Part shown: positions 1 through 64,000 of the stretch, piece by piece
How the letters are laid out: every line of letters begins with the position of its first letter
Numbering within the stretch: the stretch's first letter is position 1
Sequence record: PZ386972.1
DNA from: a phage
Length of the DNA stretch: 64,000 nucleotides
Reading direction: 5' to 3' (one strand)
Position numbers and translations under genes: made by a program
Notes under the pieces: model-generated
Databases searched by the model: none
Told to the model about the DNA's origin: nothing
What the model saw: the letters and a program-made list of their open reading frames with translations, nothing else

Positions 1-1317
1 ATGGAAGTATCAAGACCCTACGTTAACACAGTAGATGTTATTGATTTCGGAATAGACAAACGTTTCTTTCGTCTACCTGTTTCTGGAATACTAGCTCAAG
101 AGGGTATTACACCTAATGGTCCTCAAATAGCAATTATTAATGCTCTAGAAGATCCTAGACATCGTTTTGTAACGGCGTGTGTATCACGCCGTGTAGGTAA
201 ATCCTTTATAGCGTATACACTTGGGTTCCTAAAATTGCTGGAACCTAATGTGAAGGTGCTAGTAGTTGCCCCTAACTACTCACTGGCCAACATCGGATGG
301 TCTCAGATTCGTGGCCTTATTAAGAAGTATGGCCTACAAACCGAACGTGAGAACGCTAAAGATAAAGAAATAGAGTTAGCTAATGGTTCTCTATTTAAAC
401 TAGCTTCTGCTGCTCAGGCTGACTCCGCAGTTGGACGTTCATATGATTTTATCATCTTCGATGAGGCGGCAATTTCCGATGTGGGTGGTGATGCCTTTAG
501 GGTTCAGTTACGTCCTACTCTAGATAAACCTAATTCTAAGGCTCTATTTATTTCCACCCCTCGTGGAGGTAACTGGTTTAAAGAGTTTTACGCCTACGGA
601 TTTGATGATACATTACCTAACTGGGTATCTATTCATGGTACATATCGTGATAACCCACGTGCTGACCTGAATGACATCGAAGAAGCACGTCGTACTGTTA
701 GTAAAAACTACTTCCGTCAAGAATATGAGGCTGACTTCTCTGTATTCGAAGGTCAGATCTTTGATACCTTTAATGCTATCGATCATGTTAAAGATCTCAA
801 AGGTATGCGTCACTTCTTTAAAGATGATGAGGCATTCGAAACGTTGCTTGGCATTGACGTTGGTTATCGTGACCCTACAGCAGTTCTTACTATTAAATAT
901 CACTATGATACAGATACTTACTATGTATTAGAAGAGTACCAGCAGGCGGAGAAAACTACAGCTCAGCACGCTGCGTATATTCAGCACTGTATAGATCGTT
1001 ATAAAGTTGATCGTGTTTTTGTTGACTCTGCCGCAGCTCAGTTCCGCCAGGACTTAGCTTATGAACATGAAATTGCATCGGCTCCTGCTAAAAAATCTGT
1101 CCTAGATGGTCTAGCATGCTTGCAAGCGCTATTCCAGCAGGGCAAGATTATTGTAGATGCTTCATGTTCCTCATTAATCCATGCATTGCAGAACTATAAG
1201 TGGGATTTCCAAGAGGGTGAAGAGAAATTATCACGTGAAAAACCACGTCATGATGCTAACTCTCACCTTTGTGATGCGCTGCGCTATGGAATTTACTCTA
1301 TTTCCCGTGGTAAATAA
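1..1317 (+). CDS. terminase large subunit; ORF starts at window position 1, so the true 5' end may coincide with or precede the window edge
   Basis: 438-aa ORF with Walker A-like VGKSF and Walker B-like IIFDEAA; first gene of packaging/head module followed by portal, protease, capsid. Confidence 0.8.
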   Translation: MEVSRPYVNTVDVIDFGIDKRFFRLPVSGILAQEGITPNGPQIAIINALEDPRHRFVTACVSRRVGKSFIAYTLGFLKLLEPNVKVLVVAPNYSLANIGWSQIRGLIKKYGLQTERENAKDKEIELANGSLFKLASAAQADSAVGRSYDFIIFDEAAISDVGGDAFRVQLRPTLDKPNSKALFISTPRGGNWFKEFYAYGFDDTLPNWVSIHGTYRDNPRADLNDIEEARRTVSKNYFRQEYEADFSVFEGQIFDTFNAIDHVKDLKGMRHFFKDDEAFETLLGIDVGYRDPTAVLTIKYHYDTDTYYVLEEYQQAEKTTAQHAAYIQHCIDRYKVDRVFVDSAAAQFRQDLAYEHEIASAPAKKSVLDGLACLQALFQQGKIIVDASCSSLIHALQNYKWDFQEGEEKLSREKPRHDANSHLCDALRYGIYSISRGK

Positions 1318-1328
1318 ATAAGTATAGG

Positions 1329-1356
1329 ATGGGATACTACTCAGTTGGTATCCCAT
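1329..1356 (+). other. 9-bp stem hairpin (ATGGGATAC / GTATCCCAT) downstream of terminase stop; weak terminator or RNA processing site
   Basis: inverted repeat read directly; T-run downstream is short and displaced. Confidence 0.3.
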
Positions 1357-1376
1357 TCCTGCATTTTAAAATCCCC

Positions 1377-1405
1377 TTTACAAATTCGATACGATTATGT
1401 ATACT
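1377..1405 (+). promoter_or_regulatory. sigma70-like promoter (TTTACA, 17 bp, TATACT) upstream of HNH-like gene
   Basis: hexamers and spacing read directly; followed by GAGGAG RBS and ATG at 1432. Confidence 0.4.
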
Positions 1406-1431
1406 ATATTCATACAGTTGAGGAGAATACT

Positions 1432-1869
1432 ATGGCAAGCAATGTAAAATATAAACGCGATGCTATATCCCTTATGAGAGACGGAATAAAAAGTCAATAT
1501 AAAAAAGACTCTCAATGTGCTATCTGCGGTTGTGCTGAAGAATTAGAGCTTCATCATTTCCATACGGTGTCTCTACTAGTTAAAAAATTTGCTAAAGAAC
1601 TCCAATTGGATTTCACTGACGAAGAAACAGTCCTTTCAAATAGGACGGCATTCTATGATCGATATAGGCATGAGCTAGTAGAAGACACTGTTACCCTTTG
1701 TGTACGCCATCACCAATTATTACATAAGGTTTACACAAAAGAACCTCCTTTATTTTCTGCTAATAAGCAAAAAGTGTGGGTTCAAAAGCAGAAAGACAAA
1801 TTACAGAATCCTCAAGAAAAGACACAAGTCAAGACTGAAACAAAATCAGGATTCGCAAGGTTCTTATAA
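1432..1869 (+). CDS. HNH-like zinc-finger protein between terminase and portal
   Basis: CAICGC...LELHHFH...LCVRHHQLLH resembles a CxxC / HH / CxxH HNH core; GAGGAG RBS 5 nt upstream of ATG; the six-frame ORF 1345-1869 begins with TTG inside the hairpin and is likely too long. Confidence 0.55.
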   Translation: MASNVKYKRDAISLMRDGIKSQYKKDSQCAICGCAEELELHHFHTVSLLVKKFAKELQLDFTDEETVLSNRTAFYDRYRHELVEDTVTLCVRHHQLLHKVYTKEPPLFSANKQKVWVQKQKDKLQNPQEKTQVKTETKSGFARFL

Positions 1870-3086
1870 TGGGTTTTAAAAGCTGGATTACTGAAAAGCT
1901 AAATCCGGGTCAACGTATTATAAGAGACATGGAACCAGTTAGTCATCGCACTAACCGTAAGCCTTTTACCACTGGACAAGCCTACAGTAAAATTGAGATT
2001 CTCAATAGAACTGCTAATATGGTTATAGATAGTGCGGCGGAGTGTTCTTATACTGTCGGAGATAAATATAATATTGTCACGTATGCCAATGGCATCAAGA
2101 CAAAGACTCTAGACACTCTCTTAAATGTACGACCTAATCCATTCATGGATATAAGCACATTCCGTAGACTTGTAGTCACTGACCTACTTTTTGAAGGTTG
2201 TGCATACATCTATTGGGATGGCACAGCACTTTATCATGTCCCTGCTGCACTAATGCAAGTAGAGGCAGATGCCAATAAGTTTATCAAAAAATTTATATTT
2301 AATAATCAGATAGACTATCGCGTAGATGAGATTATCTTTATAAAGGATAACAGTTACGTGTGTGGCACAAACTCTCAAATTTCTGGACAATCTCGTGTTG
2401 CTACTGTTATTGATTCTCTTGAGAAGCGTTCCAAGATGCTTAACTTTAAAGAGAAATTCCTCGATAACGGAACCGTGATTGGTCTTATTCTTGAGACGGA
2501 TGAAATCCTGAACAAGAAATTGCGTGAGCGTAAACAAGAAGAATTACAACTAGATTATAATCCTAGTACTGGTCAGTCCTCTGTCCTGATTCTAGATGGT
2601 GGTATGAAAGCTAAACCGTACTCCCAAATATCCTCTTTTAAAGATCTAGACTTTAAGGAAGACATTGAAGGATTTAATAAATCTATCTGTCTAGCCTTTG
2701 GTGTTCCGCAAGTACTGCTTGATGGTGGTAATAATGCGAACATTCGACCAAACATCGAATTGTTCTACTATATGACTATCATCCCTATGCTGAACAAGCT
2801 GACTAGTTCTCTTACTTTCTTTTTTGGTTATAAGATTACTCCTAATACTAAGGAAGTAGCTGCATTAACACCAGATAAAGAATCTGAGGCTAAACATTTA
2901 ACCTCATTGGTTAATAATGGTATTATAACTGGTAACGAAGCTCGTTTAGAGCTGAACCTTGAACCTTTAGATGATGAGCAGATGAATAAGATTCGTATTC
3001 CTGCTAACGTTGCTGGTTCTGCAACAGGCGTATCTGGTCAAGAAGGTGGTAGACCTCAAGGTTCCACCGAGGGAGATAAAGAATGA
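1869..3086 (+). CDS. portal protein
   Basis: 405-aa ORF directly after terminase; start overlaps previous stop (TAATG); size and position match siphophage portal. Confidence 0.8.
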   Translation: MGFKSWITEKLNPGQRIIRDMEPVSHRTNRKPFTTGQAYSKIEILNRTANMVIDSAAECSYTVGDKYNIVTYANGIKTKTLDTLLNVRPNPFMDISTFRRLVVTDLLFEGCAYIYWDGTALYHVPAALMQVEADANKFIKKFIFNNQIDYRVDEIIFIKDNSYVCGTNSQISGQSRVATVIDSLEKRSKMLNFKEKFLDNGTVIGLILETDEILNKKLRERKQEELQLDYNPSTGQSSVLILDGGMKAKPYSQISSFKDLDFKEDIEGFNKSICLAFGVPQVLLDGGNNANIRPNIELFYYMTIIPMLNKLTSSLTFFFGYKITPNTKEVAALTPDKESEAKHLTSLVNNGIITGNEARLELNLEPLDDEQMNKIRIPANVAGSATGVSGQEGGRPQGSTEGDKE

Positions 3087-3562
3087 TTGATTATAGTGGT
3101 CTAAAGACCATTTTTGGTGAAAAACTGCCAGAATCTCATATCTTCTTTGCTACGGTTGCTGCGCATAAATATGTTCCTAGCTACGCTTTTCTGCGTAGAG
3201 AACTAGGACTTTCATCTGCGCATACTAACCGTAAAGTATGGAAGAAATTTGTAGAGACCTATGGTAAAGCAGTTCCTCCTGCTCCACCATTAACTCTTTC
3301 TAAGGATTTAACTGCTAGCATGTCCGTTGAAGAGGGAGCAGCGTTAACCCTTTCTGTTACTGCAACCGGTGGTACTGGTCCATATACTTATGCATGGACT
3401 AAAGATGGTTCTCCTATTCCAGAGGCTTCAGGAGCTACCTATACTAAGCCTACAGCAGCTACTGGGGATTCTGGAGCTTATAAAGTAACTGTAACAGATA
3501 GTAAGAAAGTTAGTAAACCTTCCACTACATGTACTGTGACAGTAAACCCAAGTGGAGGCTAA
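3083..3562 (+). CDS. head decoration protein with C-terminal Ig-like domain (pb10-like)
   Basis: ATGA start/stop overlap with portal; C-terminal LTLSVTATGGTGPYTYAWTKDGSPI...YKVTVTD is a typical phage-surface Ig-like fold signature. Confidence 0.7.
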   Translation: MIDYSGLKTIFGEKLPESHIFFATVAAHKYVPSYAFLRRELGLSSAHTNRKVWKKFVETYGKAVPPAPPLTLSKDLTASMSVEEGAALTLSVTATGGTGPYTYAWTKDGSPIPEASGATYTKPTAATGDSGAYKVTVTDSKKVSKPSTTCTVTVNPSGG

Positions 3563-3565
3563 TAA

Positions 3566-4198
3566 ATGACACAAGCTGCTATTGACTATAACAAGTTAAA
3601 ATCAGCACCGGTTCATTTAGATGCTTATATTAAATCTATTGATAGCGAATCCAAAGAGGGTGTTGTAAAAATACGTGGATTCGCTAATACAATTAGTAAA
3701 GATCGCGCTGGTGATGTAATCCCTGCTTCGGCATGGAAAACATCTAATGCACTTGCTAACTACATGAAAAACCCGATTATTCTTTTCGGACACGACCATC
3801 GTCGTCCAATCGGCAAGTGTATTGATCTTAACCCTACTGAAATGGGTCTCGAAATCGAATGCGAGATCTATGAAAGTTCTGATCCGGCTATCTTTTCACT
3901 AATTAAAAACGGTGTACTGAAAACTTTTAGTATCGGATTCCGCTGCCTAGATGCAGAGTGGGATGAAGCTACTGATATATTTATTATTAAAGATTTAGAA
4001 CTATACGAAGTTTCGGTAGTTTCTGTACCTTGTAATCAGGACTCGACCTTCAATCTCGCTAAGAGCATGAATGGTCATGATTATACTGAATGGCGTAAAT
4101 CTTTTACTGCAATAAGTTCTAAAGCTGTCCCAGCTCAAGAACGTAATCTTTCTGAACTAGAAAAACTTGCGATAGCTTTAGGCTACGTTAAAGAATAA
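3566..4198 (+). CDS. prohead maturation protease
   Basis: 210-aa ORF between decoration and capsid genes; size and position of an HK97-type prohead protease. Confidence 0.75.
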   Translation: MTQAAIDYNKLKSAPVHLDAYIKSIDSESKEGVVKIRGFANTISKDRAGDVIPASAWKTSNALANYMKNPIILFGHDHRRPIGKCIDLNPTEMGLEIECEIYESSDPAIFSLIKNGVLKTFSIGFRCLDAEWDEATDIFIIKDLELYEVSVVSVPCNQDSTFNLAKSMNGHDYTEWRKSFTAISSKAVPAQERNLSELEKLAIALGYVKE

Positions 4199-4215
4199 CG
4201 GAGAATTATTTAAAA

Positions 4216-5592
4216 ATGACTATTGATATTAATAAGCTGAAAGAAGAACTTGGTCTGGGTGATCTGGCTAAATCTCTGGAAGGTCTGACCGCTGCTCAGA
4301 AAGCTCAGGAAGCTGAACGTATGCGTAAAGAGCAGGAAGAAAAAGAACTGGCTCGTATGAATGATCTGGTTTCTAAAGCAGTTGGCGAAGATCGTCAGAA
4401 GCTAGAAGAAGCTCTGGAACTGGTTAAATCCCTGGATGAAAAATCCAAGAAGAGCGCAGAACTGTTTGCACAGACTGTAGAAAAACAGCAGGAAACTATT
4501 GTTGGTCTTCAGGACGAAATCAAATCTCTGCTGGCAGCTCGTGAAGGGCGTTCCTTCGTCGGTGATAGCGTAGCTAAAGCACTGTACGGTACTCAAGAAA
4601 ACTTTGAAGACGAAGTGGAGAAACTGGTTCTTCTGTCCTACGTGATGGAAAAAGGTGTATTTGATACCGAACATGGCCAGAGACACCTGAAAACTGTAAA
4701 CCAGTCCTCCTCAGTAGAAGTTTCTAGTGAAAGCTATGAAACTATTTTCTCCCAGCGTATTATTCGTGACCTGCAGAAAGAACTAGTAGTTGGTGCTCTG
4801 TTTGAAGAACTGCCAATGTCCAGCAAAATTCTTACTATGCTGGTTGAACCAGATGCTGGTAAAGCTACTTGGGTAGATGCCGCTACTTACGGTACTGATG
4901 CTACTACTGGTAATGAAGTTAAAGGCGCTCTTAAAGAGATCAGTTTCAAAACTTACAAACTGGCTGCTAAATCCTTCATTACTGATGAAACTGAAGAAGA
5001 TGCAATCTTCTCCTTGCTGCCACTGCTTCGTAAGCGTCTGATTGAAGCACATGCTGTTTCTATCGAAGAAGCTTTCATGACTGGTGATGGTTCTGGTAAG
5101 CCGAAAGGTCTGCTGACTCTTGCTAGTGAAGACAGTGCTAAAGTTATTACTGAAGCTAAAGCTGATGGTTCTGTTCTGGTAACTGCTAAAACTATCTCTA
5201 AACTGCGTCGTAAATTGGGCCGTCATGGTCTGAAACTGAGCAAACTGGTACTGATCGTATCTATGGATGCTTATTACGATCTGCTGGAAGATGAAGAATG
5301 GCAGGATGTTGCCCAGGTTGGTAATGATGCTGTTAAACTGCAAGGTCAGGTTGGTCGTATTTACGGTCTGCCGGTTGTAGTTTCTGAGTACTTCCCGGCT
5401 AAAGCTACCTCCGCAGAGTTCGCAGTTATTGTTTACAAAGATAACTTCGTAATGCCACGTCAGCGTGCTGTTACTGTTGAACGTGAGCGCCAAGCTGGTA
5501 AACAGCGTGATGCGTACTACGTTACTCAGCGTGTTAACCTGCAACGTTACTTTAATAATGGCGTTGTATCTGGTGCTTACGCTGCATCTTAA
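4216..5592 (+). CDS. major capsid protein precursor with N-terminal coiled-coil scaffold-like domain (pb8-like)
   Basis: 458-aa ORF; charged coiled-coil N-terminal ~150 aa then capsid-like body; followed by strong terminator. Confidence 0.85.
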   Translation: MTIDINKLKEELGLGDLAKSLEGLTAAQKAQEAERMRKEQEEKELARMNDLVSKAVGEDRQKLEEALELVKSLDEKSKKSAELFAQTVEKQQETIVGLQDEIKSLLAAREGRSFVGDSVAKALYGTQENFEDEVEKLVLLSYVMEKGVFDTEHGQRHLKTVNQSSSVEVSSESYETIFSQRIIRDLQKELVVGALFEELPMSSKILTMLVEPDAGKATWVDAATYGTDATTGNEVKGALKEISFKTYKLAAKSFITDETEEDAIFSLLPLLRKRLIEAHAVSIEEAFMTGDGSGKPKGLLTLASEDSAKVITEAKADGSVLVTAKTISKLRRKLGRHGLKLSKLVLIVSMDAYYDLLEDEEWQDVAQVGNDAVKLQGQVGRIYGLPVVVSEYFPAKATSAEFAVIVYKDNFVMPRQRAVTVERERQAGKQRDAYYVTQRVNLQRYFNNGVVSGAYAAS

Positions 5593-5611
5593 TACAGGCT
5601 TTTCAGCCGAT

Positions 5612-5640
5612 AAGGAGAGCTTCGGCTCTCCTTTTTTATT
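5612..5640 (+). terminator. rho-independent terminator after capsid gene
   Basis: GGAGAGC-ttcg-GCTCTCC hairpin followed by TTTTTTATT. Confidence 0.8.
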
Positions 5641-5651
5641 GGGAAAAATAA
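5636..5651 (+). other. conserved post-terminator motif TTATTGGGAAAAATAA, copy 1, abutting ATG at 5652
   Basis: near-identical copies at 10641-10658 and 14372-14389. Confidence 0.5.
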
Positions 5652-6164
5652 ATGCAAATCATCACAGCCGAAGATTATAGATTATATGGTGGTTTAAAAC
5701 GACCTGAATTAGAATCTGGTGTAGAAATGATGATTACTGCTGCCAATGCGCTGATCACGAGCCTTCTAGGCATGGATGATGCTGATGCGGTAGACCAGTT
5801 AATCAATACAAAACCTACACGTAGGAAATATTTTCTGAGCTCACCATCTGCTACCTCCGTAACTAAAGTGACGATTAACGATAATGAGATTGACCCAGAG
5901 CAGTATAAGCTATACTCTGATGGTATTATCCTTCTCAAATTTAATCCTCCAGAAGGTTATATGGATGTAGCATATACACAAGGTGGATTCAATCCAATAC
6001 CTGAAGATCTCAAACTTGCAGCATGTATGCTAGTAGATCATTGGCACAAACAAGATTATCGCCAAGCTAAAACAATTGGTGGTGAAACAGTAACCTTCAA
6101 TAATACTAAATCTGGTATTCCAGAGCATATTCGTACTATTATTGAAGTATATAGGAGAGTATAA
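5652..6164 (+). CDS. head completion / head-tail adaptor protein (putative)
   Basis: 170-aa ORF immediately downstream of capsid terminator in structural operon; assignment by synteny only. Confidence 0.45.
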   Translation: MQIITAEDYRLYGGLKRPELESGVEMMITAANALITSLLGMDDADAVDQLINTKPTRRKYFLSSPSATSVTKVTINDNEIDPEQYKLYSDGIILLKFNPPEGYMDVAYTQGGFNPIPEDLKLAACMLVDHWHKQDYRQAKTIGGETVTFNNTKSGIPEHIRTIIEVYRRV

Positions 6165-6931
6165 TGTCTCTTTCTGATCTAGCTAGACAAATTATTAAAG
6201 AGCAGCTAGATACTGCAAGTCGATCTGAAAACAATAAGAATACTGTTGTATACTCTGTTGAAACAGGATTAAAAGATCCTACCAGAGATGGTACTGTTGC
6301 TCAAGTATCTTTTAAGTTTTCAAAACCTGTATCACAAGATCTCCTTAATATTAGAACAGCTTCTATATTAAAAGCTGTATCCTCTAGTTTAGATCTTTCT
6401 GGAGATTTAGGTGCTCTAGAGAACTTAATACAAGCAACCGCTGGTAAAAAATCCTCAGTAGGTAAAAAACGTTCTACTGGTAGAGTGCAGGTAAATTTTG
6501 GTGATCCTAGTGATGTTGAAGATGGATATTCTGGTGCAGTAACAGGTGCTTCTGGACGTTTCGTGTCTAACAGCAATATGAAGGTTATACTGGAGATAGT
6601 TGCTAAAGAATACTTAATAAAGGATATGAAAAAAGCGGGAGCACCACTAAAATTTAGGACCGGTCGCTTTGCAAACTCTTTAAAAATTAAAGATGTTATG
6701 CTTCGTGATTCTGAAACTAGTAAAGGCTCCCCTGAATTGAACGTAACATATAATTATATGACTCGTCCATATTCTGTGTTCAATCCGGCAGTATCTACAT
6801 ACAGAAGATTATCTCTACGACCTTATCCTGGCGCTAGAAACCCACAAAAACTTATTGGTGAGGCTATAGCAAAAGCTGCAAGAGACCTGATTCACTCCAG
6901 ATATAAAATTAAGGTTAATCAAGGAACCTAA
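6164..6931 (+). CDS. structural protein of head-tail joining region (hypothetical)
   Basis: 255-aa ORF, start overlaps previous stop; synteny only. Confidence 0.45.
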   Translation: MSLSDLARQIIKEQLDTASRSENNKNTVVYSVETGLKDPTRDGTVAQVSFKFSKPVSQDLLNIRTASILKAVSSSLDLSGDLGALENLIQATAGKKSSVGKKRSTGRVQVNFGDPSDVEDGYSGAVTGASGRFVSNSNMKVILEIVAKEYLIKDMKKAGAPLKFRTGRFANSLKIKDVMLRDSETSKGSPELNVTYNYMTRPYSVFNPAVSTYRRLSLRPYPGARNPQKLIGEAIAKAARDLIHSRYKIKVNQGT

Positions 6932-6934
6932 TAA

Positions 6935-7420
6935 ATGGACCACAGAACAAGTATTGCACAAGCTATGGTTGACCGAATCTCTAAACAAATGGATGGTTCT
7001 CAACCTGACGAATATTTTAATAATCTATACGGAAACGTTTCTCGTCAAACTTATAAATTTGAGGAAATACGAGAGTTTCCTTATGTAGCAGTTCATATCG
7101 GAACTGAAACTGGGCAGTATCTTCCTTCAGGCCAACAGTGGATGTTTTTAGAACTTCCAATCCTGGTGTACGATAAAGAGAAAACAGACATTCAAGAGCA
7201 ACTTGAAAAACTCGTAGCGGATATAAAAACCGTTATTGACACAGGTGGAAATTTAGAATATACTGTTAGTAAACCTAATGGATCGACCTTCCCATGTGAG
7301 GCAACTGATATGATCATTACATCAGTTAGTACAGATGAGGGTCTACTGGCCCCATATGGTTTAGCAGAAATAAATGTAACAGTGAGGTATCAGCCTCCAC
7401 GTAGGTCACTTCGCAGATAA
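6935..7420 (+). CDS. tail completion / terminator protein (putative)
   Basis: 161-aa ORF immediately upstream of tail tube gene; synteny only. Confidence 0.4.
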   Translation: MDHRTSIAQAMVDRISKQMDGSQPDEYFNNLYGNVSRQTYKFEEIREFPYVAVHIGTETGQYLPSGQQWMFLELPILVYDKEKTDIQEQLEKLVADIKTVIDTGGNLEYTVSKPNGSTFPCEATDMIITSVSTDEGLLAPYGLAEINVTVRYQPPRRSLRR

Positions 7421-7446
7421 GTTACAGATTAGGAGAAAATAATTAA

Positions 7447-8841
7447 ATGTCTTTACAACTATTACGTAATACTCGAATCTTCGTGTCTACGGTTAAGACT
7501 GGTCATAATAAGACCAACACGCAAGAGATTCTAGTTCAGGATGATATTTCTTGGGGTCAGGACAGTAACTCAACAGATATTACTGTTAATGAGGCTGGTC
7601 CGCGTCCAACTCGTGGTTCTAAACGTTTTAACGACTCTTTAAACGCAGCTGAGTGGAGTTTCTCTACCTATATCCTGCCATATAAAGACAAAACTACTAA
7701 CAAACAAATTGTTCCTGACTATATGTTATGGCATGCACTTTCTAGTGGTAAAGCTATTAACCTAGAAGGTAATACGGGGGCACACAATAACGAAGCTAAC
7801 TTTATGGTTAACTTCAAAGATAACTCTTATCACGAGTTAGCAATGTTACACATTTATATTCTGACTGATAAAGCATGGAGTTATATCGATTCCTGTCAGA
7901 TTAATCAAGCAGAAGTTAACGTTGATATTGAAGATATTGGCCGTGTAACTTGGTCTGGTAATGGTAATCAGCTTATTCCTCTGGATGAGCAACCATTTGA
8001 CCCAGATGAAATAGGTATTGATGATGAAACTTACATGACTATCCAGGGTTCTTACATCAAGAACAAATTAACGATCCTTAAGATCAAGGACATGGATACC
8101 AATAAGTCTTACGACATACCAATTACCGGTGGTACTTTTACTATTAACAACAACATTACTTATCTAACACCTAATGTAATGTCCCGTGTTACTATTCCAA
8201 TTGGTTCCTTTACTGGTGCTTTTGAATTAACTGGTTCATTAACTGCTTATCTGAATGATAAATCTCTTGGTTCTATGGAACTGTATAAAGATCTTATCAA
8301 AACTCTGAAGGTAGTTAACCGCTTCGAAATAGCTCTAGTACTTGGTGGCGAGTATGAGGATGAACGTCCTGCAGCTATTCTGGTAGCCAAACAAGCGCAC
8401 GTTAATATTCCTACGATTGAGACTGATGATGTACTTGGTACATCAGTAGAGTTTAAGGCTATTCCGTCAGAGCTGGATGCAGGTGATGAGGGTTACTTAG
8501 GCTTCTCTAGTAAGTATACCAAAACAACTATTAATAACTTGATTGTTAATGGTAATGGTGCTACTGATGCTGTAACTGCAATTACTGTTAAATCTGCTGG
8601 TAATGTTACTACAGTAAACACTTCTGCCACTCTTCAGATGAGTGTTGAAGTTACTCCTTCTTCCGCAGAGAATAAGGAAGTTACTTGGGCTATCACTGCT
8701 GGTGATGCAGCTACTATCAGTGCAACAGGATTACTAAAAGCAGATGTTAGTAAAACTGGTGCAGTAACTGTAGAAGCTACTGCTAAAGATGGTTCTGGAG
8801 TTAAAGGCACTAAACAGATTACTGTAACAGCAGGTGGTTAA
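7447..8841 (+). CDS. tail tube protein with C-terminal Ig-like (Big_2-like) domain (pb6-like)
   Basis: 464-aa ORF; C-terminal TAITVKSAGNVTT...VTVEATAKDGSG...ITVTAGG Ig-like segment; RBS AGGAGAAAA upstream. Confidence 0.75.
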   Translation: MSLQLLRNTRIFVSTVKTGHNKTNTQEILVQDDISWGQDSNSTDITVNEAGPRPTRGSKRFNDSLNAAEWSFSTYILPYKDKTTNKQIVPDYMLWHALSSGKAINLEGNTGAHNNEANFMVNFKDNSYHELAMLHIYILTDKAWSYIDSCQINQAEVNVDIEDIGRVTWSGNGNQLIPLDEQPFDPDEIGIDDETYMTIQGSYIKNKLTILKIKDMDTNKSYDIPITGGTFTINNNITYLTPNVMSRVTIPIGSFTGAFELTGSLTAYLNDKSLGSMELYKDLIKTLKVVNRFEIALVLGGEYEDERPAAILVAKQAHVNIPTIETDDVLGTSVEFKAIPSELDAGDEGYLGFSSKYTKTTINNLIVNGNGATDAVTAITVKSAGNVTTVNTSATLQMSVEVTPSSAENKEVTWAITAGDAATISATGLLKADVSKTGAVTVEATAKDGSGVKGTKQITVTAGG

Positions 8842-8845
8842 TTAA

Positions 8846-9742
8846 ATGTTTTATTCTCTCATGCGAGAGTCTAAAATAGTTATTGAGTATGATGGTAGAG
8901 GGTATCATTTCGATGCCCTCTCTAACTATGATGCTAGTACGTCTTTTCAAGAGTTCAAAACTCTTAGACGTACTATTCATAATCGTACCAACTATGCAGA
9001 CTCTATTATTAATGCTCAAGATCCTTCATCTATTTCATTGGCAATAAATTTCAGTACTACGCTTATTGAATCTAATTTCTTTGATTGGATGGGATTCACG
9101 CGTGAGGGAAATTCTTTATTTTTGCCAAGAAATACTCCCAATATTGAACCTATTATGTTCAATATGTATATTATTAATCATAATAATAGCTGTATTTATT
9201 TCGAAAACTGTTATGTATCAACAGTTGATTTTTCTTTAGATAAAAGTATACCGATCCTAAATGTTGGTATTGAGTCTGGAAAATTCTCTGAAGTATCTAC
9301 TTTCCGCGATGGATATACAATTACACAAGGTGAAGTACTTCCATATAGTCCTCCAGCTGTGTATACTAATAGCGCGCCATTGCCCGCATTAATTTCAGCA
9401 TCTATGTCCTTCCAGCAACAATGTTCTTGGAGAGAAGATAGAAGTATATTTGATATAAATAAAGTTTATACTAATAAACGAGCTTATGTCAATGAGATGA
9501 ATGCTTCCGCAACGCTAGCTTTCTATTACGTTAAGAGATTGGTAGGAGATAAGTTCTTGAATCTAGACCCTGAAACAAGAACTCCACTAATTATTAAAAA
9601 TAAATATGTTTCTATAACATTCCCTTTAGCACGTATTTCAAAACGCCTAAACTTCTCAGATTTGTATCAGGTAGAGTATGATGTAATACCAACTGCTGAT
9701 TCAGATCCTGTAGAAATAAACTTCTTTGGAGAAAGAAAATAA
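8846..9742 (+). CDS. tail-associated hypothetical protein
   Basis: 298-aa ORF between tail tube and chaperone genes. Confidence 0.45.
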   Translation: MFYSLMRESKIVIEYDGRGYHFDALSNYDASTSFQEFKTLRRTIHNRTNYADSIINAQDPSSISLAINFSTTLIESNFFDWMGFTREGNSLFLPRNTPNIEPIMFNMYIINHNNSCIYFENCYVSTVDFSLDKSIPILNVGIESGKFSEVSTFRDGYTITQGEVLPYSPPAVYTNSAPLPALISASMSFQQQCSWREDRSIFDINKVYTNKRAYVNEMNASATLAFYYVKRLVGDKFLNLDPETRTPLIIKNKYVSITFPLARISKRLNFSDLYQVEYDVIPTADSDPVEINFFGERK

Positions 9743-10146
9743 TGATTAACTTAAAAGATATTACTCTAGAAACTCGTACGGTCACCCTTTCATACCCAGG
9801 TATGCCTAACTTTAAGCTAGAGCTTAATTATATGTCTCGTGCTACTTCTAAGCGAGTTATCACTTCTGCTAAGCGTGACGAGTGGGTTAACGGTACTTTG
9901 ATTCAGGTACAGGATGATGATAAGTTCATTGAAGCCTTCGTTGATGCTGCGATTAAAGGTTGGACTGGTTTGACTGTAGGTGACGTTGAAAAACTGATGC
10001 TGATTGAAACAGATGCTGATCCTGCTACGGAAGTTCCATTTAGTCGTGATAATGCTGTAATGCTTATGCAGAATTCTGCTGCGTTTGATTCTTGGATCAA
10101 CCAGACAGTGTTCCACTTAGACACTTTTCGTAGCTCAAAAGCGTAA
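9742..10146 (+). CDS. tail assembly chaperone (putative, gpG-like position)
   Basis: 134-aa acidic ORF two genes upstream of tape measure gene. Confidence 0.4.
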   Translation: MINLKDITLETRTVTLSYPGMPNFKLELNYMSRATSKRVITSAKRDEWVNGTLIQVQDDDKFIEAFVDAAIKGWTGLTVGDVEKLMLIETDADPATEVPFSRDNAVMLMQNSAAFDSWINQTVFHLDTFRSSKA

Positions 10147-10207
10147 AGAATTACTAGATGCTGTTGCTGATTTTGCAGATAAATGTATTAAAAGCTCAGC
10201 ATCTAAA

Positions 10208-10576
10208 ATGACTAAACAACAATATTTAATACTTTGTGAATCAATGGGTATAGAGCCTGATCCTAAGGCTATGCCTGTTGAACTTGAAGACTTTCCACCT
10301 ATTGTAGCTATTAGTATGAATATTTATAATAGTCTAATTGACTGTTTCATACCGGGTGACTTTCCTATTTTTATAGGTAAAGACAAAGCTGCTTTAGGTG
10401 TTTTATTTGATATTTATGGGATTACTGATCCTATAGAAAAAGAATTTGTTCTACACATTATCAATATATTTGATGCTAAAGCTGTAGATGCTGCACGTAA
10501 ACGTGCTGAGAAGCATAAACCGCAAAACGGAAGGATTCCTAACGTTAAGCCACATGCTAAATCTCGAGCACGGTAA
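10208..10576 (+). CDS. hypothetical protein in chaperone position upstream of tape measure
   Basis: 122-aa ORF; basic C-terminus; no obvious frameshift link to previous ORF. Confidence 0.4.
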   Translation: MTKQQYLILCESMGIEPDPKAMPVELEDFPPIVAISMNIYNSLIDCFIPGDFPIFIGKDKAALGVLFDIYGITDPIEKEFVLHIINIFDAKAVDAARKRAEKHKPQNGRIPNVKPHAKSRAR

Positions 10577-10611
10577 AAGTTTCCTCCAATGGGCGTTCCA
10601 CGATGAGGCTT

Positions 10612-10642
10612 GGCTCTGGGTGATTTGCCCAGAGCCTTTTTT
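10612..10642 (+). terminator. rho-independent terminator upstream of tape measure gene
   Basis: GGCTCTGGG-tgatttg-CCCAGAGCC hairpin followed by TTTTTT. Confidence 0.75.
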
Positions 10643-10658
10643 ATTGGGAAAAATAAAA
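10641..10658 (+). other. conserved post-terminator motif TTATTGGGAAAAATAAAA, copy 2, abutting ATG at 10660
   Basis: same motif as 5636-5651. Confidence 0.5.
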
Positions 10659-10659
10659 C

Positions 10660-13600
10660 ATGACTGATAAGCTAATACGAGAACTACTAATAGACGTTAA
10701 ACAGAAGGGGGCAACTCGTACTGCAAAGTCTATTGAAAACGTATCTGATGCGTTAGAAAACGCTGCTGCTGCTTCCGAACTGACAAATGAGCAGTTAGGT
10801 AAAATGCCCAAAACCCTTTACTCCATTGAGAGGGCAGCGGATAGAGCAGCGAAAAGTCTTACTAAAATGCAAGCAAGCCGAGGTATGCTTAGTGTTACTA
10901 AATCTATAAATGATATAGGAGCTAAGTTAGATGATCTTGCTATCCAACTTATTGAAGTAACAGATAAGCTAGAAATTGGATTCGATGGAGTTTCTAGATC
11001 TGTTAAAGCAATGGGTAATGATGTTGCAGCTGCAACAGAGAAAGTTCAAGATAGATTGTATGACACCAATAGAGTTTTAGGCGGTACAGCTAGAGGTTTT
11101 AATGATACTGCTGGTGCCGCTGGTAGAGCTTCTAGAGCTATTGGTAATACTTCTGGTTCAGCGCGTGGTGCAACTCGTGATTTTGCAGCAATGGCTAAGA
11201 TCGGTGGTAGTTTACCTATTATGTACGCAGCCCTTGCTTCCAACATCTTCGTTTTGCAATCTGCATTTGAACAACTTAAACTAGGTGATCAGCTAAATCG
11301 TCTAGAAAAATTTGGTGTTATAGTAGGTACTCAGACAGGTACTCCTGTTCAGACCCTTGCTAGATCACTACAAGAAGCTGCTGGATATGCTATTTCTTTT
11401 GAGGAAGCAATGAGACAGGCATCTTCAGCATCTGCTTATGGATTTGATGCCGAACAACTTAATAAATTTGGTTTAGTAGCTCGTCGTGCGGCTGCTGTTC
11501 TTGGCGTTGATATGACTGATGCACTTAACCGTGTAATTAAGGGCGTATCTAAACAAGAAATCGAACTTCTGGATGAACTTGGTGTCACCATTCGTCTTAA
11601 TGACGCATATGCTGATTATGTTAAACAGTTAAACGCTGCAAACACAGGTATAACATATAATATTAATAGCCTTACTACCTTCCAGAAACAGCAAGCATAC
11701 GCTAACGCGGTAATTGCTGAATCTACTAAGCGGTTTGGCTACCTAGATGAAGTACTACGTGCAACTCCATGGGAGCAATTTGCTGCTAATGCAGATGCTG
11801 CACTAAGAAAAATACAACAAGCTGCTGCCAAGTATTTAGGGCCAGTAATTGATGCTATCAACACAGTATTTTATACATCTCAGGCTTCTATATCTGCTGA
11901 GGCAGCTAGAGCTCAAGAAAAAACTAATAGACAGATAGATCCTAATAATGTAGGTGCTGTTGCTTTAAGTTTAGCTGCTTCTGAAGAAGGCTATAATAAA
12001 GCTCTAGATATGTATAAGGAATCTCTTGATAAGCGTAATAAGCTAAAATCTGAGTTCGATAAACGAATGGAACAGGCAGATTTCTATACAAAACTAGCTA
12101 TACGTCAAGTTGGTGAAGGTATTCCTGTTGGTCTTGCAGCAGCAGGTGCTTCGGAGGCCAATAAGCAATTTGTAGCAGAAACTGCAGCTATGGGTCTACA
12201 AGTAACTAGACTTGGTAAGGAAGTAGAGGATTCTACAGAGAATCTCAATGCTTGGAAATCAGCGTATCAAGCTGCTGGGGCTGCTGCTGCAAAGGCTAGT
12301 CCAGAGTTTCAGAAGCAAATTAATCTCCAGAGAGATACTACTGATCCTGATGCTGTATACGATTTTAACTCTACTGTATTAAAAGGACTAACTGAGCAGC
12401 AGAAAGCGTACAATCAGACTAAGAAAACTGCTAGTGACTTAGCTAATGACTTTCAAAATATAGCTAGTAGCACAGATACTGCTGCTAAAACCAGTGCAAC
12501 TTTTGAAGAGGTAATTAAAAACATATCGTCTCTATCCGCAGGAACTGGTAAGAGTGCTGATGATTATGTTAAAAGCCTCAACTTAGGGTTTAACACTCTG
12601 TCTGAAATGAAAACTGCGTCTCAGGCCTTATCTGAGTACGTTAAACTAACTGGTAATGAGACTAAGAACCAGTTAGCAGTTCAACAGAAGATAGCGGATG
12701 TATATAACCAAACTAAGGATAAAGAAAAAGCACAGGAAGCTGGTAGACGTTTAGAGTTGCAACAGTTAGAAGAGCAAGAAACTGCTTTACGCCGTGTTCT
12801 TCAAACAAACCAGGGAAATAAAGCTGTTGAGAAAGAAATTGAAAAAATTCAGCTGGAGAAACTTAAACTTACCAATCAAGGTATGGAAGCTCAGAAGAAG
12901 GTCAAGAATTACACAGATAAAATTCTTGGTGTAGATCGTGAGATAGCTCTCTTAAATAACCGTACTATGACAGATACTCAGTATCGTCTAGCACAGTTAA
13001 ATCTTGAATTGACCATTGAAAAAGAGAAGTATGAATGGTATACAAAACAAGCTGATAAACAGAAAGAGGCAGAACAGTCTAGACGTGCTCAAGCCCAAAT
13101 TGAACGTGAAATCTGGAAATTCCGTCAGGATCAGATTGCTTCAATGGCTGCTGGTAGAGAGGAAGAACAGCAAAGACAATTTACTGCTAAACCATTAATG
13201 GGAAATGCGGAGCGCTTACAGGAACAGCTAAAATTATATGAAGACTTAAAGCAGAAAACATTAGGTAATGCTGCGGCACAAGCGGAGTATAATAAAAAGA
13301 TAGCTGAAACTAGGGCACAACTAGCAGGTTTAAGAGCACAGAGAAATGCGGATATGCAAACTTCTGTTGGGTCTTCTTTAGGTGCTGTGTACACTCCTAC
13401 AACTGGGCTATCTGGAGAGGATAAAGATTTTGCTGATATGCAGAATAGGATGTCTTCATATGACCAAGCAATTTCTAAACTATCTGAGTTAAATTCCGAA
13501 GCTACTGCTGTAGCTCAAAGCATGGGTAATTTAACTAATGCTATGATTCAGTTCTCCATGGGATCTTTAGATACTACTTCCACGATCGCAGCAGGTATGC

Positions 13601-14340
13601 AGACTGTAGCCTCTATGATTCAATATAGTACTAGCCAACAAGTTAGTGCAATTGATCAGGCTATTGCAGCAGAACAGAAACGAGATGGTAAATCTGAAGC
13701 CTCTAAAGCTAAACTGAAAAAGTTAGAAGCTGAAAAGTTAAAAATCCAGCAAGATGCAGCTAAGAAACAAATTATTATCCAGACAGCAGTAGCAGTAATG
13801 CAAGCGGCAACAGCTGTACCATACCCGTTCTCTATTCCTTTGATGGTGGCGGCAGGTTTAGCAGGTGCCTTAGCTCTTGCTCAAGCATCTTCTGCGTCTG
13901 GCATGTCTTCTATTGCAGATTCTGGAGCAGATACTACTCAGTATCTAACTCTAGGTGAGCGACAGAAGAACGTTGATGTATCTATGCAAGCTAGTTCAGG
14001 AGAACTATCCTACTTACGTGGTGATAAGGGTATTGGTAATGCCAATTCATTTGTTCCGCGTGCTGAGGGTGGTATGATGTACCCTGGAGTAAGCTATCAA
14101 ATGGGTGAGCATGGTACCGAAGTAGTAACTCCTATGGTTCCTATGAAAGCCACACCTAATGATCAGCTTTCCGATGGATCAAAGACTACCTCTGGAAGAC
14201 CAATCATTCTGAATATTAGCACAATGGATGCTGCTAGCTTTAGAGATTTTGCATCGAATAATAGCACTGCTTTAAGAGATGCCGTGGAACTGGCTCTTAA
14301 TGAGAATGGATCCACCCTTAAATCTCTTGGTAATATGTAA
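10660..14340 (+). CDS. tail tape measure protein (pb2-like)
   Basis: 1226-aa ORF, largely alpha-helical/coiled-coil with Ala/Gln-rich low complexity and hydrophobic segment near C-terminus. Confidence 0.85.
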   Translation: MTDKLIRELLIDVKQKGATRTAKSIENVSDALENAAAASELTNEQLGKMPKTLYSIERAADRAAKSLTKMQASRGMLSVTKSINDIGAKLDDLAIQLIEVTDKLEIGFDGVSRSVKAMGNDVAAATEKVQDRLYDTNRVLGGTARGFNDTAGAAGRASRAIGNTSGSARGATRDFAAMAKIGGSLPIMYAALASNIFVLQSAFEQLKLGDQLNRLEKFGVIVGTQTGTPVQTLARSLQEAAGYAISFEEAMRQASSASAYGFDAEQLNKFGLVARRAAAVLGVDMTDALNRVIKGVSKQEIELLDELGVTIRLNDAYADYVKQLNAANTGITYNINSLTTFQKQQAYANAVIAESTKRFGYLDEVLRATPWEQFAANADAALRKIQQAAAKYLGPVIDAINTVFYTSQASISAEAARAQEKTNRQIDPNNVGAVALSLAASEEGYNKALDMYKESLDKRNKLKSEFDKRMEQADFYTKLAIRQVGEGIPVGLAAAGASEANKQFVAETAAMGLQVTRLGKEVEDSTENLNAWKSAYQAAGAAAAKASPEFQKQINLQRDTTDPDAVYDFNSTVLKGLTEQQKAYNQTKKTASDLANDFQNIASSTDTAAKTSATFEEVIKNISSLSAGTGKSADDYVKSLNLGFNTLSEMKTASQALSEYVKLTGNETKNQLAVQQKIADVYNQTKDKEKAQEAGRRLELQQLEEQETALRRVLQTNQGNKAVEKEIEKIQLEKLKLTNQGMEAQKKVKNYTDKILGVDREIALLNNRTMTDTQYRLAQLNLELTIEKEKYEWYTKQADKQKEAEQSRRAQAQIEREIWKFRQDQIASMAAGREEEQQRQFTAKPLMGNAERLQEQLKLYEDLKQKTLGNAAAQAEYNKKIAETRAQLAGLRAQRNADMQTSVGSSLGAVYTPTTGLSGEDKDFADMQNRMSSYDQAISKLSELNSEATAVAQSMGNLTNAMIQFSMGSLDTTSTIAAGMQTVASMIQYSTSQQVSAIDQAIAAEQKRDGKSEASKAKLKKLEAEKLKIQQDAAKKQIIIQTAVAVMQAATAVPYPFSIPLMVAAGLAGALALAQASSASGMSSIADSGADTTQYLTLGERQKNVDVSMQASSGELSYLRGDKGIGNANSFVPRAEGGMMYPGVSYQMGEHGTEVVTPMVPMKATPNDQLSDGSKTTSGRPIILNISTMDAASFRDFASNNSTALRDAVELALNENGSTLKSLGNM

Positions 14341-14346
14341 TATTGG

Positions 14347-14374
14347 AGGAGGACTTTATGTCCTCCTTTTCTTT
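14347..14374 (+). terminator. rho-independent terminator after tape measure gene
   Basis: AGGAGGAC-tttat-GTCCTCCT hairpin followed by TTTTCTTT. Confidence 0.75.
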
Positions 14375-14389
14375 ATGGAAAAATAAAAA
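14372..14389 (+). other. conserved post-terminator motif TTTATGGAAAAATAAAAA, copy 3
   Basis: same motif family as 5636 and 10641. Confidence 0.45.
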
Positions 14390-14393
14390 TTTC

Positions 14394-14422
14394 TTGATAA
14401 AATTTTCCAATACTATTATAAT
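14394..14422 (+). promoter_or_regulatory. sigma70-consensus promoter (TTGATA, 17 bp, TATAAT) inside late operon, upstream of distal tail gene
   Basis: hexamers and spacing read directly; followed by AAAGAGGAGAAA RBS and ATG at 14450. Confidence 0.55.
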
Positions 14423-14449
14423 ATTGTTATTAAAGAGGAGAAATTAACT

Positions 14450-15064
14450 ATGAGACTACCAGATCCATACACGAACCCAGAATACCCAGGGTTAGGTTTT
14501 GAAAGCGTCAACGTAGTAGATAATGACCCTATGATTCGTGATGAATTACCTAATGGTAAAGTCAAAGAGGTTAAAATATCTGCTCAATACTGGGGAATTA
14601 ATATCTCATACCCGGAACTTTTCCCAGATGAATATGCGTTCCTAGATTCTAAAATTTTAGAATATAAAAGAACTGGAGATTATCTAGAAGTACTTCTACC
14701 TCAGTATGAAGCATTTAGAGTACGTGGTGATACTAAAAGTGTTAATATACCAGCAGGACAGAAAGGTTCCCAGATTATACTAAATACTAATGGAACCTTA
14801 ATAGGACTACCAAAAGCTGGAGACCTATTTAAGTTATCCAGTCACCCAAAAGTCTATAAAATAACAAACTTTACTAGCTCAGGAAATGTATGGAGCTTAT
14901 CCCTATACCCTGACCTATTTATTACTACTACGGGTAGTGAAAAACCAGTTTTTAATGGTATCCTATTTAGAACTAAGCTAATGAATGCTGATTCTTTTGG
15001 TTCTACATTAAATAACAATGGTACTTACTCTGGTATTTCACTTTCCTTGAGGGAAAGTCTATGA
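14450..15064 (+). CDS. distal tail protein (Dit, pb9-like)
   Basis: 204-aa ORF directly downstream of tape measure, upstream of large baseplate protein. Confidence 0.55.
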   Translation: MRLPDPYTNPEYPGLGFESVNVVDNDPMIRDELPNGKVKEVKISAQYWGINISYPELFPDEYAFLDSKILEYKRTGDYLEVLLPQYEAFRVRGDTKSVNIPAGQKGSQIILNTNGTLIGLPKAGDLFKLSSHPKVYKITNFTSSGNVWSLSLYPDLFITTTGSEKPVFNGILFRTKLMNADSFGSTLNNNGTYSGISLSLRESL

Positions 15065-17910
15065 AGCAGATACTCGATAGTGCTAAAACATATCTTAATA
15101 CTCATGACAAGCTAAAAACAGCTTGTCTTATAGCTTTAGAGCTTCCTAGCTCATCTGGTTCCGCAGCTACTTATATATACCTGACAGACTATTTTAGAGA
15201 TGTTACATATAATGGTATTTTGTACAGATCAGGTAAAGTAAAAAGTATAAGCTCTCATAAACAGAATCGTCAATTATCTATTGGTAGCTTATCTTTTACA
15301 ATAACTGGTACAGCAGAAGATGAAGTATTAAAACTAGTTCAAAATGGGGTATCTTTCTTAGATAGAACTATTACTATACATCAAGCGATAATTGATGAAG
15401 AAGGAAATATTCTTCCAGTAGATCCTAGTACAGACGGCCCTTTATTATTCTTCCGTGGTAGAATTACCGGAGGTGGAATAAAAGATAATGTTACTACTTC
15501 AGGGATAGGAACCTCTGTTATCACATGGAACTGTTCCAACCAGTTCTATGACTTTGATAGGGTGAATGGTCGTTATACCGATGATGCTTCTCATCGAGGA
15601 CTTGAAGTTGTTAATGGACAATTACAGCCTTCTAATGGGGCTAAACGTCCTGAATATCAAGAAGACTATGGATTCTTCCACTCTAATAAAAGTACCACTA
15701 TCTTAGCTAAGTATCAAGTAAAAGAAGAACGCTATAAACTTCAGTCCAAGAAGAAACTTTTTGGGCTATCAAGAAGTTACAGTCTTAAAAAGTATTATGA
15801 GACTGTAACTAAAGAAGTTGATTTAGACTTTAACTTAGCTGCTAAATTTATACCTGTTGTATATGGGGTTCAGAAAATTCCTGGTATACCTATTTTTGCA
15901 GATACTGAGCTAAATAACCCTAATATAGTGTATGTAGTCTATGCTTTTTCGGAAGGAGAAATCGATGGATTCCTAGATTTCTATATTGGGGACAGCCCAA
16001 TGATCTGTTTCGATGAAATGGATTCCAATGCTAGAACCTGCTTCGGTCGTAAGAAACTAGTGGGTGATACAATGCATAGACTAGCTGCTGGTACAAGCAC
16101 GTCTCAACCTTCTGTTCATGGTCAGGAGTATAAGTATAATGATGGTAATGGTGACATAAGAATATGGACTTTTCATGGAAAACCAGACCAGACAGCAGCT
16201 CAAGTATTAGTGGATATTGCTAAAAGAAAAGGTTTCTATTTACAGAATCAAAATGGCAATGGACCAGAATACTGGGATTCTCGTTATAAGCTCTTAGACA
16301 CAGCCTACGCTGTAGTTAGATTTACTATTAATGAGAATAGAACTGAAATTCCAGAAATTAGTGCTGAAGTACAAGGTAAGAAAGTCAAAGTATATAGTTC
16401 TGACGGTACTGTAAAAGCAGATAAAACTAGTCTAAATGGTATCTGGCAACTTATGGATTACCTGACTTCAGATCGTTACGGGGCTAATATAACTCTAGAC
16501 CAGTTCCCTCTACAAAAGATTGTATCAGAAGCAAAAATACTTGATATAATTGATGAGTCCTATCAGGTTAGTTGGCAACCTTACTGGCGTTACGTTGGAT
16601 GGAGTGATTCTATATCTGAACATCGTCAAGTAGTTCAATTAAACACCATACTAGATACTTCTGAATCAGTTTTTAAAAACGTTCAAGGTATATTAGAATC
16701 ATTTGGTGGGGCTATAAATAACCTGTCAGGTGAGTATAGGATAACAGTAGAAAAACATTCTACAACTCCACTAAAAATAGGTTTTCTAGACACTTATGGT
16801 GACTTAGACTTATCTGATACTACTGGTAGAAATAAATTTAACTCAGTACAAGCATCCCTAGTAGACCCTGCGCTAAGTTGGAAAACAAACTCTATTACAT
16901 TCTATAACTCTAAGTTTAAAGAACAAGATAAGGGTCTGGATAAAAAACTTCAGCTATCTTTTGCAAATATTACTAACTACTATACTGCTAGGAGTTACGC
17001 AGATAGAGAACTTAAGAAATCTAGATACTCCCGTACTTTAAGTTTTTCTGTACCATATAAATTTATAGGTATAGAGCCTAACGATCCTATTGCTTTCACA
17101 TATGAACGTTATGGCTGGAAAGATAAATTCTTCCTGGTTGACGAAGTAGAAAATACTCGTGATGGTAAAATTAATCTAGTCCTCCAAGAGTATGGAGAAG
17201 ATGTATTTATTAATTCCGAGCAGGTAGATAATAGTGGTAATGATATTCCTGATATTAGTAATAACGTTCTACCTCCTAGAGACTTTAAGTACACTCCTAC
17301 TCCAGGTGGCGTAGTTGGTGCTATAGGCAAAAATGGGGAACTATCTTGGCTACCTAGTCTTACTAATAACGTAGTATATTATTCTATAGCTCATTCAGGT
17401 CATGTAGATCCTTACATAATTCAGCAATTAGAGAATAATCCTAATGAAAGGATGATTCAGGAGATTATAGGTGAGCCTGCTGGTTTAGCTATTTTTGAAC
17501 TACGTGCTGTTGATATTAATGGTAGACGTAGCTCTCCTGTTACTCTTTCCGTGGATCTTAACTCTGCTAGAAACTTGAGTGTAGTTAGTAACTTCAGAGT
17601 AACTAATACAGCTTCTGGAGATGTAACCGAATTTGTTGGTCCAGATGTGAAACTTGCTTGGGATAAGATACCTGAGGAAGAAATAATTCCAGAAATCTAT
17701 TACACTCTAGAAATACATGATTCTCAGGATAGAATGCTTCGTAGTATTAGGATAGAGGATGCCTATACCTATGACTATCTATTAACATATAATAAGGCGG
17801 ATTTTGCACTATTAAACTCCGGTGCTTTAGGAATTAATCGTAAACTACGATTTAGGATTAGAGCAGAGGGGGAAAATGGTGAGCAATCTGTTGGTTGGGC
17901 TACTATTTAA
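15061..17910 (+). CDS. baseplate hub / tail tip protein (pb3-like)
   Basis: 949-aa ORF, start overlaps Dit stop; size and position. Confidence 0.65.
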   Translation: MKQILDSAKTYLNTHDKLKTACLIALELPSSSGSAATYIYLTDYFRDVTYNGILYRSGKVKSISSHKQNRQLSIGSLSFTITGTAEDEVLKLVQNGVSFLDRTITIHQAIIDEEGNILPVDPSTDGPLLFFRGRITGGGIKDNVTTSGIGTSVITWNCSNQFYDFDRVNGRYTDDASHRGLEVVNGQLQPSNGAKRPEYQEDYGFFHSNKSTTILAKYQVKEERYKLQSKKKLFGLSRSYSLKKYYETVTKEVDLDFNLAAKFIPVVYGVQKIPGIPIFADTELNNPNIVYVVYAFSEGEIDGFLDFYIGDSPMICFDEMDSNARTCFGRKKLVGDTMHRLAAGTSTSQPSVHGQEYKYNDGNGDIRIWTFHGKPDQTAAQVLVDIAKRKGFYLQNQNGNGPEYWDSRYKLLDTAYAVVRFTINENRTEIPEISAEVQGKKVKVYSSDGTVKADKTSLNGIWQLMDYLTSDRYGANITLDQFPLQKIVSEAKILDIIDESYQVSWQPYWRYVGWSDSISEHRQVVQLNTILDTSESVFKNVQGILESFGGAINNLSGEYRITVEKHSTTPLKIGFLDTYGDLDLSDTTGRNKFNSVQASLVDPALSWKTNSITFYNSKFKEQDKGLDKKLQLSFANITNYYTARSYADRELKKSRYSRTLSFSVPYKFIGIEPNDPIAFTYERYGWKDKFFLVDEVENTRDGKINLVLQEYGEDVFINSEQVDNSGNDIPDISNNVLPPRDFKYTPTPGGVVGAIGKNGELSWLPSLTNNVVYYSIAHSGHVDPYIIQQLENNPNERMIQEIIGEPAGLAIFELRAVDINGRRSSPVTLSVDLNSARNLSVVSNFRVTNTASGDVTEFVGPDVKLAWDKIPEEEIIPEIYYTLEIHDSQDRMLRSIRIEDAYTYDYLLTYNKADFALLNSGALGINRKLRFRIRAEGENGEQSVGWATI

Positions 17911-19995
17911 ATGATTTCAAATAATGCACCAGCTAAAATGGTCCTAAATAGCGTCTTAACTGGATATACGTTGGCGTATATCCAGCATTCTATCTACTCT
18001 GATTATGACGTTATAGGCAGGTCTTTTTGGCTTAAAGAAGGTAGCAACGTTACTCGTAGAGATTTTACTGGGGTTGATACCTTCTCTGTAACTATTAATA
18101 ACCTAAAACCTACAACAACTTATGAAGTTCAGGGTGCATTTTATGATTCTATAATAGACTCTGAACTGCTTAATGCTCAGATAGGTATTAATCTATCTGA
18201 TAAACAAACTTTTAAAATGAAATCAGCACCTAGAATTACAGGTGCTAGGTGTGAATCAGAGCCTGTAGACGTAGGTGTTGGAGCGCCAATAGTTTATATA
18301 GATACTACAGGAGAAGCTGATTATTGTACTATAGAATTAAAAAATAATTCTAATGCTAATAATCCGTGGGTTAAATATTACGTTGGTGCACTAATGCCAA
18401 CTATTATGTTCGGTGGCGTGCCAATCGGATTCTATAAAGTAAGAATTTCTGGTCAAATAAGCCTACCAGACGGTGTTACTATTGATTCATCTGGATACTA
18501 TGAGTATCCTACTGTCTTTGAAGTTAATTATAATTTTGTTCCTCCTACCGCACCCACTAATATTGAGTTTAAAGCAGCGCGCATTGCAGACGGTAAAGAA
18601 CGCTATGATTTACGTGTGCAATGGGATTGGAATAGAGGCACAGGTGCTAACGTTCGTGAATTCGTTCTATCTTATATAGCTTCAGCAGAATTTGCTAGAA
18701 CTGGATGGACTAAGGCACAAAAAATCAACGTGGGGGCTGCTCAGTCGGCAACAATTATATCATTCCCATGGAAAGTAGAGCATAAATTTAAAGTGTCATC
18801 TATTGCTTGGGGACCAGGTGCTCAAGATGTTATCGATTCCGCAGTACAGACATTTATGCTAAAGGAGGATACTCCACTAGATAACAGTTTTGTAAATGAA
18901 ACTGGTATTGAAGTAAACTACGCGTACATTAAAGGCAAGATCAAAGATGGTTCTACCTGGAAACAAACCTTCTTAATAGATGCTGCCACCGGTGCTATTA
19001 ATATAGGTCTTCTAGATGCTGAAGGAAAAGCACCAATATCTTTTGACCCTATTAAAAAGATAGTTAACGTTGATGGAAGTGTAATAACTAAAACTATTAA
19101 CGCTGCTAACTTTGTCATGACTAATTTAACCGGTCAAGATAACCCAGCAATTTATACTCAAGGCAAAACTTGGGGTGATACAAGATCTGGTATCTGGATG
19201 GGTATGGATAATGCTACTGCTAAACCAAAACTGGATATTGGCAATGCTACCCAGTACATTCGTTACGACGGTGATACATTAAGAATCTCTAGTGGGGTTG
19301 TAATTGGTACACCTAACGGTGACATCGATATAGCAACAGGTATACAAGGTAAGCAAACAGTGTTTATCTATATTCTAGGAACCTCACTACCTGCTAAGCC
19401 TACAAGCCCTGCATATCCACCTTCAGGTTGGTCAAAAACTCCACCTAATAGAACATCTAATACTCAAAATATTTACTGTTCTACAGGTACCTTAGATCCT
19501 GTTACTAATCAATTAGTATCTGGAACTAGTTGGTCAGATGTGGTTCAATGGAGTGGTACAGAAGGTGTTGATGGTAGGCCAGGAGCTGATGGAAAACCAG
19601 GGACAGACGGACAACGTGGTCCTGGAATGTATTCTCTTGCTATTGCAAATTTAACCGCATGGAATGATTCTCAGGCTAATTCGTTTTTTACGTCTAACTT
19701 TGGTACTGGTCCTGTTAAATATGATGTATTAACCGAGTATAAAAGTGGGGCACCAGGAACAGCGTTTACTAGACAGTGGAATGGTTCAGCATGGGCTAGC
19801 CCTGCAATGGTTTTACATGGTGATATGATAGTTAATGGTACAGTAACTGCTAGTAAAATTGTTGCTAATAACGCTTTCTTATCACAAATTGGTGTAAATA
19901 TTATATATGATCGTGCAGCAGCACTATCCTCTAATCCAGAGGGATCTTACAAAATGAAGATAGACCTGCAAAACGGGTATATCCATATAAGGTAA
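17911..19995 (+). CDS. tail tip protein with collagen-like Gly-X-Y stretch (pb4-like)
   Basis: 694-aa ORF; [21 protein letters not shown] motif; ATG overlaps previous stop. Confidence 0.6.
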
Positions 19996-19999
19996 AATA

Positions 20000-20422
20000 A
20001 TGAGTACAGAAAATAGAGTTATTGATTTAGTAGTAGACGAAAACGTACCTTATGGTTTACTTATGCAATTTATGGATGTAGATGATAGTGTTTATCCTGC
20101 TACATCTAAGCCAGTAGATCTTACTGGCTTCTCTCTTAGAGGAAGTATTAAAAGTAGTTTAGAAGATGGGGCTGAAAATTTAGCATCTTTTACTACATCT
20201 ATTATTGATGCGAATCAAGGAGTAGCATCCATAAGTCTACCTGTTAGTGCCGTAACTACTATTGCATCTAAAGCATCCAAAGAAAGGGACAAGTATAACC
20301 CTAGACAAAGGCTAGCTGGATACTATGATGTTATAATTACTAGAACAGCCGTTGGTAATGCTGCTAGCTCTTTCCGTATTATGGAAGGCAAAGTTTATAT
20401 TAGCGATGGGGTAACTCAATAA
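20000..20422 (+). CDS. collar / fibre attachment protein (putative)
   Basis: 140-aa ORF between tail tip protein and long fibre gene. Confidence 0.45.
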
Positions 20423-23400
20423 TGGCTATAACTAAAATAATCTTACAACAAATGGTCACCATGGACCAAAATAGTATAACTGCAAGTAAATATCCTAAGT
20501 ATACGGTTGTACTTTCTAATTCCATTAGCTCTATTACAGCAGGAGAACTAACTGCCGCTATAGAATCCTCTAAAGCTTCTGCTGCAGCAGCTAAACAATC
20601 TGAGATTAATGCTAAGCAGTCAGAGTTAAATGCCAAAGATTCTGAGAATGAGGCAGAAATTTCTGCAGCATCTTCCCAGCAATCTGCAACTCAGTCTGCT
20701 TCTTCTGCTACTGCTTCTGCTAATAGTGCTAAAGCTGCAAAAACTTCAGAAACCAATGCAAAAGCTAGTGAGACGGCTGCAAAAACTTCAGAAACCAATG
20801 CAAAAGCTAGTGAAACAGCAGCTAAAACTTCTGAGACCAATGCTAATAGTAGCAAAACTGCTGCTGCTGCATATGCTTCCGCAGCAAAAACCTCAGAAAC
20901 TAATGCTGCTGCATCTGCTTCTGCCGCTAAAACTTCTGAAACTAACGCTAATAGTAGTAAAACTGCTGCTGCTAACAGTGCTAATGCTGCTAAAGTATCA
21001 GAAACTAATGCTAAAACTTCGGAAACTAATGCAGCTGCTTCAGCTACTAAAGCTGAAAATGTAGCTTCCGGCATGAGAGATTCTATAGGCCTAGGTAATT
21101 CAGCTCGTGATTGCCCAGATATTTCTGGTAATCCTTCTGCATACATTGGTTTTATGCGTATTCGTGAAGGTGTGCCTGGATGGCCTTCTATTGCTGATGG
21201 GGAGGCGTATTTAACTGGTGTTATTTCTGCTAATGACGGTTCTCCTTCCTACACTGGTATTTTTCAGGGATGGGGTAGTCGCTCATTATACACGTATCGT
21301 TGGGCAAGCAATCTAGGCCCTCAATGGACACGTCACGCTCGTAAAGACGAGGTAAATAGACTTGTACAGATAGCGAATGACCAAACTAGATTATATGCTG
21401 GCAATGGTACTACATACATAGAAGTGGGCAATAATAGGGCTTGGGGAGTATATGACTCTGTACTCAATAAGTGGCAACCGCTGGCTATAGCTCAGGGCGG
21501 TACAGGTGGAATTACAGATATAGAGGCACGTACCAACCTGAGACTGGGGGTAAACGATAGCCCACAATTTGCAAACCTTAATCTTGTAAGATCTTCAGAT
21601 GTAGCAACTACGGCAGGAGGTATTCTACAAAGCATCCTCAGTGATACAACAGGGGTGCAGAGGACACGCTGCCGCTTTTACTCAGAATTACGTGGTGATG
21701 ATAAAGCATGGGGAACTATTCATCTTCAAAAAGGTGACAAAAATCAATATGCTGGATTAAATGAGGACGGAGACTTCTCTCTAAATAGTGGAGATTTTAT
21801 TGGTAGAAGAGTAAAATTAAGTGCCAATTTTAGTTATCCAGTAGAGATAACAAGTGCTCATCCTACTATCAGATTCAACGAAAGTGATCGTCCAGCAAAT
21901 ACACCTTATTACAGCTTTGTTTTTGACGGAGGTAATTGGCGTATCCAAAAAGACGGTTATGACGGTACAAAAAGTAGTAATGCTATTAGCTATAACTATG
22001 CAAGGGATGAAATAGAAATTCCAAATCTCAAGGTTAATGCTATTGCCACCCCCGTAAATCTTACACAGACAAAAACAAATCTGCAAATACCATTTACTGG
22101 TTTAGCTCGTTGGACTGATTATAATGCTCCTGCAGGAGCTGAAGCTAAAAAATATTATCCTGTAATTATAAGCCATCCATTATACTACAATGGTGATTTC
22201 CTTGTTGAAGTTGCTATGAGAACTAAATCTATAACTGGAAGTGAGGAACCTAACTGTAATGCTATTCATTTATGGATTAGAGATGCTGGATGGTCTGACA
22301 TGGGTGCAGCAGTATTTGGTCACTATTTCTGCTATGCTAAAAACGAAAATGCTATCCTATGTGTTCGAGGTACTGATAAGGGTCAGTATCCTCATAATGC
22401 AATTTATGTTCGCGGAGACGCTTTTCCTATTAGGCTTGCTACAACTGTTGGTTGCATTGTAACCATACCTACATCTGACTGGAAGCCTTCAACTGCAGCA
22501 GATAGTCCTACATACAAATGGGGTATCTCAAACTCAGGAGAGGGTATTGATCTTGATACCTACGGCATCAGTAATAATTTGCTTGATTTTACAGCAAGTG
22601 CAACAGGATTTTATTGTACTGATACATACCGCAATAAATATGGTGATTCCTACCAAGTAATATCGGCAAATGGCACCATCCAGCCAGCTAATGGCGTTGC
22701 AACATACTTAAATCAAGATTGGAACACTCAGCATACAGATGGAGTAAATAAGTTTAAACCTATTGCTGGACAAGTAAACTCACCGGAAAATGGAATTGTT
22801 TATGCCGGTTTTCACACCAGTTTTAGTGAAAGTTATGCTACCCAACTTGCAGGACGTAATTCTAGATTCTGGGTAAGAAGTATTGAAGCTGGGGAAAGTA
22901 AAGAATGGTTAAAACTTATTACTGCTACATTAGCTCCTAAAATTCCTACAGATGCACGAGATGGTTTCATCAGTGATAACGCAGGAGACACCTCTTGGGC
23001 TCCTAGCAATGGTGGGGGCTTTCAGGCTAGTTATGCCGAAAACCGCATTATGCAGAGCTGGATTGATAGTGCTGGAAGATTATACAGCAGATTTCTAACA
23101 ACTAATCAGCCTACAACTTCGAAAACGGATGTTCCCTGGAAAAGTGCTGCGATGCTAGAGCTGGATAACCGCTTTACTGGTAATAATACCTTTATTGGGG
23201 ATATTTTATGTAGCGCTTCAAACCCACTTACTCTTAAGTCTGCAAATCCTACGTTATCCTTTGTGGAGTCTGACGTAGATAACTCTACATACATGTTTGT
23301 AGCAGATGGTGGTGGTTTTAGGCTTAATATGGACAATACTGGAGGTGCGGAAATATTTAACTACAGCCGTTCCCAGAATAATCTTAAACTTGGTGTAAGT

Positions 23401-24069
23401 TCTTATTTTACTCTAAATACTAGATTTGATCAGGGATGGACATCTAGAGGTTCTGTAGATGTAACTACTACGGGGTATAGTACCGTTACTATTACTACAA
23501 CATCCTCAACTAATGGTGTTGGTGCACGTAACCAATTTGAGGTTAACCCGAGTACTAATCAGTTCTACTTAGCTAGACGTAATAGGAGCGACCTTACAGG
23601 GCAATGGATCATAAATTTCCCTTCAGCTGGCGGTACTCTAGCACTTAGTGGTACATCAGATATTAACTATAAGACTAATATAGAAGAATACGATGGTATT
23701 CATTCCATAGAAAATATTAAGGCTATGGATCTTGTTACTTTTGTATTTAAGGACGATGAGAAAAAACGTACTCGCAGAGGGGTTATTGCTCAGCAAATCG
23801 AGCAAATAGATCCTACATACGTTAAACATACATATGAACCATGCGGGGAACCTATTGTTGATGATGATGGGATCATTCAAGGGTATACTGATACAAAAGA
23901 AAGGGTTGTTTTAGATAATAACGTACTTTTACTAGATGCACTGTGTGCCATAAAAGTACTAGCACAACGTGATGAGGAGAAAACTGAACGTATTAATAAA
24001 CTTGAGAAAGATGTAGAAGATTTGAAAACTGTAGTAGAGCATTTATTGACTACTATGAAAAATAGTTAA
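20422..24069 (+). CDS. L-shaped tail fibre with C-terminal intramolecular chaperone (S74-like autoprocessing) domain
   Basis: 1215-aa ORF; N-terminal tandem AKTSETNAKASET repeats; C-terminal GTSDINYK...IAQQIEQIDPTYV...coiled coil typical of auto-cleaved chaperone domains. Confidence 0.8.
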   Translation: MAITKIILQQMVTMDQNSITASKYPKYTVVLSNSISSITAGELTAAIESSKASAAAAKQSEINAKQSELNAKDSENEAEISAASSQQSATQSASSATASANSAKAAKTSETNAKASETAAKTSETNAKASETAAKTSETNANSSKTAAAAYASAAKTSETNAAASASAAKTSETNANSSKTAAANSANAAKVSETNAKTSETNAAASATKAENVASGMRDSIGLGNSARDCPDISGNPSAYIGFMRIREGVPGWPSIADGEAYLTGVISANDGSPSYTGIFQGWGSRSLYTYRWASNLGPQWTRHARKDEVNRLVQIANDQTRLYAGNGTTYIEVGNNRAWGVYDSVLNKWQPLAIAQGGTGGITDIEARTNLRLGVNDSPQFANLNLVRSSDVATTAGGILQSILSDTTGVQRTRCRFYSELRGDDKAWGTIHLQKGDKNQYAGLNEDGDFSLNSGDFIGRRVKLSANFSYPVEITSAHPTIRFNESDRPANTPYYSFVFDGGNWRIQKDGYDGTKSSNAISYNYARDEIEIPNLKVNAIATPVNLTQTKTNLQIPFTGLARWTDYNAPAGAEAKKYYPVIISHPLYYNGDFLVEVAMRTKSITGSEEPNCNAIHLWIRDAGWSDMGAAVFGHYFCYAKNENAILCVRGTDKGQYPHNAIYVRGDAFPIRLATTVGCIVTIPTSDWKPSTAADSPTYKWGISNSGEGIDLDTYGISNNLLDFTASATGFYCTDTYRNKYGDSYQVISANGTIQPANGVATYLNQDWNTQHTDGVNKFKPIAGQVNSPENGIVYAGFHTSFSESYATQLAGRNSRFWVRSIEAGESKEWLKLITATLAPKIPTDARDGFISDNAGDTSWAPSNGGGFQASYAENRIMQSWIDSAGRLYSRFLTTNQPTTSKTDVPWKSAAMLELDNRFTGNNTFIGDILCSASNPLTLKSANPTLSFVESDVDNSTYMFVADGGGFRLNMDNTGGAEIFNYSRSQNNLKLGVSSYFTLNTRFDQGWTSRGSVDVTTTGYSTVTITTTSSTNGVGARNQFEVNPSTNQFYLARRNRSDLTGQWIINFPSAGGTLALSGTSDINYKTNIEEYDGIHSIENIKAMDLVTFVFKDDEKKRTRRGVIAQQIEQIDPTYVKHTYEPCGEPIVDDDGIIQGYTDTKERVVLDNNVLLLDALCAIKVLAQRDEEKTERINKLEKDVEDLKTVVEHLLTTMKNS
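20734..21040 (+). repeat. tandem 42-bp (14-aa) repeats within fibre N-terminus
   Basis: two near-identical units at about 20734-20775 and 20776-20817 followed by degenerate copies; produces spurious low-complexity ORFs on other frames. Confidence 0.7.
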
Positions 24070-24075
24070 AATATA

Positions 24076-24113
24076 AAAAGAAACCCCAGCGGACAAAATC
24101 CGCTGGGGTTTTT
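24076..24113. terminator. bidirectional rho-independent terminator between convergent fibre gene and early operon
   Basis: CCCCAGCGGA-caaaa-TCCGCTGGGG hairpin flanked by A-run and T-run. Confidence 0.8.
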
Positions 24114-24116
24114 CTA

Positions 24117-24380
24117 CTATTCGCTTTTACAACCTTCTATAATACCAAGATTATAAATAGTTAATAGTATTTTTAACTGCTCATTATCCGTATTAGTACA
24201 AAGCTCTACAAAACCTTCAGGATCCCAGAAAATAACATTACCTTCTTTATCTGTTTTTAGTACAACCGTTTCTGGTTCAGTAGTTTTAATCTGATAAGTT
24301 GACGTATTAGTATTAATACCTACCATATTAGGATCGGTAAAATTATTTGCTTCCTGAACTTCCAAATCCGCCTTCCCCAC
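24117..24380 (-). CDS. hypothetical small protein, last gene of leftward early operon
   Basis: 87-aa ORF with GTG start preceded by GGGGAGA; overlaps dUTPase 3' end by about 38 nt; start uncertain. Confidence 0.35.
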   Translation of the reverse strand: MGKADLEVQEANNFTDPNMVGINTNTSTYQIKTTEPETVVLKTDKEGNVIFWDPEGFVELCTNTDNEQLKILLTIYNLGIIEGCKSE

Positions 24381-24789
24381 GATTAGTCTCCCCTAGTTCG
24401 TCAACGATTTCAAAATTATGAGTTGAGTAGTGTGGTACTACTACTAGCTGACAAAGTCTTTCAAAATTTTCCAGAGTTTGAATTTCAGAACCATAGTTAT
24501 AAAGGTTCATCTTAATAGTTCCACGATAGTCTGAGTCGATCACTCCTGCGGTATTTGCAATCATCAGATGGCGTTTACCTAAAGAGCTGCGAGGAACTAC
24601 CAAACCGAACCAACCTCGCGGAATTTCTACCGCGACACCGGTGTCAATCATAAGAGATTTGCCTGGTGCAATAGCACGTAAATCTGCAGCAGGGTTAGTA
24701 CCAAAGAACGCTCGCAGATCCATACCTGCGGCATCTTCGGAGCCAATCTTAGGCATACAATCTGGATGGGTTAATTTAATTTTAATCAT
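24343..24789 (-). CDS. dut: dUTP pyrophosphatase
   Basis: 148-aa ORF; C-terminal RGEGGFGSSG matches dUTPase motif 5. Confidence 0.85.
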   Translation of the reverse strand: MIKIKLTHPDCMPKIGSEDAAGMDLRAFFGTNPAADLRAIAPGKSLMIDTGVAVEIPRGWFGLVVPRSSLGKRHLMIANTAGVIDSDYRGTIKMNLYNYGSEIQTLENFERLCQLVVVPHYSTHNFEIVDELGETNRGEGGFGSSGSK

Positions 24790-25661
24790 TGTCCTGCAAT
24801 CTCCAAAATATCTTTTGTAAACTTATCTAATACGTCTTGACCCACTGCAGCAATAGCATCCACACAGTAGGTAGGTAAATCAACCAGAATTAGGTTTCGG
24901 TAAAGCAACTCTTCCGAAGCATTTAAATTCTGTATATATTTTTGTTTTCCAGGCAGTGGAAGCTGATCAATAATATCCAGAACGTTACCGAATTCACGAA
25001 TAATGTTATATCCGCGCTTTGCCCCAATACCTTCAACACCCCGGATATTATCCCCTAAATCCCCCATAATTGCTTTCAGAGAGATAAACTGCTCTACATC
25101 GTCAACATTATGATGCTCATACATATCACGAAGATGATATTCACGACGTGTTGTGAAAGAGAAGCGAGATACTTTATCAGTTAATAAAGTATCCCAGTCA
25201 CCGTCAGTAGAAATCAGCCAAACGTGATCATATAGATGCCCGATCAGCTTAACAATATAAGCTGCCATATCATCTGCTTCTACACCACGAATAGTGAAAG
25301 TTGGGAATGTAGTTTCACATAATTCGAAAGCATCTTTCAAATACTCAAAGAACTGCTCATCTAATGCTTTCTCCTCTTCCGTACGCTGCGAGTATTTCTC
25401 ATCTCGGTTCCCTTTATACTCTGGTAGATGTTCTAGACGAAATACAGACTTCCCCTTATCACCTAGAACAATCGTAGTTCTAGCAGAATAAGATTTTGCA
25501 AGAGATTGAATAGTGGAAACATAACTTGAGGCAAATGGTTTTTTACTATTATTATGTTTGAAGCGAAAGCCTAAGTTAGTTCCATCGACAATCATTAGGT
25601 TACGACGGGAAGCCATTTCAGCTTCCTCTTCTTCAATAAATTTTCCCCAGGATTTACTCAT
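24786..25661 (-). CDS. D15: 5'-3' flap endonuclease / exonuclease (T5 D15-type)
   Basis: 291 aa; N-terminus MSKSWGKFIEEEEAEMASRRNLMIVDGTNLGFRF recognised as T5 exonuclease; FEN acidic motifs. Confidence 0.9.
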   Translation of the reverse strand: MSKSWGKFIEEEEAEMASRRNLMIVDGTNLGFRFKHNNSKKPFASSYVSTIQSLAKSYSARTTIVLGDKGKSVFRLEHLPEYKGNRDEKYSQRTEEEKALDEQFFEYLKDAFELCETTFPTFTIRGVEADDMAAYIVKLIGHLYDHVWLISTDGDWDTLLTDKVSRFSFTTRREYHLRDMYEHHNVDDVEQFISLKAIMGDLGDNIRGVEGIGAKRGYNIIREFGNVLDIIDQLPLPGKQKYIQNLNASEELLYRNLILVDLPTYCVDAIAAVGQDVLDKFTKDILEIAGQ

Positions 25662-26143
25662 TATTTAATTAAGTCCTCAACAGATGCATGATGTAGCCAC
25701 GGCTCAAATAAACCAATTACGATTTCCATGTCTTTCTTATTTAACACCATATGGGTACGACTTATTAAGTTGTCAACCATCGGGTCTGAGCTATCCAAAG
25801 CTATTAACCACTGTCCTCTGTCTTTCTTGAATATTAATGCAGGTTTGGAGTTCATCTGCTCACCTTCACGTGAGCACTGCTGCCACCACTTCTCTAGAGT
25901 GGACTCACCAACATTAAATAAATTACTTGATAATGCGTCATCTTTATACCACTTAACTTCGAAGCAGTATTTACTAATGTGTCCGCTTTGTGGTGGAAGG
26001 TAGATGTCACCCTTCAGTCCGTGGCTCTGGCCAAAAGCACCAGAGCCAGGAACACGTTCCCACTCAAGACCTGTACGCTCACGTAGAATATCTCTTACCT
26101 GATATTCACCACGTTTACCTTTCTCTCTACTATCTACAGCCAT
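25661..26143 (-). CDS. putative PD-(D/E)XK-type nuclease
   Basis: 160 aa; GEYQV ... GDIY ... FEVKW spacing resembles E / D / ExK nuclease core; inference only. Confidence 0.4.
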   Translation of the reverse strand: MAVDSREKGKRGEYQVRDILRERTGLEWERVPGSGAFGQSHGLKGDIYLPPQSGHISKYCFEVKWYKDDALSSNLFNVGESTLEKWWQQCSREGEQMNSKPALIFKKDRGQWLIALDSSDPMVDNLISRTHMVLNKKDMEIVIGLFEPWLHHASVEDLIK

Positions 26144-26146
26144 ATT

Positions 26147-27985
26147 TTATTCTAAGTAGGAAAATCCTTCTGCATCTTTTTTGACAGTAATCTTATGAGC
26201 TAATGGATGCGTATGCCCATGAGAAACAATGATAGAATTTAGACTTTCTTCCTCATTTAATAGTTCAACGAGAGTATCAAGTCCTTTCGTATCAATAAAG
26301 CTAATTACTTCATCAAGGAATAGAAGATTAATATTAACTTTACTAATAGATGTTAACAGCATACGAATAGCTAACAGGGTTGCTAGATTAATTCGACTTT
26401 GCTGACCAGTAGAGCAGTTCTCCATACTGGTACGGTTTCCATCATTGAAGATTACTACTTGTAACTTCGTTTCATCAAGTTCAAATCCAAGTGCGAATTT
26501 ACCGCCAGTCATAATGGAAAGGTATTTATTAATTAGTTCTTCAAATACTTTCACACTATGCTCTAGTTTATACCCCACCAGATTTTTCAAAGCAGCAATC
26601 AGAATATCGAGATCAGCAACAGCTTCTGATACTTCATTTAATTTGGAAGTAATCTCGGACATTTCTGCTTCAGCTTTCTCAATCTGTTCTAGTTTCGCTT
26701 TATATTTTGCATTGGCTAATTCGACATTTGCATTATGCTCTTTGGCAGTTGCAACCTTAGAGCGACCATCAGCGATTTCCTGTTCTAATTGTCGGATTTG
26801 CACCTGTAGGATTTGCACATTGAGTTCTTCAAAAGAAGCATCACTCATTGAATTTTTGAACTCGTCTCTAGCTACCACTGCCTTATCCAAAGCATCCTTT
26901 GCTCTAGTATACGCAATGTACTCAAGTTGTTCTTTCTTCAACTGTTCTAGCTTAGCTTCAAGAGATTGCTTCTCTTTGAACAGAGGATCATATTCTGTTC
27001 TAGCCATATCCATTGCTTTTTGAGCAGCAGTTGTATCTAGATGAGTACCACAAGTAGGACATTCAGTATTTGAAGCCTCTTGCTTGAACTTCTGATAACG
27101 TTTCTTAACTTCGCCAGCACGTGAGGTCACAATAGTTAGGTCACGCGTAACACTTGAGATCTCTTCGTTTTGGTCAGTGGGCGCAGGCAGATTTTTGAAA
27201 GGCTCAAAAGATTGTTCGGCAACTTGTACAGCTTTGTCCAAATTACGCAACTTAGTAATATTAGCCTCTTGAGACTTGGCTAATGCCGCCTTAATTTTCG
27301 ATTCAGTAAGTTCTTGTGCTAATGGCTCTTCATCAAACTCCGGTACTTCTACAGGTTCCTGCAAAGTTCCTAGATTATTTTTTCCATTAAGGATTTTCGT
27401 AATTACAGCCATTTGGCCCTGCAAATTATTTAAGGTATTTGCTATTTCTTTACGGTCCGCCTTAATAGTTTCCGACATTTCTTTGTATTGCTCTTGATTG
27501 AACAAGTTAACAAGAAAAGCCTTACGTGTTGCATCTGTTGCTTTTAGAAAGTCTAGATTGGAACCCACTGATTGATAAATTAGTTTGGTGAATGTTTGAA
27601 AATCACCGCCCATAATCTCTTCAATCATCTTGTATGTTTGGGTTGCCGTATGTCCACTAATATCTTCTCCATTCTTAATTAGTGTAACCTTAGCAGTTGA
27701 TTTAACTACTTTATGCAATTCATACTCATCATCATCCTTTGAAAAGTAAGCGTGCATATCGTATTCTTTCTTAGGGGTATTCCAAGAGAACAATGCATCC
27801 TTCTTGATACCTCGAGAGTTCTTATTATAAAACAATTCCTCGATAACCGTAGCGATGGTGGATTTCCCTAGCCCGTTGCCACCAATTAGTTGAGTAACTG
27901 GATTCTTATCGAAATGAATTACGATGTCCTTACCATAAGACATAACGTTACTAAATTTTAGTGTCTTAATTGTAATCTTTGACAT
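26147..27985 (-). CDS. SbcC/Rad50-like recombination ATPase
   Basis: Walker A GGNGLGKST, long coiled-coil middle, C-terminal LLFLDEV Walker B; start placed at MSKITIKTLKFSNV, the six-frame ORF extends to 28066. Confidence 0.8.
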   Translation of the reverse strand: MSKITIKTLKFSNVMSYGKDIVIHFDKNPVTQLIGGNGLGKSTIATVIEELFYNKNSRGIKKDALFSWNTPKKEYDMHAYFSKDDDEYELHKVVKSTAKVTLIKNGEDISGHTATQTYKMIEEIMGGDFQTFTKLIYQSVGSNLDFLKATDATRKAFLVNLFNQEQYKEMSETIKADRKEIANTLNNLQGQMAVITKILNGKNNLGTLQEPVEVPEFDEEPLAQELTESKIKAALAKSQEANITKLRNLDKAVQVAEQSFEPFKNLPAPTDQNEEISSVTRDLTIVTSRAGEVKKRYQKFKQEASNTECPTCGTHLDTTAAQKAMDMARTEYDPLFKEKQSLEAKLEQLKKEQLEYIAYTRAKDALDKAVVARDEFKNSMSDASFEELNVQILQVQIRQLEQEIADGRSKVATAKEHNANVELANAKYKAKLEQIEKAEAEMSEITSKLNEVSEAVADLDILIAALKNLVGYKLEHSVKVFEELINKYLSIMTGGKFALGFELDETKLQVVIFNDGNRTSMENCSTGQQSRINLATLLAIRMLLTSISKVNINLLFLDEVISFIDTKGLDTLVELLNEEESLNSIIVSHGHTHPLAHKITVKKDAEGFSYLE

Positions 27986-28943
27986 ATTTCGCAGCTCTAG
28001 CCAAGATTCTATCAATGTCGCCTTGAGATAGCTTCTCGACTTCACGGAAGTAAAGTTCAAGTTCACCTAACATATCAAGATCAACAAGATTTAACTTAGC
28101 GTCTTTAGTAACTCGATGGTTAATCTTCTTATCTAATAAATCAGAGTCTTTGATAGACTTTAATTGAACAACGTCACCAGTAACTTCGTAGACTACACGA
28201 TCATAATCACTAGGTTCCATCTCTTCACCAGCTCCGATTGTTTTACGAATCAGTTGTGGTAAATCACCTAGTTCAATCCATTCTACTTTTAATGTGTCGG
28301 TATCAACGATAAAGCAACCATTTGTACCTTTTGTGCGTTCTCTATGGAACGATGTAGTTAATGGAGACCCTGGGTAGAGGAGTCTAGTAGACCCGATAGT
28401 CTGGCTATTAGTATAAGAATGTAAATCACCAGCAATTACAGTATCATAACAGTTGTACTTAGTTAGATCAATTTCTGGTTTTACATGTGGAGGGATTTCA
28501 CCGCGAACATGCGTGAAACATAGTTTTGATTCAGATGGTTTCCACTTAGATTTATGGATTTCGTCATATGGAACAATATCAAATTCAGGGGAACGATATG
28601 GTTTGGTAATTACTTCCCACTTACCACTCGTTACTTTATTAATAACTCCTGCATAATGATATAGACATGAAATCGTTTTAGTTAACATTTCATGATTTCC
28701 AGTAAAGATTTTACCTGGGTGGTCAAGTCTTGACATGAACTGTTCAAGCAGTTCTATTTCTTCTGACGACGGGTCGGAATGGTCAAATAAATCACCACCA
28801 ATAATATGAAGATCACAGTTATGATTATGGAATACATCATTTAAACGGCCTCCCAACATTAAGAATCTCTTCTTTTGCCATTCTTTGGGAATTTTGTCCT
28901 GCCCAAGTTTTATATGATGATCTGCGCTAAAGAGTATTTTCAT
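27966..28943 (-). CDS. SbcD/Mre11-like nuclease
   Basis: 325 aa; N-terminal ILFSADHH and GDLFD metallophosphatase motifs; directly upstream of SbcC-like gene. Confidence 0.8.
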   Translation of the reverse strand: MKILFSADHHIKLGQDKIPKEWQKKRFLMLGGRLNDVFHNHNCDLHIIGGDLFDHSDPSSEEIELLEQFMSRLDHPGKIFTGNHEMLTKTISCLYHYAGVINKVTSGKWEVITKPYRSPEFDIVPYDEIHKSKWKPSESKLCFTHVRGEIPPHVKPEIDLTKYNCYDTVIAGDLHSYTNSQTIGSTRLLYPGSPLTTSFHRERTKGTNGCFIVDTDTLKVEWIELGDLPQLIRKTIGAGEEMEPSDYDRVVYEVTGDVVQLKSIKDSDLLDKKINHRVTKDAKLNLVDLDMLGELELYFREVEKLSQGDIDRILARAAKYVKDYN

Positions 28944-29455
28944 CTTTGTGCATACTTTCGCTTTATCTCTTGAATATCTATTCCTTGTTTCAGTTCATTC
29001 AAAACTTGGTCTAAGATGCCCTCGAGATCTTTTCGTTCTTTACTAGCCATTATATGGTAGTGTTTTTTATTATAGTACAAACGTAGAGTATATGTACTTG
29101 ATTTGGCATTGTAGCTTATATTCCCAGAATAATTTTCTATATTCTGCATGTTAGATCGGTGATCACCATTTTTGAGATTGTCCCACCTATTATCGTGTCG
29201 TATGCGATTATCATGGTCAATTTCTTCTGGCATCTCCCCGGTTTGCATTAACCAAATAAGTCTGTGCAACCTATATTTAGTTCCAAATACCCTAGCGTCT
29301 AAATATCCAGACTGCTTAGAGGGAGTTCCCACAGGTTTTCCTACACAATCTTTAGGAAGCCCATTTGACCATACTTTATAGGTTACAATACCTGTATCTG
29401 GGTCATATGAGAATCTACGATGACATTCATCGTACAACTTAACTAAATCATCCAT
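28940..29455 (-). CDS. HNH-type homing endonuclease (HNH_3-like)
   Basis: 171 aa; YDPDTG ... IDHDNRIRHDNRWDNL HNH core; starts immediately after a terminator with no RBS. Confidence 0.7.
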   Translation of the reverse strand: MDDLVKLYDECHRRFSYDPDTGIVTYKVWSNGLPKDCVGKPVGTPSKQSGYLDARVFGTKYRLHRLIWLMQTGEMPEEIDHDNRIRHDNRWDNLKNGDHRSNMQNIENYSGNISYNAKSSTYTLRLYYNKKHYHIMASKERKDLEGILDQVLNELKQGIDIQEIKRKYAQR

Positions 29456-29456
29456 A

Positions 29457-29483
29457 AGTTAAAAAGAAAGGGGCCGAAGCCCC
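29457..29483 (-). terminator. rho-independent terminator
   Basis: AGGGGC-cgaa-GCCCCT hairpin with T-rich tract on minus strand. Confidence 0.7.
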
Positions 29484-29491
29484 TCTATTTA

Positions 29492-30265
29492 TTAGTCGTC
29501 CAGATCGCTTGCAGCTTCTGTGTCAATACCTTTCTGGGAGCCTGCATTGCTATTACCAGATTTGGCATCGTCATCTTTATTCTCACGACCCTCCATGAAG
29601 GCTAGAATTGCTTCTTTCTGCTCTTCATAGGTAGGAACCGGATAGGTTTGTTCCAGAGAAGGAACTTTCTCGAACTTAATGATGTCACCATCTTCGTCAC
29701 ACATAGCTTCACCGATCAGGTCTACATCTGCAGCATATTGCTTAGATTCTGCACTGTTAGGATCTTGCAGCTTAATTTGGAACTGCATAGCAGCAATTTG
29801 CTGTACATCATACTCAGTATCGAAACCTTTGCCTTTTTTCTCAATAGAAATATCAATATCAAACGGAGTTGCCAGATTCAACTGCTTCATGATAGACTGG
29901 ATGCCTTTCAGAATAGTAGCTTTGACTTCCATTACTTTCAGTTTGTTATCAGAACGGTCGATAACAAAAGCGATATAGTTTTTCTTCGGTTTCAGCGGAA
30001 CGCGATTACCATCTTTATCCAGCTCTTTCTCAAAGAAGCCCATCTCATGAACCGGATCAGCTTTACCACGAACAAAGCTCTCTTTGTCGCGGTTAAAACG
30101 GAGACATTCGAAAGGAGCTACGCTACCTTCTTTATTAGTCAGCCAATAGACATAACGTGGAAGAACACCAGAAACGATACGAACACGAGTGATACCGTTG
30201 TTGAACTTCAGGAATTCGATTTTATCGTTAGAACCGCCAGTAGTTTCGCCCCAAGACTTAGCCAT
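29492..30265 (-). CDS. hypothetical DNA-metabolism protein with acidic C-terminal tail (possible ssDNA-binding protein)
   Basis: 257 aa; C-terminus GIDTEAASDLDD; RBS AAAGAGGAAA before ATG. Confidence 0.4.
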   Translation of the reverse strand: MAKSWGETTGGSNDKIEFLKFNNGITRVRIVSGVLPRYVYWLTNKEGSVAPFECLRFNRDKESFVRGKADPVHEMGFFEKELDKDGNRVPLKPKKNYIAFVIDRSDNKLKVMEVKATILKGIQSIMKQLNLATPFDIDISIEKKGKGFDTEYDVQQIAAMQFQIKLQDPNSAESKQYAADVDLIGEAMCDEDGDIIKFEKVPSLEQTYPVPTYEEQKEAILAFMEGRENKDDDAKSGNSNAGSQKGIDTEAASDLDD

Positions 30266-30542
30266 ATTTTATTTCCTCTTTAAAGATTAATTTCGATTTG
30301 TTAATTGCGATTAGTGGGTTAGTGTCGATTACTAAACGTGGTATCCATACTGGAACATATTGTATGTCCAAGCTAGGATCGTTTGTAAACTTGTATTCGG
30401 CATAATTTCGTAGACTTAAAATTCCTAGATATTCTGCCAGTTGTCTATTAGACAATTTATTTGGATTATCAACTATTGTTGATTCATTCAAAATGAATGA
30501 GGGACCGACCAATAATTGGTGAGCATCAGGCTCTGTAAGCAT
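30258..30542 (-). CDS. hypothetical protein
   Basis: 94-aa ORF downstream of tandem early promoters. Confidence 0.35.
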   Translation of the reverse strand: MLTEPDAHQLLVGPSFILNESTIVDNPNKLSNRQLAEYLGILSLRNYAEYKFTNDPSLDIQYVPVWIPRLVIDTNPLIAINKSKLIFKEEIKYG

Positions 30543-30649
30543 TCTTTTGAATAGCTTAATAATTAGGTCGGAATTTCCTTTAGCTAGTAAGTATAGCTTT
30601 TCATAATCGAAGAATTTAATTTTTGTTTTCTCCTCGAATTTATGTATAT

Positions 30650-30679
30650 ATTATACTAGATTTCGAGAGAATTTAGCAA
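30650..30679 (-). promoter_or_regulatory. early promoter (TTGCTA, 18 bp, TATAAT)
   Basis: hexamers read on minus strand; duplicated 20-bp core AATTTATGTATATATTATAC also at 30737-30756. Confidence 0.5.
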
Positions 30680-30762
30680 CTAAAATTTTTATTTTTCTGC
30701 TTAGGACTTTCTTATCAATCCGAAACTTTCTCTCTCAAATTTATGTATATATTATACATCAT

Positions 30763-32115
30763 TTATGAGCTGTTGCCAAATGCAATTTTAGCTAATTGAA
30801 CTGCTTTCTCAGGAGTCATGGTAATAGTTTTCCACCCGTTGTTACGATATACTGCCATACGTCCAGAAGCCTGTCTTAGTCCAGTGCCGCCTTTCATAAT
30901 TAGATCTACAACAATAGGGTCGAGTTTACCATCGACAATACGTTGAACACGACCTGCAAGCTGTTCAATGAGAGACTCATTATTAATAAGACTTCCCATT
31001 ATTAAACAAGACAACTCATTAAGAGAAATACCCTCAGAGAAGATACTTTGAGCTGCTGCAAGTACACAAGGGCCGCCTTTTGCTATATCTTCCTGAATTT
31101 TTAATCGGTCATCCAAGTGGGTTGCCCCTATAATTTCATGTGTTGTAACACCACGCTGTGCGAGAGCTTCTAGTACTGTTTGGATTAACTCTGTTCTGTC
31201 ACTTACAATGAGTACTTTATGCCCCATATTCACGTATAAATGTGCTAAGTTTATAATGGTTTCTCGATACTCAGGATGATTATATACATCATTAGCACGT
31301 AATGCCCACGGTACGTTTTGGTTTCCTGATAACTCAACAGGCACGGAGTACCTATGGATTGTAGGTGCAACAGTATTATTAACTGGTGGGCTAAATATCT
31401 TATATCCGAAGAAATCTTTGAACATAACCTGTAAACCATCTTTTCGTTTTAGTGTACCGGATAGTCCAATTTTATAGCGAGCACATGATATTTCTAGGAA
31501 ATTAGTGAAAGTTGTAGCCACACAATGGTGAACCTCATCAACTATAACAGTACCGAATACTTTAGAAAGATTATTCGCATGTTTATTCACTGTTTGAATA
31601 TTACTGACTACAATTGGTGGATCAATATTGTATTTCCCAGAACCTATAATGCCCGGTTCAAACCCAAACCATTTACGAACTTCTGCCGCCCACATTTCAC
31701 GAATGGATGTATTCGTACAGATTACCAAAGTTTTCTGGCCAAATTTATACGCAAGTGCAAGGGCTAGGATAGTTTTACCAAACCCAGGCTTACCATTAAT
31801 AATACAGGTATCATCGCACTCTTCATATATTGGGAGCTGGTCTTCTTCACGCAGCTTGAACTTAGGTTTTGGTATATCTACCGGAGCTAATGTACGTTTA
31901 TCTACTAATTCGTATTTTACTCCTTTAGCATCTAATAAATCCAGACGCGTGATAGGAATCCACTTAATCTCTTTAGCAACAACACCACTATTCTTATACA
32001 TAATAGGGTATTTACTAGTCATTGTCTCTATGTGATAAGTGGTTTGCTTACTACAATAATCCCAAAGTTCATCATCGGGCTTGAAATAGGCTTTATTAGA
32101 TATAACAACCTTCAT
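30763..32115 (-). CDS. SF2 DNA helicase (DEAH-type; D10-like branch-migration helicase)
   Basis: 450 aa; Walker A GKPGFGKT and IVDEVHH DExH box. Confidence 0.8.
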   Translation of the reverse strand: MKVVISNKAYFKPDDELWDYCSKQTTYHIETMTSKYPIMYKNSGVVAKEIKWIPITRLDLLDAKGVKYELVDKRTLAPVDIPKPKFKLREEDQLPIYEECDDTCIINGKPGFGKTILALALAYKFGQKTLVICTNTSIREMWAAEVRKWFGFEPGIIGSGKYNIDPPIVVSNIQTVNKHANNLSKVFGTVIVDEVHHCVATTFTNFLEISCARYKIGLSGTLKRKDGLQVMFKDFFGYKIFSPPVNNTVAPTIHRYSVPVELSGNQNVPWALRANDVYNHPEYRETIINLAHLYVNMGHKVLIVSDRTELIQTVLEALAQRGVTTHEIIGATHLDDRLKIQEDIAKGGPCVLAAAQSIFSEGISLNELSCLIMGSLINNESLIEQLAGRVQRIVDGKLDPIVVDLIMKGGTGLRQASGRMAVYRNNGWKTITMTPEKAVQLAKIAFGNSS

Positions 32116-32609
32116 AATTTTATTCTAAGTCTAGGAATTTCAGGCTCCTCTTGATGGACTTGATAAATAACAGGGCTATTATTTACCAGAATATAGCTTA
32201 TATAAGCTGGAACATAGGATAATACAAACGGATATGGAACTTTAGCTACATAGCATTGGTATTTTCCGTTATAAATTCTAGCTGAATGCAAAACTTTAGA
32301 GGTAACAACATCATAGAACGTAGTTTTCTTCCAATTAATAAGATTTCCATCAGAATCTATAAATTGGCTACGCTTTGACCCAACTAATTGGGACAACATT
32401 GATATTCTACCTCTAATAGGATAGAGCTTGTATGGTAATTCTTTCCGTTTCTCAAATAGAATAAGCCTACGTTGAGAAAAAGTGCCAGGCAACTTCCTAT
32501 TATCTAGCACATATTTATTATATCTTGTTGTAATTACGGAATAATCACCTTCTTGCTCAATTGATACAAACGCCCGTAAAGCATATACGGGCAATTTGAA
32601 ATCAAGCAC
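32112..32609 (-). CDS. hypothetical protein between polymerase and helicase genes
   Basis: 165-aa ORF, overlaps neighbours by 4-8 nt. Confidence 0.4.
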   Translation of the reverse strand: MLDFKLPVYALRAFVSIEQEGDYSVITTRYNKYVLDNRKLPGTFSQRRLILFEKRKELPYKLYPIRGRISMLSQLVGSKRSQFIDSDGNLINWKKTTFYDVVTSKVLHSARIYNGKYQCYVAKVPYPFVLSYVPAYISYILVNNSPVIYQVHQEEPEIPRLRIKL

Positions 32610-35169
32610 CGAGAATCCTTCTCACGTTATCCAAATCTTTACATACAGCAATAAACTTATCATCCTTGTATTTGCTATGATCTGGATGCTCTTTATCCAT
32701 TGCAGCTAGTTTCTTATACTCGAACTCTGCATCAAGTAATACACCCTTGACATAACGAGTATATTCATCATCATCAATACAAGCGATTGATGGGTGCTGT
32801 TTCTTCATCTTACCACAAGAGTAGTCACGAGAACCTCCAGCTTCAGAATCAGAATCAATACCAATCGGACAACCAGGAATACTGATACCACGGTCTTTCT
32901 GAATATTACGAATCAGGATTTCATTGTATTGGTCGATCAAGTCTTCACGAACAATAGCAACTACGGAGTCATGAACCAGCATAACAATCTTCATCTCTTG
33001 TTCTAGGCCAAGAGAAATGATCTCATTATCTGCATCTACAGCACCTAAAAGGAGACTATCAGAAGAAGCAGACTGAATGATTGCGTTAAATCCAGAACGA
33101 ATTTCTTCACCCTGAACGCCACGGTCTTCGGAGTGGATATTATGCAGACGACGTTTACGACCAAAGTGACTATAGATAAATCCATGATTCTTGATCTGGT
33201 CGTGACACTTATCAATCCAACGCTTAAGCTGTGGGAACTGACCGAAGTAAGTTTCAATATAGTCCTTCGCATCCGCAACAGTACACTCTACAAACGGTTC
33301 ACCTGTCTTAGCAGCCTGTTCCAGAAGAGCTTCGTTAACAGAATGAGCTACTTTAGCTGGGCCAGAACCATACAGAATACCGAAGGTGATTGCTTTAGCT
33401 GCTTGACGCAGAGCTGGGAACAGCTTTTTAACATCACGTGGTTCGCATTGGAGTTTAAATACCATGTGTGCGATGTTAGAGTGGAAGTCCGGGTATTTAT
33501 CAGGTTCATTTCTCATGTTGATAAATACCTGTTGCATATTTCTATCACCAGATAGAACAGCAGCATAATAAACTTCCGCAGTTGTTAAGTCCCACGCGAT
33601 TACACGATACCCCGGAAGGGCTACTACACAACCCTTGATAATAGATTCATCACGAGGTAACTGCTGCAGGTTCAGTTTACCAGAAGAACTCAGACGACCA
33701 GAAGTAGTCATGTGTTCGTGGAAACCAGTACGAATGCAACCATCAGCATCAATGCTCAGAAGAATCTTCTCAACGTAAGTAGAGATCAGCTTAGTCAGCT
33801 TACGAATCTCTAGTAGAGTCTTAGCAATTGGATGCTGCGTAGACAATTCGTTCAGAGCTTCTGCATCTGTAGAGTCTGCTCCAGTATCCGTCAATTTACC
33901 TGTTGGAGTTAAGCCAACATAGTCAAACAGAAGAACACGGAGTTGTTTAACAGAGTTTGGGTTAAACGCTTCATTCTGATCTTTCTCTAGCTGAACGACT
34001 TCTGGATAAGTATACAGCTTTTCACGGGCTTTATTCAGATTATGGGTTAACTGGTACTGAGCTTCTTTTAAACGATCAATAGAAATAGGTACACCACGAT
34101 CCTCAACACGCTGGAGAAATACACAACCAGGCATTAGGACATCATAATACAGGCTGCAAAGTTTTTCATTCTTCTCAATTTTTGGTAAGAAGAAGTTGTG
34201 CAAACGTATGGTAGCATCTGTATCTTTCGCAGCGTAAGGCCACATAATATCAAACGGAATTAAATCATAGGTGAAATCTTCTTTCTTGATTTTATGTGCT
34301 TTGCAGTAGTCCTCTTTGAACTTATCTAGTTCGAAGTCATAGTCACCCATATCGGTGTACTTCATCGCTAGAGATTTCAAGCCATGAGTACCACGACGTT
34401 CATCTAGAACATAGTGCTGCAACATGGTATCATGGAGCCTGCGTTCTTTATGCGCTTTATCAAAAGTAAGTCCCAGATGGTACTTATAAAAGTGCATATC
34501 AAACTTCAAGTTGTGAAAAACAATAGTGTGGTTTTCACTATCCAGAATTTTCTGGAGATAATATACTGCAACCTCTGTGAGACAATCAGAATCGATATAT
34601 ACACCCTGATATTCTTGGTGAGACATAGAAACACCAAGCAGATAACCATCTCGACAGTATAGTGCTGAGGTTTCGGAGTCGAATGCGACAGGTCCGATAA
34701 CCATATTATACACCATCTTGATATATTCTTCTGCCTCATCAGGGTCAGTAATAGGACGGTAATCACCAGCTTTTGCAATCTTCTCACGACCATTGATAAT
34801 ATCGTGGATATTCTCTACTGTTGCATCAAAAACTGGTTTCATTTCAGGTTTAAAGTGTAACTGGGCTGGGCTGATACTCGCAATCCAGTTAGCATATCCA
34901 TTATATTCTACACGTTTACCGGTATAATCACCAATACCTTTCTTACCTGCAAAGTACAGGAAAGGTTCGGCACCTACCAGTATAACAAAATCATAATCAT
35001 TCGGATCAAATGGGTTTTCTGGTGTTCCAATAGTAATGTGCTTTTTAAGCAAACGACCAGATAACTTCTCGTTACACATATGAAATACATCAACTTCCTC
35101 GCCGTATAGCTGGAAATGTTTATCGTAACGAGTGTTATTTAGAGCTTTATCAACTACTGCGATTTTCAA
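32602..35169 (-). CDS. DNA polymerase, family A with 3'-5' exonuclease domain
   Basis: 855 aa; exo motif DSETSALY, polymerase motifs RRLHDTMLQHYV-region and KAITFGILYG; RBS AGAGGAG. Confidence 0.9.
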   Translation of the reverse strand: MKIAVVDKALNNTRYDKHFQLYGEEVDVFHMCNEKLSGRLLKKHITIGTPENPFDPNDYDFVILVGAEPFLYFAGKKGIGDYTGKRVEYNGYANWIASISPAQLHFKPEMKPVFDATVENIHDIINGREKIAKAGDYRPITDPDEAEEYIKMVYNMVIGPVAFDSETSALYCRDGYLLGVSMSHQEYQGVYIDSDCLTEVAVYYLQKILDSENHTIVFHNLKFDMHFYKYHLGLTFDKAHKERRLHDTMLQHYVLDERRGTHGLKSLAMKYTDMGDYDFELDKFKEDYCKAHKIKKEDFTYDLIPFDIMWPYAAKDTDATIRLHNFFLPKIEKNEKLCSLYYDVLMPGCVFLQRVEDRGVPISIDRLKEAQYQLTHNLNKAREKLYTYPEVVQLEKDQNEAFNPNSVKQLRVLLFDYVGLTPTGKLTDTGADSTDAEALNELSTQHPIAKTLLEIRKLTKLISTYVEKILLSIDADGCIRTGFHEHMTTSGRLSSSGKLNLQQLPRDESIIKGCVVALPGYRVIAWDLTTAEVYYAAVLSGDRNMQQVFINMRNEPDKYPDFHSNIAHMVFKLQCEPRDVKKLFPALRQAAKAITFGILYGSGPAKVAHSVNEALLEQAAKTGEPFVECTVADAKDYIETYFGQFPQLKRWIDKCHDQIKNHGFIYSHFGRKRRLHNIHSEDRGVQGEEIRSGFNAIIQSASSDSLLLGAVDADNEIISLGLEQEMKIVMLVHDSVVAIVREDLIDQYNEILIRNIQKDRGISIPGCPIGIDSDSEAGGSRDYSCGKMKKQHPSIACIDDDEYTRYVKGVLLDAEFEYKKLAAMDKEHPDHSKYKDDKFIAVCKDLDNVRRILGA

Positions 35170-35230
35170 ATTTAATCTCCTCTTGGTAAGTAAGTATAAC
35201 TTCAGTGTTTCTTCTCTAACTTACCAATAT

Positions 35231-35259
35231 ATTATATCAAAATATTGGGATAATAGCAA
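35231..35259 (-). promoter_or_regulatory. early promoter (TTGCTA, 17 bp, TATAAT) for DNA polymerase
   Basis: read on minus strand; about 60 nt upstream of polymerase start. Confidence 0.6.
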
Positions 35260-35262
35260 ATA

Positions 35263-35592
35263 CTATTTATAGGTGTGAAGTAATTTACGCATTTCATTGC
35301 GCTGCTTTTCTAGTACCCGAAATTCTTCATCTATACGCAGAAAAGCATCTAGCGCTTTCATAGATTGCTCAGTATTTTCTACAACAGCCCAATCATATGT
35401 TAGGTATACCTCTTGACCTGTATCTTTTACTTTAAAGTAAATATAAGATGCAGGTAATTTAGGATCACCAAATAAATGGAAATTCTTTCGTTTATTAAGG
35501 GACTCCAGTGTTGTAAACCGCTCTAGTTTAACCTCTTTGTGTGTTATACTATCATACACTGGAACATCCGCATAAATATATACATATTCCAT
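35263..35592 (-). CDS. hypothetical protein
   Basis: 109-aa ORF. Confidence 0.4.
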   Translation of the reverse strand: MEYVYIYADVPVYDSITHKEVKLERFTTLESLNKRKNFHLFGDPKLPASYIYFKVKDTGQEVYLTYDWAVVENTEQSMKALDAFLRIDEEFRVLEKQRNEMRKLLHTYK

Positions 35593-35618
35593 AGTAGCTC
35601 CTCAGTTATTTAGGACTA

Positions 35619-36509
35619 TTATACCAAATCTTTAAGCGATTCAGCAACTAAAATTTCAATACGTTTTGCTAACATATCAATTTCTTCTTTACTTAAGTCA
35701 CCTGGGTCTTTACCTTCAGGCAGAAGAAAGTTAGCAACTACAGGTGTTAAACGCGTTTTTGTACGAATTAACTTAGCCAGTGCTTGTGCAGCTTTATTAC
35801 CAGAAGCATCATTATCTAGTAAGATAACAACAACTTTAACACCAGCAATAATATACGGACTGAACTTATCTGCAATGTTGTCTGAAGTAAACTGATGTGT
35901 ACCAAAGCAACAAGAAGCATAGTCTATACCATTATCCTCTAGATTCAGCATATCAAAGATACCTTCAACTAGAATAAGAACTGGAGTATTATATCGTACA
36001 GGAAAAATTGGCGGTGAAACTTGTTTTGGTTTTACTAGGTATTTAGGAGGGGCAGAACTGTTTATAGAACGACCCAAAAATAGGATATTGCGTCCAACAG
36101 CATCTGTGATTGGGAATACAATTCTGCCTTCCCAGTCTGCTTGGTGTTGGAAAGCAAAATATTTCTTCAAGGTCTTAGAACTTATACCTCGGAAATCACC
36201 TTCGAAAAGGTAAGCAGATTCAGGAATTGCAAGATTCGTAGATCCATTCCTAATCTCTGAAATCTTTTTACGTACCTGTGATAGTCTTGGGGACTGTCGG
36301 TACTGAGTCTCATTAAAATAATGGTAAATGCTCGGTATACCTTTACCGAAGCCACAACTCAAGCAGTGCATAATACCTGTTTCAGGATCAATACGCAAAC
36401 TTGGGTGTTTATCGTCATGATCTGGATTGAGACAACAGATGAGGATGTCCCCACCTGTGTCTTTATATTCAATGCCTTTCAGATCAAGTAGTTCTGTTAT
36501 TCTACTCAT
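35619..36509 (-). CDS. DnaG-type DNA primase (zinc-binding + TOPRIM)
   Basis: 296 aa; CLNPDHDDKHPS...HCLSCG zinc-binding motif; EGIFDMLNLED TOPRIM glutamate. Confidence 0.7.
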   Translation of the reverse strand: MSRITELLDLKGIEYKDTGGDILICCLNPDHDDKHPSLRIDPETGIMHCLSCGFGKGIPSIYHYFNETQYRQSPRLSQVRKKISEIRNGSTNLAIPESAYLFEGDFRGISSKTLKKYFAFQHQADWEGRIVFPITDAVGRNILFLGRSINSSAPPKYLVKPKQVSPPIFPVRYNTPVLILVEGIFDMLNLEDNGIDYASCCFGTHQFTSDNIADKFSPYIIAGVKVVVILLDNDASGNKAAQALAKLIRTKTRLTPVVANFLLPEGKDPGDLSKEEIDMLAKRIEILVAESLKDLV

Positions 36510-37978
36510 ATATCGCTGGCCTGTTCACCTGTTGAATTTTCAGCTTTGTCTTTCTTAGCACGTTTAGGTTGAGCCGGCTTATCCTTCTCAATAGGGATAA
36601 CGAACTCAGCTTCCATTTGAGATATATCTTCCATTGCTAGGTTGGTAGTGTTATCCATCCGCAGGGTTTCCCAGTTCATTTTAGGCATAAACTTCACGCT
36701 ATCAGAAGAACGAGTCTTAACGAAGTCAAACATAATAGCACCTTGACCATTATCAGCTTTTGCAGCATTAAGATTAGCAGCCATGTCTGCAGAATCAAGA
36801 ATCCCCTTTGACATACGTGTTCTACCATCTTGATCGATCTGGTAAGGAGCTACGCCAGCCACGTTATGTTTCTGGCAGATAGATTTGAAAGACGAGCTAA
36901 CAACCATCTGTTCTTTCCAGTCATACATATCAATGGTTTTAGAGTCTGGAAGTCGGGTTTGGTTAATATAGTCCAGTAAAGCTACTGTAACTTTATCTCC
37001 GTATCTAGCAACTAATTTATTTAATTCTACGTCAACTGTTGTAATGGACAGTTCAGGATCATAAACAATAATCATGGGAGTATGTAGTTCATATCCCTCT
37101 ATTAGCTTACTCTCCATATCGTAGAAATCACTCATCTTAGCCATTGTGTACTGTTTAACGAAGTTATCAAAAAGCTCTTCACCTCCATTAAACATTCTAG
37201 CTCTAGTTCTGGCCAATCTCAACAGAGCTGCACCTTCTAGAGTATTATTACGCATTGCTAGTGCTGATACACCAGCTAACATGGCTAGATTACGTCTAAA
37301 TACTTCATGTTCTTTCATCTCAATTGAGAAGTATGGAGCAATATCCCCATTCAAATATTGCTGAACCTGTATGTTTGAACAGATAATGGATTTACCAGTA
37401 CCACGCCAACCACCAAGCAGTAACGTTTCTGTGCGAGCTAAACCAATTTGAGCGTCGAACTCATTACAAATACCAAGAGCGATTAAGTTCAGTTTGGTAT
37501 CTTCTTCTCTCTGGAAAATACGCATGTTATCTGCGTTGAATACTTTTCCAGTATTCGTTACTTTCTCTTCTAATTTTAAGTGAAGGGAGGCAACTCGGTT
37601 GAGAATTTCTCCCTGATCCAGCATTGTTAAATCTTGAAGCACGTCTGTTTCTAGAAGCTTCAGGAATAAATCCTGTGTATATTCGGCCTCTAGGACTTCA
37701 AGTGCCTGTTCCATGCTCACTTCTGGAATTTGAGTGTTAGCTAAGACGACTAGAGCTTGAGAAAGGCGGGCGTTCCTATTAGCCTCAAGCATCAGTGCAT
37801 CAATGGACGGCATTGTGTTATATTTTTTATAATAATTCTGGACGGCTTGGTAAATTGAGGAGAAAGCGTCATTAAAATGATCTTTATGCAGTTTTGAGAA
37901 TGTTTCCAATGCTATTTGCTTCTGTTCAGAAGCTAGAAGCATCTTCAACACTACAGCTTGCACGTTAAACAAGGTCAT
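36506..37978 (-). CDS. DnaB-like replicative helicase
   Basis: Walker A GGWRGTGKS; six-frame ORF extends to 38029 but upstream start lies inside a terminator hairpin; start uncertain. Confidence 0.65.
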   Translation of the reverse strand: MTLFNVQAVVLKMLLASEQKQIALETFSKLHKDHFNDAFSSIYQAVQNYYKKYNTMPSIDALMLEANRNARLSQALVVLANTQIPEVSMEQALEVLEAEYTQDLFLKLLETDVLQDLTMLDQGEILNRVASLHLKLEEKVTNTGKVFNADNMRIFQREEDTKLNLIALGICNEFDAQIGLARTETLLLGGWRGTGKSIICSNIQVQQYLNGDIAPYFSIEMKEHEVFRRNLAMLAGVSALAMRNNTLEGAALLRLARTRARMFNGGEELFDNFVKQYTMAKMSDFYDMESKLIEGYELHTPMIIVYDPELSITTVDVELNKLVARYGDKVTVALLDYINQTRLPDSKTIDMYDWKEQMVVSSSFKSICQKHNVAGVAPYQIDQDGRTRMSKGILDSADMAANLNAAKADNGQGAIMFDFVKTRSSDSVKFMPKMNWETLRMDNTTNLAMEDISQMEAEFVIPIEKDKPAQPKRAKKDKAENSTGEQASDI

Positions 37979-38003
37979 TCTCCTTTGCACGCTTTCGTGC
38001 CTT

Positions 38004-38041
38004 CTAAATGCAAAAAGGGGAAGGAGCATAGCCCCCTCCCC
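38004..38041 (-). terminator. hairpin terminator after D5-like gene, overlapping alternative helicase start
   Basis: imperfect G/C-rich stem followed by TTTTTGCATTT on minus strand. Confidence 0.5.
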
Positions 38042-38060
38042 TTAGGTTTAATTTACCAGA

Positions 38061-38828
38061 TTATTCAGCAGCCGCAGCTTTTGCATCCAGTTTAGCACGC
38101 TTAGCGGCACCATCATAGTCCTTAGCAACCAGACCACGACGAGACAGCATAGATTTAACACCGCGCTCAGATTTACCAGTTTTCTCAGCGATCTCAGCAA
38201 CAGTCATGTTAGCCAGATCCAGACCTTCTAACAGATCTTCACGAGTTTTAGCACTTGAGGTTTCCTGTACCGGCATAGCAGCGATACGACCTTCACGAAG
38301 CAGGCTCAGAGCTTTACCACGGATCTGCTTGATATTACGACCGAAGTGAGCAGCGATAGCTTCAATAGTAGCACCAGCAACAACCTGATTAACAAAATCA
38401 GTTTCTTCATCCGGAGTAAAGGAACGAACAGCAGCAGCTTTTTCAGTTGGTTTAACAGAAGCAGTCATTTCCAGACTCAGGATCTTACCCTGTACCTGTT
38501 TAGCACCGAACTGACCACCAGCTACAGCAGCAGCGATTTCAGCATAGGTATACTGACCAGCATGAGCGTTCAGGAAATCAACCAGTTCAGCTTCCTGCTC
38601 AGGAGTCCACGGGGATTTCTGTACTTCGTTAGCTTTCTGTACTTCAAAACCTTCTTTACGCAGTTTAGAGCCAACAGAGCGAGCAGTAACATCTTTGCCA
38701 GTTTCAGCAGCCAGTTCAGTAGCGATAGCAGCTACTTGTTCTTGAGAGATTACAGAAACACCCAGAGCAGTGGCTTTTGCTTTCAGAGACTCGGTTACAC
38801 CTTCTACGTTCCAGTTCAGTTTAGACAT
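38061..38828 (-). CDS. D5-like DNA-binding protein with repeated helix-turn-helix-like modules
   Basis: 255 aa; three internal repeats of a WT/FTPE...EIA...G module; Ala/Lys-rich C-terminus. Confidence 0.55.
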   Translation of the reverse strand: MSKLNWNVEGVTESLKAKATALGVSVISQEQVAAIATELAAETGKDVTARSVGSKLRKEGFEVQKANEVQKSPWTPEQEAELVDFLNAHAGQYTYAEIAAAVAGGQFGAKQVQGKILSLEMTASVKPTEKAAAVRSFTPDEETDFVNQVVAGATIEAIAAHFGRNIKQIRGKALSLLREGRIAAMPVQETSSAKTREDLLEGLDLANMTVAEIAEKTGKSERGVKSMLSRRGLVAKDYDGAAKRAKLDAKAAAAE

Positions 38829-39603
38829 TATTATTTTTCTCCAATAGTTCTTTAATCGACAGGATTTCTATCCCATTCGTTTCGGCTTTCTTATAAGATG
38901 AGGAAGAACGCTTCGATTCATCCTCACAGATTAGGTATTTGACGTCTTTGGTAACGGATTTCTTAACCGTATACCCTAGACTTTCTAAATAGTTTGTTGC
39001 ATCCGTTCGATTTGCAAAATCTTGCAAAGATCCGGTAATACATACCGCGATTCCATTTGGCTGGGCAACTAATTCATCTGTAATGATGACGTCAGCTTTA
39101 GTGCCCTTAATACCAGTTGAAAATTTCCACGGTAATTCGATAACATCCTTGCCTTGTGGGGAATTTAGCCAGGCTTTATAATTTTCTCCAGCCTTGCCGT
39201 CAGCCTTCACATCATGGAAGCTAGTGCAATTTTGGGATAATTTCTTTGCTGCAACCTCTCCAATTAGAGGGATTCCTAAAGAACCGAGAACTGAACCAAA
39301 GTCAATGTCTCCGCGAACTTTAGTATTTAATTCGCTAATTAACTTAGCGGCAACCTTGCTACCCACGGCTCTAACCAAATCTTCTTCGGTTAGGTAAAAT
39401 AGTTCTGAGATCTTCGTCAGCTCCAGCTTCTCAATAGTTTTTGGACCAAAGCCCTTTAACTTCATTTTTGTACAGAAGTTCTCAATTAACTTACTTGATT
39501 GCGCTGGACAGTTGGACTTATTCCGACAAAATAATTGTCCGTTGACAAGATCTAGCTTAGAACCACAAGAGGGACATTGTGTTGGAATTTCGATTTTCAT
39601 CAA
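38821..39603 (-). CDS. NAD-dependent DNA ligase, C-terminal part (Zn finger, HhH, BRCT)
   Basis: 260 aa; CPSCGSKL...CRNKSNCPAQ zinc finger at N-terminus, GFGPKTIEKL HhH. Confidence 0.8.
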   Translation of the reverse strand: MMKIEIPTQCPSCGSKLDLVNGQLFCRNKSNCPAQSSKLIENFCTKMKLKGFGPKTIEKLELTKISELFYLTEEDLVRAVGSKVAAKLISELNTKVRGDIDFGSVLGSLGIPLIGEVAAKKLSQNCTSFHDVKADGKAGENYKAWLNSPQGKDVIELPWKFSTGIKGTKADVIITDELVAQPNGIAVCITGSLQDFANRTDATNYLESLGYTVKKSVTKDVKYLICEDESKRSSSSYKKAETNGIEILSIKELLEKNNNV

Positions 39604-39630
39604 ATTTCTTCCTTATCAATTTATATAAAT

Positions 39631-39659
39631 ATTATAGCAAGTATTTAAGCATTTAGCAA
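39631..39659 (-). promoter_or_regulatory. early promoter (TTGCTA, 17 bp, TATAAT) for ligase C-terminal gene
   Basis: read on minus strand in the ligase spacer. Confidence 0.6.
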
Positions 39660-39723
39660 CTACAATTTTAACTAACTTTGCTTACCCTCGCCATAACTTT
39701 CTATCCCTCAACTGAATGATAAT

Positions 39724-39752
39724 AGTATATACCTAAGCGGCGAAAATGTCAA
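39724..39752 (-). promoter_or_regulatory. second promoter in ligase spacer (TTGACA, 17 bp, TATACT)
   Basis: consensus -35 hexamer with 17-bp spacer read on minus strand. Confidence 0.5.
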
Positions 39753-39802
39753 TAACCACTTTATAATTCCGATATGGTAGATGGGTAGCAAAGGGTTATG
39801 TA

Positions 39803-40774
39803 TTAATCGTATACTCGTTCTACTATGCACGGGATTACACCACCAGCACGAATCACTCGAATCTGGCAACCGATCTCTAGATCGAGAGAGTTAATATAAT
39901 CAACGTTATTAAGAGTCGCTTTAACAATTGTAGCATCATCAATAATTACCGGTTCGAAATAACCAACTGGAGTTACTTTACCAGAAGCCCCTACCTGCCA
40001 TTCAACTTTAGTAAGAGTTGTAACCTCGCCTTCTTCATCCTCTTTAATAGCGAATGCTCCACGAGGGAATTTATTAGTCCAGCCTTCACGGAAGAATTTG
40101 TTGTTGTCATTAATACGAACAACTTTACCATCCGTCGGAATCCATTTAAAGAAGGAACGCACATTAACAACTGTTAAGAAGTTCTCATTCTCCAGCCAAA
40201 GCATATCTTTTAAATATGCTTCTGTAATACCTACAGATTCAGCAGAACACTGGATACCATATGCAACGAAGATTAAACCACCTTCTCCGATACGTTGTAC
40301 AAAATCATCACTATCTTTGAGGTTAATAGCACCAGAGGCAAAGTTACGTTTATTTTCTACTTCTTTTGTAATTAGAACTTCACCAGTGATTTGAGTAGGT
40401 ATTTTTTGGGAAATCTTTTTAGGGATATTCAGCAATCTTACGTTGCTTGTGACATCATTTCCCAGAATACCATTGCCACGAGTTAGTGCTTGAACAAATT
40501 CTCCATTAATATATAACAGAGAAATCGCACAACCATCTAACTTATCAGTTTCTACCTGACCTAATGGGTTGAATGGGGGTTTATCTCCACGATTATAATA
40601 AACTTTCTGTAAAGAATACATACGATATAGATGTGGAATATCACCCTTAGGTCCGATCTCTTCTTCTAACGGGAAGCGTTTTACCAGGCAATCATACTCC
40701 TCATCTGAGATTAAAGACATACCTTGATAATATGCTTCTTGGCAACGTTTAATAAAGTCTTTTACATTGGTCAT
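39803..40774 (-). CDS. NAD-dependent DNA ligase, N-terminal part (adenylation + OB domains)
   Basis: 323 aa; KLDGCAIS adenylation motif (KxDG); OB-domain-like C-terminus ending at a domain boundary. Confidence 0.8.
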   Translation of the reverse strand: MTNVKDFIKRCQEAYYQGMSLISDEEYDCLVKRFPLEEEIGPKGDIPHLYRMYSLQKVYYNRGDKPPFNPLGQVETDKLDGCAISLLYINGEFVQALTRGNGILGNDVTSNVRLLNIPKKISQKIPTQITGEVLITKEVENKRNFASGAINLKDSDDFVQRIGEGGLIFVAYGIQCSAESVGITEAYLKDMLWLENENFLTVVNVRSFFKWIPTDGKVVRINDNNKFFREGWTNKFPRGAFAIKEDEEGEVTTLTKVEWQVGASGKVTPVGYFEPVIIDDATIVKATLNNVDYINSLDLEIGCQIRVIRAGGVIPCIVERVYD

Positions 40775-41047
40775 TTATTCTGCCTCATAGTATGTGGGTT
40801 GTCTAGTGGATCCGTGCCATGTATAATTTTTGCAAAGATGCAAATATGTAGTTTTTACTAGCCTATCTGACAACGGAGAGTATATTTCAGCTACTAATAC
40901 TTCTTTTTCGTAATGAAGTGAAATCAGCTTATACCCACTTCTAGTTTTAGTATACTTTTCTCCATTAATCTTCTCCTCCCACATAAGTATAAGAGGCTGT
41001 CCGATGTACGGGAAAGGTTTAAGTGTACTTATACTTATCTTTTTCAC
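40775..41047 (-). CDS. hypothetical protein
   Basis: 90-aa ORF with GTG start downstream of promoter 41078-41106. Confidence 0.35.
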   Translation of the reverse strand: MKKISISTLKPFPYIGQPLILMWEEKINGEKYTKTRSGYKLISLHYEKEVLVAEIYSPLSDRLVKTTYLHLCKNYTWHGSTRQPTYYEAE

Positions 41048-41077
41048 TTTGCAACCCTCTCATTAATTTATATAAAT

Positions 41078-41106
41078 ATTATATAACAAAACTGAGTTGA
41101 AAGCAA
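41078..41106 (-). promoter_or_regulatory. early promoter (TTGCTT, 17 bp, TATAAT)
   Basis: read on minus strand. Confidence 0.55.
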
Positions 41107-41110
41107 GTAC

Positions 41111-41150
41111 ATTTATAAAGAAAAAGCCAAGAACTAGGCATTCTTGGCTT
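41111..41150 (-). terminator. rho-independent terminator after PC4-like gene
   Basis: AAGCCAAGAA / TTCTTGGCTT stem followed by TTTTCTTTAT on minus strand. Confidence 0.7.
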
Positions 41151-41442
41151 TGAGTTCTTCAGCTCGTTTCTGTACTTCATGTAAAACCTCAGATTCGCTA
41201 AGAATCTGTGTAAACGCATAGAAAAGCTGTGATGTTGTTTCTAGGGTGTAAGGAAAAGAGAAGCCAGATTTCGTTGGAAACCATTCATCATTAATATCAA
41301 GAAGCCAGTAACGAATACCCATGTATAGATTCCCACGAAATTCAGATACTGTTAATCTTACTTGTTCCCCCTCCTTCTCCCAAAGTATGATGGACTGGTC
41401 ATCAACGTGTCCTTCATAGTTTTGATTTACCTGTTCGCTCAT
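41134..41442 (-). CDS. PC4-like ssDNA-binding protein
   Basis: 102 aa; VRLTVSEFRGNLYMGIRYW resembles PC4 fold core; a T5 PC4 homolog is described in the literature. Confidence 0.55.
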   Translation of the reverse strand: MSEQVNQNYEGHVDDQSIILWEKEGEQVRLTVSEFRGNLYMGIRYWLLDINDEWFPTKSGFSFPYTLETTSQLFYAFTQILSESEVLHEVQKRAEELKAKNA

Positions 41443-41452
41443 TTACATATCC

Positions 41453-41482
41453 CAAATACACAAAAAGCCCCATATAGGGGCT
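41453..41482 (-). terminator. hairpin terminator
   Basis: AGCCCC-atata-GGGGCT hairpin followed by TTTTTGTGTATTT on minus strand. Confidence 0.6.
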
Positions 41483-41492
41483 AATTGGTTTC

Positions 41493-41789
41493 TTATCGGC
41501 CTACTGGAGAAGCACGATCTAACTCTGATTGGAGGCTAGTCACACGACGGACTTTCTCGACAGGAATAAAACGGAAGCTATCATTAGTACGAGAGAAGAC
41601 AAGGATTTCATCATCTTTCGCTTTACGAATACGTTCACGTTTAATACGCTCAGCCAGATATTTATCTTGGGCTGGATCAAATTCCATCGTACCCTGAAGG
41701 TACGTGGTTCCTTTCTGACGAAGTTTCTCGTAATGAAGATAAAACTCACCAAATTTTTCACATTGTGCGATAATTTCAGCTTTGGTCAT
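41493..41789 (-). CDS. hypothetical protein
   Basis: 98-aa ORF. Confidence 0.4.
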   Translation of the reverse strand: MTKAEIIAQCEKFGEFYLHYEKLRQKGTTYLQGTMEFDPAQDKYLAERIKRERIRKAKDDEILVFSRTNDSFRFIPVEKVRRVTSLQSELDRASPVGR

Positions 41790-41825
41790 AACTGTGTTCC
41801 TTTTGTTGGTGGATTTATCTAAAAA

Positions 41826-42236
41826 TTACTTAGTGATAGCTCGGATTGCTTCTGCCAGATGAGCAGCCGCTTTACCGGTCAGTTTGTCGATAATCGCATC
41901 ATCCAGAAAATCTGGTGCTAGGCCAGCATCAGAGAATGCTGAACGAAGATCGGCGTGAGCTTGGGCTTTGGAGGTACGAGAACCACCGGAAGCTTTTTCT
42001 CCAGTAGATGCGCTAGATTTAGAAGCAGAGCCAGCAGCTTTCTTGATATATACACCTGCTTTGGTCAGCTTCATACGAAAACCGTTCGGAGTTACACCAT
42101 TTTCCTGAGCAATTTCGCTAACAATTTCCATGCTAACACCCGGACGTTCATCCTCTGGGAATTGCTCCATACGAGCAATGTATTCGGAAGACATTTTTTC
42201 GAACAGTTCATCAGTCCACTGAGTTGGAGTAGTCAT
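41826..42236 (-). CDS. D5-like paralog (single HTH-like module, Ser/Ala/Lys-rich linker)
   Basis: 136 aa; QWTDELFEKM...EIVSEIAQENG module resembles repeats in 38061-38828. Confidence 0.45.
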   Translation of the reverse strand: MTTPTQWTDELFEKMSSEYIARMEQFPEDERPGVSMEIVSEIAQENGVTPNGFRMKLTKAGVYIKKAAGSASKSSASTGEKASGGSRTSKAQAHADLRSAFSDAGLAPDFLDDAIIDKLTGKAAAHLAEAIRAITK

Positions 42237-42293
42237 ATTTTATATTTCCTTAATTAAGAATTAAACAGAATAGTTCTTTCAAACTATGAGAAT

Positions 42294-42322
42294 ATTATAT
42301 CAAGAATTATAGGATTAAGCAA
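42294..42322 (-). promoter_or_regulatory. early promoter (TTGCTT, 17 bp, TATAAT)
   Basis: read on minus strand; followed by AAGGAAAT RBS. Confidence 0.6.
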
Positions 42323-42342
42323 CTGAAATTTTTCGGTAACTG

Positions 42343-42630
42343 CTACACATCTAGTTCAACGATCTCCCAATCATCCGCCAATGCTTCCTCTAAGGTTAGA
42401 GATGTGGTTTTCCATGTTGCGTCTTTTATATCGAACTTGGTATATCCATCTTCATTGGGCCACCAGGTAAACTCGACAATATCATTATTATCAACATCTA
42501 CTTTTATAATAGTAGAGTAACAGGTACGAACATCCCAGTTACCCCAGCTATCCCGTTGGAGATATTTTACATCTCCATCTTTAAGCAAATCTGTTAGCTT
42601 ACTCACGGCGTTTTCCTTTCTCTTTATCAA
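42343..42630 (-). CDS. hypothetical protein
   Basis: 95-aa ORF. Confidence 0.4.
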   Translation of the reverse strand: MIKRKENAVSKLTDLLKDGDVKYLQRDSWGNWDVRTCYSTIIKVDVDNNDIVEFTWWPNEDGYTKFDIKDATWKTTSLTLEEALADDWEIVELDV

Positions 42631-43303
42631 GTTTCAAGGCGGCCTTAACAGCTTCGTTAATCAACGTAATAATTTCTTCACGAGTCCACTTATATCCTAG
42701 AGATTTTACGTCTACCCCTAACTTTTCCAGATGTTTAACAGAAGCCAGCTCGTAATTCATATAATGAACGTTCTGTTGTTTGCCTTCTGATAGAAGCCAT
42801 ACACGGTAGCAACCAACAGGATTATCCATTGCTTTTTTGATTTCACCGATACACTGGTATCCAGGAACCCAAACAAGCTCACCAACTGCAAATTCTTCTG
42901 CTACAGCATCATCAGGAATAATCGGAGGATTCAATGGATCTACAATATCATTCAAACGAAGTAGAGCACCATAGCGTTCCAGAACAGATTTAACCATTGC
43001 TACAGAACGATAATTACGATCGGCAATCTCTTCAAAAGAATCACCAGATAAATACTGCTCAATAACGTTGGCTAACTCGATGCCTTCAATGAGTGTGCCA
43101 CGTTTCTTTTTCTTCATTTCGGCAACTTGAATCTGGCGGTCTTGCCATTCTTCAATCATCCTTTCCATAGTTGGATTGGATGATACGCCGAGCATTTCAC
43201 ATGCTGCTTTCTTAGTACCACCGTTCTCCAGATGCTCTATAACCTTTTTAAAGACTTCATCCGGGATTTCATGGATATGTTTCTTTCTGCGAGAACCAGC
43301 CAT
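42599..43303 (-). CDS. putative DNA-binding regulator with two helix-turn-helix-like segments
   Basis: 234 aa; KKAACEMLGVSSNPT and SFEEIADRNYRSVAMVKSVLER HTH-like; directly downstream of PN25-type promoter. Confidence 0.5.
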   Translation of the reverse strand: MAGSRRKKHIHEIPDEVFKKVIEHLENGGTKKAACEMLGVSSNPTMERMIEEWQDRQIQVAEMKKKKRGTLIEGIELANVIEQYLSGDSFEEIADRNYRSVAMVKSVLERYGALLRLNDIVDPLNPPIIPDDAVAEEFAVGELVWVPGYQCIGEIKKAMDNPVGCYRVWLLSEGKQQNVHYMNYELASVKHLEKLGVDVKSLGYKWTREEIITLINEAVKAALKLDKEKGKRRE

Positions 43304-43334
43304 ATTTAAACTCCTCTCTCAAATTTATGAATCT

Positions 43335-43363
43335 ATTATACAGAAAAATTTTCCTGAAAGCAA
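43335..43363 (-). promoter_or_regulatory. strong early promoter matching the T5 PN25 sequence (TTGCTT, 17 bp, TATAAT, then CATAAATTTGAGAGAGGAG)
   Basis: minus-strand sequence TTTATTTGCTTTCAGGAAAATTTTTCTGTATAATAGATTCATAAATTTGAGAGAGGAG recognised from memory as PN25. Confidence 0.8.
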
Positions 43364-43371
43364 ATAAATTT

Positions 43372-43614
43372 TTACGATTCCTTGAGCAAAGAAGCAAGTT
43401 CAGCATAGACTTTATCTAACTCAAAGCCGATGCGAAGAGATACGTTAGTTTTCCGTTGTTTAAGTAACCACTCGGATATGTTAGGGATGCCAGCTAATCT
43501 ATGTGGTACCACCCTACATAGCTTTTCCGAAGTGTCGTAAACAGGAACTTTACGTTCTTTTACTGGGAACTTCCTTGTTTCCCATTTTTTATTCTTCACT
43601 GTCATTTCTAGCAC
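43372..43614 (-). CDS. hypothetical protein
   Basis: 80-aa ORF. Confidence 0.35.
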   Translation of the reverse strand: MLEMTVKNKKWETRKFPVKERKVPVYDTSEKLCRVVPHRLAGIPNISEWLLKQRKTNVSLRIGFELDKVYAELASLLKES

Positions 43615-46378
43615 CTAGCTCTGCCATTGCTTCATCATGCATATGTTTCTCCTCATCAGTCATAAACTTATATGGAATTGGCATACACTCGATTTTACAA
43701 TAAGTTCTGTACCAGTCTACAATATTCTCCGTGTTCATATCCTTACCAATACCCATCATACCAAGATACATTCTTGCATATTTTGGGTTAGCACTCTGAC
43801 CTGTTTTAAGGAAGAAATCTTTCTTTTTACCTTTCAAAGCTTCTATGAATGGTTTGATAGTGACATTTGAACACTTCTTAATATCCTCCCAGAACATCTC
43901 GTGCATCTTATGAAAGAATGCAGCTCTATCATTCGGTTTATCTTTGATATATTGTTCAACATGCTCAACCGTTACATCTTTAATAGACTCAAGATGATAA
44001 TAGCGAACAAGAAGTAGTTTAGCTTCATACGCATCTGCATGGCGGGGGGCACAATAATCAGGAGTTGAGTACAAAATGGCTTTGATTCGCTCTTCTGTAT
44101 ACTCTTTACCTGCACCTTCGATAGTTCCCCAGCTTTCACTGAAAATATCAATAGTTGCACCCTGATCAAGCAAGTAATAACGTAAAGTACTAGTATAGTT
44201 CCTAGACTCCAGCTCCCTGCGACGTGCGTATAATTGCTGTGCTAACTCCAGCCAACCCTCATCAATGTTATATTGTTCAGAACCTGCGGAAAATCCACTC
44301 GTAGATTTATCAATAAAATAATAAATGTTCTGAGCGCCACGGTCGCGCCTGATTGCTTGAAAACGCATGTTTGGCGCTTGGTTACTAGTTCTAGTAATAA
44401 CGAATACGTTATCAAAATAGTTGAAGTCAACACCACTCGTTACGGATGGACTACATAATAAGCAATCAATTTGTTGGTCAATTAGCTCATTAGTTGTGTA
44501 ATCCAGAATACGTCGAATATCCACATCAGACGTAGAGTTTGAGTGGATTTCCTTAACTAACGCACCCGTATTACGACGCAATGCCATGCCCTTCTCATTC
44601 AGTTCATCCGGACCACAGTCAGATACTAGGATAGATTTCTCACCCATCTCTAGGGAAGTCTGAAGTGCAACCCAAATACTGGATTCATCAGGGAACTCAT
44701 AAGCATGAGCTTTTGACAGCATTTTACGATGATGATTATAAAATGCAACCGGTTTATCAAACTCAATCAAAGAACCATATGCTTCAATTGTTTCTGCACT
44801 AATATCCCCATCAGATAATATAATGATTTTTGCAGTTGCAAGAATATCCCGAAGAACCTGAATGCACTCGCGACGTTGTTTAACAACCGGGGCGAATAAT
44901 AGGTCATTCATTACTGCATCACATTCATCAATAAAGATTGCATCAATTTGACCAATAAAACTCTTGAACTTATGCAAAGAGTGAATAGTTGTGGACATAC
45001 GGTCAATAGCACCACGCTTAAAATTAAGCATATCTACAGACTTATCATATTGTCCTGCGCTAAATTTCTTAGCGTTTGAAGATACCAGCGCTCTAGTATT
45101 TGTAACTGCTAAGAAATTACCTTTAATAACTCCTGAATCTAACCAACGCACAACCGCCGTGGTTTTACCTGTACCTAGACTTGCTTTTACAAAAGTCATA
45201 TAACCTTCTGGCGGTACAGTATTTAATTTCAAAAAGTTATCAGTTTCTAGGGAATTAGTTTCTAGCTTTTTAAGTGGAATACCTTTTAAAACATCAGGTA
45301 TATCACGTTTAGAATTATTAACAAACGCTTTCAGAGCCTGTTTACGACCGTTATTAAAGTAATCTTGAATATTACGACTATTATCTTTAGTTGCAATATA
45401 TTCTGATAAGGCTGGACGGATTTCTTTTTCTAGCCATGCAAAATCAACACCATCCTCTAAAGCTCTGTGATAGAGTTTAGGTATGATACGTAGATACACT
45501 CCATCCTCAGCTTCTTCTAGTTCGCTGATAGTTTCCTCTACTTTATCAGAGGCAGCTTTTTTACCTTTAATTTGATCGAGTAAAGAGTAAAACTCCTCCT
45601 TAAACTCACCTCTAGTTGTTTCATAGTCAACCAGATTATTAGGTAAATTTACTTTAGAACCCTTAACAAATACCAGACGTGAAGCACCCTCCGCCTTAAA
45701 CGGATCTACTATACCATCAGTAAATAACGGATCTGCAAAATAATGGAGCTGTACGGAAGAGTAATAAGCTAAGTCGGCAATATCAAAGCCATACTTTTGT
45801 CTACTACTTTCGTTGATAGATGTAAATAAGAATTTGATTTGACCCTGAGTTACTTTAACATTAGATTCTAGTATTAGGTGCATTCGGATACCTGGTTTTA
45901 GCCCAGCCGAAGACGATGCATGAGCGATAAACCCTGCATCGAGAGGAAACATGTCCTCACTAATACTATTTAACATTCTAATAATATGTCGAGCCATGCC
46001 AACAAGATCAAACTTGTTACAACCACCTGTATCTACAATACCATCCACGTCCATTGCAATTATATGACTTGGATTAGATACATTAAAGTTGCCCTTCTTA
46101 CGCCGCACATTATTTTTAGGTGCAAGACATCGACCTCGTACCGCAACGATATGAGGATCAGACGTTAAACGTCTCATAAGAGGGAGCATTTCTACTAGGG
46201 TTTGAGGATCAACTTCATCAATTACATCAAACTTGAAGGGCATTGAAGCTGGTTTACCTTCAGAATGCTTTGAGGAAAATCTTTTAGCAAAAAGATAGTC
46301 TTCTGCTTTAACTTCTCGCCAAATGCCTGTGGCTAAATCGCGATGAAATCCTGCATGACCTTGTAGGATTGAGAACAC
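43589..46378 (-). CDS. primase-polymerase (AEP-like) domain fused to P-loop ATPase/helicase; candidate replication initiator
   Basis: N-terminal IIAMDVDG, GFIAHASSSAG and YFADPL resemble AEP motifs I-III; central Walker A LGTGKTT and Walker B IFIDECD; start placed at GTG after AGGAG, the six-frame ORF extends to 46456 with TTG. Confidence 0.55.
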   Translation of the reverse strand: MFSILQGHAGFHRDLATGIWREVKAEDYLFAKRFSSKHSEGKPASMPFKFDVIDEVDPQTLVEMLPLMRRLTSDPHIVAVRGRCLAPKNNVRRKKGNFNVSNPSHIIAMDVDGIVDTGGCNKFDLVGMARHIIRMLNSISEDMFPLDAGFIAHASSSAGLKPGIRMHLILESNVKVTQGQIKFLFTSINESSRQKYGFDIADLAYYSSVQLHYFADPLFTDGIVDPFKAEGASRLVFVKGSKVNLPNNLVDYETTRGEFKEEFYSLLDQIKGKKAASDKVEETISELEEAEDGVYLRIIPKLYHRALEDGVDFAWLEKEIRPALSEYIATKDNSRNIQDYFNNGRKQALKAFVNNSKRDIPDVLKGIPLKKLETNSLETDNFLKLNTVPPEGYMTFVKASLGTGKTTAVVRWLDSGVIKGNFLAVTNTRALVSSNAKKFSAGQYDKSVDMLNFKRGAIDRMSTTIHSLHKFKSFIGQIDAIFIDECDAVMNDLLFAPVVKQRRECIQVLRDILATAKIIILSDGDISAETIEAYGSLIEFDKPVAFYNHHRKMLSKAHAYEFPDESSIWVALQTSLEMGEKSILVSDCGPDELNEKGMALRRNTGALVKEIHSNSTSDVDIRRILDYTTNELIDQQIDCLLCSPSVTSGVDFNYFDNVFVITRTSNQAPNMRFQAIRRDRGAQNIYYFIDKSTSGFSAGSEQYNIDEGWLELAQQLYARRRELESRNYTSTLRYYLLDQGATIDIFSESWGTIEGAGKEYTEERIKAILYSTPDYCAPRHADAYEAKLLLVRYYHLESIKDVTVEHVEQYIKDKPNDRAAFFHKMHEMFWEDIKKCSNVTIKPFIEALKGKKKDFFLKTGQSANPKYARMYLGMMGIGKDMNTENIVDWYRTYCKIECMPIPYKFMTDEEKHMHDEAMAELGARNDSEE

Positions 46379-46877
46379 AACAATACTCCTGTGTTGGAAA
46401 TGAAATAAGTTTTCTTTAGGACTATTCAGAAAGAATAGAACAACTGTTACTGTCAATTTCTCAACAAATTAATTGCAAATACTGAAGTGGGGTGGCAACT
46501 TCCACTTTCACGCTGCGCTGCTGCTTTGCTATATCGCACAAATCCTTGAGGATGGCCGCTAAGCCAGATTTGCTCACCTAATGCTTCATATACTAGCTCA
46601 TACTAGATGCAATATAACTTACAGAATCACGTCTCGGAGTTTTTCACTCCTCCCGTCTCACTTCACAACCACCTCTATCTAGGTTGCTTCGAGGCCTTAC
46701 CAGGGTTCCTACGGGACGCAGATCGCTAAGTATTCTATTAACTATTTGTTTAAAAACTAACACGTAACAGTTAAAACAACCCTTAATGTGGCAGCCTAAC
46801 TGTTCCGTATCGCGGATTGTAAACAAGAAAAATTAGCAAAATCAATTTTTACTAATGTCTCTCAATTCAATATAAAT

Positions 46878-46906
46878 ATTATACCAAGATTTTGGGCATC
46901 ATGCAA
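46878..46906 (-). promoter_or_regulatory. early promoter (TTGCAT, 17 bp, TATAAT) driving the long leader
   Basis: read on minus strand. Confidence 0.55.
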
Positions 46907-46945
46907 GTAAAATTTTCCGGATGGTGCTATCATTGGTCTTAAGTA

Positions 46946-46974
46946 CGGATAAAACCGAGCCAAAATGACTCGGT
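46946..46974 (-). terminator. rho-independent terminator ending the nrdD-Sir2 operon
   Basis: ACCGAG / CTCGGT stem followed by TTTTATCC on minus strand. Confidence 0.6.
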
Positions 46975-46997
46975 AATCAGAGTTCAGCTAATAAAAA

Positions 46998-47390
46998 TCA
47001 TTCATCATTTAATCCTGGAACATAGATCCCAACACGATTTAATTGTTCTTTAGCTTCTGCGAGAATATCTGGAGTGTACTCCCAAATATCGTCTTCCACC
47101 TGTAAAAGATGGGAAGAACAACCATCATGCGGCACACGACATATGGCCAAACCACGTGGATGGAACAAAGAGAAATTTAGGGCAACAATTAAACCCATAG
47201 CAGACAACTCATTCCAATCCAACTCCCATTCCCCCGCGTAGCCGGATAGGAAAACACCAACACAGGGATCATCTATTTGCTGCTCCGGAAAAGTGAAGGA
47301 GGCTTGTCTTACCCCCAACCAACGTTGTAGCAGCTTCTCCGCACGTTTCACCAAACTAGGATCAATCTGACGCCAATATACTTGTTCCAT
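46998..47390 (-). CDS. hypothetical protein, tandem paralog A
   Basis: 130 aa; shares PCVG ... GEWELDWNELS.MGL..ALN..LF.P ... VPGL pattern with 47400-47828. Confidence 0.45.
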   Translation of the reverse strand: MEQVYWRQIDPSLVKRAEKLLQRWLGVRQASFTFPEQQIDDPCVGVFLSGYAGEWELDWNELSAMGLIVALNFSLFHPRGLAICRVPHDGCSSHLLQVEDDIWEYTPDILAEAKEQLNRVGIYVPGLNDE

Positions 47391-47399
47391 TCTGCCTCC

Positions 47400-47828
47400 T
47401 TAAGCAGTTAAACCTGGGATCATATACCCGAAACGTCGAAGTTTCTGAATCCCATCATTTACTTCTTCCGGTGAGTAAGACCAACCGTAACGTTCATTAA
47501 CCTGAAAACCAGGAGATTCACTAGTTTTATAGTTAACAACAAGGCGATGCTTAGCAGGCATAAACAGCTTATAGTTTAACGCAAAAACTAAGCCCATTTC
47601 ATCTAACTCTTTCCAGCCGACAATTTCTTCAAGACCCTCCTCTACCTGAACAATTAAACCAATACAGGGAGCCTCATCAATATCATCTTTAAAAGCAAAG
47701 GAGATTTCGTTATTCTCACACCATATTTTCAAAGAGTTAATAGCCTCATTATATAGGCTAGCTGGGAGAGTACGCCAAAAGTTAACCAAAATTGGGTTAG
47801 CTTCTTTAGAGAATACATTATTGAACAT
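47400..47828 (-). CDS. hypothetical protein, tandem paralog B
   Basis: 142 aa; paralogous to 46998-47390. Confidence 0.45.
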   Translation of the reverse strand: MFNNVFSKEANPILVNFWRTLPASLYNEAINSLKIWCENNEISFAFKDDIDEAPCIGLIVQVEEGLEEIVGWKELDEMGLVFALNYKLFMPAKHRLVVNYKTSESPGFQVNERYGWSYSPEEVNDGIQKLRRFGYMIPGLTA

Positions 47829-47830
47829 AT

Positions 47831-48337
47831 TTACACCTTAAATTGCTGTAAGGATTTACACATTTCAAGATCCGGACTAAATTCTAGCATATAGCTAACA
47901 GCTTTTAAATCTTGAAGATTTATCCCAGTCCTACCGTTGACTATAACCGTTGGATACTGATACATCATAGCACCCGCATCATCAAGCACACACCAATGTT
48001 TGAGCTTATGCTTTTCAACGAAGCGAAGAACAGAATTACCCCTAGATAATCCACCTCCAGTAAAATCCGTTGTACCAAGAAAGCGATCGATAAGACCTAA
48101 TCCGGTCATAATCTGAACGTTCTCCATCTCATTTCTAACAGAGAACCAAGATGATACCCCAACAATCATTATTGGGGAAGGACGAATAAAGTCCTGAAAA
48201 GCCTTGAGAAGTGGTTTGAAAACCCAGTCACTTCCAAAGAAAATCTTTTCATCATCAGGTGCATGATGGTGGGAGATGCTCGAATTGAGCACCCCATCAA
48301 TATCTAGAAAAATAATTGGAGTATTACTTATTTCCAT
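47831..48337 (-). CDS. HAD-superfamily phosphatase (putative nucleotidase)
   Basis: 168 aa; N-terminal IIFLDIDGVLN matches HAD motif I. Confidence 0.55.
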   Translation of the reverse strand: MEISNTPIIFLDIDGVLNSSISHHHAPDDEKIFFGSDWVFKPLLKAFQDFIRPSPIMIVGVSSWFSVRNEMENVQIMTGLGLIDRFLGTTDFTGGGLSRGNSVLRFVEKHKLKHWCVLDDAGAMMYQYPTVIVNGRTGINLQDLKAVSYMLEFSPDLEMCKSLQQFKV

Positions 48338-48506
48338 TTTTGTTCCTTTCTAAGAACGTATCATACTCAACCGTATCAACATATATAACACCATAGTCAT
48401 CGGATTTATAGTCCATTTCCCACAGCTCACAGCGATAGCACCAACTACCATCAGCCCATACAAATATATCATCGGGATGTGTATAAACAGATTTAACTAT
48501 GGACAT
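48324..48506 (-). CDS. small hypothetical protein (WCYR-motif paralog 1)
   Basis: 60 aa; DIFVWADGSWCYR shared with next ORF. Confidence 0.35.
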   Translation of the reverse strand: MSIVKSVYTHPDDIFVWADGSWCYRCELWEMDYKSDDYGVIYVDTVEYDTFLERNKNGNK

Positions 48507-48682
48507 ACCTGTTTCTCCTCATCTCCAGAGGAGAACCACATATTATCCGTAGTATAGATAATTTTATATGTGTATCCCAACCGTTTTCTTACACTAGGAA
48601 ACCTGTAGGCAAACCTATAACACCAAGTGCCAGACTCAGTTATAAAAATATCCCATTCATTATTTCTTGCTTCTCGACACAT
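48497..48682 (-). CDS. small hypothetical protein (WCYR-motif paralog 2)
   Basis: 61 aa; DIFITESGTWCYR. Confidence 0.35.
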   Translation of the reverse strand: MCREARNNEWDIFITESGTWCYRFAYRFPSVRKRLGYTYKIIYTTDNMWFSSGDEEKQVCP

Positions 48683-49478
48683 AAGGTCTACCCTCTAAAT
48701 GAGCTTCTACACGAGCAATAAAATCAGGATCACTGAAAGCATCTACCGCACCCTTACTCCAATAAGGGATACTACGTTCTTCCAGCTGGTACATCTCACT
48801 ACGAGTCATACCCTGATAGCCTGGCTCCGCTGCTAGGGCACTATCATAGTAGTTAACTACCATAAATTTCGCAGCAGTCCTATTAAGAACAGGAAATAAT
48901 TCCCAGTAGAAGTTAATTACTTGGTTAGAGCAACCAACCACAACGATCATATCTTGGCTGGTAATACCATCAAAAACATTGTACATTTCTGCATATGCTG
49001 GAGCATGCTCTCCAAAGAAGATTACATTAGGTTTAACCCATTTATAATCATCTGGATCAATAGAAGTATATCCTACATCAATAACCAGTTTATTGCTACT
49101 ATTGTAGCTATCAGCTACAACAACCTCTTTTAAATATCCGTGAATGTGCAGAATGTCACTATGTGGAACGCCAGCACGCTCAATAAGGTCATCGACGTTG
49201 GTAGTCAAGTTTACTACTTGACCTGGATATTGTTTATACCATTCACCAATACGCAAATGCGCAAGATTGGGTTCAACAGTTTTTAGCTCTTCACGACGCT
49301 TGTTGTAAAACATATGGGTTTTATGATAAAAATTACCACGAAAGGCATGAATATTACATACTTCTTCTAGATCATAATCATCCCACAATGCTTTACCACT
49401 AGCAGTATCAGTACGAAAAGCTCGTACACCACTTTCAACACTCAAACCTGCACCGCTAATAATAATTAATCTACGCAT
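48660..49478 (-). CDS. Sir2-like (sirtuin family) NAD-dependent deacylase / ADP-ribosyltransferase, zinc-ribbon cysteines absent
   Basis: 272 aa; SGAGLSVESGVRAFR, TTNVDDL, HIHG catalytic His, VVVGCS align to sirtuin motifs; no CxxC pairs in the zinc-module region. Confidence 0.7.
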   Translation of the reverse strand: MRRLIIISGAGLSVESGVRAFRTDTASGKALWDDYDLEEVCNIHAFRGNFYHKTHMFYNKRREELKTVEPNLAHLRIGEWYKQYPGQVVNLTTNVDDLIERAGVPHSDILHIHGYLKEVVVADSYNSSNKLVIDVGYTSIDPDDYKWVKPNVIFFGEHAPAYAEMYNVFDGITSQDMIVVVGCSNQVINFYWELFPVLNRTAAKFMVVNYYDSALAAEPGYQGMTRSEMYQLEERSIPYWSKGAVDAFSDPDFIARVEAHLEGRPYVSRSKK

Positions 49479-49692
49479 TTTTCACCTGTTCTCTGAAGTT
49501 TTGCCCAATACTGTCTAATAGCTCAGCTAATTCTTTATTGCCTTTCTCCGTTAAGGTATTAGCAATAACTTCTAGCATAGTAGCGCAGGATTCAACACCG
49601 TCCTTATAGCCAGCTTCCCATTGCTGCATTAATGCGTTTTCCAAAGCAGCGTTTAAACCCTTATCTGGTAGCATCGGCTTCGAGAATGCCAT
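49471..49692 (-). CDS. hypothetical protein
   Basis: 73-aa ORF. Confidence 0.35.
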   Translation of the reverse strand: MAFSKPMLPDKGLNAALENALMQQWEAGYKDGVESCATMLEVIANTLTEKGNKELAELLDSIGQNFREQVKNA

Positions 49693-49879
49693 AAAGTTTC
49701 TCCTCTAGTTCCATAACACGATTTTCATAAGAGGCACGCAACTTTTCAATTGCCAGCGCACGCACTGTAACCTCATTAGAGTTAATAGCTAATTGGGCCA
49801 GATCTTCTGTTTCCATACGTCCGTTGTAAATTAAGCGATATTTAAGATGTTTTACATTCTTCATAGTTTCTCCTCTCAA
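49661..49879 (-). CDS. hypothetical protein
   Basis: 72-aa ORF downstream of promoter 49892-49920 with GAGAGGAGAAA RBS. Confidence 0.4.
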   Translation of the reverse strand: MRGETMKNVKHLKYRLIYNGRMETEDLAQLAINSNEVTVRALAIEKLRASYENRVMELEEKLYGILEADATR

Positions 49880-49891
49880 ATTTATAAATCA

Positions 49892-49920
49892 ATTATACAT
49901 AAGTTTTAGCTCGAAAGCAA
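49892..49920 (-). promoter_or_regulatory. early promoter (TTGCTT, 17 bp, TATAAT)
   Basis: read on minus strand. Confidence 0.6.
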
Positions 49921-49955
49921 ATAAAATAAAAGCCAGGTCGACTAGCAACCCGGCT
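49921..49955 (-). terminator. hairpin terminator after nrdD
   Basis: AGCCAGGT / ACCCGGCT imperfect stem followed by TTTTATTTTAT on minus strand. Confidence 0.5.
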
Positions 49956-49962
49956 GATTAGC

Positions 49963-51837
49963 TTATTTAGCTCGAATATCCTGATGTTTCACCCTACCCA
50001 TAACTTCATGTTGTTTGCCGGGGTTAAATGGACGAGCACCCGGATTTCCAAGATACCCACAAACTCGACGAGTTACTTCAAGAGTTTCTGGGTCATGATT
50101 ACCACAGATAGGGCACTTAAATCCATCTTCGGATGCTATTGTTTCACCTAAGAATCCACATTTACCACAAGAATCTACTGGAGTATTAATACCGAAGTAA
50201 TGAACCTTACTAGCAGCATAATTAATAACCCATTCGAGTGCATCTGGGAATCGTTTCATATCCGGTAGTTCTACATAGGAAATACACCCACCAGAAGCAA
50301 TCGGAGTAAAGTTAGATTCATAATCAAATTTCACGTTAGGAGCAACTTTACGTTCTACATCAAGGTGATGCGAGTTAGTATAGTATCCTTTGGACAGAAT
50401 ATCTTCATGCTCCGGGAAATATTCACGATCTAGACGACAAAAACGGTCACATAGGGACTCTGATGGTGTAGCATACAGGCTATAACCTAACTTAGTTTCT
50501 TCCTTCTTCTGATCTACCCTATCCCGCATGTACTGCAGTACACGCTGAACAAACTTGATGCAGGTCTCGGACATTGTGTCTATATCTTTGCCAAACATGA
50601 ACTGTAGCATTTCATGGCAACCAATATACCCTAGAGATACAGAAGCACGGTTATAGAAATGATCGAATACGTATTCATCAGGCTCCAAGCGCAGTCCAAA
50701 GGCTCCTGACATATAGAGGATGGGTGCAGCTTTAGCTTGAATGTATTTTAAGCGATCAACTCTCCACTCCAATGCTTTTAACGCTGTATCCACACGTAGC
50801 TCAAGCAAATCAAAGAATAGGTCAATATTTCCTTCAGCTTCGATAGCAATTCTAGGCAAGTTTACAGAAACAACACCTAAGTTATTACGACCGGCAGTTT
50901 CACCATCTTCTGTAGCAGCTAGGAATGAACGGCAGCCCATAGAAACTTTGTAGTCTCCAGTAACTTCTACAACTTTGTCATAGCTGATATAATCTGGATA
51001 CATACGTTCAGCAGTACATTTCATAGCTAACTTCTTGATGTCATAATTAACATCTCCTGGTTTCATATTTACGCCATCACGAAGCACAAATACCAGTTTC
51101 GGGAAGATAGCTGTACGTTTATTGATACCTAAACCATCCATGCGTACTTTCAGTATTGCTTTCTGTACTAGACGTGCTTCCCAAGAAGTTCCTAGACCAA
51201 AACCAAAGGTAATAAATGGACTCTGACCATTAGAGTTGAACATCGTATTGATTTCATACTCTAGACCCTGACAAGCATCATAGACTTCTTTTTCAGTCAT
51301 CTCCGTAGCCATTACTGATGCTTTGGCTTCATCCTTAGTCCAACGTTTTGCAAAGGCATGATTTTTGTCATAGGATTTACGAACATAAGGAGCTAATACC
51401 TCATCTAATCGGTCTACAGAAGTACCACCATACTGATGGGAGCTAACCTGTGTGATAATCTGAGCTGTAATAGCCGCCGCAGTAGTAATAGAGTTTGGAG
51501 TACTAATTTCAGCATTACCAACCTTCATACCATTCTTCAACATATCTTCCAGAGCTACCAGACAACAATTAGTCATGCCTAATGCAGCATAATCAGCATC
51601 ATGGAAATGAATATCCCCAATCATATGAGCATTTCGAATCTGAATTGGCATTTCTTCTAGAATCAGATACTTACTCAATTCACCTGCAAGCATATCCCTC
51701 TGTGTAGGGAAACGTTCTGAGGGTTTATTGGCATTATTAAACAGCAGCTCTTCATCTGCTGACCCTTCGATAATCTCTTTGCAGTTTCTAATTAACGCCT
51801 GCATTTCTTTATACTTTAGTTCTTCATTGCGATTCAT
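49963..51837 (-). CDS. nrdD: anaerobic ribonucleoside-triphosphate reductase (class III, glycyl radical)
   Basis: 624 aa; C-terminal RVCGYLG glycyl-radical motif and CxxC zinc ribbon (CGKCG ... CPICG). Confidence 0.9.
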   Translation of the reverse strand: MNRNEELKYKEMQALIRNCKEIIEGSADEELLFNNANKPSERFPTQRDMLAGELSKYLILEEMPIQIRNAHMIGDIHFHDADYAALGMTNCCLVALEDMLKNGMKVGNAEISTPNSITTAAAITAQIITQVSSHQYGGTSVDRLDEVLAPYVRKSYDKNHAFAKRWTKDEAKASVMATEMTEKEVYDACQGLEYEINTMFNSNGQSPFITFGFGLGTSWEARLVQKAILKVRMDGLGINKRTAIFPKLVFVLRDGVNMKPGDVNYDIKKLAMKCTAERMYPDYISYDKVVEVTGDYKVSMGCRSFLAATEDGETAGRNNLGVVSVNLPRIAIEAEGNIDLFFDLLELRVDTALKALEWRVDRLKYIQAKAAPILYMSGAFGLRLEPDEYVFDHFYNRASVSLGYIGCHEMLQFMFGKDIDTMSETCIKFVQRVLQYMRDRVDQKKEETKLGYSLYATPSESLCDRFCRLDREYFPEHEDILSKGYYTNSHHLDVERKVAPNVKFDYESNFTPIASGGCISYVELPDMKRFPDALEWVINYAASKVHYFGINTPVDSCGKCGFLGETIASEDGFKCPICGNHDPETLEVTRRVCGYLGNPGARPFNPGKQHEVMGRVKHQDIRAK

Positions 51838-51866
51838 TATACTCTCCTTCTCTAACTAAGACTACT

Positions 51867-51895
51867 ATTATAACTCATTCGAGGGCGGATGTCAA
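51867..51895 (-). promoter_or_regulatory. consensus sigma70 promoter for nrdD (TTGACA, 17 bp, TATAAT)
   Basis: perfect hexamers with 17-bp spacer read on minus strand; RBS GAAGGAGAG. Confidence 0.7.
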
Positions 51896-51922
51896 CAATA
51901 TTTTACTATAAAGTTCTGTAAC

Positions 51923-51936
51923 ATGATCTGAGTCAA
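51923..51936 (-). promoter_or_regulatory. FNR-like inverted repeat (TTGAC-N4-ATCAT) upstream of nrdD promoter
   Basis: 12 of 14 matches to TTGAT-N4-ATCAA; centred roughly 70 bp upstream of the inferred start site. Confidence 0.3.
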
Positions 51937-51946
51937 AAAATTTTAT

Positions 51947-51975
51947 TTGCCAATTTCTATTAAAAATTGTATAAT
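51947..51975 (+). promoter_or_regulatory. early promoter (TTGCCA, 17 bp, TATAAT), first of two upstream of phoH
   Basis: read directly; divergent from nrdD promoter. Confidence 0.5.
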
Positions 51976-52087
51976 CACGCACTCGTGCACGCGATATAAA
52001 ATGATTATCTAGTATCACACATCTCACGTTAAAAGCAAGCAAATTTTTTATTTAAATGCAATATCATAGGCTTATTTAAAATTGTAG

Positions 52088-52116
52088 TTGCTTTTTACTG
52101 TATATATTGGTATAAT
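52088..52116 (+). promoter_or_regulatory. early promoter (TTGCTT, 17 bp, TATAAT), second upstream of phoH
   Basis: read directly. Confidence 0.6.
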
Positions 52117-52189
52117 ATATTTGTAAGTTGATAAACAAGATCTTTTTGTTGATCCTCTGTTAGCGAAGTACACTATAGGAGTGTTATTT

Positions 52190-52942
52190 ATGGGAAAAGC
52201 ACGTCAAAAAAGAGAGAACCGCAATGGTTCAAGAAAGCGTGGCAACAAATATGAGAATAACGTAATTCAGGCTGATTTTTCTAATGATTACGCTAACCCA
52301 GTTGCTAAATCCCTAGTAGGTAAAAACCGCGAGCAAAAATCATATATCAATATGATCAAGAACAACACAGTGACTGTGGGTATCGGTGAGCCAGGTACTG
52401 GTAAAACCTTTATTCCGTCCGTTCTTGCAGCTCAGGAACTCGTAGACATTCACTCAGATATTGAGCAAGTGATCCTCGTACGTCCTAATGAACCTCTAGG
52501 TAAGTCTCTTGGTATGCTTCCTGGTGATCTAGCAGAAAAGCTAGAGCCTTGGTTGGAGCCAATAGCTGATGGTATGAAATGGGCCATCGGCGAACATGCC
52601 TATAAGGGATATGTCGAACGTCAGAAAATTAAATTTTTGGCTATCGAACATGCTCGTGGCAGAACTTTCAACAACTCCTATGTAATTGTCGATGAAGCTC
52701 AGAATATTTCCGTTGAGGCAATGATTTGTCTCCTAACTCGTGTAGGACAAGACTGCCGTTTAATTATCTGCGGAGATATAGCTCAGAAAGACATTAAAGG
52801 TGACTCAGGTCTAGCACTCCTTATGGAAGTCTATGAGAAATACGAAAATGCCCCATTCTCAATGATCGAATTGATTGATAACGTTCGTTCTGTTGAGTCT
52901 AAAGCATTCTATGACATCTTTAAAGACATGGGGAAGGTGTAA
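52190..52942 (+). CDS. phoH: PhoH-like ATPase
   Basis: Walker A GEPGTGKT, Walker B VIVDEAQN; ATG at 52190 after GGAG RBS, the six-frame ORF starts at GTG 52181. Confidence 0.85.
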   Translation: MGKARQKRENRNGSRKRGNKYENNVIQADFSNDYANPVAKSLVGKNREQKSYINMIKNNTVTVGIGEPGTGKTFIPSVLAAQELVDIHSDIEQVILVRPNEPLGKSLGMLPGDLAEKLEPWLEPIADGMKWAIGEHAYKGYVERQKIKFLAIEHARGRTFNNSYVIVDEAQNISVEAMICLLTRVGQDCRLIICGDIAQKDIKGDSGLALLMEVYEKYENAPFSMIELIDNVRSVESKAFYDIFKDMGKV

Positions 52943-52943
52943 T

Positions 52944-53165
52944 ATGGGAAACGTCGTTCATCTGAGCCGTAAAACTAAAATACATCGTACTTCACTGAGT
53001 GCTGCTAATATGATTACACGTAAGGAAGGGGAAGAAAGTCCTAAGACAACCCTAGCGTGGAAAATTGTAACCTCAAATCCAAATAAACCATTCAATTATA
53101 ACGAGCTGAGCACCTCCATAGATATTCTATTAAAAGAAGTAGCTAGAGCTAAAGTAATTGAATAA
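52944..53165 (+). CDS. hypothetical small protein
   Basis: 74 aa from ATG at 52944 with AAGGTG RBS; the six-frame ORF 52875 start overlaps phoH. Confidence 0.4.
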   Translation: MGNVVHLSRKTKIHRTSLSAANMITRKEGEESPKTTLAWKIVTSNPNKPFNYNELSTSIDILLKEVARAKVIE

Positions 53166-53240
53166 GCTAAAAAGCTAGACTGGTAATATACAGGGCCTGG
53201 GTATGAAAATACTCGGGCCTTTTCTATCAGAAAATTTTAT

Positions 53241-53269
53241 TTGCCTAATGACCGATAATAAAGTAGAAT
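53241..53269 (+). promoter_or_regulatory. promoter (TTGCCT, 17 bp, TAGAAT) upstream of nrdA
   Basis: read directly. Confidence 0.45.
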
Positions 53270-53307
53270 ATTCCTTAAATCCTGATAACTATAAAAAGGA
53301 AAGCCAA

Positions 53308-55638
53308 ATGAGCCATCGCATTGAAAAAGTAATTAAACGTGACGGTACTGTAGAAGACTTTGCTCCTGAAAAACTCAATGGTTGGGCAGAGTATGGTTGC
53401 AAAACAGTTGATGTAAGTTGGTCCGCCATTACTATGGCTGCTCAAAAAACGCTACCTAAAGGGGTTGTAGATTCCGACACTCTGATGGACGCATTAATTA
53501 AAGCTGCTGAAAGTCTTATCAAAGATAACCCAGCATACGATGTGCCAGCAAAGGAATTACGTCTTGCGCAAATGCGTAAACGCCTTTATGACTCTTTCGA
53601 ACCGCCTTCTCTACGCTTCTTCCATGACCACATGGTTAGCGTAGGTGCATGGGAAGACATGAGTGCATGGATTACCGATGAGCAATTTGAAGCTCTGAAT
53701 CAGGTTATCGACCATGATCGTGACCGTCTTTTTACTAGTGGTGGGCTGAAGCAGTTCTTTGATAAGTATTCCCGTCGTAACATAGCCACTGGTGAAATTT
53801 ACGAAACTCCGCAGTTTGCCTACATGGGTATGGCAATGGCGATGCTATCTCAACCTAACTGGACAATTCTAGATGCAATCGACCTCTACAACGCAATGTC
53901 ACTCCACAAAATCAACGTTCCTACGCCGCCACTGGTTGGTCTGCGCTCTAGTGACCGTGGATTTGCTAGTTGCTGCCTCGTGGATTCCACTGACACGTTG
54001 GATTCAATCGACACCGCCGAGCACATCGTCTTCAAAATGGTCGCAGCCAGAGCGGGAATCGGGTATCATCTTGAAAGCCGATCAATTGCTGATCCGGTGC
54101 GAAATGGGGCATTCCCGCATTCCGGAAAACTGCCATATTATCGACACATTGACCGCTCAGTAAAGGCCAATACTCAGCAAACTCGTGGTGGTTCTGCTAC
54201 AGTATCTTATCCATACTTCGACCCTGAAATCATTCAATTGATGCAGGTTAAGCAACAACGTGCTACAGATGAGAATAAAATCGATAAGATGGATTATTCT
54301 CTGAGCTTTAACAACCTTTTGTTAAAACGTTATCTTAAAAACGAAGATATTACGCTAATGTCATACTTCTATGCTCCAGAAGTTCATGAAGCGTTTTATA
54401 GTGATGACGAGGCTAAATTTGAAGAAATCTACGTGGCAGCGGAGAAACGTGTGGCATCTCTTACAAAGATCGACCACGAAGGAAAAACAGTTCCTGCAGC
54501 TCCTAAAGTCTCTGCAAAAGAAATCCTAGATACTTGGCTACGTATCCGAATGGAAACAGGACGTATGTATGCTCACCACATTGGAGAATCTAATCGTCAC
54601 GGTAACTTCCTTGATCCGATCCGTATGACAAACCTTTGTGTTGAAATTACTCAGCCTACACGCCCGTTCCATCACATTACAGAGCTGTACAAGACAAAAG
54701 AGCAGCTTGATCAAATGAAGCCGGAGGATATTGGTGAAGTATCTCTGTGTAACTTAGGTGGTGTTGTACTTGGACGCATGGAATCTCTGGCTGAGTGGGA
54801 AAAAACTTGCTACATCCTTCTGAAATTTGTTGACACAATTATTGAAATTCAGGATTATCCGTTCCCAACTATGGAATATACGGCTAAGAAACGTCGTAAT
54901 GTTGGTATTGGCCTGATGAACGCAGCGGGTGCAATGGCAGCAGAAGGTCTGGCTTACGAAGGTATTGAAGCCCGTAACTGGATTCACCGTGAGGCTGAAA
55001 AACTGTCTTACTTCCTGCATAAAGCCTCTGTACGCCTGGCTAAAGAACAGGGTGCATGTGAGTGGTTTGATCGTACTAAACCATCTAAAGGAATTCTAGT
55101 AATCGACACGTATAAGAAAACTGTTGATGAACTGGTATCCGTAGGTCTAGAAATGGATTGGGAGTCTCTACGTGCAGATATTCTGAAATATGGTATGCGT
55201 AACTCTGTTCTGACTGCTCAGATGCCGGGAGAAAGTTCTTCTGTTCTGCTAGGAGTTACTAACTCTATTGAACCGCCTCGTAAGATTGTATCTATCAAGG
55301 GTAGTGCAGTGAATAAAGTAATTGCAATTGCTCCGGGTGCAACCGATTGGGAAACGTTAATGAGCTATAAACTGGCTTATGATGTAGATCGTATCGAGTG
55401 GATCAAATGGGTAGCAACTATGCAAAAATTCTTCAGTCAGTCTATCAGTACGAATATGTACTATGACTACACCAAGTTTGAGAATGAAATCATTCCTGGC
55501 CCAGTAGTAGTTCGTGATTTCATGACTGCTGTTAAGTATGGGTGGAAAACTTTCTACTATGCAAACTTCAATACCGCAAATGGTGGAGGTGCTGGAGAAG
55601 AAGCAGCCGGTTGTGCATCCGGTGGTTGTACTATTTAA
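53308..55638 (+). CDS. nrdA: ribonucleoside-diphosphate reductase alpha subunit (class Ia)
   Basis: ATP-cone VIKRDGTVEDF at N-terminus; C-terminal CASGGC; start at MSHRIEK after AAAAAGGAAAG, the six-frame ORF starts upstream at 53203. Confidence 0.9.
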   Translation: MSHRIEKVIKRDGTVEDFAPEKLNGWAEYGCKTVDVSWSAITMAAQKTLPKGVVDSDTLMDALIKAAESLIKDNPAYDVPAKELRLAQMRKRLYDSFEPPSLRFFHDHMVSVGAWEDMSAWITDEQFEALNQVIDHDRDRLFTSGGLKQFFDKYSRRNIATGEIYETPQFAYMGMAMAMLSQPNWTILDAIDLYNAMSLHKINVPTPPLVGLRSSDRGFASCCLVDSTDTLDSIDTAEHIVFKMVAARAGIGYHLESRSIADPVRNGAFPHSGKLPYYRHIDRSVKANTQQTRGGSATVSYPYFDPEIIQLMQVKQQRATDENKIDKMDYSLSFNNLLLKRYLKNEDITLMSYFYAPEVHEAFYSDDEAKFEEIYVAAEKRVASLTKIDHEGKTVPAAPKVSAKEILDTWLRIRMETGRMYAHHIGESNRHGNFLDPIRMTNLCVEITQPTRPFHHITELYKTKEQLDQMKPEDIGEVSLCNLGGVVLGRMESLAEWEKTCYILLKFVDTIIEIQDYPFPTMEYTAKKRRNVGIGLMNAAGAMAAEGLAYEGIEARNWIHREAEKLSYFLHKASVRLAKEQGACEWFDRTKPSKGILVIDTYKKTVDELVSVGLEMDWESLRADILKYGMRNSVLTAQMPGESSSVLLGVTNSIEPPRKIVSIKGSAVNKVIAIAPGATDWETLMSYKLAYDVDRIEWIKWVATMQKFFSQSISTNMYYDYTKFENEIIPGPVVVRDFMTAVKYGWKTFYYANFNTANGGGAGEEAAGCASGGCTI

Positions 55639-55647
55639 TAAAAACAA

Positions 55648-55675
55648 GGAGATCTTCGGGTCTCCTTTTTCTTTG
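55648..55675 (+). terminator. hairpin terminator after nrdA
   Basis: GGAGATC...GGTCTCC stem followed by TTTTTCTTT. Confidence 0.6.
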
Positions 55676-55684
55676 AAATTTTAC

Positions 55685-55713
55685 TTGCTAATCGCTACCA
55701 GATTTGCTATAAT
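55685..55713 (+). promoter_or_regulatory. early promoter (TTGCTA, 17 bp, TATAAT) directly abutting homing endonuclease ATG
   Basis: -10 hexamer ends 6 nt before ATG at 55720; implies leaderless or read-through expression. Confidence 0.55.
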
Positions 55714-55719
55714 ATTTAT

Positions 55720-56217
55720 ATGAAATTAACACAGAGTAGATTAAAAGAGCTAATCTCCTATGATCCTGAAACTGGTGAATTTACCTGGCTTCCAAGAAAA
55801 AATTTAGCAAAGCATTTATGGAACGCTAAAGCAGGAACCTACGATAAGCTAGGGTATCTTCGTATAAAAGTGGAAGGAGTTCAATACTTAGCTCATCGCC
55901 TAGCCTTCTTGTATATGACTGGAGAAATACCAGAAGGAAAAATTGACCATAAAGATACTAATCCGTCCAATTGTGCCTGGAATAATCTACGTGAAGCCAC
56001 GAGTTCCCAAAATTCTATGAACTCATGCGCAAGAGTGGATAACCAGCTTGGAATGAAAAATATTCGTGTAAAAGGCAATTCATTTCAGGTTAGGATAGGC
56101 AAAGACGGTAAATCTTATACAAAAACTTTAAAAACCATAGAAGAAGCTATAGAGTGGAGAGATACCAAACTACTAGAACTTCATGGGGACTTTGCAAACA
56201 ACGGAGAAGCTAAATGA
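55720..56217 (+). CDS. HNH-type homing endonuclease inserted between nrdA and nrdB
   Basis: 165 aa; YDPETGEFTWL and GKIDHKDTNPSNCAWNNL HNH_3-like core; paralog-like to 28940-29455. Confidence 0.7.
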   Translation: MKLTQSRLKELISYDPETGEFTWLPRKNLAKHLWNAKAGTYDKLGYLRIKVEGVQYLAHRLAFLYMTGEIPEGKIDHKDTNPSNCAWNNLREATSSQNSMNSCARVDNQLGMKNIRVKGNSFQVRIGKDGKSYTKTLKTIEEAIEWRDTKLLELHGDFANNGEAK

Positions 56218-57359
56218 CTACTTTACTTAACTTAGAATGGGATCATACTAACGCTGATCTTTTCCTCGGTGATTCTTTGGGTATCGCAGATTATGTGCGT
56301 GTGGCACATCCCGAACTGGAGCGATTAGCTCTGTTGCAGCGTTCCCAATTCTGGACTGAAACTGAAATTAGTCTTGAAGCTGATAAAAAGCAGTGGGGTA
56401 ATCTCCCGCGTGAAATTCAGGAAATTACACTCCTGAACTTAGCATGGCAAACTCAAACTGATTCCTTTATCAGTCGTGCCCCTGAAGCAGCTATTATGCC
56501 GCTTGTAAGTCGTCCAGAATTGGAAGGTATGCTCAAGCAGTGGAGCTACTTCGAAGATCTGCATAGCCGTGCATATAGTAATATTATTCGTAATGTGCTG
56601 ACTGATCCAGCAGAATTTATTGATTCTGTAACCAAAAACCAGGAAGCATTCGCACGCATCGCTGATTCTGTTGAACTATTCGATGAACTGTATCAGTTAG
56701 GTCAGTATTTCATCGCAGTACGCGATCATCGTGGTGACAATACATATCCAGAAACTGAGTTCCCTGAAGTTAAACGTGAAACTCAGGCTAAACTATTAGA
56801 CGCTTACTTTGCGATCTATGGTCTGGAAGCAATGCAGTTTTACGCATCCTTTGCATGTACCTTTGCATTAGCAGAGAACGATATTCTGCAAGGTATTGCT
56901 AAAAATCTGCAATTAATCGCTAAAGATGAAGCTCTGCACACTCAGATGTCCAAAGCAATCATCCAGATTATGTTCCAGCAGTTTGACAAAGATCTGGTGA
57001 ATGAAGCAGTGGCTAAAGCACCAGCACAGCTCCTGAAAACTCTGAAAACTGAAATTGAATGGGGTCATTTCATTTTCAAAGGTCGTAGTCTGATTGGCTT
57101 GAATGCAGAACTTCTAGAAGAATATCTGTACTTTGTGGGGCGTAATGCATTTATGCACATCGGTGTAGAATGGCCTAGTCATTTACCAGTAATCACCAAG
57201 AACCCCATTCCGTGGATCATGAACTGGCTGGATACCACTTCTTTACAGCCTGCTCCACAAGAAATCCAGATTGGTGCAGCATATCGTGTAGGTCAGGTAA
57301 CTGAGACCTCTACTGATACTCTGAAAGATCTGGGTAATGAATTTGGAGATTTCTTATGA
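56214..57359 (+). CDS. nrdB: ribonucleoside-diphosphate reductase beta subunit
   Basis: 381 aa; di-iron and tyrosyl radical region (EAMQFYASF...AKDEALH). Confidence 0.9.
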   Translation: MTTLLNLEWDHTNADLFLGDSLGIADYVRVAHPELERLALLQRSQFWTETEISLEADKKQWGNLPREIQEITLLNLAWQTQTDSFISRAPEAAIMPLVSRPELEGMLKQWSYFEDLHSRAYSNIIRNVLTDPAEFIDSVTKNQEAFARIADSVELFDELYQLGQYFIAVRDHRGDNTYPETEFPEVKRETQAKLLDAYFAIYGLEAMQFYASFACTFALAENDILQGIAKNLQLIAKDEALHTQMSKAIIQIMFQQFDKDLVNEAVAKAPAQLLKTLKTEIEWGHFIFKGRSLIGLNAELLEEYLYFVGRNAFMHIGVEWPSHLPVITKNPIPWIMNWLDTTSLQPAPQEIQIGAAYRVGQVTETSTDTLKDLGNEFGDFL

Positions 57360-57889
57360 TTACAGCAATGTATGCAGTTGGGCCGAATGGAGAGTTCGGC
57401 CTCCGCGGTAAACTTCCCTGGGGTTCCTTCAAAGAAGAACTAGATGCCTTCTATTCTCAACTGGACGTGTTGAATCCAGATAACATCATCATTGGTGCTG
57501 GTACTTATTTAGCTCTTCCATACGCCGTTAGGGAACGTATGATTGGAGCTTCTGATCTATTTATTCGTGCTGATCGTCCACTGCCAGACGATATTACGCA
57601 TGATATTTACACCCCAATTTCAAAGATTGGGGATACATTACCTACTTTTCTAAAAGATCAGCAAACAGTAGTTCTAGGTGGAGCTAATCTTCTTCTAGAA
57701 ATGTACCAACATGGGCATATAGAAAGTGCTTTTGTATCTACAATCTTTAGCGAACAGAAGCTAGAGGCAGATATACACCTAGATAGTATGATACTGGATT
57801 ATAACTATGAATCCACCCGATTAGTCTATGCAGTTGGCGCAAACAGTGATAACAGCCTGCGATTTGTACAGGAATTGGTTACTTATTAA
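57356..57889 (+). CDS. dihydrofolate reductase
   Basis: 177 aa; GKLPW motif; immediately upstream of thymidylate synthase. Confidence 0.75.
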   Translation: MITAMYAVGPNGEFGLRGKLPWGSFKEELDAFYSQLDVLNPDNIIIGAGTYLALPYAVRERMIGASDLFIRADRPLPDDITHDIYTPISKIGDTLPTFLKDQQTVVLGGANLLLEMYQHGHIESAFVSTIFSEQKLEADIHLDSMILDYNYESTRLVYAVGANSDNSLRFVQELVTY

Positions 57890-58728
57890 TGCAACAATAT
57901 TTAAAAATTTTGACAGATGTAATTTTACTAGGTGAACCCCGTAATGACCGTACAGGAACAGGCACAGTTTCAATTTTTGATTCCTATGCTAAGTTCGACC
58001 TACGTGAAGGGTTCCCGGCTGTAACTACCAAACGCCTGGCCTGGAAATCAGTAGTAGGAGAACTTTTATGGTTCTTGTCTGGTTCCACAAATCTTCATGA
58101 TCTACGTGTATTCACATTCGGTCGTGACGAAGGACAGTGGACCATCTGGACTCCAAATTATGAAGACCAAGCCATAAGTATGGGGTATGATAAGGGTAAT
58201 CTAGGACCAGTATATGGTAAACAGTGGCGTAACTTTGGTGGGCGAGATCAGATTCTAGAACTTATTGAAGGACTCAAGAATAATCCTCATGGCCGCAGAC
58301 ATCTAGTTTCTGCATGGAACGTAGCTGAACTTGATAAAATGGCATTACCACCCTGTCACTACGGCTTCCAGTGCTATGTAAGTAACGAGGGATACCTAGA
58401 CCTTAAATGGACACAACGTTCTGTAGATTGTTTCCTCGGTTTACCTTTCAATATTGCTAGTTATGCTTTATTAACGCATATATTAGCAAAACTGACAGGG
58501 TTAAAACCTCGTTATCTTATCTTTAGTGGCGGTGATACTCATATCTATAATGACCACATGGAACAGGTAGAAGAACAGGTAAAACGTAAACCTCGTGCTT
58601 TACCTACTCTAGTAATGCCAGAGTTTGTAGATCTTTACGATTTATTAGAAAATAATACAGCAGCTTGGTCCTTCCAGCTTGAAGGATATGATCCGCATCC
58701 GGCTCTTAAAGCTAAAATGTCCTCTTAA
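57889..58728 (+). CDS. thyA: thymidylate synthase
   Basis: 279 aa; PPCHYGFQCYV active-site region; FNIASYALLTH. Confidence 0.9.
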   Translation: MQQYLKILTDVILLGEPRNDRTGTGTVSIFDSYAKFDLREGFPAVTTKRLAWKSVVGELLWFLSGSTNLHDLRVFTFGRDEGQWTIWTPNYEDQAISMGYDKGNLGPVYGKQWRNFGGRDQILELIEGLKNNPHGRRHLVSAWNVAELDKMALPPCHYGFQCYVSNEGYLDLKWTQRSVDCFLGLPFNIASYALLTHILAKLTGLKPRYLIFSGGDTHIYNDHMEQVEEQVKRKPRALPTLVMPEFVDLYDLLENNTAAWSFQLEGYDPHPALKAKMSS

Positions 58729-58734
58729 CTTAAA

Positions 58735-58750
58735 TAGCCCTTCGGGGCTA
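58735..58750 (+). terminator. hairpin (TAGCCC-ttcg-GGGCTA) after thyA
   Basis: stem-loop read directly; downstream tract is AT-rich rather than pure T. Confidence 0.45.
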
Positions 58751-58767
58751 TTATATTTAAATTTCAT

Positions 58768-58796
58768 TTGCTTATTTAGTGAAATCTAAATATAAT
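58768..58796 (+). promoter_or_regulatory. early promoter (TTGCTT, 17 bp, TATAAT)
   Basis: read directly; GGAGG RBS and ATG 58822 downstream. Confidence 0.6.
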
Positions 58797-58821
58797 ATAT
58801 TTTATAAATTGGAGGTATACA

Positions 58822-59103
58822 ATGATTTCAGCCAAAGAAGCTCAAGAACTTGCAGGATTAACAGAAGTACCCGCATTTCTAAAGTTTATAGAAGAAAAGA
58901 TTGTAGAAGCTGCTAAGTCTGGAAATACAGAAGTAATTATTCGAGATAATCCTTACGCTAGGTGGCTATATAATCCTAGAGAAATGCCAGGAGCAGCTAA
59001 ATCGGTACTAAAAACCTTATCGGATAAGGGGTATCATCTCTCACAATACTACCGAGAAGCCGCCTTTGTAGACATGGGTCTTAAAATTAGTTGGGAGGTA
59101 TAA
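58822..59103 (+). CDS. hypothetical protein
   Basis: 93-aa ORF. Confidence 0.45.
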   Translation: MISAKEAQELAGLTEVPAFLKFIEEKIVEAAKSGNTEVIIRDNPYARWLYNPREMPGAAKSVLKTLSDKGYHLSQYYREAAFVDMGLKISWEV

Positions 59104-59579
59104 TGTCGGTTTTCCACATTTATACAGATGGTGCTTGTAAGTCTAATCCAGGTCCAGGTGCTTGGGGTTTTATTGTCTATGATGATAACGACGATCGTTT
59201 AGGTTCTAAATCTGGATATAGTCCTAAAACTACAAATAATGAGATGGAACTCACGGCTATTGTAGAAGCTCTACGTTGGTCTGTTAAAAAAGATAATAGA
59301 CCAATTGCTATCTATACTGACTCTGCTTATTGCAAAAATGGCATGGAAAGTTGGATGTTTTCTTGGCAAAGGAAAGGCTGGAAGAAAGCAGATGGTGAAG
59401 TCCCTCTTAATCTAGAACTTTGGCAGGAAGCATTTAAATTAACACAGCAGTATATCAACTTTCACAATACTAATCCTACCTTTATTAAGGTTAAAGGACA
59501 TTCTGGTATTAGTGGTAATGAAGCTGTAGATGCATTGTGTAACACAGTTATTACTGAGGCTGAAATGGCCGAGATGTGA
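59103..59579 (+). CDS. ribonuclease H (RNase HI-like)
   Basis: IYTDGACKSNPGPGAWGF and TNNEMELTAI motifs; ATG at 59103 after GGGAGG, the six-frame ORF starts at 59091. Confidence 0.8.
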   Translation: MSVFHIYTDGACKSNPGPGAWGFIVYDDNDDRLGSKSGYSPKTTNNEMELTAIVEALRWSVKKDNRPIAIYTDSAYCKNGMESWMFSWQRKGWKKADGEVPLNLELWQEAFKLTQQYINFHNTNPTFIKVKGHSGISGNEAVDALCNTVITEAEMAEM

Positions 59580-59599
59580 TAAATAAATTAAAAATTTTC

Positions 59600-59628
59600 T
59601 TGCTTAAAGCCACCTAATTTAGTATAAT
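59600..59628 (+). promoter_or_regulatory. early promoter (TTGCTT, 17 bp, TATAAT)
   Basis: read directly; GAGGAGG RBS downstream. Confidence 0.6.
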
Positions 59629-59655
59629 ATTCGTATTGAAAGTGAGGAGGGCTTT

Positions 59656-59940
59656 ATGCGAATTTATAACTCAAATTCATTAGGATTTAAACCATTGAGA
59701 AAACGTGCACAATCACCTCGTCAAATAAGAAAGGCTAATATTGGTGAGCCAGAAACACGTCTTCCACCTCCTCCAGAACAACGTTTAGTTTATCTGGACG
59801 AAGAATTAGCTGAACGCGAAAGAAAAGCTCAAGAAGAGATTGAGCGTAAGAAAATGTGTACTGCCCCAGCCTACTCCAAAGGGGCTTATCAGTATATCTA
59901 TACAGCCGAAGAGGCCAAAGATGCGGGGCGTAAAAAATGA
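59656..59940 (+). CDS. hypothetical protein
   Basis: 94-aa ORF co-transcribed with NADAR gene. Confidence 0.4.
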   Translation: MRIYNSNSLGFKPLRKRAQSPRQIRKANIGEPETRLPPPPEQRLVYLDEELAERERKAQEEIERKKMCTAPAYSKGAYQYIYTAEEAKDAGRKK

Positions 59941-60386
59941 AGATTACTGAATTTAAAGGTGCTTATAGTTTCTTATCTAACTTTTATTTATCACCAATTA
60001 CTTTCGAATATCTGAATGAAATATGGCATGCTGATACTGTAGAACATGCTTTTCAGGCTATGAAATCCGACCAAAAAGATGATGTAGCTCATGTACTACG
60101 CTCCCTAAATGCAGGAGTTGCTAAACGTAGAGGACGTAAATTAATTCTACGCTCTGACTGGGATAAGGTAAAAGATGATGTAATGTTAGAGCTTTTACGG
60201 TTAAAGTTTGCAATCCCTGATTTGAGAGACAAACTGTTAGCAACAGAAAATGCAACTTTGATTGAAGGAAATACCTGGGGGGATACATATTGGGGTGTTT
60301 GCCGAGGCATCGGGGATAATACTTTAGGAGTTCTTTTGATGCAGGTAAGGTCTGAAATTAAAAGAAGCTTACAGTTAATAAATTAA
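59937..60386 (+). CDS. NADAR-family (YbiA-like) protein; putative ADP-ribose N-glycosidase
   Basis: 149 aa; YSFLSNFY, EHAFQAMK, LLATENATLIEGNTWGDTYWG align along the length of E. coli YbiA. Confidence 0.7.
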   Translation: MKITEFKGAYSFLSNFYLSPITFEYLNEIWHADTVEHAFQAMKSDQKDDVAHVLRSLNAGVAKRRGRKLILRSDWDKVKDDVMLELLRLKFAIPDLRDKLLATENATLIEGNTWGDTYWGVCRGIGDNTLGVLLMQVRSEIKRSLQLIN

Positions 60387-60394
60387 AAATTCAT

Positions 60395-60423
60395 TTGCTA
60401 AACGCTTCAAATTCTCGTATAAT
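60395..60423 (+). promoter_or_regulatory. early promoter (TTGCTA, 17 bp, TATAAT)
   Basis: read directly. Confidence 0.6.
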
Positions 60424-60461
60424 ATACTTCATAAATTGATAAACAAAAAGGAAAATAAATA

Positions 60462-60977
60462 ATGGCTAAGCAGAAAAACGCAAAAACTCAAGCAGCTCCG
60501 GCAGTTAAAACTTTCCCCCAGACTGAGGCTAACCGCAAAGCTCGTCTGGAACGCCACCTGCGTAAGCATCCTACCGATGCTCAGGCTGCGCAAGCACTGA
60601 ATAATCCGGCTCCGATTCGTCAAAAGCCGAAGGCTAAGAACGCTACTCGTTCTGTAGCCCGCCTTGTGACCTATGTACAGGGTTACGGTCACAAATCTGT
60701 TCCCGTAGCACTGAGTTTCAATGCTGGAGCAGAATTGTTCCCTCGTAATGGCATGGCCATGAAAGATTATGAGAAAGCAGTTAACCAGAAACGCAAACCA
60801 ACGGCAGATGTATTGCGTGATACTCGTGGACAGTTTGGTTCTGTTAAGCCAAATATCTTTGGCGTAGAGTATAGTAAAGATAATGTTCGTGCTCTGTGTT
60901 ACGGTGTAGGCATTAAGTTCACGGGTGATTCTGCTCGTAAATCTGCTAAACCAGCTCGTAAACGTAAAGAGAAGTAA
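60462..60977 (+). CDS. hypothetical basic protein
   Basis: 171 aa, Lys/Arg-rich termini. Confidence 0.45.
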   Translation: MAKQKNAKTQAAPAVKTFPQTEANRKARLERHLRKHPTDAQAAQALNNPAPIRQKPKAKNATRSVARLVTYVQGYGHKSVPVALSFNAGAELFPRNGMAMKDYEKAVNQKRKPTADVLRDTRGQFGSVKPNIFGVEYSKDNVRALCYGVGIKFTGDSARKSAKPARKRKEK

Positions 60978-61040
60978 TAGATAAATAGGGGCTTCTGCCC
61001 CTAGAATCTACTAATTCTCTAACTAATCAAGGATATTTTT

Positions 61041-61256
61041 ATGTTCTCTAAGAAACCACGTTCTGTTACTGAAATCGTTGCTTCCTTTACCACTATCACT
61101 GATGAGCTTCAAGCTCGTATTGAGGCTGATCAAAAAATTGCTGCGGATATTCAGAAACAGCAGGAAGAACTCGCTTTAAAGTTGGCTGAAACCAACAAGA
61201 GTGAAAAATCTGCCCAAACTATTATGGAAAATATCCTTAAACTGCTGGGCAAGTGA
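61041..61256 (+). CDS. hypothetical small coiled-coil protein
   Basis: 71-aa ORF preceded by AAGGA RBS. Confidence 0.4.
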   Translation: MFSKKPRSVTEIVASFTTITDELQARIEADQKIAADIQKQQEELALKLAETNKSEKSAQTIMENILKLLGK

Positions 61257-61297
61257 TTTAAATCAGGGGGCGAAAGCCCCTCTTATTTGGAGAAACT

Positions 61298-61534
61298 ATG
61301 CGTAATTTTGTAGCAAAGAATGATTTTAACCGTGCTAGCACCCATAAGTCAGCTAGGGATTATACACGACTTTCTAGTCATGAGGTAATGGATGCCTGTT
61401 ATGAAGAGCTGGAAGGTAGCTGGAATGAATGGCCCGACTTCTCTATGGAAGAGAACTGGGATGTCAGTGAGGATATGCTTCCTGGTTTTAAAGACCCCAA
61501 GAAGTGGGAGTCTATTAAAGAGACAGCTCTTTAA
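61298..61534 (+). CDS. hypothetical protein
   Basis: 78-aa ORF preceded by hairpin and GGAG RBS. Confidence 0.4.
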   Translation: MRNFVAKNDFNRASTHKSARDYTRLSSHEVMDACYEELEGSWNEWPDFSMEENWDVSEDMLPGFKDPKKWESIKETAL

Positions 61535-61562
61535 TAGTTTTCTACACAATAAAGGATAGATT

Positions 61563-62264
61563 ATGAAAGTAAAACCATTTGGTATGCTAGATATTGAATC
61601 TCTAGGAACTCCAGGAGATTGTGGTACTACTCATATCGCAATGCCTTCTTTCGCTTTTGTGGCTATGCATGGGATTGATAAAGACCCTGACTTAGTATTT
61701 GTTACTTTGGATGTGCAGGATCAGCTTAATTCTGGTGCCAAAGTTACAGCATCTACTCTAGCATTCTGGATGGATCAAGCTAAAAATAGCCCCTCTGCTA
61801 TTCACATAATGGAAGCTATGAAGGAACGTAATCCAAAACTGATTGCCTTCCAAAATGGTAAACATCATTGCACTAATAAATTAGGCTCAAACTATGCTGC
61901 CTTCTCTATGGCGCAAAATATTATGGAGTTGGCTCTAGGCGAAAATGCTTTGTATTATGGCAATGGCCCAGAGTTTGATATGACTATCTACTCTGCAAAC
62001 ACGTTCCATGCTGGAACCAATGAAGAGGTAGTTCCGTGGAAATTCTGGAATTTAGGCAATGTTCGATCTCTTCGTAATCTCTGGATGCAAGCTGGTTATA
62101 GTTACAAAGATCTAGAGGCTGAAGGTATTAGCTGGGCAAAAGCTAAAATGGAAAAGATGGACACCATTCGTTATGGGATCTATCCGGTTAAGCACGACCC
62201 AGCATTCGATGCCCTAGTTGAGGGCTATTGTGTTGCAGCTATGATCGAAAAAATGAAAATTTGA
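61563..62264 (+). CDS. putative DEDD-type 3'-5' exonuclease
   Basis: 233 aa; MLDIESLG (Exo I-like D-x-E) and KHDPAFDAL (H-x4-D) motifs; inference. Confidence 0.45.
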   Translation: MKVKPFGMLDIESLGTPGDCGTTHIAMPSFAFVAMHGIDKDPDLVFVTLDVQDQLNSGAKVTASTLAFWMDQAKNSPSAIHIMEAMKERNPKLIAFQNGKHHCTNKLGSNYAAFSMAQNIMELALGENALYYGNGPEFDMTIYSANTFHAGTNEEVVPWKFWNLGNVRSLRNLWMQAGYSYKDLEAEGISWAKAKMEKMDTIRYGIYPVKHDPAFDALVEGYCVAAMIEKMKI

Positions 62265-62265
62265 T

Positions 62266-62294
62266 TTGCTTCCGGCTCCAAAATTCTGTATAAT
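62266..62294 (+). promoter_or_regulatory. early promoter (TTGCTT, 17 bp, TATAAT)
   Basis: read directly; followed by CATAAATTTGAGA initial transcribed motif. Confidence 0.6.
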
Positions 62295-62334
62295 ATATTC
62301 ATAAATTTGAGAAAACAATAAAAGGAAAACAAAT

Positions 62335-62517
62335 ATGCCAGTATCTAAAAATGTTCGTAAAAATGGTAAGAAAGCTACTCGTAATCTTGGTATCCGTCGT
62401 ATGGCTGAACGTCAATCAGGTATCCAGAAAATCTTTGATCTGCTAAATCGTGCTAATCCTAAAATTGATAACAGTAACGATACTGTTCTGCGCACTCTGC
62501 TGGCAATTGGTCTGTAA
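62335..62517 (+). CDS. hypothetical small basic protein
   Basis: 60-aa ORF. Confidence 0.4.
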   Translation: MPVSKNVRKNGKKATRNLGIRRMAERQSGIQKIFDLLNRANPKIDNSNDTVLRTLLAIGL

Positions 62518-62570
62518 TAGACCAAGTTTAAACAAATTCAAATCTCAAACTTCATATAAGGAAGCAAATA

Positions 62571-63209
62571 ATGACTACTCGTATTTCTAAAACTCGTGCT
62601 CTGGCAACCATCAAATCTCTGGAAGCTAAAATCCGTAAAGCTACTGAACAACAGCTCCTGATCGCTGTTGGTGAAGGTAAGGATAAAAATAAGGTTGTAG
62701 TTGGCGCTGCAATCGAAGTAGACGATCTATCTGCTCGTATTAAGGCAGATTTCCAATCTCTCCTAGATATGATGTCCCAGCGTGATCGTATAAAAGCTGC
62801 TCTGATTAAGAGCAATGCGGAAACAGTAGTTGAGATTGGTTCTCGTAAGATGACTGTTGCGGAAGCAATTGAAGCTAAGCGTTCTATGGAACTTAAAGCT
62901 CAACTGCTGGCTAACATGCGTAAACAGTTCCATGCCGCTACGGTTAAGTTTAATACGCAGAAAGCACAGTTTGATGCTAAATATGAGCGTCTGCAGGATA
63001 GCATGGCTACCCGCGATAAGAAAACTTCCGAAGATGAAGTTAAAATGCAGCTCAACCTGCTGGAACTCAAGAATACTCCATTCTTGATTGATCCGCTGGA
63101 ACTGGAAAAGCTGATTAAGCAGCATGACGAGGAATATCAGGACTTTGCAACAAATGTTGACTTTGTTCTGTCCGAGTCTAACGCCTCTACCTTCATTGAA
63201 GTAGAGTAA
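62571..63209 (+). CDS. hypothetical coiled-coil protein
   Basis: 212-aa ORF. Confidence 0.45.
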   Translation: MTTRISKTRALATIKSLEAKIRKATEQQLLIAVGEGKDKNKVVVGAAIEVDDLSARIKADFQSLLDMMSQRDRIKAALIKSNAETVVEIGSRKMTVAEAIEAKRSMELKAQLLANMRKQFHAATVKFNTQKAQFDAKYERLQDSMATRDKKTSEDEVKMQLNLLELKNTPFLIDPLELEKLIKQHDEEYQDFATNVDFVLSESNASTFIEVE

Positions 63210-63592
63210 TAATTTAAAAGCTAGTAAATCGGTAGACGAAAGCCCAAGCATCTTACCTCGCAGCAGCGGTTGAAATACGAGGTTAAATAAGACCGCTGAC
63301 CATACTATAAAGTATAATCTATTGGAGATTATGTTTATTACACCAGCCTTTTAAGCTGACACGTAAGAACAAAGCGTCGTTGATATTACCGACACAACTT
63401 CAAAGATCAACATTTAAGTATGAAAGCTGAAAAGTTTAAAGAACTCAAACTTCTAAACTTCTAAAGCTAAAAGATGCAAAGTATTCGTTGATGATTCAAA
63501 CCCTAGATCAAAGGTACATGGCTTATAAGATATGGCCTGTGGCGCCTCTAGGCTGTTTATCGGTTTACTAGTTTCACAATTTAAAAATGTAT

Positions 63593-63621
63593 TTGCTAAT
63601 TTACTAAGTTATTTGTATAAT
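63593..63621 (+). promoter_or_regulatory. early promoter (TTGCTA, 17 bp, TATAAT)
   Basis: read directly. Confidence 0.6.
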
Positions 63622-63651
63622 ATATTTTTAAATTGATGAAACGAGGCTATT

Positions 63652-63969
63652 ATGACTTTTCATATTTTGATTGATGATGTGCGTAATCTTCACGGAATGG
63701 ACATTATCATTCGAACCCCAGAAGCCGCTGTAGAGTTTCTGAATAAAACTGATACCACAGGCCACTTCGTTTATATGGATAATGACTTGGCTGTAGATGG
63801 TATGGAAGGTTATCAAATTCTTCGTTTACTATTAGAATTTGGGCAGAGACCAAAGAAAGTGGTACTAGTAACCTCGAACCCAGTAGCTAAGCAAAATATG
63901 CGTAATGATTTGCTTGACTTAGGGTATAAAGAAAATCCCAATCGTGTTGAATATGATTGGCAGGAGTAA
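63652..63969 (+). CDS. hypothetical protein
   Basis: 105-aa ORF. Confidence 0.45.
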   Translation: MTFHILIDDVRNLHGMDIIIRTPEAAVEFLNKTDTTGHFVYMDNDLAVDGMEGYQILRLLLEFGQRPKKVVLVTSNPVAKQNMRNDLLDLGYKENPNRVEYDWQE

Positions 63970-63974
63970 AAAGA

Positions 63975-64000
63975 ATGAAGGCAGCTTTGCTTTTAGTAGC
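63975..64000 (+). CDS. 5' end of an ORF truncated by window edge
   Basis: ATG at 63975 after GGAG; MKAALLLVA... hydrophobic start. Confidence 0.3.

Follow-up and report, generated by a model that had tools for sequence, protein, structure and literature searches.

Class III sirtuins such as CobB and SIRT5 act as lysine deacetylases, desuccinylases and lipoamidases, and the sirtuin fold also supports ADP-ribosyl transfer, as in SirTM, which keeps the zinc domain, carries Gln in place of the catalytic His and is operon-linked to a macrodomain (Rack et al. 2015, PMC4518038). The defence SIR2 NADases (ThsA, DSR1/2, SIR2-HerA, SIR2-APAZ/pAgo) use NAD+ without a zinc ribbon, and are host effectors fused or coupled to sensors. 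Among phage proteins, the Sir2/CobB of KVP40-like vibriophages was covered by Skliros et al. 2016 (PMC5107563), a paper that discusses a zinc “finger” domain and the salt bridges that hold it; its authors listed T5 as a carrier of a homolog and favoured, as a proposal, deacetylation of host Acs. Iyer, Burroughs, Anantharaman and Aravind 2022 (Viruses 14:1977; PMC9503650) put forward an RNA-repair, KptA-like role for phage sirtuins, in a text that mentions no zinc-binding module for these proteins (“zinc” occurs only in “zincin-like metallopeptidase”). The gene considered here is already known, its ortholog T5.102 having been annotated as Sir2 since 2005, and we found no experimental work on T5.102 or on phage sirtuins in the paper library searched; on both points the initial annotation, which had supposed an annotated but uncharacterised gene, was right.

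We analysed a 64-kb stretch of phage DNA (hereafter the window) that matches Salmonella phage LmqsSP1 at 99% identity and shares 95% DNA identity with phage SP15, which typifies the third neighbourhood type of Iyer et al. 2022. The Sir2-like ORF (Table 1) is a real gene whose product is 95% identical to T5.102, equal to it in length and encoded by the same gene. It contains the four sirtuin motifs from which it was originally recognised, GAGLSVESGVRAFR (residues 9-22), TTNVDDL (92-98), HIHG (111-114) and VVVGCS (179-184), and matches Pfam SIR2 (PF02146; E=1.9e-24, 87 bits against a gathering cutoff of 24) across model positions 1-178 of 180, as well as PHROG 2162 (E=3e-120); its best PDB match by sequence is E. 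coli CobB (1s5p, E=2.6e-17). The AlphaFold model (pLDDT 90.3, pTM 0.89) consists of a Rossmann fold and a small domain and superposes on solved sirtuins, with CobB (1s5p; E=4e-17, target TM 0.84), Sir2Af1 and SIRT5 as the top Foldseek matches in the PDB and 278 matching chains at E<=0.001. The phage protein is a genuine sirtuin, and the earlier reading of a sirtuin core is borne out by profile, predicted structure and catalytic residues alike.

Residues for catalysis and binding are present (H113, N94, D96, F21/R22, Y58/R61), and G9-A10-G11, S13, F21-R22, N94, D96 and H113 align with their CobB equivalents; judged by this conservation, the enzyme is predicted to be catalytically intact. It shares GAGxS, FR, FYNxRR, N-x-D, HG and FGE with CobB and SIRT5, and carries the class III Y-x-x-R motif within FYNKRR (Y58 and R61). 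Given this motif and the class III deacylases (CobB, Sir2Af1, SIRT5) at the head of both its sequence and its structure matches, it looks like a class III sirtuin. It nevertheless differs from CobB, to which it is 28% identical, in having TTN rather than TQN, V-I-N-F rather than V-Y-P, no zinc cysteines and an insertion of about 20 residues ahead of the last strand. CobB models top its NCBIfam matches, yet it scores 44-100 bits against cutoffs of 221-395 for CobB and related deacylases (among NF040867 and the PRK00481 models the best scores were 100 and 89 bits, with cutoffs of 243 and 320), and is therefore not a CobB equivalog. At E<=1, PF02146 is the sole Pfam family to match this single-domain protein, with neither SIR2_2 nor KptA/Tpt1 detected.

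The phage sirtuin also departs from CobB at the zinc module. Its only cysteines are C41 and C183, neither in the zinc module, and the stretch from the catalytic His113 to the FGE motif (H113-F154) has none, whereas the same stretch of CobB holds four, of which C155 aligns with phage V121 and C174, C176 and C177 lie opposite a gap. By its sequence, then, the protein is without the zinc-binding cysteine set, as originally noted, and falls outside the four-cysteine pattern of the canonical classes I-IV and U. Three predicted beta-strands (114-122, 131-134 and 147-152; AlphaFold pLDDT 91-97) occupy the site of the module, which suggests that the small domain has been retained. Among 120 homologs the zinc-module stretch contains 0-2 cysteines, no CxxC motif occurs anywhere in any of the proteins, and the Gln of the canonical TQN is Thr in all 120. 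Across 150 cluster representatives, uncorrected for phylogeny, Thr at this position associates with cysteine loss (32/10 versus 12/81, Fisher p=9e-13). Ordinary CobB-like relatives with TQN, WFGE and VYPAA intact also include zinc-less sequences. A Pfam scan of long multi-domain relatives that contain zinc (P0145 and others) returned SIR2 and unrelated repeats only, giving no functional clue.

Conservation within the clade is otherwise extensive. S13, S16, G17, F21, R22, Y58, R61, R62, N94, D96, H113, G114, F154, F155, E157 and N209 are invariant in 120/120 homologs and G9-A10-G11 is kept in 119, while V-I-N/D-F replaces the VYP substrate loop. The analysis gathered 2,952 relatives. In phages, relatives were found in 978 of 50,697 records (~2%), and among the carriers are the model phage T5 and many therapeutic phages of the T5-like and rV5-like types. 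A search of cellular genomes recovered almost no members (one close relative in 185,579 species genomes, on a phage-like contig), so no bacterial gene context is usable for interpreting the protein; the zinc-less clade is essentially restricted to phages. In some T5-like phages the sirtuin allele has been swapped, with 52% identity between flanks that are 90-98% identical, and in the T5-like phage DT57C deletions destroy both Sir2 and the nearby phosphatase described below, indicating that the pair is dispensable and has an accessory role.

The Sir2 gene lies downstream of nrdD on the same strand and had been placed inside the nrdD operon. This placement finds no support: a terminator hairpin (-15.4 kcal/mol, z=-3.5), followed by a T-run that extends to 49920, and a promoter intervene between the two genes (Table 1). 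Every T5-like locus retains the two elements, the terminator stem showing compensatory changes at the two most divergent loci (L033 and L052), and the T5 reference record labels them as terminator and promoter; the terminator sets nrdD apart from the Sir2 unit. An early unit of eight genes, which has a promoter and a terminator of its own, carries Sir2 in third place: two small ORFs come before it, and two more small ORFs, the gene for a HAD_SAK_2 phosphatase and a pair of DUF7415 genes follow; the weak hairpin that ends the unit is homologous to a terminator annotated in T5. The phosphatase matches PF18143 (E=4e-20), the “Swiss Army Knife” RNA-repair HAD family. From nrdD as far as the gene for the origin-binding protein, T5 and the window have their genes in the same order, including the same HAD_SAK_2 neighbour, but the pair of small ORFs ahead of Sir2 differs in size.

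A ribosome-binding site (49877..49870) precedes the first ORF of the unit, the end of the second ORF and the start of Sir2 share 8 nt, and the 61-aa ORF that follows has 23 nt in common with the 3' end of Sir2; of the 23 closest T5-like loci, 20 showed no sign of this last ORF. A split or intron-containing Sir2 gene, which “Sir2 (x2)” labels and multi-piece BLAST matches could have implied, was considered and rejected: the second “Sir2” is the HAD protein, so labelled via phrog_18062, and the extra BLAST pieces are due to indels in the adjacent small ORFs. The “Sir2” label of PHROG 18062 is itself wrong, and spreads misannotation of the HAD phosphatase through RefSeq phage records.

Table 1. 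Features of the Sir2 unit and related elements, in window coordinates.
Feature	Coordinates	Strand	Details
Intrinsic-terminator hairpin	49931..49955	minus	10-bp stem, directly 3' of the nrdD stop codon
Sigma-70-type promoter, Sir2 unit	49892..49920	minus	TTGCTT-N17-TATAAT
Small ORF, first gene of the unit	49661..49864	minus	67 aa, ATG at 49864, phrog_5236
Small ORF	49471..49692	minus	73 aa, phrog_5827
Sir2-like CDS	48660..49478	minus	272 aa; SIR2 family; T5.102 ortholog
Small ORF	48497..48682	minus	61 aa, phrog_5116
Small ORF	48324..48506	minus	60 aa, phrog_5116, paralog of the 48497..48682 ORF
HAD_SAK_2 phosphatase	47831..48337	minus	168 aa, T5.105 ortholog, DIDGV motif
DUF7415 protein	47400..47828	minus	142 aa, T5.106 ortholog
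DUF7415 protein, last gene of the unit	46998..47390	minus	130 aa, T5.107 ortholog
Weak terminator-like hairpin ending the unit	46951..46974	minus	ACCGAG...CTCGGT then TTTT
NADAR domain protein	59937..60386	opposite to Sir2	10.5 kb from Sir2

Gene neighbourhoods in other phages extend this picture. The HAD_SAK_2 gene, which in the window lies two small genes downstream of Sir2 in the same unit, is also found 2.4 kb from a Sir2 of only 43% identity (L058); it was undetected in three divergent T5-like loci (L052, L054 and L055). In phages of about 146 kb, the genes flanking orthologs of ~60% identity encode a calcineurin-like phosphoesterase, T4-type RNA ligase 1 (Rnl1), a cREC cyclic-phosphate domain, a P-loop (AAA_33) kinase, an ATP-dependent ligase and a MazG-like product. 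Together with the HAD_SAK_2 linkage, these neighbours place the window's sirtuin in the clade described by Iyer et al. In a further locus (L062) a related sirtuin adjoins RNA ligase 1, whereas Pfam scans of the Sir2 neighbours in a group of ~149-kb phages (eight loci) gave no recognisable domains. NAD-related genes recur as well: NAMPT and NADAR stand beside Sir2 in L061 and L064, with both present in L064, and the vibriophage Sir2, ~36-43% identical to the phage sirtuin and set in another phage backbone, adjoins NAD-salvage genes. The adjacency at L061 and L064 fits a reaction that releases nicotinamide and ADP-ribose derivatives. Of the link to nucleotide metabolism drawn in the initial annotation, what survives is a loose linkage of Sir2 to nrdD/nrdG and NAD salvage (NAMPT) that recurs in distant phages, and not co-transcription with nrdD. 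Within the window itself, tblastn for RNA ligase, kinase, cREC, MazG, NAMPT and nrdG found no homolog, and a NADAR gene alone was recovered.

Our best explanation, which we hold tentatively and at somewhat less than even confidence, is that the phage sirtuin acts NAD-dependently on damaged RNA ends in a KptA-like manner, together with the HAD_SAK_2 phosphatase. It would bind NAD+, expel nicotinamide and form a C1'-O adduct with a nucleophile that offers an anionic oxygen; most likely this would be the 2'-phosphate at an end or junction of a damaged RNA, for example a tRNA of phage or host that anticodon nucleases have cut. His113 would then activate the ribose 2'-OH to resolve the adduct and, by the two-step chemistry of KptA/Tpt1, the products would be an RNA 2'-OH and ADP-ribose 1'',2''-cyclic phosphate, after which the co-transcribed phosphatase would remove remaining end phosphates. 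The Tyr58/Arg61 pair, which in SIRT5 and CobB binds the carboxylate of succinyl-lysine, seems well suited to holding the phosphate in its place. The likeness to KptA/Tpt1 would lie in the proposed NAD+-dependent ADP-ribosylation of a 2'-phosphate, followed by attack of the ribose 2''-OH, and in having genes for RNA ligase and end healing as associates; the folds are unrelated, and no sequence similarity between KptA/Tpt1 and the phage sirtuin was detected with Pfam. Sealing would depend on host enzymes, as tblastn revealed no RNA ligase or polynucleotide-kinase homolog in the window.

It is the gene neighbourhood, and nothing besides, from which we infer RNA as the substrate, and this context favours RNA ends over the remodelling of NAD pools suggested at the outset. 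Our independent data lead to the same hypothesis as that of Iyer et al. 2022 (PMC9503650), to which we add the clade-wide loss of zinc cysteines, the replacement of Gln by Thr, the limits of the operon and the deletion that occurs naturally in DT57C. Several observations weigh against it: the linkage of Sir2 to HAD within T5-like phages could be inherited synteny, HAD went undetected in L052, L054 and L055, the window yielded no RNA ligase or polynucleotide-kinase homolog, the neighbours of Sir2 in the ~149-kb group offer no recognisable domains, every one of its nearest characterised relatives is a protein deacylase, and all the residues that lysine deacylation requires (the FGE loop, His113 and Y-x-x-R) are conserved too. 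In a stronger form, which we regard as doubtful, the TTN zinc-free clade including T5.102 would comprise the first sirtuins with a nucleic acid as physiological substrate, a Tpt1/KptA analog on a sirtuin scaffold that ADP-ribosylates and removes RNA 2'-phosphates or caps phosphorylated RNA ends, repairing anticodon-nuclease-cut tRNAs with HAD_SAK_2 and using the Tyr/Arg pair as a phosphate clamp.

It is quite possible, if on balance not probable, that the protein is a CobB-like NAD-dependent lysine deacylase (deacetylase, desuccinylase or lipoamidase) acting on host or phage proteins early in infection, its zinc ribbon replaced by a metal-free beta-sheet. The characterised deacylases CobB, Sir2Af1/2, Sir2Tm and SIRT5 are the best matches in sequence and structure, CobB models lead in NCBIfam, the catalytic His, FGE loop and Y-x-x-R are invariant, AlphaFold predicts that the small domain is kept as beta-strands, zinc-less relatives with otherwise CobB-like motifs exist, and the vibriophage Sir2 has been read likewise (PMC5107563). 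Scores far below the deacylase cutoffs (44-100 against 221-395 bits), the clade-wide substitution of Thr for the Gln of TQN and of V-I-N/D-F for the VYP loop count against such an activity, and a general protein deacylase would leave the recurrent RNA-end-processing neighbours in unrelated phage backbones unexplained.

ADP-ribosyl transfer by the phage sirtuin is plausible in itself, and SirTM, like this protein a sirtuin-fold enzyme for which ADP-ribose transfer instead of deacylation has been proposed, offers a precedent (PMC4518038). That the enzyme modifies a protein, DNA or RNA 5'-phosphate ends or a nucleotide, perhaps with the phage NADAR as eraser or by-product processor, in host takeover or counter-defence, seems to us improbable. 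It would accord with the NADAR gene in the window, the NADAR and NAMPT genes flanking Sir2 in L064 and the allele swap, which is typical of conflict genes; the window's NADAR gene, however, lies at a distance and on the opposite strand (Table 1), and SirTM lacks the catalytic His and is linked to a macrodomain, whereas the phage sirtuin keeps the His, has no zinc cysteines and has no macrodomain neighbour. With His113 present and invariant and no macrodomain among the genes of the operon, membership of the SirTM group itself was rejected. We find it very unlikely that the enzyme is an NAD+ glycohydrolase that would deplete or remodel the host NAD pool. The analogy to zinc-less SIR2 effectors, from which the initial annotation argued for NAD cleavage, draws on the missing zinc module, a trait of effectors of the ThsA, DSR and SIR2-HerA type, and on the presence of the Asn and His that such NADases need. 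It is a weak one: PF02146 and class III proteins are what the protein matches, CobB-like relatives can be zinc-less too, and the defence proteins are coupled to sensors whereas the phage sirtuin stands alone. No PADLOC defence SIR2 model matched (a spurious restriction-enzyme match at E=0.046 aside), Pfam SIR2_2 was absent at E<=1 and defence SIR2 proteins were missing from the top 50 PDB structural matches; the PADLOC result led us to reject a defence-NADase assignment. NAD depletion is moreover a strategy of hosts in abortive infection, and related phages place NAMPT, which rebuilds NAD, beside the sirtuin. T5-type phages also rely on an NAD-dependent DNA ligase, which we count against this activity.

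T5 is suited to settling the function of these sirtuins, with DT57C as a relative naturally deficient in Sir2 and HAD for comparison. If the protein is a plain deacylase, it would be a case of phages editing the acylation of host proteins. If RNA ends are the substrate, they would represent a new substrate class for sirtuins, and the enzyme would expose a way in which phages counter host defences that target RNA.

The window derives from a T5-like phage: the 1.6 kb surrounding its Sir2 gene match Salmonella phage vB_StyS-LmqsSP1 (Tequintavirus) at 99.2% identity, and there the ORF is labelled 'NAD-dependent protein deacetylase (SIR2 family)', and the T5 contig (L011) encodes a protein of equal length and 95% identity, listed in the T5 reference record as T5.102, 'Sir2 (NAD-dependent deacetylase)'. 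The gene is thus already annotated in T5-like genomes, as the initial annotation had thought possible. The ORF carries all four motifs first quoted for it (GAGLSVESGVRAFR at residues 9-22, TTNVDDL at 92-98, HIHG at 111-114, VVVGCS at 179-184), and profile and sequence comparisons place its sirtuin similarity beyond chance: PF02146 (Pfam SIR2), whose gathering score is 24, is matched at 87 bits (E=1.9e-24) with nearly the entire model covered, PHROG 2162 'Sir2' matches at E=3e-120, and 84 distinct sequences from the PDB pass E<=0.001, with E. coli CobB (1s5p, E=2.6e-17) at the top. AlphaFold2, given a 120-sequence alignment, returned a model (pLDDT 90.3, pTM 0.89) with disorder confined to the cofactor loop (residues 23-30), for which the top Foldseek match is CobB (E=4e-17, target TM 0.84), with Sir2Af1 and SIRT5 next. 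Profile search and structure prediction, both proposed initially as checks, therefore agree on a sirtuin.

Sirtuin zinc-binding cysteines normally sit between the catalytic His and the FGE motif. In the phage protein cysteine occurs just twice, as C41 and C183, both outside the stretch from His113 to FGE, and the protein has no equivalent of those of CobB, of which C155 projects pairwise onto V121 and C174, C176 and C177 onto a gap after D144; the reported absence of the zinc-ribbon cysteines is therefore correct. In place of the ribbon, residues 114-152 are modelled as three confident beta-strands (pLDDT 91-97). A word-indexed search found 172 relatives, and the best 120 of these, each at least 50% identical and almost throughout on phage-sized contigs, contain no CxxC motif over their whole length (0/120), with no cysteine in the zinc-module stretch in 67, one in 49 and two in 4. 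Across the same 120 listed homologs, S13, S16 and G17 of the NAD loop, F21-R22, the class III Y58-x-x-R61(R62) motif, D96, F154-F155-x-E157, G182-x-S184 and N209 are invariant (G9-A10-G11 in 119/120), as are the catalytic residues flagged for checking at the outset, N94 and H113 (the latter with G114). Two derived changes are fixed: the canonical Gln of TQN(I/V)D is Thr in 120/120, and V-Y-P of the substrate loop has become V-I-(N/D)-F across the clade. Searched exhaustively with HMMER, 1.84 billion cluster representatives yielded 2,952 relatives (42 at E<=1e-30), in the best 150 of which Thr at the TQN position tracks the absence of Cys (Thr/no Cys 32, Thr/Cys 10, Gln/no Cys 12, Gln/Cys 81; Fisher p=9e-13, uncorrected for shared ancestry). 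Judged from sequence, the protein thus keeps the sirtuin active site intact although its scaffold is zinc-free.

The zinc-less clade is essentially phage-restricted, since a one-genome-per-species motif scan of 185,579 prokaryotic species found a single close relative (41% identical), which a MAG carries on a phage-like contig. By tblastn, 978 of 50,697 phage records carry relatives, nearly all already labelled Sir2-like, including T5-like, rV5-like, Klebsiella and Erwinia (~146 kb), KVP40-like vibriophages and jumbo phages. Four T5-like loci (L038, L040, L041, L042) encode at 7001..7837 a ~280-aa variant 51-52% identical to the window's, between flanks (nrdD, phoH, HAD, origin-binding) that are 89-98% identical, save nrdD at 60% in L038; divergence inside near-identical flanks indicates that the sirtuin allele was replaced through recombination, a frequent pattern among conflict-related genes.

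Features of the window around the sirtuin gene
Feature	Position	Strand	Remarks
nrdD	49963..51837	-	perfect TTGACA-17-TATAAT promoter ahead
Terminator hairpin	49955..49931	-	directly 3' of nrdD; 10-bp GC-rich stem and T-run
Promoter-region repeat	~49873..49925	-	53 bp
Sir2-unit promoter	49920..49892	-	TTGCTT-17-TATAAT; follows nrdD hairpin
Sir2 ORF	48660..49478	-	272 codons
Small ORF	48497..48682	-	phrog_5116
Small ORF	48324..48506	-	phrog_5116
HAD phosphatase	47831..48337	-	168 aa
DUF7415 pair	46998..47828	-	tandem
Hairpin	46974..46951		homologous to T5 terminator after T5.107
NADAR-domain protein	59937..60386	+	149 aa; Pfam E=2e-21

The hairpin after nrdD folds at -15.4 kcal/mol (z=-3.5; 0/200 shuffles folded equally well), and the promoter that follows it leads to a strong ribosome-binding site before an ATG at 49864. 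Both elements are conserved in a spacer alignment of 29 T5-like loci, and in the two most divergent (L033, L052) the stem differs on both sides with pairing kept; the T5 record labels the equivalents 'terminator' and 'promoter', with another such pair beyond T5.107. These elements, the T5 annotations and the end hairpin lend no support to an nrdD operon that includes Sir2; the gene is third in an eight-gene unit of its own, comprising two small ORFs, Sir2, two paralogous small ORFs, the HAD gene and two DUF7415 genes, adjacent members of which have overlapping or almost abutting start and stop codons, although nrdD transcripts may read through into it. The HAD protein belongs to PF18143 (HAD_SAK_2, 'HAD domain in Swiss Army Knife RNA repair proteins', E=4e-20), and Sir2 is predicted to be co-transcribed with this member of an RNA-end phosphatase family.

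Several side observations concern this region. The two phrog_5116 paralogs have a W-C-Y-R motif in common, and among the 23 closest T5-like loci (L003-L025), 20 gave no detectable match to the copy nearer Sir2. Every T5-like locus repeats the promoter region ~6.5 kb further downstream at 81-88% identity (at ~12,800-13,900 in L003-L025), which suggests a repeated early-promoter module in these phages. Comparison of nrdD in the window with L003, L004, L008, L009, L018, L021 and L038 distinguishes two alleles of ~60% protein identity whose surroundings are otherwise nearly the same. Across the 64-kb window tblastn detected no homolog of the nrdG activase; nrdG adjoins nrdD in the distant phages L058, L061 and L064.

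The order nrdD, small ORFs, Sir2, small ORF(s), HAD, two DUF7415 genes and origin-binding protein recurs in 31 of 34 T5-like (Demerecviridae-type) loci, which alone is weak evidence because the synteny is inherited; independent phage backbones are more informative. In a group of ~146-kb phages (L026, L028-31, L039, L048, L051, L056; Sir2 ~50-62% identical), a conserved block comprises a calcineurin-like phosphoesterase, RNA_lig_T4_1, cREC_REC (cyclic-phosphate processing), an AAA_33 kinase, Sir2, an ATP-dependent ligase and a MazG-like gene. In L058 (Sir2 43% identical) nrdD and nrdG precede Sir2, and a HAD_SAK_2 gene (E=4e-21) follows it at a distance of 2.4 kb; in L062 RNA ligase 1 lies two genes from a Zn-containing sirtuin relative. 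The distant phage-like contigs L061 (5057..10758) and L064 (2664..9669) share NAMPT, small ORF(s), a zinc-less TTN sirtuin, endonuclease VII, nrdD and nrdG, physically linking the sirtuin with nicotinamide salvage and anaerobic ribonucleotide reduction; L061 additionally has a glutaredoxin-like gene downstream, L064 a NADAR gene just upstream. All three sirtuin neighbourhood types of Iyer et al. 2022 (PMC9503650), who cite the T5-like phage SP15 for the HAD type, are reproduced here from independent data. With nrdD/nrdG and NAD-salvage genes repeatedly linked to the sirtuin, the nucleotide-metabolism association first suggested for the gene is real as a neighbourhood, but not as an operon.

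Among known classes, a CobB equivalog was rejected, NCBIfam CobB-type models scoring 44-100 bits against cutoffs of 221-395. SirTM (PMC4518038), which keeps its zinc domain, has Gln for the catalytic His and is macrodomain-linked, was likewise rejected, the phage protein lacking the zinc cysteines, keeping His113 and residing in a unit without a macrodomain.

Sirtuin chemistry opens with attack on the nicotinamide ribose, at C1', by an oxygen nucleophile; in the second step the 2'-OH, activated by His, attacks the adduct. Were the nucleophile an RNA 2'-phosphate, these steps would formally equal those of Tpt1/KptA, and the class III Tyr/Arg pair, which binds the succinyl carboxylate, could hold the phosphate instead. 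KptA-like removal of RNA 2'-phosphates has been proposed (Iyer et al. 2022, PMC9503650), and we hold this RNA-end role tentatively, at somewhat below an even chance. That the protein is a conventional protein deacylase is only a little less likely. ADP-ribosyl transfer of another kind, which might be connected with the phage NADAR protein, is unlikely. NADAR is an ADP-ribose-processing family; the window's member lies 10.5 kb from Sir2, that of L064 is 37% identical, two genes from NAMPT and four upstream of Sir2, and the NADAR protein may act together with the sirtuin or process its by-products. The initial annotation had linked the missing zinc module to what are typically NAD-cleaving effectors, a reading that is disfavoured: every homology test available rejects a defence-type NADase (no SIR2 match in PADLOC, no second SIR2 family in Pfam at E<=1), no defence-type SIR2 structure is among the Foldseek top 50, and NAMPT adjoins the sirtuin in related phages. 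A NADase is accordingly very improbable.

Escherichia phage DT57C (NC_027356), a viable T5-like phage, retains a 90-aa remnant (L068 2980..3252; labelled 'defective') joining Sir2 residues ~165-212 to the HAD C-terminus. Compared with window 47971..48842 and 48986..49478, the phage lacks the N-terminal two-thirds and the C-terminus of Sir2, the greater part of the HAD gene and the two small ORFs. Sir2 and HAD, lost together, are therefore dispensable for its growth on its host, and Sir2 is an accessory gene. Such chimeric ORFs are a likely source of the mixed signal of PHROG 18062 ('Sir2 (NAD-dependent deacetylase)'), which matches the C-terminal half of HAD_SAK_2 at E=6e-58 and Sir2 weakly at E=3e-6; the observation concerns the window's HAD gene, T5.105 (L063 5089..5595) and the DT57C 'sir2'. 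Many RefSeq phage records in consequence wrongly list T5.105 or an ortholog of it as another 'Sir2'. The DUF7415 pair is labelled 'tail tube protein' in LmqsSP1 (L001 5699..6529), probably wrongly because it lies in an early-gene region; T5.097, whose counterpart in the window is a small ORF following phoH, bears a similar label in T5, 'tail length tape measure protein'.

Annotation of the gene dates back to the T5 genome publication, the clade and functional hypothesis were published in 2022, and a 2016 paper (PMC5107563) touched on the zinc question for vibriophage homologs. In agreement with the initial view of an uncharacterised function, no experimental work on T5.102 or phage sirtuins was found in the literature searched. 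Our additions are incremental: clade-wide zinc-cysteine loss coupled with the Gln-to-Thr change, the operon boundaries of the Sir2 unit, the Sir2/HAD co-deletion in DT57C and the phrog_18062 mis-annotation. The biochemistry of this phage sirtuin is a worthwhile and easily testable question.

Follow-up and report, generated by a model that had tools for sequence, protein, structure and literature searches.

Class III ribonucleotide reductase without a recognizable activase in a T5-like phage: probable activation by host NrdG

The closest described counterpart of the gene considered here is nrdD of phage T5 (T5.099), which, as in our locus, has the divergent phoH-nrdA-nrdB genes on one side and small ORFs and a Sir2 gene on the other, carries the same promoter core and terminator, both annotated in NC_005859, and likewise lacks nrdG. 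T5, EPS7 and SPC35 were tabulated some time ago as nrdB-nrdA-nrdD without nrdG (Dwivedi et al., 2013). The arrangement of nrdD without nrdG is ordinary and already known. Meeting it again adds little, given a published catalogue entry from 2013 and a T5 record that already marks the promoter; the only new element is a host-type glycyl-loop segment in the phage enzyme. T4 provides a second comparison, as its NrdD also has no ATP-cone (605 aa against 624 aa here), is 49-50% identical to ours, shares the Zn ribbon and the glycyl radical site, and likewise occurs together with NrdAB of class Ia and a spare-part protein resembling GrcA. T4, however, encodes an NrdG that is 47% identical to that of E. 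coli, whereas no NrdG was found in the phage DNA analyzed here.

The enzymes of the hosts, E. coli and Salmonella, share 54% identity with the phage protein in the catalytic domain, have the identical loop RVCGYLG, and are nearly identical in the segment flanking it. The host gene differs in its ATP-cone, its co-transcription with nrdG, its FNR dependence and its repression by NrdR, all of which are missing from the phage gene. Upstream of host nrdDG there is a 9/10 FNR-type box, whereas NrdR boxes are lacking in the phage DNA analyzed (none near nrdD or nrdA at up to three mismatches). There is precedent for a phage glycyl-radical protein being activated by a radical-SAM enzyme of the host in T4 Y06I, the counterpart of E. 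coli YfiD/GrcA, which has a host-identical loop and is activated by host PFL-AE. The case proposed here is different, with NrdG in place of PFL-AE and a full reductase in place of a 14-kDa spare-part protein.

The DNA analyzed, which we call the window, comes from a T5-like phage (Tequintavirus), of which it covers the first 64 kb, and is 97.6% identical to Salmonella phage LmqsSP1. In it, nrdD, identified by Pfam as the catalytic subunit of a class III (anaerobic) ribonucleotide reductase, occupies 49963-51837 on the minus strand. A ribosome-binding site, AAGGAG, can be read from the sequence 6 nt 5' of the ATG (51844-51849, minus strand) and is invariant throughout our alignment A1. At the other end, a terminator scan and the sequence itself place a rho-independent terminator at 49921-49955 on the minus strand (a 10-bp stem with six GC pairs, then a T-tract), equivalent to the one annotated at 55694-55729 in the T5 record, so nrdD is monocistronic. 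Next to it the sequence offers a separate promoter, TTGCTT and TATAAT spaced by 17 nt (49892-49920, minus strand), for the small ORFs and the Sir2 gene, and the T5 record has a promoter at the equivalent position (55708-55782). The genes concerned, all on the minus strand, are two small ORFs of unassigned function, phrog_5236 (49661-49864, no cysteine) and phrog_5827 (49471-49692, 73 aa, one cysteine), and a 272-aa Sir2-family protein (48660-49478; Pfam SIR2, 1.9e-24) that is not an activase. The earlier note had listed the small ORFs as lying downstream of nrdD, but there is no shared operon since the terminator and a new promoter intervene; a transcription unit separate from nrdD is confirmed. 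The ORF it gave as 72 aa is present, but that length requires an upstream TTG, and the start is most likely the ATG at 49864, which gives 67 aa and fits both the ribosome-binding site and the annotation of a relative (the MT577844 homolog is 67 aa). T5 differs here, as its first ORF downstream of nrdD (T5.100) has 126 aa.

On the other side of nrdD, a divergent promoter-like site, TTGCCA-17-TATAAT (11/12 positions; 51947-51975, plus strand), points towards phoH, a direction in which the T5 record annotates promoters too. Beyond it on the plus strand lie the genes for the aerobic class Ia reductase, nrdA (53203-55638; Pfam Ribonuc_red_lgC, 2e-119) and nrdB (56214-57359; Ribonuc_red_sm, 5e-36), with an HNH homing-endonuclease ORF between them (55720-56217; HNH_3, 4e-16).

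The identification of nrdD as a minus-strand gene for a 624-aa class III enzyme holds up well. The protein matches Pfam NRDD (PF13597, 1.5e-172) over profile positions 2-562 of 562, that is, as a full-length domain, and Gly_radical (PF01228, 9.4e-23); its PDB matches are 9d3x and T4 NrdD (1h78). The catalytic motifs are intact: the predicted radical glycine is G594, within RVCGYLG at residues 591-597; the predicted thiyl cysteine is C302, in a GCRSF motif that starts at 301 and equivalent to C290 of T4; and the predicted Zn ligands are C557 and C560 (CGKC) and C575 and C578 (CPIC). Every intact T5-like locus keeps the finger-loop cysteine and the four Zn-ribbon cysteines, which align with the structures from T4 and S. 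thermophilus; the motif exceptions among T5-like loci are one disrupted copy (L027) and the Pectobacterium phages (My1-type), which read RVSGYLG. A Pfam search of the phage protein gave no match to the ATP-cone (PF03477), which E. coli NrdD has at residues 4-89 and which is found in most NrdDs although not in all. Against residues 113-705 of E. coli NrdD the phage protein is 54% identical. A closest cellular donor was sought, but we found no candidate above 54% identity among bacterial NrdDs, and a recent transfer from host to phage therefore cannot be claimed.

Is this gene still that of a working reductase? It might instead be a decaying remnant, or have a role that does not require the radical, such as nucleotide binding or titration of host NrdG. 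The T5 reference nrdD has an in-frame deletion of 50 aa (residues 392-441 of the window protein, which itself has no such deletion), and this, together with the disrupted L027 copy, implies that nrdD is dispensable at least in some settings; the functionality of incomplete RNR gene sets was also left undecided in the earlier survey (Dwivedi et al., 2013). Such decay is hard to reconcile with a dN/dS of 0.016-0.019 within Tequintavirus-type loci (about 0.02), and about 0.1 to a clade at 72% identity, or with the conservation of catalytic residues, Zn site and radical glycine across two subfamilies. Between T5 and the window, pN is 0.004 over the shared residues. The gene has also retained a dedicated strong promoter, a ribosome-binding site and a terminator. 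The dN/dS values point to strong purifying selection on nrdD, and we regard a non-reductase role as very unlikely.

If the enzyme works, something has to activate it. To our knowledge, all glycyl-radical activases are radical-SAM enzymes with a CX3CX2C motif. The earlier note had seen no such motif in the two small ORFs or the Sir2 ORF, and this is borne out and can be extended, as the motif is absent from every reading frame of the 64-kb window. The search that it suggested for a radical-SAM activase elsewhere was likewise negative, for the window and for three completely sequenced Demerecviridae (LmqsSP1, T5 and My1): tblastn with the NrdGs of E. coli, T4 and L030 (a phage locus with nrdDG) and with E. 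coli PflA returned nothing at E ≤ 1, and the best match to an NrdG profile had E = 0.57. For the part of this phage beyond its first 64 kb, absence of an activase is inferred from LmqsSP1, at 97.6% identity. The variant Fe-S motifs CX2CX4C, CX4CX2C, CX5CX2C and CX3CX3C occur in the window and close relatives only in out-of-frame ORFs that overlap known genes; one 115-aa ORF of My1 has a variant motif and shows no similarity to NrdG or PflA. A search up to 6 kb from nrdD gave no nrdG in any of 26 T5-like loci; in all nine cellular relatives tested, nrdG lies directly downstream of nrdD. We also considered ICP1 as a sister lineage that had retained nrdG and rejected it, as the NrdDs of ICP1 and the window share only 28% identity.

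A phage activase could still be present among the unannotated early genes if it were too divergent to recognize or not a radical-SAM enzyme, and many early ORFs of T5-like phages are indeed without known function. One of these is T5.055 and its LmqsSP1 homolog (77950-78264, outside the window), which has a C-x-C-x-C-x-x-C motif and directly follows the gene for a GrcA-like glycyl-radical protein. At 103-104 aa, however, with a basic N-terminus, an acidic tail, no Pfam match and E = 0.57 against the NrdG profile, it does not reach the length of the NrdG (154-156 aa) and PflA (246 aa) activases used for comparison, and its CxCxCxxCGNPRK resembles a small Zn-binding protein. My1, moreover, keeps nrdD yet has no protein with this motif, and a non-radical-SAM activase would be unlike any known so far. 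We reject T5.055 as an unlikely activase, and consider a cryptic phage activase of any kind highly improbable.

The remaining source is the host, and here the loop around the radical glycine is instructive. A review names the Gly-loop sequence as one determinant of activase specificity. The phage heptamer RVCGYLG is that of E. coli NrdD, while T4, with an NrdG of its own, has RTCGYLG. Over a 34-residue Gly segment, the phage protein is 74% identical to the NrdDs of E. coli, Zophobihabitans and Shewanella and 47-53% identical to those of Lactobacillales, compared with 51-54% and 45-49%, respectively, for the whole protein; the corresponding segment of T4 is 53% identical to E. coli, and nowhere else does the window NrdD surpass T4 NrdD in resemblance to E. 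coli by so wide a margin. When segment identity is divided by whole-protein identity, the ratio among the coliphages compared is highest, at 1.32-1.41, for the two without nrdG, against 0.90-1.25 for nrdG carriers, in a comparison that involves few sequences and ignores kinship among the phages. The Gly segment of the phage enzyme thus appears to be of the gammaproteobacterial host type, and coliphages that carry nrdG appear less host-like there.

Taken together, the absence of an activase, the purifying selection and the host-type Gly segment make host NrdG the best account of activation. Our preferred explanation, to which we assign a probability of roughly 0.7, is that nrdD is an early monocistronic gene whose product is activated by host NrdG, with oxygen dependence exerted post-translationally and not through FNR; that NrdG specifically is the activator is something we infer from sequence comparison. 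In outline, host sigma-70 RNA polymerase would transcribe nrdD early from a perfect-consensus promoter, the mRNA ending at the gene's own terminator, and large amounts of the ATP-cone-less NrdD would be made whatever the oxygen level. The protein would stay inactive as long as G594 carries no glycyl radical, and since the phage encodes no radical-SAM activase, the radical would be installed by host NrdG, using SAM and reduced flavodoxin. NrdG would act catalytically, and it is known to leave NrdD after activation, which then turns over alone. As the host nrdDG operon is FNR-dependent, NrdG would be available only in cells that had been anaerobic beforehand, so that its availability, together with the oxygen sensitivity of the radical, would make the dependence on oxygen post-translational and independent of FNR at the phage promoter. 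T5 degrades host DNA early in infection, which would leave only the NrdG made before infection as usable. In air, the phage class Ia NrdAB would supply dNTPs; in anoxic hosts, NrdD would take over. We found no paper on a test of NrdD activation in any T5-like phage.

Some observations run counter to activation by host NrdG, the early loss of host DNA in T5 infection being one. T4 NrdD is closer overall to E. coli NrdD (59%) than is the window NrdD (about 52-53%), yet T4 has kept its own NrdG, from which it follows that overall likeness to the host is by itself no predictor of cross-activation. T4 NrdD expressed in E. coli reportedly requires T4 NrdG. Also, the My1-type loop, RVSGYLG, differs by one residue from that of the host.

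The serine of this My1-type loop, which is PFL-like, is among the reasons to ask whether a different host activase, PflA or a paralog, might act on phage NrdD. PflA is abundant in anaerobic cells, and T5 and LmqsSP1 appear to depend on it already: neither has pflA, and both carry, outside the window, a GrcA-like gene whose product bears the host loop RVSGYAV. E. coli PFL-AE, however, radicalizes an RVSGYAV peptide and not RVCGYLG, the exact loop of the phage NrdD, so that PflA strikes us as a scarcely credible activator here.

The promoter that the earlier note had described upstream of nrdD is real: a sigma-70 promoter like those of T5 early genes, on the minus strand (51867-51895), with TTGACA (51895-51890), a 17-nt spacer and TATAAT (51872-51867), it is the one perfect match (12/12 positions) to TTGACA-17-TATAAT in the 64-kb window, where 0.02 would be expected, and one of six sites with at most one mismatch, against 0.83 expected. 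It is conserved in the family, being found directly 5' of nrdD in 24 of 26 T5-like loci, T5 and My1 type included (L016 and L026 have other sequence there), and in the T5 record an annotated promoter (53884-53958) occupies the equivalent place directly 5' of nrdD.

Upstream of it, flanked by the -35 element of the nrdD promoter and that of the divergent promoter on the phoH side, lies the sequence TTGACtcagATCAT (51923-51936, minus strand), in which TTGAC-tcag-ATCAT matches an FNR site at 8/10 positions. The earlier note had proposed that this box resembles an FNR site and would allow anaerobic control. The box is present as described, from 51936 to 51923, but a match of this quality is no better than chance: with up to two mismatches to TTGAT-N4-ATCAA, the window contains 70 sites, against 62.6 ± 7.7 expected. 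The idea that FNR does act here, and that anaerobiosis thereby induces nrdD transcription, nevertheless has points in its favor. The TTGA-N6-TCA core is present; two relatives have 9/10 matches, TTGACtcagATCAA in L014 and TTGACtaaaATCAA in L017; the ATCA core is invariant and constantly 27 nt from the -35 element in alignment A1; and the host nrdDG promoter, which bears TTGAGctacATCAA, is FNR-dependent. FNR sites are centered at -41.5 in class II promoters and at -61.5 or -71.5 in class I. The center of the box, 51929.5, is at about -67 to -71 from the likely start (taken as 5-9 nt past the -10 element), and thus is estimated to fall between the preferred class I positions, although the true center could be near the workable -71.5, the start site being a prediction.

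Other variants among relatives weigh on the other side. The 8/10 match is that of the window group, and in T5 and five further loci (L010-L012, L024 and L031) the box is reduced to 7/10, as TTAGC-N4-ATCAA, with the key G lost; upstream of the -35, the window and T5 carry different sequence variants. In My1-type loci, no FNR-like box is found upstream of nrdD. A real FNR-type phage nrdDG promoter, that of L030, looks different, with a perfect TTGATtttaATCAA and an nrdG gene. Defective core elements are the norm in promoters that depend on an activator. The core of the nrdD promoter, by contrast, matches the consensus perfectly and has AT-rich sequence upstream, as the constitutive early promoters of T5 do, and so should need no activator. 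With a chance-level box that has decayed in T5 and is placed 5' of such a promoter, anaerobic control by FNR is not supported, and we judge it decidedly unlikely. Another candidate element, an ArcA-like TGTTA-N6-TGTTA repeat, precedes nrdD in all six divergent loci, but was rejected as a signal, as it occurs 11 times across the My1 genome against 13.6 expected and the window has none upstream of nrdD.

If host NrdG is indeed the activator, T5-like phages need a specific host protein for anaerobic synthesis of DNA precursors. These phages are common candidates for therapy in the gut and in food safety, and a dependence on NrdG would matter for their performance in the anoxic gut, where it would also offer the host a possible route to resistance. 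It is tempting to go further and suppose both that T5-like phages shed their activase by keeping the activase-recognition segment of NrdD matched to the host, so that replication in the gut and other anoxic habitats would depend on host nrdG, and that the element about 68 bp upstream of the start is a real site for a host redox regulator; as a pair, these suppositions are unlikely to hold. On the first, the remainder of NrdD is about equally distant from the gammaproteobacterial and the lactobacillal enzymes. On the second, the element takes the form of FNR-like half-sites in Tequintavirus and of the ArcA-like TGTTA-N6-TGTTA in My1-type and related loci.

The nrdD gene of the window (49963-51837, minus strand) encodes a 624-residue protein that matches the entire Pfam NRDD profile (1.5e-172) as well as Gly_radical, and that contains the finger-loop cysteine (C302, in GCRSF), the Zn ligands C557, C560, C575 and C578, and the radical loop RVCGYLG with G594. 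Its closest solved structures are a 734-residue NrdD (PDB 9d3x) and T4 NrdD (1h78); it is 49-50% identical to T4 NrdD and 54% identical to residues 113-705 of E. coli NrdD, but a Pfam search finds in it no ATP-cone, which in the E. coli enzyme occupies residues 4-89. The three motifs are kept across the recovered intact T5-like loci, the one exception being a radical loop RVSGYLG in two Pectobacterium-phage loci. For nrdD copies of the Tequintavirus type, between which dS reaches 0.68, pairwise dN/dS is 0.016-0.019; against the clade at 72% identity it is ~0.1. Together, the low dN/dS and the conserved motifs indicate that nrdD is maintained for a function that uses its catalytic apparatus.

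The 3.6 kb around this locus match 458 phage records; the best of these, 97.6% identical and with nearly equal coordinates, is Salmonella phage vB_StyS-LmqsSP1 (MT577844; Demerecviridae, Tequintavirus). As the two sequences are also collinear from the terminase gene on, the window represents the first 64 kb of a ~110-kb T5-like genome, and its nrdD unit is the known, T5.099-type one.

The consensus promoter described in the earlier note is borne out: TTGACA (51895-51890) and TATAAT (51872-51867), separated by 17 nt on the minus strand and followed by an AAGGAG ribosome-binding site and ATG, form the sole perfect match in the window, where 0.02 are expected. Sites with at most one mismatch number six (0.83 expected), a signature of T5 early promoters. 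In 24 of 26 T5-like loci, those of T5 and of the Pectobacterium-type phages at 72% identity among them, the core promoter lies directly 5' of nrdD. Existing annotation of T5 in RefSeq places a promoter immediately before nrdD, a rho-independent terminator immediately after it, and another promoter for the downstream genes. The same terminator is found here (stem 49955-49931 and T-tract, minus strand), followed by TTGCTT-17-TATAAT (49920-49892, minus strand), and nrdD is thus monocistronic. The two small ORFs and the Sir2 gene, taken in the earlier note as downstream partners, therefore belong to a separate unit rather than being co-transcribed with it; the small ORFs fall in PHROG families of unknown function and contain no cysteine and one cysteine, respectively.

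That no nrdG accompanies nrdD also holds, and it holds beyond the locus. There is no CxxxCxxC motif in any frame of the window and no nrdG within 6 kb of nrdD in any of the 26 T5-like loci. In tblastn searches with the NrdG proteins of E. coli, T4 and a metagenomic phage and with E. coli PflA, the activase of pyruvate formate-lyase (PFL), nothing was returned at E <= 1 from the window or from three complete genomes (LmqsSP1, T5 and My1, a Pectobacterium phage of a different subfamily), and in these same sequences the best hit of an NrdG profile was at E = 0.57. NrdG homologs are nevertheless readily detectable, as tblastn with E. coli NrdG hits 2,273 other phage records; among the matches listed are T4-like and Felix O1-like phages. 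In the sole non-T5-like locus recovered (L030) and in 9/9 cellular relatives examined, nrdG lies immediately 3' of nrdD. The arrangement in T5-like phages is already known: nrdD and nrdAB without nrdG have been reported for many phages, with T5, EPS7 and SPC35 listed as nrdB-nrdA-nrdD, and it was considered unknown whether such incomplete sets function (Dwivedi et al., 2013, and Table S1 therein).

How, then, might the phage enzyme be activated? The most economical answer would be host NrdG, for which four lines of evidence are suggestive, if not decisive. The first is that nrdD is under strong purifying selection although the lineage is without an activase throughout, and that the recorded hosts of T5-like phages are enteric facultative anaerobes; nrdDG is present in E. 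coli and, according to the literature, in Salmonella. The second is availability: NrdG is reported to act catalytically and to depart from NrdD once it is activated, so that pre-existing host NrdG could serve many phage NrdD molecules. The third is that the part of NrdD recognized by the activase is of the host type. According to a recent review, activase specificity is governed by the Gly-loop sequence, and in the known cases of cross-activation the loops are identical or nearly so; the window heptamer is that of E. coli NrdD, whereas T4, which has its own nrdG, has the divergent RTCGYLG. The surrounding 34-residue segment is 74% identical to the E. coli, Zophobihabitans and Shewanella proteins and 47-53% to those of Lactobacillales, although the whole protein is almost equidistant from them (51-54% versus 45-49%), and in a sliding-window comparison the margin by which window NrdD is more similar than T4 NrdD to the E. 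coli protein is widest here. Among the coliphages compared, a small sample taken without phylogenetic control, the ratio of segment to whole-protein identity is highest in the two nrdG-less NrdDs (1.32-1.41), against 0.90-1.25 in five E. coli phages that carry nrdG themselves, plus L030 and ICP1. The fourth is precedent, as host PFL-AE activates the small T4 glycyl-radical protein Y06I; the GrcA-like gene of T5 and LmqsSP1 (see below), likewise unaccompanied by pflA, belongs with it. A counterpoint is that T4 NrdD is overall nearer to the host enzyme, yet T4 has its own NrdG. The reliance on a host activase proposed in the earlier note is thus a reasonable idea and has somewhat more support than before. 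We found no experiments on T5-like NrdD in the literature. Under anoxia, host nrdG may be a dependency factor of T5-like phages.

Anaerobic control through FNR, by contrast, is not supported. The FNR-like box is present (51936-51923, minus strand; TTGACtcagATCAT, 8/10 of the consensus), but the window holds 70 matches of this grade, where 62.6 +/- 7.7 are expected. At its position two relatives have TTGAC-N4-ATCAA (9/10), T5 and five other loci have TTAGC-N4-ATCAA (7/10), in which the G of TTGAT is lost, and the 72%-identity clade has unrelated sequence. The ATCA core is invariant, at a constant 27 nt from the -35 element, in an alignment of upstream regions, so some constraint on it is conceivable, but the alignment comprises seven closely related sequences and has little power. 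The center of the box would lie ~67-70 bp 5' of the predicted start site and fall between the positions preferred in class I, and activator dependence is not expected where the promoter is a perfect consensus and the sequence upstream of it AT-rich. The host nrdDG region carries TTGAGctacATCAA; the host operon, with an ATP-cone, co-transcribed nrdG, and FNR and NrdR control, differs in all these respects from the window unit, where no NrdR boxes were found. Apart from the chance-level FNR-like box and the co-transcription of the downstream ORFs, the observation in the earlier note is accurate. Oxygen control is more simply explained as acting after translation: the NrdD radical would form only where host NrdG exists, in an FNR-induced, already anaerobic cell, and would be destroyed by oxygen.

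An example of a phage nrdDG unit of the FNR type, derived from a host, is L030 (5870-8240; metagenomic viral contig IMGVR_UViG_3300008488_000004), whose nrdD is 72% identical to that of E. coli, adjoins nrdG and is preceded by a perfect FNR consensus, TTGATtttaATCAA (TTGATTTTAATCAA). All divergent T5-like phages (My1, DU_PP_V and others) have a TGTTA-N6-TGTTA direct repeat ~33 nt 5' of the -35 element (L020-L023, L032 and L033, ~90-130 nt 5' of nrdD; e.g. L021 5913-5928). Its 11-bp spacing resembles ArcA sites, and it is the sole such match in most of these 13.8-kb loci, while genome-wide in My1 it occurs at chance frequency.

Several relatives carry variant nrdD copies. Compared with the window and with the majority of wild T5-like isolates, reference T5 NrdD (NC_005859 53961-55685; L035 8961-10685) has an in-frame 50-residue deletion, corresponding to window residues 392-441, and is 574 residues long; the anaerobic gene may be decaying in what is a laboratory strain under aerobic culture. 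One IMG/VR T5-like genome (L027 6001-7969) has a disrupted nrdD, with a break in the frame close to residue 430 and a matching stretch that exceeds those of the other loci by ~97 nt. In L016 and L026 the NrdD N-terminus is divergent, other coding sequence abuts nrdD (5875-6040), different sequence replaces the consensus promoter directly 5', and dN/dS reaches 0.11-0.13.

Outside the stretch covered by the window, T5 (T5.056, NC_005859 27656-28024) and LmqsSP1 (MT577844 77500-77868; L002 17500-17868), though not My1, also encode a 122-residue GrcA/YfiD-like autonomous glycyl-radical protein, which is wrongly annotated as '2-ketobutyrate formate-lyase' or as 'acetyltransferase-related'. Its loop, RVSGYAV, is that of the host, it is 80% identical to the C-terminus of PflB, and neither genome has pflA; it could keep up the supply of formate from PFL, which class III reductases use as reductant. 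Directly 3', likewise outside the window, is a gene for a small basic protein of 103-104 residues (T5.055, NC_005859 27263-27574; L002 17950-18264) with the motif C-I-C-S-C-W-M-C-GNPRK; it has no Pfam match and belongs to phrog_4499, which assigns no function.

In the window's class Ia NrdA (53203-55638, plus strand; 811 residues), ~175 residues precede the all-alpha domain and a Pfam search gives no ATP-cone match; both phage reductases, NrdD and NrdA, may escape dATP feedback inhibition. An HNH homing-endonuclease ORF (55720-56217, plus strand; HNH_3, 4.4e-16) separates nrdA from nrdB, as hegH does in T5, whereas in LmqsSP1 nrdB directly follows nrdA. Finally, two tandem paralogous ORFs of 130 and 142 residues (46998-47828, minus strand), each matching DUF7415 twice, are labeled 'tail tube protein' in MT577844, which looks wrong given their early-region location.

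Follow-up and report, generated by a model that had tools for sequence, protein, structure and literature searches.

How would a small endonuclease gene lodged between nrdA and nrdB of a T5-like phage be transcribed and translated, when a promoter abuts its start codon and that same promoter should also serve nrdB? The gene lies in the 64,000-nucleotide stretch of DNA analyzed here (sequence record PZ386972.1; "the window"), whose source is a T5-like phage of the family Demerecviridae with a G+C content of 39%; over positions 55000–57000 its closest DNA relatives are the Salmonella phages SP1a, SPC35, and Th1 and the Escherichia phage AKFV33 (96–97% identity). All genes of the locus read on the + strand. 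The large subunit of a class Ia ribonucleotide reductase is encoded by nrdA (Pfam Ribonuc_red_lgC, E=2e-119), whose maximal open reading frame spans 53203–55638 and whose real start is likely the ATG at 53308 (776 amino acids), which follows a Shine-Dalgarno (SD) sequence and a promoter-like site at 53241–53269. The small subunit gene, nrdB (56214–57359; Pfam Ribonuc_red_sm, E=5e-36), is followed by genes for dihydrofolate reductase, thymidylate synthase, and RNase H, which is the gene order of T5. Between the two subunit genes, at 55720–56217, lies a gene of 165 codons that is referred to below as the HEG (homing endonuclease gene). The original prediction had its right end correct, but the left end given there, 55648, falls within the nrdA terminator hairpin and so takes in the terminator and the promoter as well; the gene starts at 55720.

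That the HEG is a free-standing HNH_3 gene agrees with its protein family matches and its intact neighbors. Its product matches Pfam HNH_3 (PF13392) with E=4.4e-16 and 58.7 bits (the curated cut-off is 24.8), and it matches PHROG 99 ("HNH endonuclease") over its full length (residues 1–163; E=6.6e-60). In both insert-bearing and insert-free phages nrdA and nrdB are separate, complete open reading frames, and the HEG lies outside any intron or intein; a target without the insert is thus properly called HEG-less, not "intron-less" as the original prediction had it. The gap between nrdA and nrdB is indeed a known homing endonuclease site, occupied by mobE in T4 and by hegH in T5. The HNH catalytic motif (residues 76–98, DHKDTNPSNCAWNNLREATSSQN; 55945–56013, + strand) can be aligned with the DH...N...N motif of I-HmuI (DHKD..NLR..N), which places the corresponding residues at D76, H77, N89, and N98, and all four are invariant in the four alleles described below in spite of overall identities of only 30–67%. 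By this comparison the predicted product is an HNH endonuclease with its catalytic residues intact, which should nick or cut DNA. The conserved C-terminal part of the protein (KNIR..G..FQVR..GK.Y.KT..LEEAIE.RD) was considered as a possible AP2-like domain, and this was rejected for lack of a credible Pfam match in any of the four alleles (E<=5). The window has a second HNH paralogue on the − strand (28940–29455), which has neither an SD nor a promoter and starts 5 nt after the T-run of a terminator.

The 81 nt between nrdA and the HEG contain two signals, an intrinsic terminator and a promoter. The nrdA terminator (55646–55674, + strand) is a 9-bp stem (55646–55667) with a UUCG loop, followed by TTTTTCTTT; the hairpin has a predicted energy of -12.5 kcal/mol and a T-run after it, and none of 200 shuffled sequences folds as well. 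It is the same in all related phages examined, with or without the HEG. The promoter (55685–55713, + strand) is of the T5 early type, with TTGCTA at 55685–55690, a 17-nt spacer, and TGcTATAAT at 55705–55713. It has 10 of 12 consensus matches as well as an extended -10 TG, and it is the sole such match between positions 52000 and 60000. The published consensus of T5 early promoters is TTGCTw-N17-18-TATAATA (PMC3326045), with which TTGCTA-17-TGcTATAATA agrees. Both AKFV33 and T5 have this promoter annotated in their GenBank records, and AKFV33 has the terminator annotated as well. The block of about 100 nt that holds the terminator and the promoter is invariant in every related phage that was aligned, whereas the adjoining coding DNA varies.

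Frequency alone would not single this promoter out. Promoter-like sites as a class are not enriched over shuffled sequence (16 found, 20.4 expected), and TATAAT-N4-9-ATG arrangements occur in the window at the chance rate (9 found, 9.3 expected); the case for the promoter therefore rests on conservation and context. Its fit to the T5 consensus, its intergenic position after a terminator, its invariance in relatives, and its annotation in T5 and AKFV33 support it as a real, if predicted, promoter. There are 35 promoter-like sites in the window. The other recognizable T5-type promoters among them read TATAAT-N6/7-ATAAATT(T)GA... and then continue into an SD-bearing leader, with leader lengths of 22–64 nt, and only the promoter ahead of the HEG abuts the start codon of a real gene. 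One of these T5-type promoters (43363–43335, − strand) has the classical PN25 sequence.

To which gene did this promoter originally belong? The nrdA–nrdB junction was compared in 447 phage records, and the insert proved to be polymorphic at the same site in collinear T5-like phages. The window's allele (type A) is present in 29 of the 447 records (about 29–32), in which it is always a single copy and always at the nrdA|nrdB site. Three other alleles occupy this site in 75, 34, and 3 records, and about 300 records (roughly two thirds) have none of the four. In the HEG-less loci examined (mar004NP2 and 13 others) the terminator and promoter are identical base for base to those of the window, and TATAAT is followed by a 31-nt SD-containing leader (ATTCCTGAAATAGTGAGAAAGAGGAAAATCA) and then by the nrdB ATG. 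Because terminator and promoter are identical in phages that have no HEG, the promoter of the HEG is the resident, ancestral nrdB promoter. The inserted cassette (55716–56213, + strand) takes the place of the 29-nt native nrdB leader TCCTGAAATAGTGAGAAAGAGGAAAATCA of the HEG-less phages; its left end lies 2–3 nt after the -10 hexamer and its right end at the nrdB ATG. The native nrdB SD, AAGAGGAAAA, is replaced by GGAGAA (56203–56208, + strand), which lies inside the 3' end of the HEG, and the HEG stop codon and the nrdB ATG overlap in the sequence ATGA. Comparison with the HEG-less loci thus shows a cassette that has replaced the nrdB leader and would supply nrdB with a new SD and an ATGA overlap. 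The promoter scan found no promoter-like site within the HEG, and the expectation that the one promoter also serves nrdB was upheld; by the same comparison the HEG and nrdB are shown to be a predicted single operon on the old nrdB promoter. Very probably, then, the locus holds a free-standing HNH homing endonuclease gene under a captured nrdB promoter, in one operon with nrdB.

The distribution of the type A allele speaks to its mobility. Its carriers fall into two genera, Tequintavirus (AKFV33, SPC35, SE11) and Epseptimavirus (SB13, falkor, fuchur, SmurfNell, STWB21). When SPC35 is compared with SB13, falkor, fuchur, and SmurfNell, only 4–7 differences are found from the intergenic region through the HEG to about nt 190 of nrdB, whereas from nrdB nt 192 onward there is a mismatch every ~9–10 nt (~90% identity). 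The HEG and nrdB nt 1–190 are thus ~99% identical between carriers of the two genera while the rest of nrdB is only ~90% identical, which indicates that the HEG has recently spread horizontally together with flanking sequence.

Carriers and HEG-less phages differ by about 29–34 fixed differences in nrdB nt 15–185, nearly all of them synonymous. No fixed differences are present in the ~100-nt terminator-promoter block or in the part of nrdA examined, and essentially none past nrdB nt 185. The right-hand edge of the linked tract is therefore the same in the cross-genus and the carrier/HEG-less comparisons. On this pattern the mobile unit consists of the HEG and the 5'-terminal ~185 nt of nrdB (about 55716–56400), and the HEG-linked haplotype within nrdB occupies 56214–56398 (+ strand). 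The type A tract ends in a double substitution, CC->GG, at nrdB nt 184–185, which changes NrdB residue 62 from proline to glycine (P62G); the T5-type haplotype has a double substitution of its own, CAA->GCT (Gln42->Ala), near the end of a shorter tract. The empty site of L027 carries both signatures (CC->GG and CAA->GCT) and no HEG, as is expected of a resistant site left after loss of the HEG, or of a recombinant. In T4, SegG and MobE cut at a distance from their own genes, within the neighboring gene (PMC2988022). By analogy, and from the position of the tract edge, we infer that the type A enzyme would cut or nick HEG-less nrdB near nt 170–195 and that the linked haplotype would protect the carrier. 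The shared 185-nt tract could instead reflect linkage from one old recombination event, without target-site immunity. A search for an operator of the I-TevI kind, in which the promoter/HEG 5' junction was compared with the HEG-less leader and the first 230 nt of nrdB, gave a best local score of 9 against a shuffle mean of 9.1 and hence no signal.

Is the HEG translated, and from which codon? Among carriers its dN/dS is 0.04–0.13, the 165-codon reading frame is intact in all 29 records, and purifying selection on the gene is, on these estimates, strong. It extends to the first 65 codons (pN/pS 0.03–0.04), and the N-terminus aligns with the N-termini of the other three alleles. An internal start at Met66 is ruled out by these two observations. 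There is no conserved in-frame start between codons 1 and 64; the sole candidate there, a GTG at codon 51 in the window, is absent from AKFV33. These comparisons support translation of the predicted protein from the ATG at 55720.

The geometry in front of that ATG is exactly as had been proposed. The -10 hexamer ends 6 nt before it, the intervening bases are ATTTAT (55714–55719), and no SD is present. In a sample of nine type A loci from GenBank, all nine have a 6-nt gap between TATAAT and ATG (ATCTAT, ATTTAT, or ATCTAC) and no SD; a scan of IMG/VR for other -10-to-ATG spacings (GCTATAAT-N2-14-ATGAAATTAACACA) returned AKFV33 alone. The leaderless arrangement is thus a real feature of the sequence, strictly conserved among carriers and unique among the recognizable T5-type promoters of the window. 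The HEG ATGAAATT begins exactly at the position that the conserved ATAAATT block has in other T5-type promoters, and the A of its start codon (55720–55722, + strand) is the seventh nt after the -10 hexamer and the predicted +1. Sigma-70 polymerase prefers to start at the seventh base after the -10 hexamer, and at an A preceded by T. The authors of the AKFV33 genome paper name TAAATT the "+1 region" (PMC3326045). A start 2 nt farther downstream, at the G, would drop the AUG from the transcript.

An mRNA that begins at this A would have its first 18 nt unpaired in the minimum-energy fold. Leaderless translation in E. coli depends on an AUG that stands at, or very close to, the 5' end; GUG and UUG are poor substitutes, and secondary structure interferes. 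Such mRNAs are rare among enterobacteria (PMC9031893). Type A is alone among the four alleles in having an ATG start, the leadered alleles having TTG, GTG, and TTG. RNA that reads through from nrdA would have a strong terminator to get past and would bring no SD for the HEG. Given the 6-nt geometry, an ATG start without an SD, and a 5' end free of structure, leaderless translation from the predicted start is probably, though by no means surely, the main route to HEG protein. The literature search found no mapped T5 transcription starts, that of the nrdB promoter included, and no description of leaderless genes in T5 or of leaderless homing endonucleases in coliphages; the sole "leaderless HNH" proposal found concerns mycobacteriophages.

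Four homologous HNH alleles and an empty state share this one site. The alleles have a common architecture and the motif DH...N...NLRE...N, with pairwise identities of 30–67%, and they differ in what follows TATAAT. In type A (SPC35, AKFV33; 29 records) it is AT(C/T)TA(T/C) and then, with no leader, the ATG; in allele B (T5 hegH/P-TflVIII, DT57C; 75 records) it is ATCTCCATTAGTTAAGGAGATTAGTT with a TTG start; in allele C (SH9, HZ_ZJUN2; 34 records) it is ATCTCTATATTAAGGAGATATACT with a GTG start; and in allele D (phiLLS; 3 records) it is ATCTTCATTAATTAGGGAGATATAAT with a TTG start. A leader with a good SD and a weak start codon are common to alleles B, C, and D, and in each of them the SD is paired in a hairpin (ATCTYY...RRGAGAT; -8.4, -7.5, and -6.3 kcal/mol, respectively). 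This hairpin has as its 5' arm the six nt that lie between the -10 hexamer and the predicted +1, and it is lost when folding begins at that base. Since its 5' arm lies upstream of the predicted +1, the hairpin is possible only on RNA that comes from upstream. An origin of type A by simple deletion from a phiLLS-like leader (the proteins are 67% identical) was considered and set aside, because at the nucleotide level the 5' ends align too ambiguously to point to a specific event. We suggest tentatively, and with rather more doubt than for the leaderless route itself, that all four alleles would limit their translation to transcripts from the captured promoter, B, C, and D by the hairpin and type A by a leaderless 5'-AUG mRNA, and that the target of each enzyme would lie where its linked tract ends, near codon 62 for type A and near codon 42 for T5.

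Other explanations can be offered for the same locus. The HEG could be translated from an SD-less RNA that does have a leader, made by read-through from nrdA or from a start a few nt upstream, in which an AU-rich leader recruits the 30S subunit via S1 and the closeness of -10 hexamer and ATG is incidental. The 30 nt before the ATG are indeed very AU-rich, and the − strand HNH paralogue also lacks an SD and a promoter, so that such a condition may be usual for these genes; half of the free-standing endonuclease genes of T4 have no discernible translation initiation region (PMC2988022). However, a leadered read-through RNA would have to be made past the strong terminator (-12.5 kcal/mol plus T-run) that lies only 45 nt upstream, and its AUG region is partly paired in the minimum-energy fold. 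Also against it are the 6-nt spacing, which is strictly kept though its bases vary, and the ATG, which is found only in type A while the leadered alleles use TTG or GTG. We regard this explanation as unlikely, although it deserves more weight than the two that follow.

It is considerably less probable that the HEG has been domesticated, that is, kept for the SD and coupling that it gives nrdB or for some other service to the phage (such as nicking DNA or competing with co-infecting phages), its homing having ended. Strong purifying selection would fit such a role, and since the HEG contains the nrdB SD and shares ATGA with nrdB, a clean deletion would harm nrdB; embedded host signals have been said to favor retention of such genes in T4 (PMC2988022). 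On the other hand, some two thirds of the relatives do without the HEG and have the native leader, so the gene is dispensable, and the ~99% identity of the HEG across genera beside ~90% in the adjacent nrdB points to recent horizontal spread. Least probable of all, and by our estimate very improbable, is that the open reading frame is a decaying HEG remnant, left untranslated in the long 5' leader of an nrdB transcript. The lack of an SD would fit this, as would the decay expected of a selfish endonuclease gene once fixed; but decay is difficult to reconcile with a frame that is intact in every type A record, with the low dN/dS that includes the N-terminal 65 codons, and with invariant catalytic residues.

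The best overall explanation, and one that we consider reasonably probable, is the combination of a captured nrdB promoter, a leaderless HEG mRNA, and homing into HEG-less nrdB. RNA polymerase would most likely start at the A of the HEG ATG, with a T before it, and so produce an mRNA that begins 5'-AUG. Translation of the HEG would then be by leaderless initiation of the 70S type, would be inefficient, and would occur only on transcripts from the nrdB promoter, while nrdB should be translated normally from its own SD. In HEG-less genomes the enzyme would probably nick or cut the 5' part of nrdB, near nt 185–192, and repair would copy the HEG and, with it, nrdB up to about nt 185; to judge from the haplotype structure, the variant tract may protect the carrier.

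The gene, its site, and its promoter are already known, having been annotated and published for AKFV33 in 2012, and they are present in dozens of T5-like genomes. Within the literature searched, three points seem not to have been reported earlier: type A lacks a leader, the four alleles form a series whose SD-masking hairpins span the start site, and the nrdB segment that moves with the HEG has sharp bounds. A homing endonuclease gene that sits on the promoter of an important gene and holds the ribosome binding site of nrdB is costly to lose cleanly. With one empty state and four alleles of different translation start design, this single site is a natural experiment; it is suited to tests of how a selfish nuclease holds its expression down and times it, and of whether leaderless initiation works in E. 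coli or Salmonella when the phage promoter is very strong. The tract in nrdB ends sharply and so provides a specific and testable guess at the cleavage site. For annotation, the lesson is that absence of an SD is not a gene-calling error here. If the explanation is true, a coliphage homing endonuclease would be translated in leaderless fashion, a mode that is rare in enterobacteria, from a promoter that it has captured.

The nearest known counterparts are AKFV33 orf096, SPC35_0087, and the "H-N-H endonuclease" of SP1a, which are the window's allele (95–98% identical in DNA) and have the same site, 6-nt spacing, terminator, and promoter. The hexamer before the ATG is ATTTAT in the window and ATCTAT in these three phages, and there is no other material difference. 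In the GenBank record of AKFV33 the terminator and the promoter are annotated, and the gene is entered as "orf096 putative homing endonuclease". In the genome paper ORF96 was described as lying between nrdA and nrdB and as 42% identical to T5 P-TflVIII, and the situation was likened to that of T4 mobE and said to be one that "merits further investigation" (PMC3326045, 2012); the missing leader goes unmentioned in that description. T5 itself has hegH (T5.095, putative H-N-H endonuclease P-TflVIII; F-TflVIII in DT57C), which is annotated in its GenBank record with the abutting promoter. Site and promoter are as in the window, the protein is 42% identical with the same architecture, and the gene likewise supplies the nrdB SD. 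Unlike the window's allele, the T5 allele has a 27-nt leader with an AAGGAG SD, a TTG start, and an SD-masking hairpin (ATCTCC/GGAGAT, -8.4 kcal/mol) whose 5' arm lies upstream of the predicted start.

T4 mobE is, like the window's HEG, a free-standing HNH gene that lies between nrdA and nrdB; its target is nrdB, and flanking sequence moves along with it (PMC2988022, PMC2790892). It is a promoter-less cassette that is read from nrdA promoters and is translationally coupled to nrdA (UAAUGA); it has an internal terminator, and nrdB's own middle promoter stays downstream of it (PMC2988022). Compared by layout, the window's HEG is different in that it stands between the nrdB promoter and nrdB and is coupled to the latter. 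In I-TevI, I-TevII, I-TevIII, segB, and Aeh1 mobE, a promoter inside an SD-masking hairpin frees the ribosome binding site (PMC2988022), and the leadered alleles of the T5, SH9, and phiLLS types follow the same hairpin logic. The window's allele, in contrast, would owe its promoter-specific translation to the absence of a leader, if our reading holds; leader absence is not among the solutions listed in the T4 review (PMC2988022).

By sequence, the nearest solved structure is that of I-HmuI (PDB 1U3E), the nicking endonuclease of phage SPO1, although the match is weak (E=1e-3, residues 40–136) and I-HmuI, unlike the HEG product, is encoded in an intron and has a different C-terminal DNA-binding region. 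For the proposed mode of initiation, a parallel is cI of phage λ, which is transcribed from PRM as a leaderless mRNA of an E. coli phage that has been experimentally mapped. In leaderless mRNAs of E. coli and its phages the AUG is the first transcribed base, it lies 6–7 nt after the -10 hexamer, and there is no SD. The HEG has this same geometry; its start is predicted, whereas that of λ cI is mapped, and its putative leaderless cistron would head an operon that carries an SD-led nrdB.

The homing endonuclease gene (HEG; 55720-56217, + strand) lies between nrdA and nrdB. Among relatives, the last ∼600 nt of nrdA (55000-55640, compared with loci L028-L035) form a mosaic with blocks in which 10-19 of every 50 nt are mismatched, and in phages STWB21 and falkor this 3′ end also has 3-4-nt length differences; this mosaicism bears no relation to HEG state. 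In contrast, the adjoining ∼100-nt terminator-promoter block is invariant.

Downstream of the HEG, the first 185 nt of nrdB (56214-56398) are 97-100% identical among phages that carry the window-type HEG, a conservation above that of the HEG itself. In STWB21 (L028), for example, the HEG is 90-92% identical, nrdB nt 1-185 are 97-98% identical and the remainder of nrdB is 86-89% identical. From these alignments, synonymous sites in nrdB nt 1-185 look constrained among carriers. Locus L027 (IMGVR_UViG_2974597248) lacks the HEG and has the native 31-nt leader, and its nrdB nt 1-190 are a mosaic of two HEG-linked haplotypes: nt 1-130 are T5-type, including Q42A, and nt 160-185 are window-type, including P62G. 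L027 may be a resistant site that remained once the HEG was lost.

For nrdA, the annotations of T5 and AKFV33 use the start of the maximal open reading frame, which in the window is 53203. However, because a promoter-like site (TTGCCT-17-TAGAAT, 53241-53269) lies inside this frame and a Shine-Dalgarno (SD) sequence, AAAGGAAAG, precedes the ATG at 53308, we favor the latter start, which gives a protein of 776 aa, matching the annotated NrdA length of DT57C and phiLLS; the longer form is probably an over-extension.

A site at 14394-14452 (+ strand) has the leader ATTAAAGAGGAGAAATTAACTATG, which we take to be the "RBSII" of vectors. Another site in the window is PN25 (TTGCTT..TATAATAGATTCATAAATTTGAGAGAGGAGTT; 43363-43300, - strand), whose promoter and leader are in use in expression vectors and whose sequence agrees with published primers (PMC4447248).

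A second HNH_3 endonuclease gene (28940-29455, - strand) encodes 171 aa, matches Pfam at E=7e-11 and has about 33% identity to the first. Like the first, it has no recognizable translation start signals: a terminator hairpin (GAGGGGCTTCGGCCCCTTTCTTTTTAACTTATG) precedes its ATG, which lies 5 nt beyond the T-run, and neither an SD nor a promoter was found there. At its other end, the stop of this gene overlaps an SbcD/Mre11-like gene (27966-28943) at the latter's start.

In all three leadered HEG alleles at the nrdA-nrdB site, the SD is paired in a 6-8 bp hairpin, ATCTYY...RRGAGAT (-6.3 to -8.4 kcal/mol), found at 4061-4090 in T5 (L004), 2975-3000 in DT57C (L005), ∼570-597 in L025 and ∼815-841 in L029. 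The hairpin's 5′ arm is flanked by the -10 hexamer and the predicted +1, and G-U wobble changes (ATCTCC, ATCTCT and ATCTTC) preserve the stem across these alleles. We found no account in the literature of an SD-pairing hairpin at a T5 HEG; the arrangement in these T5-like phages resembles control of the T4 I-TevI type.

Follow-up and report, generated by a model that had tools for sequence, protein, structure and literature searches.

The open reading frame (ORF) at positions 59937-60386 of the phage DNA analysed here (sequence record PZ386972.1; the whole stretch of 64,000 nucleotides is called the window below) encodes a minimal NADAR of the YbiA core, in essence the AdfN(Bas32) protein already described in the literature, and it very probably acts by undoing DarT1 guanine ADP-ribosylation of phage DNA. 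The function is not new, since it has been reported for a protein with a single residue different, and to that extent the gene itself adds little. What is new, in a modest way, is that this NADAR gene is an accessory insert, present in some genomes and absent from others, at a site that can be defined by comparison with phage T5, that a second and independently placed NADAR allele is present in another T5-like phage, that a deletion allele of the gene appears to have been generated between 13-nt repeats, and that the 94-aa protein encoded immediately upstream is a member of a large family of small phage proteins that has no annotation and no relation to NADAR.

The window is from a T5-like phage (Demerecviridae, Markadamsvirinae). 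Numerous T5-like Escherichia and Salmonella phages are 95-98% identical to the region in DNA; matches to some part of it occur in 442 phage records, of which 93 cover 80% or more. Genes on the same strand are ordered thymidylate synthase, a 93-aa ORF, RNase H, the 94-aa ORF, NADAR, DUF7022 and an Rv2179c-like exonuclease, and the genes around NADAR are rnh, thy, frd, nrd and unknowns. Riboflavin genes are absent from this neighbourhood, and no DarT/ART gene flanks the 149-aa NADAR ORF, whose neighbours are rnh, the T5.090 orthologue and the DUF7022 gene. The two ORFs that the initial annotation had placed here are both present on the plus strand, and they are listed with the other features of the locus as follows:

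48660-49478, minus strand: Sir2 gene (PF02146, 87 bits)
59582..59630, plus strand: T5-type early promoter with -35 TTGCTT at 59600-59605 and -10 TATAAT at 59623-59628, preceded by an A/T-rich element
59656-59940, plus strand: 94-aa ORF with ATG start, T5.090 orthologue (phrog_4593), a core small protein of T5-like phages
59895..60384, plus strand: accessory segment of ~490 nt that holds a variant 3' end of the 94-aa ORF and the whole of NADAR and replaces ~46 nt of T5
59937-60386, plus strand: NADAR gene, 149 aa with ATG start, identified by Pfam match, fold and near-identity to AdfN(Bas32)
60074-60086 and 60170-60182, plus strand: two exact 13-nt direct repeats, AAAAGATGATGTA, inside NADAR
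60377..60425, plus strand: next promoter, the counterpart of T5 P-H207, with -35 TTGCTA at 60395-60400 and -10 TATAAT at 60418-60423
60462-60977, plus strand: DUF7022 gene, driven by the promoter at 60377..60425

A NADAR protein nearly identical to AdfN(Bas32)

The 149-aa protein is a genuine NADAR family member. The initial annotation had read it as a NADAR along its length and had proposed an HMM search as a check; that search gave a match to the Pfam NADAR profile PF08719 of 77.2 bits (E=2.3e-21), well above the gathering cutoff of 35.1, which spans residues 9-142 of the protein and positions 9-163 of the 163 in the profile, i.e., its whole length. A further match is phrog_1017. The AlphaFold2 model of the protein (built on 28 homologues, pLDDT 97.3) contains two beta-hairpins and six or more helices and has the YbiA-like fold, an alpha-helical core flanked by two small beta-sheets. 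In Foldseek comparisons the model superposes on E. coli YbiA (2B3W, TM 0.83) and on the ADP-ribose-bound P. nicotianae NADAR (8BAU, TM 0.79), and its match to the DarT1-linked G. lovleyi NADAR (8BAT) is weak (TM 0.52, E=0.7). The top matches among the sequences of solved structures are E. coli YbiA (E=7e-15, 36% identity) and 8BAU (E=1e-6). The best match in NCBIfam is TIGR02464, the riboflavin-intermediate N-glycosidase family, at 65.4 bits (below its cutoff of 73.7), and the match to NF053876 (anti-phage DS32_2) scores 43.6 bits against a cutoff of 240. PADLOC gave a weak PDC-M42C match (27 bits) for the NADAR protein and none for the 94-aa ORF or the Sir2 gene. Deposited orthologues bear the names "GTP cyclohydrolase II", "swarming motility protein" and "ribA/ribD-fused", all of which are transferred labels.

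Three residues matter in NADAR proteins: one Glu (E88 of E. coli C7 and E43 of P. nicotianae), one Lys that binds phosphate (K95 and K50, respectively) and a third, acidic residue, whose position is occupied by Glu in the YbiA subfamily (E125), by Asp in DarT1-linked NADARs and by His in T4-type proteins (Schuller et al., Mol Cell 2023). E36, K43 and E110 of the window protein align with P. nicotianae E43, K50 and E125, and the first two, which lie in the motif TVEHAFQAMK, align also with E88 and K95 of E. coli C7; E110 sits in the motif LIEGNTWGD and is the Glu that defines the YbiA subfamily. An alignment of 28 diverse homologues shows no variation at six residues (E36, K43, K63, E110, D116 and W119), and neither do eight full-length T5-like copies of the protein. 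Alignment and structure together point to E36, K43 and E110 as the catalytic residues; loss of such residues had been named in the initial annotation as an outcome that would refute its reading, and all three are intact in the alignment. The protein is thus a minimal NADAR that consists of the YbiA core and carries the YbiA-type Glu, and it is predicted to act as a guanine-ADP-ribose DNA glycohydrolase.

The window protein is identical at 148 of 149 positions to bas32_0066 of phage Bas32 (IrisVonRoten; QXV80247.1), the sole change being I70T, and at 146 of 149 to the protein of Bas33 (HildyBeyeler). Position 70 is a variable column of the alignment, with I70 found in other natural copies (HASG4 and locus L018), and the protein of phage HASG4 is 100% identical to that of the window. 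The Bas32 NADAR was found via DELTA-BLAST in the BASEL collection and named AdfN(Bas32) (Johannesman et al., bioRxiv 2024; Nat Commun 2025, PMC11825919). In uninfected E. coli it is able to neutralise the toxin DarT1; when expressed ectopically it allows T5 (used there as a DarTG1-sensitive phage), RB69 and Bas25 to plate at full titre on DarTG1 hosts; it does not rescue T5 on hosts with the thymidine-modifying DarTG2; and, unlike the T4 AdfN, it acts without an additional phage factor (PMC11825919). Its authors place it near two archaeal NADARs (PMC11825919). T5 itself is without a NADAR gene (NC_005859). The published evidence for AdfN(Bas32) comes from ectopic expression, and we found no Bas32 or Bas33 deletion and no in vitro assay in that paper, which was also the only one returned by our literature search on Bas32 with DarTG.

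The initial annotation had proposed that the gene is a counter-defence against DarT-type toxins. This reading is supported, and was already known, because AdfN(Bas32), one residue different, has been published as a DarT1 neutraliser. Fold and residues alone would not have predicted such an activity, because E. coli YbiA acts on guanine-ADPr in vitro and yet fails to rescue DarT1 toxicity in cells; the antitoxin-like activity of the clade therefore rests on experiment and not on fold. Rescue and toxin neutralisation have been shown in the literature for the one-residue-different protein, and by analogy with it the window protein would be expected to do the same.

Promoters, accessory insertion and the upstream gene

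The NADAR gene had been credited in the initial annotation with a strong early promoter of its own. A promoter of strong T5 type is indeed present at 59600-59628 (TTGCTT-N17-TATAAT), but it belongs to a core gene: in alignment with NC_005859 it coincides with the promoter that is annotated in front of T5.090, and so it is present in T5, which has no NADAR. A generic sigma-70 scan missed this site, whose TTGCTT fits TTGACA at three of six positions. The window has 13 occurrences of the pattern TTGCT-N18-TATAAT, where 0.03 would be expected by chance, and each of them is on the same strand as the genes around it; the copy at 43335-43363 has the sequence of promoter P-N25. The next promoter downstream (60377..60425) aligns to the feature "promoter P-H 207" of NC_005859, and the two promoters (59582..59630 and 60377..60425) form a 49-nt direct repeat that is 76% identical. 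No terminator-like site was found between NADAR and this next promoter, so the unit is bounded by promoters only. The NADAR gene thus lacks a promoter of its own and, to judge from these motifs, would ride by read-through on the transcript of the T5.090 orthologue, and promoter motifs and context likewise point to early timing and co-transcription of the two genes. The stop codon of the 94-aa ORF and the start codon of NADAR overlap as ATGA. The 94-aa ORF has a strong ribosome-binding site (GAGGAGG); NADAR is probably translationally coupled to it, as it has at its own start no more than a weak G-rich stretch and the ATGA overlap.

In the T5 reference the order is rnh (T5.091), the annotated promoter, T5.090, P-H207 and T5.089 (the DUF7022 protein). 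Blastn comparison of the window with T5 places the breakpoints of the accessory segment at 59894 and 60385, the downstream junction being at the counterpart of P-H207. By tblastn, 96 phage records have this NADAR at an identity of at least 95%. Among 27 T5-like IMG/VR loci, five have NADAR and a distance of 525 nt from the 94-aa ORF to DUF7022, and the other 22 have no NADAR and a spacing of 86-88 nt. NADAR is thus accessory: roughly one in five T5-like genomes has it, and it was gained between T5.090 and P-H207. Where it has been kept, the variable codons among the full-length copies (20 synonymous-only and nine amino-acid-changing) fit purifying selection.

The 94-aa ORF product differs from T5.090 (92 aa) by one residue (S74N) across the first 80, and the final ~14, being encoded within the insert, diverge. 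This variant C-terminal tail always accompanies NADAR. The tail of the window type is nearer to the consensus of the wider family than is the T5 tail, which suggests that the segment arrived by recombination from a lineage that already had this arrangement.

The family to which the 94-aa protein belongs extends far beyond NADAR. Tblastn finds it in 551 phage records, including phages of Klebsiella, Serratia and Stenotrophomonas, and a profile search gave 619 cluster representatives, all of them small stand-alone proteins. The window protein has the conserved C-terminal motif ELAERE..AQEEIERKK.CTAPAYSKGAYQYI..GRK, and among the representatives the motif reads ELAERE..AQEEIERKK..APAYSKGAYQYI..GRK. 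No Pfam family was assigned to this family, a profile search of PDB sequences was empty at E<=5, and no NAD-related family was matched when 33 members were compared with Pfam. One Pfam match of the 94-aa ORF, to NADase_NGA, was rejected as due to chance (E=0.076, 13.2 bits versus a cutoff of 30.5, over 34 residues of charged helix). The AF2 model is poor (pLDDT 69, pTM 0.29) and shows a disordered basic N-terminus, one helix and a beta-hairpin. A search of the literature on T5.090, T5.089 and T5.091 returned nothing relevant.

Other arrangements are found at the same locus. In Salmonella phage UTK0009, rnh is followed by a second NADAR allele (60% identical) and then by the T5.090 orthologue; the stop codon of this allele lies within the -35 hexamer of the T5.090 promoter. 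In Serratia phage Kamaji, the place of NADAR is taken by an 85-aa ORF that is unrelated to it. Another T5-like genome (locus L014, protein P0002) carries a 96-nt in-frame deletion within NADAR that removes residues 48-79, including K63 and R67, and falls exactly between the two 13-nt repeats. Recombination between the repeats would account for this allele, which is probably inactive. A broader proposal is that the rnh-DUF7022 interval of T5-like phages is a swap site for counter-defence cargo at which NADAR was gained at least twice, that the YbiA-type NADAR with Glu110 acts on more than DarT1 damage (e.g., on cytidine-ADPr or RNA ADP-ribosylation), and that the T5.090 family may be an early host-takeover or anti-defence factor; we regard this as speculative and, taken as a whole, rather unlikely.

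Proposed role and its alternatives

The mechanism that we favour is as follows. When a DarTG1 host is infected, DarT1 would ADP-ribosylate guanines in the phage DNA and replication would be blocked; the NADAR, made early, would hydrolyse the N-glycosidic guanine-ADP-ribose bond, with E36, K43 and E110 positioning the distal ribose and the pyrophosphate; and the restored template would then allow the phage to replicate. Observations that run against this explanation are that YbiA, the nearest solved structure, has a housekeeping role in riboflavin metabolism and does not rescue cells from DarT1, and that the window protein has the YbiA-type Glu and not the Asp of the DarT1-linked antitoxins.

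The Glu at position 110, together with the closeness of the protein to YbiA in both sequence and fold, bears on the substrate. YbiA-type and general NADARs strip cytidine-ADPr from DNA and RNA, and all NADAR families tested strip guanine-ADPr from RNA. According to Johannesman et al. (PMC11825919), removal of ADP-ribose by a NADAR is possible whichever toxin placed it there. A broader substrate range is therefore possible for the window protein, since YbiA-type NADARs also remove cytidine-ADPr, and its main natural substrate could be some other ADP-ribose conjugate (cytidine-ADPr, RNA guanine-ADPr that other ADP-ribosyltransferases of the host have made, or soluble signals derived from ADP-ribose), with DarTG1 as one facet only. 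We think this quite unlikely to be the case; full rescue from DarTG1 and DarT1 is the one phenotype that the near-identical protein has been shown to have. The same phenotype weighs against the idea that the protein is a YbiA-like housekeeping N-glycosidase that removes reactive intermediates of the riboflavin pathway, a role to which we give almost no weight in spite of the fact that YbiA is the best solved-structure match, TIGR02464 is the best NCBIfam match and the deposited orthologue annotations bear the names given above: the TIGR02464 score falls short of its cutoff, no riboflavin genes are nearby, the deposited names were transferred and are not tests, and YbiA, unlike the near-identical protein, does not rescue DarT1 toxicity.

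The initial annotation had also described the two ORFs as a two-gene cassette, and they could form a functional two-protein module in which the small basic 94-aa protein targets NADAR to DNA or inhibits DarT. The ATGA overlap and shared promoter are in keeping with such a module, as are the variant 94-aa tail that always travels with NADAR and the UTK0009 allele, which also adjoins the T5.090 orthologue, on its other side. However, the 94-aa ORF is a core Demerecviridae gene found in 551 records versus 96 for NADAR, T5 and 22 of the 27 IMG/VR loci have it without NADAR, Kamaji has its unrelated 85-aa ORF in the NADAR position, and all 619 representatives stand alone. Among the distant members, homologues in Stenotrophomonas phages Ps15 and ANB28 (C-terminal matches, via tblastn) appeared at first sight to offer a conserved pair, having overlapping neighbours of NADAR size; these neighbours have no Pfam NADAR match and the candidate was rejected, and metagenomic contigs with distant homologues (P0148, P0149 and P0158) have no NADAR neighbour. 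A functional pair is thus argued against, because distant 94-aa members are not beside NADAR and because AdfN(Bas32) alone neutralises DarT1 in uninfected cells; we consider the module very improbable.

A further suggestion of the initial annotation was that NADAR and a Sir2-like gene together make up an NAD/ADP-ribose toolkit. The Sir2 gene exists, but it is the orthologue of core gene T5.102, found also in T5 that lacks NADAR, and it lies 10.5 kb from NADAR on the opposite strand in a divergently transcribed block, with nothing to link the two.

The preferred reading, repair of DarT1-modified phage DNA, has a practical side for phage therapy and host range, in that presence of the gene predicts plating of T5-like phages on DarTG1 hosts. 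It also means that a genuine counter-defence gene could be identified from raw sequence by a reader of the letters only.

Comparison with known systems

The window protein combines near-identity to an experimentally validated AdfN with the orphan state, being phage-encoded with no cognate DarT adjacent. The closest system is that of AdfN(Bas32) and its Bas33 relative, with which the window shares the locus order (rnh, T5.090 orthologue, NADAR, DUF7022), the ATGA overlap and the flanking promoters; the AdfN(Bas32) protein differs in having T70 where the window protein has I70. AdfN(T4), or gp30.3, is likewise an orphan NADAR encoded by a phage; it reverses the ADP-ribosylation of guanine and overcomes DarTG1. 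However, it belongs to a separate NADAR clade and has a His where the window protein has Glu110. When cells are uninfected it fails to neutralise DarT1, and its best performance is during T-even infection, whereas AdfN(Bas32) works alone.

The DarG1 antitoxins (BC4488 subfamily; E. coli C7 and G. lovleyi 8BAT) share with the window protein the proposed reaction and the core Glu and Lys. They differ from it in the third catalytic position, which is Asp (D171 in C7) in place of Glu110, and the window NADAR has neither an adjacent DarT nor the N-terminal beta1-beta2-alpha1 extension, beginning instead at the YbiA core. E. coli YbiA (2B3W) is the closest solved structure and has the subfamily-defining Glu and a similar length, but it is encoded in a LexA-controlled operon of the host, whereas the window gene is carried by a phage.

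Small genes around the T5.090 orthologue

The window NADAR gene adjoins the T5.090 orthologue, and the gene content of this neighbourhood differs among T5-like phages. The genes concerned, other than the window NADAR itself, are the following:

Window 59656-59940 (+): T5.090 orthologue, 94 aa, phrog_4593
Window 58822-59103: 93-aa ORF, phrog_5321, between thymidylate synthase and rnh
Window 61041-61256: 71-aa ORF, phrog_2380, just downstream of the NADAR neighbourhood
L013 2501-2950: second NADAR allele, Salmonella phage vB_SenS_UTK0009 (OQ359889.1)
L006 2779-3036: 85-aa ORF, Serratia phage Kamaji (ON287373.1)

The UTK0009 NADAR allele, 60% identical to that of the window, has rnh and the T5.090 orthologue as its two neighbours and is on the opposite side of the latter from the window NADAR. 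Its final codons and stop form part of the T5.090 promoter (upstream element and -35 hexamer); the allele looks like a separate gain within the same short interval. The Kamaji ORF, which is unrelated to NADAR and has no match in Pfam or PHROG, takes the place that NADAR has in the window, where it overlaps the stop codon of the T5.090 orthologue; this place may be a cargo hot spot. The 93-aa ORF (without a Pfam match) is a further variable small gene near NADAR; a gene is annotated in the thymidylate synthase-rnh interval of Bas33 (bas33_0067) and none in that of T5 or Bas32. The 71-aa ORF is an additional presence/absence gene, found in the window and Bas32 at a position that has no annotated gene in Bas33 or T5.

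T5.090 itself is part of an extensive family that lacks annotation and has 619 representatives when clustered at 50%. Every member is a small protein that combines a basic N-terminus of variable sequence with a C-terminal motif of ~45 residues showing high conservation; the genes are often found among those for nucleotide metabolism and replication (nrd, thioredoxin, RNase H, gp32). Two records named "Listeria phage" are likely wrongly labelled or contaminant sequences: OR848833.1 (3.5 kb) has 97.1% DNA identity to T5-like window sequence, and OR847649.1 (2.1 kb) is 100% identical to the window 94-aa protein.

Differences among NADAR copies

Window 60074-60086 and 60170-60182: two exact 13-nt direct repeats, AAAAGATGATGTA, within NADAR
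L014 2501-2854: NADAR deletion allele, T5-like contig, SRR10680568
L001 3638-4087 and L002 2138-2587: NADAR genes of Bas32 and Bas33, compared between records

The L014 allele carries a 96-nt in-frame deletion that falls exactly between the two repeats, and its product is probably inactive, since residues 48-79, including K63 and R67, are missing. The Bas32 and Bas33 proteins were called identical by Johannesman et al. (PMC11825919); in GenBank, two substitutions (A9T and E104K) separate them.

Sir2 labels and T5-type promoters

Window 47831-48337 (-): T5.105 orthologue
Window 48660-49478 (-): true Sir2 gene
Window 47400-47828 and 46998-47390: two DUF7415 proteins, after the T5.105 orthologue

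T5.105 is labelled "Sir2 (NAD-dependent deacetylase)" in the T5 record. The window orthologue does not match Sir2; its match, at 73 bits, is to PF18143, a HAD domain present in Swiss-Army-Knife RNA-repair proteins.

The 13 T5-type promoters (TTGCT-N18-TATAAT) span 35231 to 63621, with a switch from the - to the + strand that falls between about 49.9 and 52.1 kb and, judged from promoter orientation, would mark a point of divergent early transcription. The promoter at 43335-43363 (-) has the sequence of promoter P-N25.
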